From the IMG/VR virus record IMGVR_UViG_3300020041_000019, positions 1 through 6,034 of that record: 6,034 nucleotides of DNA, one strand, 5' to 3'. This DNA comes from a virus. Positions within the stretch are counted from its first letter, which is position 1, and each line of letters opens with the position of its first letter. The notes beneath the pieces were generated by a model, which saw only the letters and a list, made by a program, of their open reading frames with translations, did not search any database and was not told the origin of the DNA. A program made the translations under genes and the position numbers. Of this stretch, positions 1 through 6,034 are shown one piece after another.

Positions 1-121
1 CGAGTAATAGGATTGGAACTACGGAGATTCCTTTCGTACTGAGGATTCGGAATTTCAACGTCAAAGCGCTTATCCCAATTACGCGAAAGCTCATAGGCGG
101 AATCAAGATTATTGAGACGAA
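1..121. repeat. Terminal direct repeat, copy A (assembly overlap of a circular genome)
   Basis: Bases 1-121 (cgagtaataggattggaactacgg...attgagacgaa) match 5914-6034 with a constant offset of 5913. The repeat reaches both window edges. It lies inside an open reading frame, not in noncoding DNA. Confidence 0.93.
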
Positions 122-989
122 GGGATTCAATCACCTCGCGAGCCTGCTCACCTAAAACCTGATTGAGTGCACCCTGAGTATTCATCATAAAAGCCTGAGC
201 AGACATAAGTACACCTAAATTATCATTCTCGATGCCTAAACGCTTGACTGTTGCAGCAACGGCAGCAGACTGATTCTTCTTTTCATCAATGACGCTCAAG
301 AGCGTACTATCGGAGATAAATCGATTATTCTTCTCTATATCCTCCTGAACCTGAAGAACATCACGAGCGGCTAGATTATGCTTAGTAATAGCTTCATCAA
401 GAGCTACTCGAGCTTGAGCCATAGCAGTATAAAGCTGGCTGCCAACATTCTGGTCATCAATAGAACGAGCTTCAGCCTCATCACGAGCAGCGGCAGCCCG
501 ATTCCGCTCAATAGTAGAGTTAACACCCATAGCTTCAAGGGCAGTTCCGGCAGCAGCAGAACCGACACCGGGAGACAGCTGGCTAGAGAAGTCGAATGAA
601 CCACCGGAGGGACCGGAAGCACCCACAGAACCGGCAGAACCACCAGACATAGTAGCATTAACGCCAACGCCACTAGACCCGAGAACCGCGGCAGGCGTAA
701 TACCGGCTTTTAGATAGCGATCGAAGACCTTCGAAGGATCGTTATAAGCGTTTTCGTAATCAAATTGCTTCTGCCAATTGGCGTAGTTGATCTCACCTTG
801 CTTCTGCATCTGCTCTAAAGCGTACTGCTGCTGAAGTTTCATCTGCTTCTGCTGGTACTTCCATTGCCTTTTGAGAGAAGGCTTGAAGAGGCCCGAAGCT
901 ACCTGACCACCGGCAGAAAGGCCAGCAGCGCCAATAACAGCACCGGTAGAAATAGGTTCAACGTAGCTTTTGAAATCAATAAGTTGCAT
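1..989 (-). CDS. VP2: DNA pilot / minor capsid protein VP2, N-terminal 329 codons; the ORF runs off the window start and continues at 5913 on the circle
   Basis: ATG at 989-987 is the first start after an in-frame TAG at 1031-1029. My manual translation is open all the way to base 1: MQLIDFKSYVEPISTGAVIGAAGLSAGGQVASGLF...NYANWQKQFDYENAYNDPSKVFDRYLKAGITPAAVLG...GS-rich linker...NRAAAARDEAEARSIDDQ...coiled-coil-like Q/A/E-rich segment. The ...R.lKAG(I/L)(T/N)P... motif (nt 678-722) resembles the conserved microvirus VP2 motif. There is an N-terminal glycine-zipper hydrophobic segment. The ORF track omits it because no stop lies inside the window on this side. Confidence 0.8.
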   Translation of the reverse strand, partial: MQLIDFKSYVEPISTGAVIGAAGLSAGGQVASGLFKPSLKRQWKYQQKQMKLQQQYALEQMQKQGEINYANWQKQFDYENAYNDPSKVFDRYLKAGITPAAVLGSSGVGVNATMSGGSAGSVGASGPSGGSFDFSSQLSPGVGSAAAGTALEAMGVNSTIERNRAAAARDEAEARSIDDQNVGSQLYTAMAQARVALDEAITKHNLAARDVLQVQEDIEKNNRFISDSTLLSVIDEKKNQSAAVAATVKRLGIENDNLGVLMSAQAFMMNTQGALNQVLGEQAREVIESLRLNNLDSAYELSRNWDKRFDVEIPNPQYERNLRSSNPIT

Positions 990-990
990 A

Positions 991-1182
991 CTACGGAAGC
1001 GTAAAGTTGTTAGAACGAATAATGTAATCTACACGAACAGTATCAATATGAACACCAGTACGAGCTACCTTCGCCTGTGCAGAACACGAAGCGAGGAAAA
1101 AGGCCGAAAGAGCGGCAATAATAGACGAAACAAGTGTCCAAAAGGCCTTCGATTTGTAGAAGGGAATTTTAGTGTCAGACAT
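991..1182 (-). CDS. Small putative lipoprotein (63 aa; signal peptide plus lipobox LASC); function unknown, candidate lysis or superinfection-exclusion factor
   Basis: ATG at 1182. Peptide is MSDTKIPFYKSK-AFWTLVSSIIAALSAFF-LASC-SAQAKVARTGVHIDTVRVDYIIRSNNFTLP. It has a basic n-region, a 17-residue hydrophobic core and an L-A-S-C lipobox (nt 1084-1095, Cys33), leaving a 31-aa mature part. It is tightly packed: its TAG stop at 993-991 lies 1 nt before the VP2 ATG, and 3 nt separate the upstream ORF's stop from its own ATG. Confidence 0.6.
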   Translation of the reverse strand: MSDTKIPFYKSKAFWTLVSSIIAALSAFFLASCSAQAKVARTGVHIDTVRVDYIIRSNNFTLP

Positions 1183-1185
1183 AGC

Positions 1186-1293
1186 TTAAAACATTAAAGA
1201 ACGATAGAAAAATGCGCGGCCTCTCCTGCAGTCGTTACCAATAACCTTCAGCGATTCACGAACTCTCGCAGAAGGGGTCCGCGCACGTAGCAT
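1186..1293 (-). CDS. 35-aa arginine-rich ORF, candidate DNA-binding/packaging protein (analogue of phiX174 J / gokushovirus VP8)
   Basis: Not in the ORF track because it is too short. ATG at 1293-1291, TAA at 1188-1186. Peptide is MLRARTPSARVRESLKVIGNDCRRGRAFFYRSLMF, with 8 Arg + 1 Lys against 2 acidic residues and an aromatic/hydrophobic C-terminus. It fills the apparent intergenic gap almost exactly: 22 nt after the upstream stop and 3 nt before the next ATG. Confidence 0.45.
   Translation of the reverse strand: MLRARTPSARVRESLKVIGNDCRRGRAFFYRSLMF
1207..1285 (-). other. Long imperfect GC-rich inverted repeat with a downstream T-run on the coding strand, embedded in the 35-aa ORF; possible attenuating terminator or ssDNA stem-loop
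   Basis: tgcgcgg (1213-1219) pairs perfectly with ccgcgca (1279-1285). The stem continues with a bulge and mismatches to 1229/1268. The loop is 38 nt. The minus strand then reads GCA TTTTTC. The stem arms are Arg/Ala/Gly codons of the small ORF. Confidence 0.3.
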
Positions 1294-1315
1294 ATATCGT
1301 CTAGTGAAGGGTGTA

Positions 1316-1612
1316 CTATTTTTCTTCAGAGCTGGGGTTTTTCGAAGCAGACTTCGACTTATCTAACTCTGAGTCAATGAGTTCCTGACCGACCTCGAGA
1401 CCGTCAAACTTATCCATACGGGAAAACGAATTAGGGTCGAAGTCGATATCAGGGTTGAATTTCTCACCCTTATCAAAATCAGAAGGCTCAGCCGCCACGT
1501 CAGGACGACCGGGGAGGACATCGACGGAGCCAGAACCGTCGAGAACAGAAAGAATACGCTGACCACGAGAAACGTAGGCAGGAGTATCTTCGAGAAGCCA
1601 ATCAAGTGCCAT
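1316..1612 (-). CDS. Acidic 98-aa protein of unknown function; possibly a scaffolding-type (VP3-like) protein
   Basis: ATG at 1612, 12 nt after the VP1 stop. TAG at 1318-1316. It has 22 D/E against 11 K/R, and three DFD/KFD motifs (SDFDK, DIDFDP, MDKFDG). Its placement in the operon directly after the capsid gene supports it being real. Confidence 0.65.
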   Translation of the reverse strand: MALDWLLEDTPAYVSRGQRILSVLDGSGSVDVLPGRPDVAAEPSDFDKGEKFNPDIDFDPNSFSRMDKFDGLEVGQELIDSELDKSKSASKNPSSEEK

Positions 1613-1624
1613 AAAATCAATGTA

Positions 1625-3424
1625 TTAGCGGTTAGACAAACGAGTTGCAAATGTTTTATTAATCAAAGTCTTCTTCTGAACCGCGTAGGACATATTTATA
1701 AAGAAATTATCCTCCACGTTAGAAGCAAAAGGTGAATTAACCTGAGCCATATCCACAAAAAGCGCGGGATAATAATTGGCGCTAGCGGAGCCTACATACG
1801 AGAAACCAAGTGAACGCTGCTGCACCCAATACGAATAAAGAGACTTTGGGGTGCCTAACACAGGAGCAGGGTACGCAGACAGAGACCCTAATACTTCATC
1901 ATAAGACGAACGAAACTCGTTGAAACAAGGCTCGTAGGCAACGGCAAGACCAAGGTTTGAGCCTGCCGCATTACTAAAAAGTCTTGCAGCGGGGACATCC
2001 TGATATCCGATATCGTTGTAAATGGGATTAAAATAATCCGACCCTTGATAGTTTAAATAATCAGGGGTAATGCCACTCCAAAAATAAACAGGACGAATGC
2101 TCAGCATATCGATCATATAACCGGGCTCGCGGAAATAGTAAGACTGTCGGCGACCTAATCGATCGTTGAAAGCAATGGCACCACCTTGCTGTCCTAGGGG
2201 ACCAGTCATGCCCGAACCGGAGAAGTTATTCTGGCCAGCTTGGTTCATAACAATCTGAACGTTGACAGTCTGAGAAGCACTAAAAAGAAGCTTAGGTCGG
2301 TCTACATGCTCAATTTTAGAAGCAAAAAACGTTTCGAGCCAATCGCTATAACGACTACCTCCAGCGCCGAGAAGGTCTTTATATTCCTGAAGACGAGAAG
2401 CAATAGCCAACTGCGGAATAGTGTTTACTCCGGTCATAGAAACAGCAGACGAAGAACCTACGGGAATAAGACGACTAAAGCGATCGGGGTTTGAAGGCAC
2501 AACAGCCATAGGATGCGCAAACAAAAAGGCCGAAATACTGGAGACAGAGGATGTGCCTATAGCGGTGGAGAACTGACCGGACGGACCGCCGCCGGAAACA
2601 ATATTAGCACCACTAGGCAACGTGGTAGAAACAGGGTAGCCATCTTGATCGCCACCTGAGGGAAGTTGGGAATCGATTATCTGGAAAAATAAGTTACCTC
2701 TATTGAAAGTATTATTCGTGCTCGAAACAGCTGATGGGTAAAACTGACTCTCAAAATAAGAGTCGAGAAACTCTAAGTTAGCGAACTCCTGCTTAAAAAA
2801 CGAAGATTCTGCAGCAAAATGATAAGAACCATCCGAAACTGACCAGGAAGCAGGCCACGCAATCGAGTATAAAGACCACTGCGAGTAACTGTAGTAATTT
2901 CGAACGATGTCCCAATAAGCTAAATACGTATCAGCGTTCGCCCATTGATTGACCGCAGCACTAGAAGGGAGAGCGGCAGTATAAGGAGGCTGATTAGAAA
3001 GCTGAAGCGATGTCTTATTGGAAACGCGAAGCCAAGACATGAGCGAATTGGGATAAGCTCGCGAAGTACCAAGAGCAGAATTAGGGGTAGTGGTCCCAGA
3101 AGTACCAACAAGAGCGGTAATCCAATTCAAGCTCAATTCATTCATATCAAACTTACTACTATTCGTCCTCAACTCAGGATGGTAAAGTTGAAGCGGCACC
3201 CAAAAACGATGCAAACGAATAGTGTAGGGATTGAATGTCGGAACAGCAAGCGGGTTGCTACGAACATCGATACCCTGTTCAATAGAAACGCGGTCACGGG
3301 CATTAATAAAATCGATTCGCACAGGATACAGAATACCCGGCGTGCATGTAAAAGCTTTACCCTCGGGAACATCGTAGCGAGAGTAGCCATTGACGGCGTG
3401 AGAAATAAAAGGTTGTCTTCCCAT
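1625..3424 (-). CDS. VP1: Major capsid protein VP1 (Microviridae F/VP1 family), 599 aa
   Basis: ATG at 3424, TAA at 1627-1625. It carries hallmark microvirus capsid blocks: ...FTCTPGILYPVRIDFINARDRV..., RLQEYKDLLGAGGSRYSDWLETFF...DRPKLL, EPGYMIDMLSIRPVYFW, YFNPIYNDIGYQDVP, EPCFNEFRSSYDEV and YWVQQRSL. It is the longest ORF in the genome. Confidence 0.93.
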   Translation of the reverse strand: MGRQPFISHAVNGYSRYDVPEGKAFTCTPGILYPVRIDFINARDRVSIEQGIDVRSNPLAVPTFNPYTIRLHRFWVPLQLYHPELRTNSSKFDMNELSLNWITALVGTSGTTTPNSALGTSRAYPNSLMSWLRVSNKTSLQLSNQPPYTAALPSSAAVNQWANADTYLAYWDIVRNYYSYSQWSLYSIAWPASWSVSDGSYHFAAESSFFKQEFANLEFLDSYFESQFYPSAVSSTNNTFNRGNLFFQIIDSQLPSGGDQDGYPVSTTLPSGANIVSGGGPSGQFSTAIGTSSVSSISAFLFAHPMAVVPSNPDRFSRLIPVGSSSAVSMTGVNTIPQLAIASRLQEYKDLLGAGGSRYSDWLETFFASKIEHVDRPKLLFSASQTVNVQIVMNQAGQNNFSGSGMTGPLGQQGGAIAFNDRLGRRQSYYFREPGYMIDMLSIRPVYFWSGITPDYLNYQGSDYFNPIYNDIGYQDVPAARLFSNAAGSNLGLAVAYEPCFNEFRSSYDEVLGSLSAYPAPVLGTPKSLYSYWVQQRSLGFSYVGSASANYYPALFVDMAQVNSPFASNVEDNFFINMSYAVQKKTLINKTFATRLSNR

Positions 3425-3427
3425 AAA

Positions 3428-4498
3428 TTAAATAATTAGTTGAAGTTTATAATGATCTCTCCAAAACTGAAGAATATCCTGATCTAGCCAAGTAGGGGGG
3501 TCAAAATCGGGCATCTTACGAGAGGAAGCAGAAAAACGCATTATTTGCTTTTGCTCCCACGTATATGTCTCTCTACGGGATACGGAGGAATTGAGACCGA
3601 ACCGGTCAACACACAGAGACACAATACGCTTAACCAGAGAAGACTTGCTAAAACGTGAATAAGCATCAGCAGCGGTAATCGAGCGAATAACGTCGTCTTC
3701 CGGTTTAAGGTATCTAAGGTAATATCGAGGAATCGTGTAATTATAATTGATGCGCTTCTCAAAATCAAAATAAGACCACGACGAAACACGAGCAGTAGGG
3801 CGAGGCATATAACCAAGAAAATCACCAACGCCAGCAGATACGAATTTTCGTGTATAACGGCGATGTTGGAGGAGAGTAGCCAAAGGTGTAATTTTTCCAT
3901 TTAAGGTAACGAATTTATCCGAGATTTCCTCGGGATTAAACTGAATTTGTTTAGTAACATACTTAACGCAGTAACGAGCACGCTTCTGGGTTGCTTTCAC
4001 CAACCACACGAAACCAAGGTCACTAACAGCTGATCGAATGTCATTGTACATACAATCGGTTCCAAAAAGAAAACCATGGAAGTGAAGTCGTGGAGCTGAT
4101 CCTGTCTCTGGGTGGGTGCCAAACTCCTGGAAAAACGCATGTTTAAAGGAGTGGCCGATCTTATGGCGAATACGCTCATTCCATCGTCGGATAAACTTAG
4201 AAGGATCTCGCAATGCTTCATCGTAATACTTCGGCGATATTGTTATCGTAATAAAAATAGCCTGCCGAGACTCAGCCTTACAGCGAGCAAGCTCACGCTC
4301 AAGACGAACAAACCAATCATTACGCTGACGACGCAAGCAGTCTTCACACTTTCCACAGGGAACCATTAACCACTGGCGGGCGACGTCCCAGGGACGAAGA
4401 GCTAAAGCCGACTTGGCGACATCAGAACCGTTGCGACAAGGATTTTTCTTGTCGAAATAACGGCGATTTCGTATCCATATGGGAGAAGAACAGGCCAC
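3428..4498 (-). CDS. VP4: Rolling-circle replication initiator VP4 (HUH endonuclease, phiX174 gpA superfamily), 356 aa, GTG start
   Basis: Motif I is FITITI (nt 4238-4255). The HUH motif is LHFHGFLF (HFH at nt 4076-4084). The two-Tyr catalytic motif is YCVKYVTK (nt 3950-3973), the same pattern as phiX174 gpA YVAKYVNK. There is a conserved-looking N-terminus ACSSPIWIRN and a CGKCEDC cysteine cluster. The only start that retains this N-terminus is GTG at 4498-4496. TAA at 3430-3428 lies 3 nt before the VP1 ATG. Confidence 0.92.
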   Translation of the reverse strand: MACSSPIWIRNRRYFDKKNPCRNGSDVAKSALALRPWDVARQWLMVPCGKCEDCLRRQRNDWFVRLERELARCKAESRQAIFITITISPKYYDEALRDPSKFIRRWNERIRHKIGHSFKHAFFQEFGTHPETGSAPRLHFHGFLFGTDCMYNDIRSAVSDLGFVWLVKATQKRARYCVKYVTKQIQFNPEEISDKFVTLNGKITPLATLLQHRRYTRKFVSAGVGDFLGYMPRPTARVSSWSYFDFEKRINYNYTIPRYYLRYLKPEDDVIRSITAADAYSRFSKSSLVKRIVSLCVDRFGLNSSVSRRETYTWEQKQIMRFSASSRKMPDFDPPTWLDQDILQFWRDHYKLQLII

Positions 4499-4698
4499 TA
4501 CAAAAGACTTCTAAGACAATCGAACTTAATATAAGGATTAGTAAGACGACAACGAACTAGGTAATCATTCGCAGGAGTCTCATCAGAGAACCAAGCAATA
4601 ACGACTCGCTTTTTACCACGGTATGCGCCAATGGAGTAACGATGAGGAACACTATCAAGAATAGGGGAAAATCTAGGTCTAAAATCAAAATAATCCAT
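4498..4698 (-). CDS. Hypothetical 66-aa protein, first gene of the replication/capsid operon
   Basis: ATG at 4698. The TAG stop at 4500-4498 shares its last base with the VP4 GTG (TAGTG). I recognised no motif. Support comes from the tight coupling to VP4 and its position directly after the only large noncoding region. Confidence 0.55.
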   Translation of the reverse strand: MDYFDFRPRFSPILDSVPHRYSIGAYRGKKRVVIAWFSDETPANDYLVRCRLTNPYIKFDCLRSLL

Positions 4699-4702
4699 AA
4701 TT

Positions 4703-4710
4703 CAAAAATA
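4703..4710 (-). promoter_or_regulatory. Possible -7 box (TATTTTTG) 4 nt upstream of the 66-aa ORF's ATG
   Basis: The minus strand reads AAGTAATATTTTTGAATT-ATG. This matches TAnnTTTG, but there is only a TTTA, not TTTG, about 22 nt upstream. The spacing would imply a leaderless or near-leaderless mRNA. Confidence 0.25.
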
Positions 4711-4740
4711 TTACTTAGCATCAATTACTACGTAAAGAAC

Positions 4741-4766
4741 CCGCAGGAGAGGGGTGTCTCCTGGGG
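4741..4766 (-). terminator. GC-rich hairpin followed by a T-rich tract on the coding strand; candidate intrinsic terminator and/or ssDNA structural element
   Basis: Arms 4741-4750 (ccgcaggaga) and 4757-4766 (tctcctgggg) pair at 9 of 10 positions, including a perfect 7-bp core caggaga/tctcctg, around a 6-nt loop. On the minus strand the hairpin is followed by GTTCTTTAC. It lies downstream of the 107-aa ORF's stop. Confidence 0.4.
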
Positions 4767-4771
4767 CTCAG

Positions 4772-4787
4772 AGAGTTAAAGAACTCT
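4772..4787. repeat. Small perfect hairpin (6-bp stem, 4-nt loop) adjacent to the GC-rich hairpin
   Basis: agagtt (4772-4777), aaag loop, aactct (4782-4787). Confidence 0.35.
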
Positions 4788-4812
4788 TCCACCAAGCGGG
4801 CGGGTCACTACT

Positions 4813-5136
4813 CTAGTGCCCTTTCCCTTCTTCTTCCGACGCGCTTTCATCATCAGACAAATTAAGGTCAAACGTAAGAACGAGAGTGTTATCGAAAAAC
4901 TCGATCGCAAAATTCGGATACGAGATCAGAGATGCGATCAGATCCGAAATAGAATGATGCTCGATGTAGGGCGAATCAGAAAAGCTGGAACACTCTACAT
5001 ACTTTGAAAAAGGAGCATCCTTAAAAGTGTCAAGAGGAAGTGTCGTAAACTGACCATCTTCAAGACGGCCTACCTGAACAAGATCGACCTTAACAGCAGG
5101 GTTAATACGACGAATAACAAGATGAATCTGTGTCAT
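4813..5136 (-). CDS. Hypothetical acidic 107-aa protein with an acidic C-terminal tail (SDDESASEEEGKGH)
   Basis: ATG at 5136, 23 nt after the upstream stop. TAG at 4815-4813. It has about 18 D/E against 7 K/R. I recognised no family. Confidence 0.6.
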   Translation of the reverse strand: MTQIHLVIRRINPAVKVDLVQVGRLEDGQFTTLPLDTFKDAPFSKYVECSSFSDSPYIEHHSISDLIASLISYPNFAIEFFDNTLVLTFDLNLSDDESASEEEGKGH

Positions 5137-5159
5137 AATAATATAATTTAACGTTTTAT

Positions 5160-5465
5160 TTAGAGCCTATTGTAGAAAGACGCCCAAGCGTCAGAGTGCT
5201 CAACCCAGAAGTCGTTGCCTTCAGGAGTTGAAGTAAACAGAAAAGCAGAGGAGATGAGAGATTCGGGGCCAAGGCTAGGTGTATTATAAACATGTTGGAT
5301 CTGGGCACGCAAGAACTCTCGAAAAGTCTTCTGAGTCAGAGAGGTACGGTAATAGTTCGTCCTAAAGGCAGTAAATATTCCTCGATGGATAAGCCATTCG
5401 ACAAATGCATACTCCATAACATCGAGTAACAGTTTGTCAGTTACAGGTTGTTCTTGATTTCTCAT
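5160..5465 (-). CDS. Hypothetical 101-aa protein (aromatic-rich C-terminal motif AFLFTSTPEGNDFWVEHSDAW)
   Basis: The ORF track starts this ORF at TTG 5522. I prefer the first ATG, at 5465-5463 (MRNQEQPV...), because 5493-5523 matches a promoter and the TTG extension is a low-complexity T-rich translation. TAA at 5162-5160. Confidence 0.6.
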   Translation of the reverse strand: MRNQEQPVTDKLLLDVMEYAFVEWLIHRGIFTAFRTNYYRTSLTQKTFREFLRAQIQHVYNTPSLGPESLISSAFLFTSTPEGNDFWVEHSDAWASFYNRL

Positions 5466-5492
5466 AATATGAAAGTTATTGGTTTGACAATG

Positions 5493-5523
5493 CAAATGTA
5501 ACAAAAGAAAATAAAAGTCCAAA
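5493..5523 (-). promoter_or_regulatory. Bacteroidetes-type promoter candidate (-33 TTTG / -7 TAnnTTTG)
   Basis: The minus strand after the VP2 stop reads TGA TTTTTTTTGGACTTTTATTTTCTTTTGTTACATTTGCATTG. TTTG is at 5523-5520, a 19-nt spacer follows, and TACATTTG is at 5500-5493. This sits about 28 nt upstream of ATG 5465 and inside a 63-nt noncoding gap. Confidence 0.45.
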
Positions 5524-5528
5524 AAAAA

Positions 5529-6034
5529 TCAACGCGAATGACGAGAATTATTGTACGAACTCGAATAACCACTACGATTCATCTCAGTTTTAGCATAACC
5601 AACAACATTACCTCTAGAATCATAACGAGTAGTCATAGAGGAGGCTGTGGAATTGGCGGAAGAACCACCGGCAGAAATAGTGCCAGCAGCACGTGACATT
5701 CCACCTCGTATAATACCTGCGCCAACGAGGCTAGAAGCCGCACCAATTAAAGCTTTAGAAATTTCGACATACGGATCAACCTTTGCATTACGAAGGGCAA
5801 TACGAGCCTGCTCAGGAAGAAAATCAGATGCGTTCGCTTCGTTTACAATAGTTTTGTCATAAAAATCTTTAAGAGACATCGAAACCTTAAAAGACCGGGG
5901 ACCAGGATTACCACGAGTAATAGGATTGGAACTACGGAGATTCCTTTCGTACTGAGGATTCGGAATTTCAACGTCAAAGCGCTTATCCCAATTACGCGAA
6001 AGCTCATAGGCGGAATCAAGATTATTGAGACGAA
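5529..6034 (-). CDS. VP2: VP2, C-terminal part (5914-6034 duplicates 1-121; the non-redundant part is 5529-5913)
   Basis: The frame of the 989->1 ORF (codon first bases congruent to 2 mod 3) maps through offset 5913 onto the frame of the listed ORF 5529..5879. I saw no stop in 5880-5913. Stop is TGA at 5531-5529. Joined length is 989+385 = 1374 nt, or 457 aa. A second glycine-zipper segment (KALIGAASSLVGAGIIRGG) occurs near the C-terminus. Confidence 0.75.
   Translation of the reverse strand, partial: RLNNLDSAYELSRNWDKRFDVEIPNPQYERNLRSSNPITRGNPGPRSFKVSMSLKDFYDKTIVNEANASDFLPEQARIALRNAKVDPYVEISKALIGAASSLVGAGIIRGGMSRAAGTISAGGSSANSTASSMTTRYDSRGNVVGYAKTEMNRSGYSSSYNNSRHSR
5914..6034. repeat. Terminal direct repeat, copy B (assembly overlap of a circular genome)
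   Basis: Exact copy of 1-121 by block-by-block comparison of 5941-6034 with 28-121 and 5914-5940 with 1-27. This implies a unit length of 5,913 nt. Confidence 0.93.

What the first reader, a model, noticed from the sequence alone, without database searches (positions are those of the whole stretch)
991..1182. Microvirus-encoded 63-aa lipoprotein immediately upstream of VP2: candidate lysis or receptor-blocking factor
The ORF has a textbook signal peptidase II signal: Lys-containing n-region, a 17-residue hydrophobic core and an LASC lipobox. The mature lipopeptide would be only 31 aa. Small phage lipoproteins are known as o-spanins (Rz1 type) and as receptor-masking superinfection-exclusion factors (T5 Llp, Cor type). 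phiX174 lyses through a small N-terminally membrane-anchored protein (E). To my knowledge no lysis function is established for Bacteroidetes-associated microviruses. This ORF sits in the virion-gene operon, 3 nt after the preceding stop and with its own stop 1 nt before the VP2 ATG. No acidic residues follow the Cys (CSAQAKV), which argues against the Bacteroidetes surface-export signal and for a periplasm-facing location.
Basis: partly seen in the sequence, partly recalled or inferred. Interest (0 to 1): 0.7.

Follow-up and report, generated by a model that had tools for sequence, protein, structure and literature searches.

The report
Conserved small lipoprotein gene in gut microviruses
A tiny gut bacteriophage carries a real, unusually well conserved gene for a 63-residue lipoprotein precursor that probably acts on the host cell envelope, either to burst the cell or to block further infection, and no such protein has been described or curated for this virus family.

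Summary
Window 1182-991 (minus strand) encodes a 63-aa ORF with a basic n-region, a hydrophobic core and an LASC lipobox, and its stop lies 1 nt before the VP2 (pilot) ATG. The window is a circular 5,913-nt microvirus genome.

The lipobox motif alone is not rare by chance. Comparison shows the gene is real. Its dN/dS of 0.07 is the lowest of five genes tested. It has the same length in 81 relatives. Every one of the 30 listed GenBank relatives carries it or a variant with a different mature domain ("type 2").

Across the wider family (578 clusters) the lipobox Cys is the only invariant residue in the alignment of 18 diverse members, while hydrophobic cores vary. Acidic residues after the Cys are almost absent, so it is a periplasm-facing lipoprotein.

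The gene moves between microvirus lineages whose capsids are about 25% identical, including Alistipes prophages. No curated family, solved structure or paper matches it.

Function cannot be settled in silico:
- Colicin-lysis-protein-like release factor: about 0.4.
- Llp/Cor/Rtp45-like superinfection exclusion: about 0.3.

- The "preceding ORF" is a structured non-coding element.
- A second conserved membrane protein, overprinted in Rep, is a rival lysis candidate.

The parts
991..1182 (-). Prolipoprotein gene: 63 codons plus TAG.
   Evidence: ORF. It is 192 nt without indels in 81 relatives. dN/dS is 0.07 with pS 0.63, and third-position entropy is 1.12 against 0.28 and 0.15 for positions 1 and 2. 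It has the lowest dN/dS of five genes in the same 30 genomes.
1087..1182 (-). Signal peptide, codons 1-32: basic n-region, then a hydrophobic helix.
   Evidence: AF2 predicts a helix at residues 12-32 with pLDDT about 90. K12, F14, W15 and F29 are invariant in 22 diverse members. dN/dS for codons 12-33 is 0.05. Distant family members have unrelated cores.
1084..1095 (-). Lipobox L30-A31-S32-C33.
   Evidence: The Cys is the only invariant column across the wide family alignment A3. In the 25 commonest lipobox variants, which cover nearly all of 265 unique members, position -1 is S or G; A also occurs at -1 in alignment A1. LASC, LSSC and LTSC are the commonest variants, and 9 members have E at -2.
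994..1086 (-). Mature 31-aa lipopeptide, CSAQAKVARTGVHIDTVRVDYIIRSNNFTLP. It has no acidic residue in positions +2 to +14.
   Evidence: G43, H45 and D47 are invariant in the type-1 subfamily. AF2 predicts a beta-hairpin at 36-42 and 50-56, at low confidence (pLDDT 53-58). D/E occurs within +2..+6 in only 6 of 265 members.
1183..1315 (-). Non-coding structured intergenic element. It has an outer stem GUGCGCGG/CCGCGCA followed by UUUUUC, an inner covarying hairpin, and a conserved 5' box. It contains the spurious 35-codon ORF at 1293-1186.
   Evidence: The fold has MFE -38.9 kcal/mol, z = -2.07. Relatives show frame-shifting indels and in-frame stops. Nine of 12 alifold pairs carry compensatory double changes. 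There is no Rfam match.
1..989 (-). 5' part of VP2 / DNA pilot gene. It continues across the circular junction to 5529, for 457 aa in all. Its ATG lies 1 nt after the lipoprotein stop.
   Evidence: PHROG phrog_8689, pilot protein, E = 5e-11.
1316..1612 (-). Acidic 98-aa protein downstream of the capsid gene, a probable scaffold-type protein. It is the last gene before the structured element.
   Evidence: ORF. Conserved in relatives at a median of 87% identity, dN/dS 0.11. No family hit.
3541..3900 (-). Overprinted 119-aa membrane protein inside Rep (+1 frame). It has three hydrophobic windows and a basic C-end. It is a rival or partner candidate for lysis.
   Evidence: The frame is open at 116 codons or more in 100 of 100 loci, median 119. 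It is conserved in 104 loci down to 36% identity. Rep synonymous diversity falls from 0.6-0.84 to 0.27-0.36 exactly over 3880-3521. Hydrophobic windows are seen in relatives.
4776..4850 (-). 24-aa basic peptide gene, MKARRKKKGKGTRVVTRPLGGRVL, overlapping the 3' end of the 107-aa gene. In other lineages the same motif ends the long form of the lipoprotein ORF.
   Evidence: Its ATG and sequence are conserved in most type-A loci, while the upstream frame varies in length. Long forms are described.
5914..6034 (.). Terminal direct repeat of bases 1-121, an assembly overlap of a circular genome. The unique length is 5,913 nt.
   Evidence: Exact 121-nt repeat.

Best explanation
The ORF is a genuine phage gene for a small exported lipoprotein.

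Shown:
- It is protein-coding and the most constrained of the five genes tested in the genome.
- It belongs to a large, uncurated family confined to microviruses and microvirus prophages.
- The lipobox cysteine is the family's only invariant residue in the alignment of diverse members.
- The mature part is a peptide of about 31 residues with no Bacteroidota surface-export signal.

Inferred processing: the precursor enters the inner membrane through Sec. Lgt adds diacylglycerol to Cys33. Signal peptidase II cuts after Ser32. A lipidated beta-hairpin peptide stays on the periplasmic side, probably at the inner leaflet of the outer membrane.

Most likely function (inference, about 0.4): it is the phage's host-release factor, working like colicin lysis / bacteriocin release lipoproteins. 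It would be made with VP2 from read-through late transcripts. The lipopeptide, and possibly its unusually conserved signal peptide left in the inner membrane, would build up and damage or block an essential envelope process until the cell opens. It would act alone or together with the membrane protein overprinted in Rep.
For: Real gene under strong constraint:
- dN/dS 0.07 at saturating synonymous divergence, with no indels in 81 genomes.
- Lower dN/dS than MCP (0.127), Rep (0.122), p98 (0.109) and VP2 (0.285) in the same 30 genomes.

Lipoprotein:
- The Cys is the only invariant column when members with unrelated hydrophobic cores are aligned.
- Lipobox statistics over 265 members.
- Predicted helix followed by a hairpin.
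- No acidic export signal. The criterion is the one described in bioRxiv 10.1101/2023.03.17.533168.

Near-universal, as expected for a core function:
- All 30 listed DNA relatives carry type 1 or type 2 at the same place before VP2.

Need for such a function:
- No endolysin or peptidase domain was found in any window ORF.
- In the literature read, phiX174 E is the only elucidated microvirus lysis mechanism (PMC3394797).

Analogy with colicin lysis proteins:
- They are small lipoproteins that cause quasi-lysis and activate outer-membrane phospholipase A (PMC9517006).
- The cloacin DF13 release protein has a stable, functional signal peptide (van der Wal 1994 and 1995, cited in PMC5727409).
- Here the signal-peptide codons have dN/dS 0.05. 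The same signal peptide is kept on two different mature domains.

The gene is uncoupled from capsid evolution. It is 72-80% identical where the MCP is 22-29% identical. This points to a host target rather than a virion partner.
Against: - No sequence similarity to colicin lysis proteins, or to any curated family or solved structure.
- Known single-gene lysis proteins usually evolve fast, whereas this is the slowest-evolving of the five genes tested.
- A second conserved membrane protein, overprinted in Rep, could be the lysis protein instead.
- Quasi-lysis of the colicin type has not been shown to release 25-30-nm particles through peptidoglycan (own knowledge).
- The gene is kept intact in Alistipes prophages. 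A toxic gene would need tight silencing there.
- Nine of 265 members have Glu at lipobox position -2, which is unusual for a lipobox.
- No dedicated lipoprotein predictor could be run.
- No host is known for the window's own clade.
Confidence: 0.4

Rival explanations
1. Superinfection-exclusion / receptor-masking lipoprotein. The periplasmic lipopeptide binds the periplasmic face of the outer-membrane protein used as receptor, perhaps by beta-strand augmentation, and changes its surface loops. Further virions can then no longer adsorb to infected cells, lysogens or debris. T5 Llp does this on FhuA, and Rtp45 does it on LptDE.
For: - This is an established kind of protein: small periplasmic lipoproteins of lytic and temperate phages (PMC9586334; PMC12685063). 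Rtp45 (about 6 kDa) forms a beta-sheet with LptD.
- The predicted hairpin is suited to strand pairing.
- In the window's clade the gene abuts VP2. Capsid and pilot proteins determine host range in a Bacteroides microvirus (PMC13064476, abstract).
- The gene is present in Alistipes prophages, in some as the first prophage gene next to the junction.
- Two alternative mature domains on one signal peptide look like a specificity cassette.
- Mobility between unrelated microviruses fits an accessory, host-directed gene.
Against: - The mature part (31 aa) is half the size of Llp, Cor or Rtp45 and has no disulphide.
- There is no sequence match to any PDB chain.
- It is present in all examined members of the clade and is the most constrained of the five genes tested. 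That is unusual for a dispensable exclusion factor.
- It is uncoupled from MCP divergence. L098 has 94% MCP identity but 67% lipoprotein identity. L003 has 29% MCP identity but 74% lipoprotein identity.
- In other lineages it is not adjacent to VP2 or MCP.
- The receptor is unknown.
Confidence: 0.3
2. Accessory envelope-disruption factor. The 119-aa membrane protein overprinted in Rep would be the primary lysis effector (holin-like, or an inhibitor of cell-wall synthesis). The lipoprotein would only help to breach the outer membrane at the end, in the role that spanins or disruptins play for tailed phages.
For: - The overprinted gene is real: the frame is open in 100 of 100 loci, Rep synonymous diversity dips exactly over it, and it is conserved to 36% identity with three hydrophobic windows and a basic C-end.
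- Both genes co-occur in type-1 and type-2 genomes.
- Long forms of the lipoprotein in other lineages carry a C-terminal hydrophobic patch plus a basic tail, a topology reminiscent of a unimolecular spanin.
Against: - There is no endolysin in the genome.
- Spanins need peptidoglycan to be removed first (own knowledge).
- The short form has no inner-membrane partner or second anchor.
- The mature part is not proline-rich like Rz1.
- phiX174 K, also overprinted on the replication gene, is a membrane protein that is not the lysis protein (own knowledge). The Rep-embedded gene may therefore have nothing to do with lysis.
Confidence: 0.12
3. Not processed as a lipoprotein. The N-terminal helix would stay as a membrane anchor and would itself be the active part, binding a membrane enzyme of cell-wall synthesis as the transmembrane domain of phiX174 E binds MraY. 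The Cys would be conserved for another reason.
For: - The hydrophobic segment is as constrained as the rest (dN/dS 0.05), with invariant K12, F14, W15 and F29 in the main subfamily.
- It is kept while the C-terminal part is exchanged.
- Nine members have Glu at -2 of the lipobox.
Against: - In distant members the helix sequence is entirely different, while the small-residue-Cys junction and the mature domain are conserved. This is the pattern of a cleaved lipoprotein signal, not of an active transmembrane domain.
- There is no proline in the helix, unlike E (sequence; own knowledge of E).
Confidence: 0.08

Closest known systems
Colicin lysis proteins / bacteriocin release proteins (for example the pCloDF13 BRP and ColE-type lysis proteins; Pfam Lysis_col)
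   Same: - Very small prolipoproteins whose mature lipopeptide is about 30 residues.
- They cause release of cell contents and cell death (PMC9517006).
[quoted passage not shown] Here the signal peptide is under unusually strong purifying selection.
   Different: - No sequence similarity: no Pfam hit at E <= 1.
- Those proteins are plasmid-borne in Enterobacteriaceae and release proteins of about 60 kDa, not virions.
- The signal peptide here is longer (32 aa).
- The host is probably Bacteroidales.
- No experimental evidence of toxicity here.
Superinfection-exclusion lipoproteins Llp (T5), Cor (T1, phi80) and Rtp45 (Rtp)
   Same: - Small phage-encoded lipoproteins that stay periplasmic at the outer membrane and act on an outer-membrane protein from inside (PMC9586334, PMC12685063).
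- No surface-export signal here either.
- Adjacent to an entry-protein gene in the window.
   Different: - The mature part is about half their size.
- No disulphide and no sequence match.
- Universal and highly constrained in its clade.
- Its genome position is not tied to capsid or pilot genes in other lineages.
phiX174 protein E (single-gene lysis, MraY inhibitor)
   Same: - A small membrane-targeted protein of a microvirus with an N-terminal hydrophobic helix.
- The genome lacks an endolysin.
   Different: - E is not a lipoprotein, is overprinted in gene D and has an essential Pro in its helix (own knowledge).
- This gene is free-standing in the window, has a lipobox and has no Pro in the helix.
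- The family pattern indicates that the helix is cleaved off.
o-spanin Rz1 and unimolecular spanin gp11 of T1
   Same: - Small phage outer-membrane lipoproteins acting at the last step of lysis.
- Long forms in other lineages have a C-terminal hydrophobic patch plus a basic tail, as a u-spanin would.
   Different: - No i-spanin partner and no endolysin.
- The mature part is not Pro-rich.
- The short form has no second anchor.
- No family hit.

Membership tests
Bacterial lipoprotein (signal peptidase II substrate; PROSITE PS51257 type) | Basic n-region, uncharged hydrophobic core, and lipobox [LVI..][ASTV..][GAS]C with the Cys between residues 15 and 35. | tested here: met
   K5, K10 and K12; core A13-L30; LASC with C33. 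The sequence matches the rule as coded. The rule alone gives 0.57 chance matches per genome.
Bacterial lipoprotein (signal peptidase II substrate; PROSITE PS51257 type) | The Cys and the small residue before it are conserved in homologues while the hydrophobic core is free to vary. | tested here: met
   The Cys is the only invariant column in A3. Position -1 is S or G in the commonest lipobox variants of 265 unique members (A also occurs in alignment A1), and cores are unrelated in L125-L130. Caveat: 9 members have E at -2.
Bacterial lipoprotein (signal peptidase II substrate; PROSITE PS51257 type) | Lipid modification and globomycin-sensitive cleavage in vivo; a call by a dedicated predictor (SignalP 6 or LipoP). 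| not testable with these tools
   No such predictor or experiment was available.
Bacteroidota surface-exposed lipoproteins | Lipoprotein export signal: acidic residues within the first few positions after the Cys (for example CSDDD). | tested here: not met
   The window has CSAQAKV. D/E occurs in +2..+6 in only 6 of 265 family members. The criterion is from bioRxiv 10.1101/2023.03.17.533168.
Colicin lysis / bacteriocin release proteins (Pfam Lysis_col) | Sequence membership in the family profile. | tested here: not met
   No Pfam family at E <= 0.1 or 1 for the window protein or for five relatives.
Colicin lysis / bacteriocin release proteins (Pfam Lysis_col) | Small prolipoprotein whose mature lipopeptide is about 27-35 aa. 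| tested here: met
   The mature part is 31 aa (type 1) or 35 aa (type 2). The size range of the known family is from my own knowledge.
Colicin lysis / bacteriocin release proteins (Pfam Lysis_col) | Causes quasi-lysis, activates outer-membrane phospholipase A, and has a stable signal peptide. | not testable with these tools
   Only an indirect hint is available: the signal-peptide codons have dN/dS 0.05.
Superinfection-exclusion lipoproteins (Llp / Cor / Rtp45) | Sequence or profile similarity to a known member. | tested here: not met
   A profile of 32 members searched against all PDB chain sequences gave only chance-level hits with E >= 0.49. The PDB holds a FhuA-Llp structure (PMC9586334). 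There was no hit in Pfam, PHROGs or PADLOC.
Superinfection-exclusion lipoproteins (Llp / Cor / Rtp45) | Gene next to the receptor-binding or entry-protein gene. | tested here: inconclusive
   It lies 1-4 nt upstream of VP2 in the window's clade. In other lineages it lies next to Rep or among small genes.
Superinfection-exclusion lipoproteins (Llp / Cor / Rtp45) | Blocks adsorption or entry of the same phage and binds the receptor. | not testable with these tools
   The host and the receptor are unknown.
o-spanin (Rz1 type) | Paired with an i-spanin gene (embedded, overlapping or adjacent) and an endolysin; Pro-rich mature part. | tested here: not met
   No endolysin or spanin family in any window ORF. 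The mature part has a single Pro, at its C-terminus.
phiX174 E-type lysis protein | Unprocessed N-terminal transmembrane domain as the active part; gene overprinted in another gene. | tested here: not met
   The gene is free-standing in the window. The helix sequence is not conserved across the wide family, whereas the cleavage junction is.
Microviridae genome (context) | Circular genome of about 4.5-6.5 kb with an F-type capsid protein, a rolling-circle Rep and a pilot protein. | tested here: met
   5,913 nt with a 121-nt overlap. Pfam Phage_F and REP_ORF2-G2P; PHROG pilot protein. Sixty GenBank microvirus relatives.

The most novel reading that the evidence does not exclude
This family would be the first lipoprotein-type single-gene lysis system. 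A microvirus of Bacteroidales would kill and open its host with a 31-residue lipidated beta-hairpin, plus its conserved signal peptide. These would jam or hijack an essential, conserved envelope machine such as lipoprotein maturation or sorting, outer-membrane protein or LPS insertion, or a cell-wall synthesis step. That would explain why it is the most constrained of the five genes tested and why it is traded between unrelated microviruses. It would point to a new 'protein antibiotic' target in gut Bacteroidota.
Probability: 0.3. Interest if true: 0.85.

Novelty: new variant of a known kind. Interest (0 to 1): 0.62.

Why it matters
- How microviruses other than phiX174 leave their hosts is unknown, although they are among the commonest phages of the animal gut.
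- This gene is a concrete, testable candidate. It is tiny, present in all relatives examined, under stronger constraint than the capsid, confined to microviruses, and predicted to act in the periplasm.
- If it lyses cells, its target would be a conserved weak point of the Bacteroidales envelope.
- If it masks a receptor, it would lead to the unknown receptor of these phages.
- Either way it defines a protein family of several hundred clusters that no curated library covers. Automated pipelines currently annotate it wrongly, as 100-aa fusions or as 'chitin synthase regulator', or not at all.

Tried and rejected
1. Chance ORF: rejected. The codon-position pattern and dN/dS show coding. The shifted-frame controls give dN/dS of about 2.7.
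2. The motif as evidence by itself: rejected. It gives 0.57 chance matches per simulated genome.
3. The 100-aa gene models, and the 35-codon upstream ORF as a gene: rejected, because of indels that shift the frame, in-frame stops and covarying stems.
4. Curated families: no significant hit in Pfam, PHROGs, NCBIfam or PADLOC for type 1, type 2 or distant members. The best were phrog_14165 at E = 0.022 and PDC-M02A at E = 0.011, both below significance.
5. PDB by profile: only chance-level hits.
6. Rfam on the window, L018 and L007: nothing.
7. The isolated Bacteroides fragilis microvirus phiHBP1 as a close model: rejected. Its MCP is 22% identical and it has no homologue.
8. Host of the window's own clade:
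   - The genome scan found only an Alistipes prophage of a distant lineage.
   - The metagenome scan with p98 returned only contigs of 6.5 kb or less.
   - The 13-kb contig of P0052 is a two-copy concatemer.
9. Cellular homologues of the gene: none seen. All longer contigs checked are prophages.
10. Fold search of the AF2 model: not run. The mature part has pLDDT 53-58 and the rest is a single helix.
11. Whether the 130-codon extension of the 'long forms' is kept open by selection: a synonymous-codon shuffle gave P(open) of 0.05-0.47 per locus. This is suggestive only when lineages are combined, and it is left unexplained.
12. Literature searches for a microvirus lipoprotein, or for a lipoprotein single-gene lysis protein: nothing found.
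Full report
**What the window is.** The first and last 121 bases are identical, so the window is a circular genome of 5,913 nt. All genes lie on the minus strand. In order they are:
- VP2/pilot: 989 to 1, continuing to 5529, 457 aa. It matches PHROG 'pilot protein', E = 5e-11.
- Three small ORFs of 120, 107 and 66 aa.
- Rep: 4498-3428, Pfam REP_ORF2-G2P.
- Major capsid protein: 3424-1625, Pfam Phage_F.
- An acidic 98-aa protein: 1612-1316.
- A 133-nt spacer.
- The ORF in question: 1182-991.

Sixty GenBank microviruses from animal and human faeces share 65-77% DNA identity with the genome.

**The observation.** The ORF is there as described, on the minus strand. It has a basic n-region, an uncharged core from A13 to L30, the lipobox LASC with C33, and a 31-aa mature part with no acidic residue until D47. 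Its TAG lies one base before the VP2 ATG.

The motif by itself proves little. The same PROSITE-type rule gives 0.57 matches per simulated genome, and it also hits an out-of-frame ORF inside the capsid gene.

The 'preceding ORF' (1293-1186) is not a gene. Its evidence:
- In relatives the stretch has indels that change the frame. Roughly a third of the 87 loci have in-frame stops 1-5 codons before the conserved ATG (my count from the listing).
- It folds into a long stem, GUGCGCGG...CCGCGCA, followed by UUUUUC.
- An inner hairpin shows compensatory double changes at 9 of 12 predicted pairs.
- Gene callers that ignored this produced the many 100-aa models in the databases.

**It is a real and highly constrained gene.** Eighty-one relatives have the ORF at exactly 192 nt.
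- Third codon positions vary freely: entropy is 1.12 against 0.28 and 0.15 for positions 1 and 2.
- pS is 0.63, pN is 0.09 and dN/dS is 0.07. Shifted frames give about 2.7.
- In the same 30 genomes it is the most constrained of five genes: 0.070, against p98 0.109, Rep 0.122, MCP 0.127 and VP2 0.285.
- Median identity to the window protein is 85%, against 71% for the capsid and 65% for VP2.

**It is a lipoprotein family.**
- A single-sequence search of 1.84 billion representatives found 56 clusters.
- A profile of diverse members found 578 clusters at 90% identity. Almost all are 58-100 aa and lie on contigs of about 6 kb.
- Relatives that seemed to lack the gene turned out to carry, at the same place before VP2, a 65-aa 'type 2' version. 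It has the same signal peptide (SKKFWTLV.AIVAAL.AFF) but a different mature domain, CTTRHYVVQSASSIKSGDTTRTTITYEQVGNFKRP.
- All 30 listed DNA relatives therefore have type 1 or type 2.
- More distant microviruses (lemur, goose, flamingo, blackfly) have the type-2 mature domain behind completely different hydrophobic cores.
- When all are aligned, the only invariant column is the lipobox Cys.
- In 265 unique members the commonest lipobox variants are LASC, LSSC and LTSC, with S or G before the Cys (A also occurs in alignment A1). Acidic residues in positions +2 to +6 occur in only 6.

A variable core, a fixed small-residue-Cys junction and a conserved mature part form the pattern of a cleaved, lipid-modified signal. 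The lack of acidic residues argues against the Bacteroidota surface-export signal (criterion from the preprint read).

AlphaFold2 on 32 members gives a confident helix at 12-32 and a low-confidence beta-hairpin at 36-42 and 50-56. The invariant G43, H45 and D47 sit in the turn.

Caveats: nine members have Glu at -2, and no dedicated predictor could be run.

**Where the gene sits and who carries it.** Two arrangements exist.
- In the window's clade (about 105 loci) the order is MCP, p98, hairpin, lipoprotein, VP2.
- In a second group the gene lies just upstream of Rep.

That second group includes an integrated prophage in Alistipes montrealensis (L007) and further prophages next to the same host genes, RelA/SpoT, HIT and an HTH protein.

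The window's MCP, Rep and VP2 are only 25-27% identical to those of the Alistipes prophage, yet the lipoprotein is 72% identical. L003 and L092 show the same pattern: lipoprotein 74-80% identical, capsid 22-29%. The gene is thus exchanged between, or extraordinarily conserved across, deeply divergent microviruses. This points to a host-directed function.

The Bacteroidales host is direct for the prophage lineages only. For the window's clade no integrated copy was found.

**Comparison with known families.**
- No hit in Pfam, PHROGs, NCBIfam, PADLOC or Rfam, and none by profile in the PDB.
- Database names are 'hypothetical protein', one automatic 'MAG TPA: lipoprotein' and one spurious 'chitin synthase regulator'.
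- No paper in the searchable library describes a microvirus lipoprotein or a lipoprotein single-gene lysis protein.
- Roux et al. 2012 state that phiX174 is the only microvirus whose lysis mechanism is known, and that some gut microviruses acquired an M15 peptidase. The window has no such enzyme.

**How it most likely works.** Shown: it is an exported-lipoprotein-type precursor, it is predicted to face the periplasm, its mature part is about 31 aa, it is universal in its clade, and it evolves independently of the capsid. The rest is inference.

I favour a release (lysis) role of the colicin-lysis-protein type, at about 0.4. The reasons:
- Those proteins are the known small lipoproteins whose mature part is about 30 residues and which open the producing cell.
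- In the best-studied case the signal peptide is stable and active itself (references cited).
- That would account for the strong constraint on this signal peptide (dN/dS 0.05) and for its retention on two different mature domains.
- A phage with nine or ten genes and no endolysin must encode lysis somewhere.
- A terminator-like hairpin precedes the gene and the VP2 start follows it by one base. This suggests co-expression with VP2 from read-through late transcripts.

The main rival, at about 0.3, is superinfection exclusion as by Llp, Cor or Rtp45. These are small periplasmic lipoproteins that reshape an outer-membrane receptor from inside, Rtp45 through a short beta-sheet with LptD. Prophage carriage, cassette-like mature domains and mobility fit this reading. 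Against it count the half-size mature part, the universality, and the lack of linkage to capsid or pilot variation.

**A second membrane protein changes the picture.** Inside Rep, in the +1 frame, a 119-aa ORF (3900-3541) is open in 100 of 100 relatives at 116 codons or more, with a median of 119. It is conserved down to 36% identity. It has three hydrophobic windows and a basic C-end. Rep synonymous diversity falls from 0.6-0.84 to 0.27-0.36 exactly across it. It is therefore a genuine overprinted gene.

It could be the lysis protein (E-like in origin, holin-like in shape), a partner of the lipoprotein, or an analogue of phiX174 K. K is also overprinted on the replication gene and is not the lysis protein (own knowledge). 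This lowers my confidence that the lipoprotein acts alone.

**Unexplained.** In about 30 of the 56 clusters the lipoprotein ORF runs on for about 130 codons (180-217 aa in all). The extension is overprinted on a better conserved gene in the +2 frame. It ends in a hydrophobic patch and a conserved basic tail, RSRRGGRRGKPRPK.K.IPLGGSHL.

In the window that tail is a separate 24-aa gene with its own conserved ATG (4850-4776). By composition it resembles the small DNA-binding J-type peptides of microviruses (own knowledge).

The lengths are bimodal. A synonymous-shuffle test is only suggestive that the open frame is selected. Whether a lipoprotein of about 200 aa with a cytoplasmic basic tail is made is unknown.

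**Verdict.**
- The lipoprotein reading is well supported by comparative evidence (about 0.85).
- The function is open between lysis and exclusion.
- The family is new to curated knowledge but belongs to the known kind 'small phage or plasmid lipoproteins acting on the envelope'.

Noticed in passing
window 3541-3900 (-), inside Rep: A conserved overprinted gene for a 119-aa protein with three hydrophobic segments and a basic C-end. The frame is open in 100 of 100 relatives. Rep synonymous diversity halves exactly over it. No family hit. Type-2 genomes have it too, and the Alistipes-type lineages also have a hydrophobic +1-frame ORF in Rep.
   Followed up: partly
window 4776-4850 (-): A 24-aa very basic peptide gene, MKARRKKKGKGTRVVTRPLGGRVL, with a conserved ATG. 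It overlaps the end of the 107-aa gene. It is probably the small DNA-binding (J/VP8-like) protein and is unannotated in the GenBank relatives seen.
   Followed up: partly
L005 1512-2114; L006 541-1116; L007 about 7977-8585; L088-L091, L093, L094, L102: 'Long forms': the lipoprotein ORF continues for about 130 codons in a frame overprinted on another conserved gene (motifs F.F..V.F.YHV.SELF and HLWGKMFDC.RTD). It ends with the basic tail that is a separate gene in the window. Lengths are bimodal (60-70 versus 180-217 aa). The meaning is unknown.
   Followed up: partly
window 1183-1315 (-): A structured intergenic element with covarying stems and a U-run. Just 5' of it is a strongly conserved box, TTTACTTGACGATATATGCTAC (the window has ACTAGACG), which from memory resembles the phiX174 origin core CAACTTGATATTAATAAC. 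The element could be a terminator/attenuator, a complementary-strand origin, or the Rep nick site. No Rfam match.
   Followed up: partly
L018, L021, L029, L061, L069, L077, L083-L086 (between the hairpin and the lipoprotein ATG): About ten relatives carry a G+C-rich insert of about 90 nt (…CCATTGTGGCGAGGTGACGCATTTCGCGGTTCGGAGAACCGCCCCGAACGAAGTGAGGGTGCGGCACCGTAGCTTCCC…), duplicated in L021, with obvious self-complementarity. It may be a small mobile or structured element. No Rfam match in L018.
   Followed up: no
L007 7600-12800; L132-L134: Microvirus prophages in Alistipes-type contigs are all integrated beside the same host genes (RelA/SpoT, HIT-family, a 154-aa HTH_3 protein). This suggests a specific attachment site. 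In L134 the first called gene after the host HTH_3 gene is the lipoprotein gene; in L132 and L133 a 56-aa gene lies just before it.
   Followed up: no
window 1-121 and 5914-6034: An exact 121-nt terminal repeat, the assembly overlap of a circular genome. ORFs crossing it, such as VP2, are cut by linear ORF finders.
   Followed up: yes
database gene models P0001-P0120 and others: Most public gene calls for this gene are 87-100 aa, because the non-coding hairpin region happens to be open in frame. One record names a homologue 'chitin synthase regulator'. Both are annotation artefacts.
   Followed up: yes
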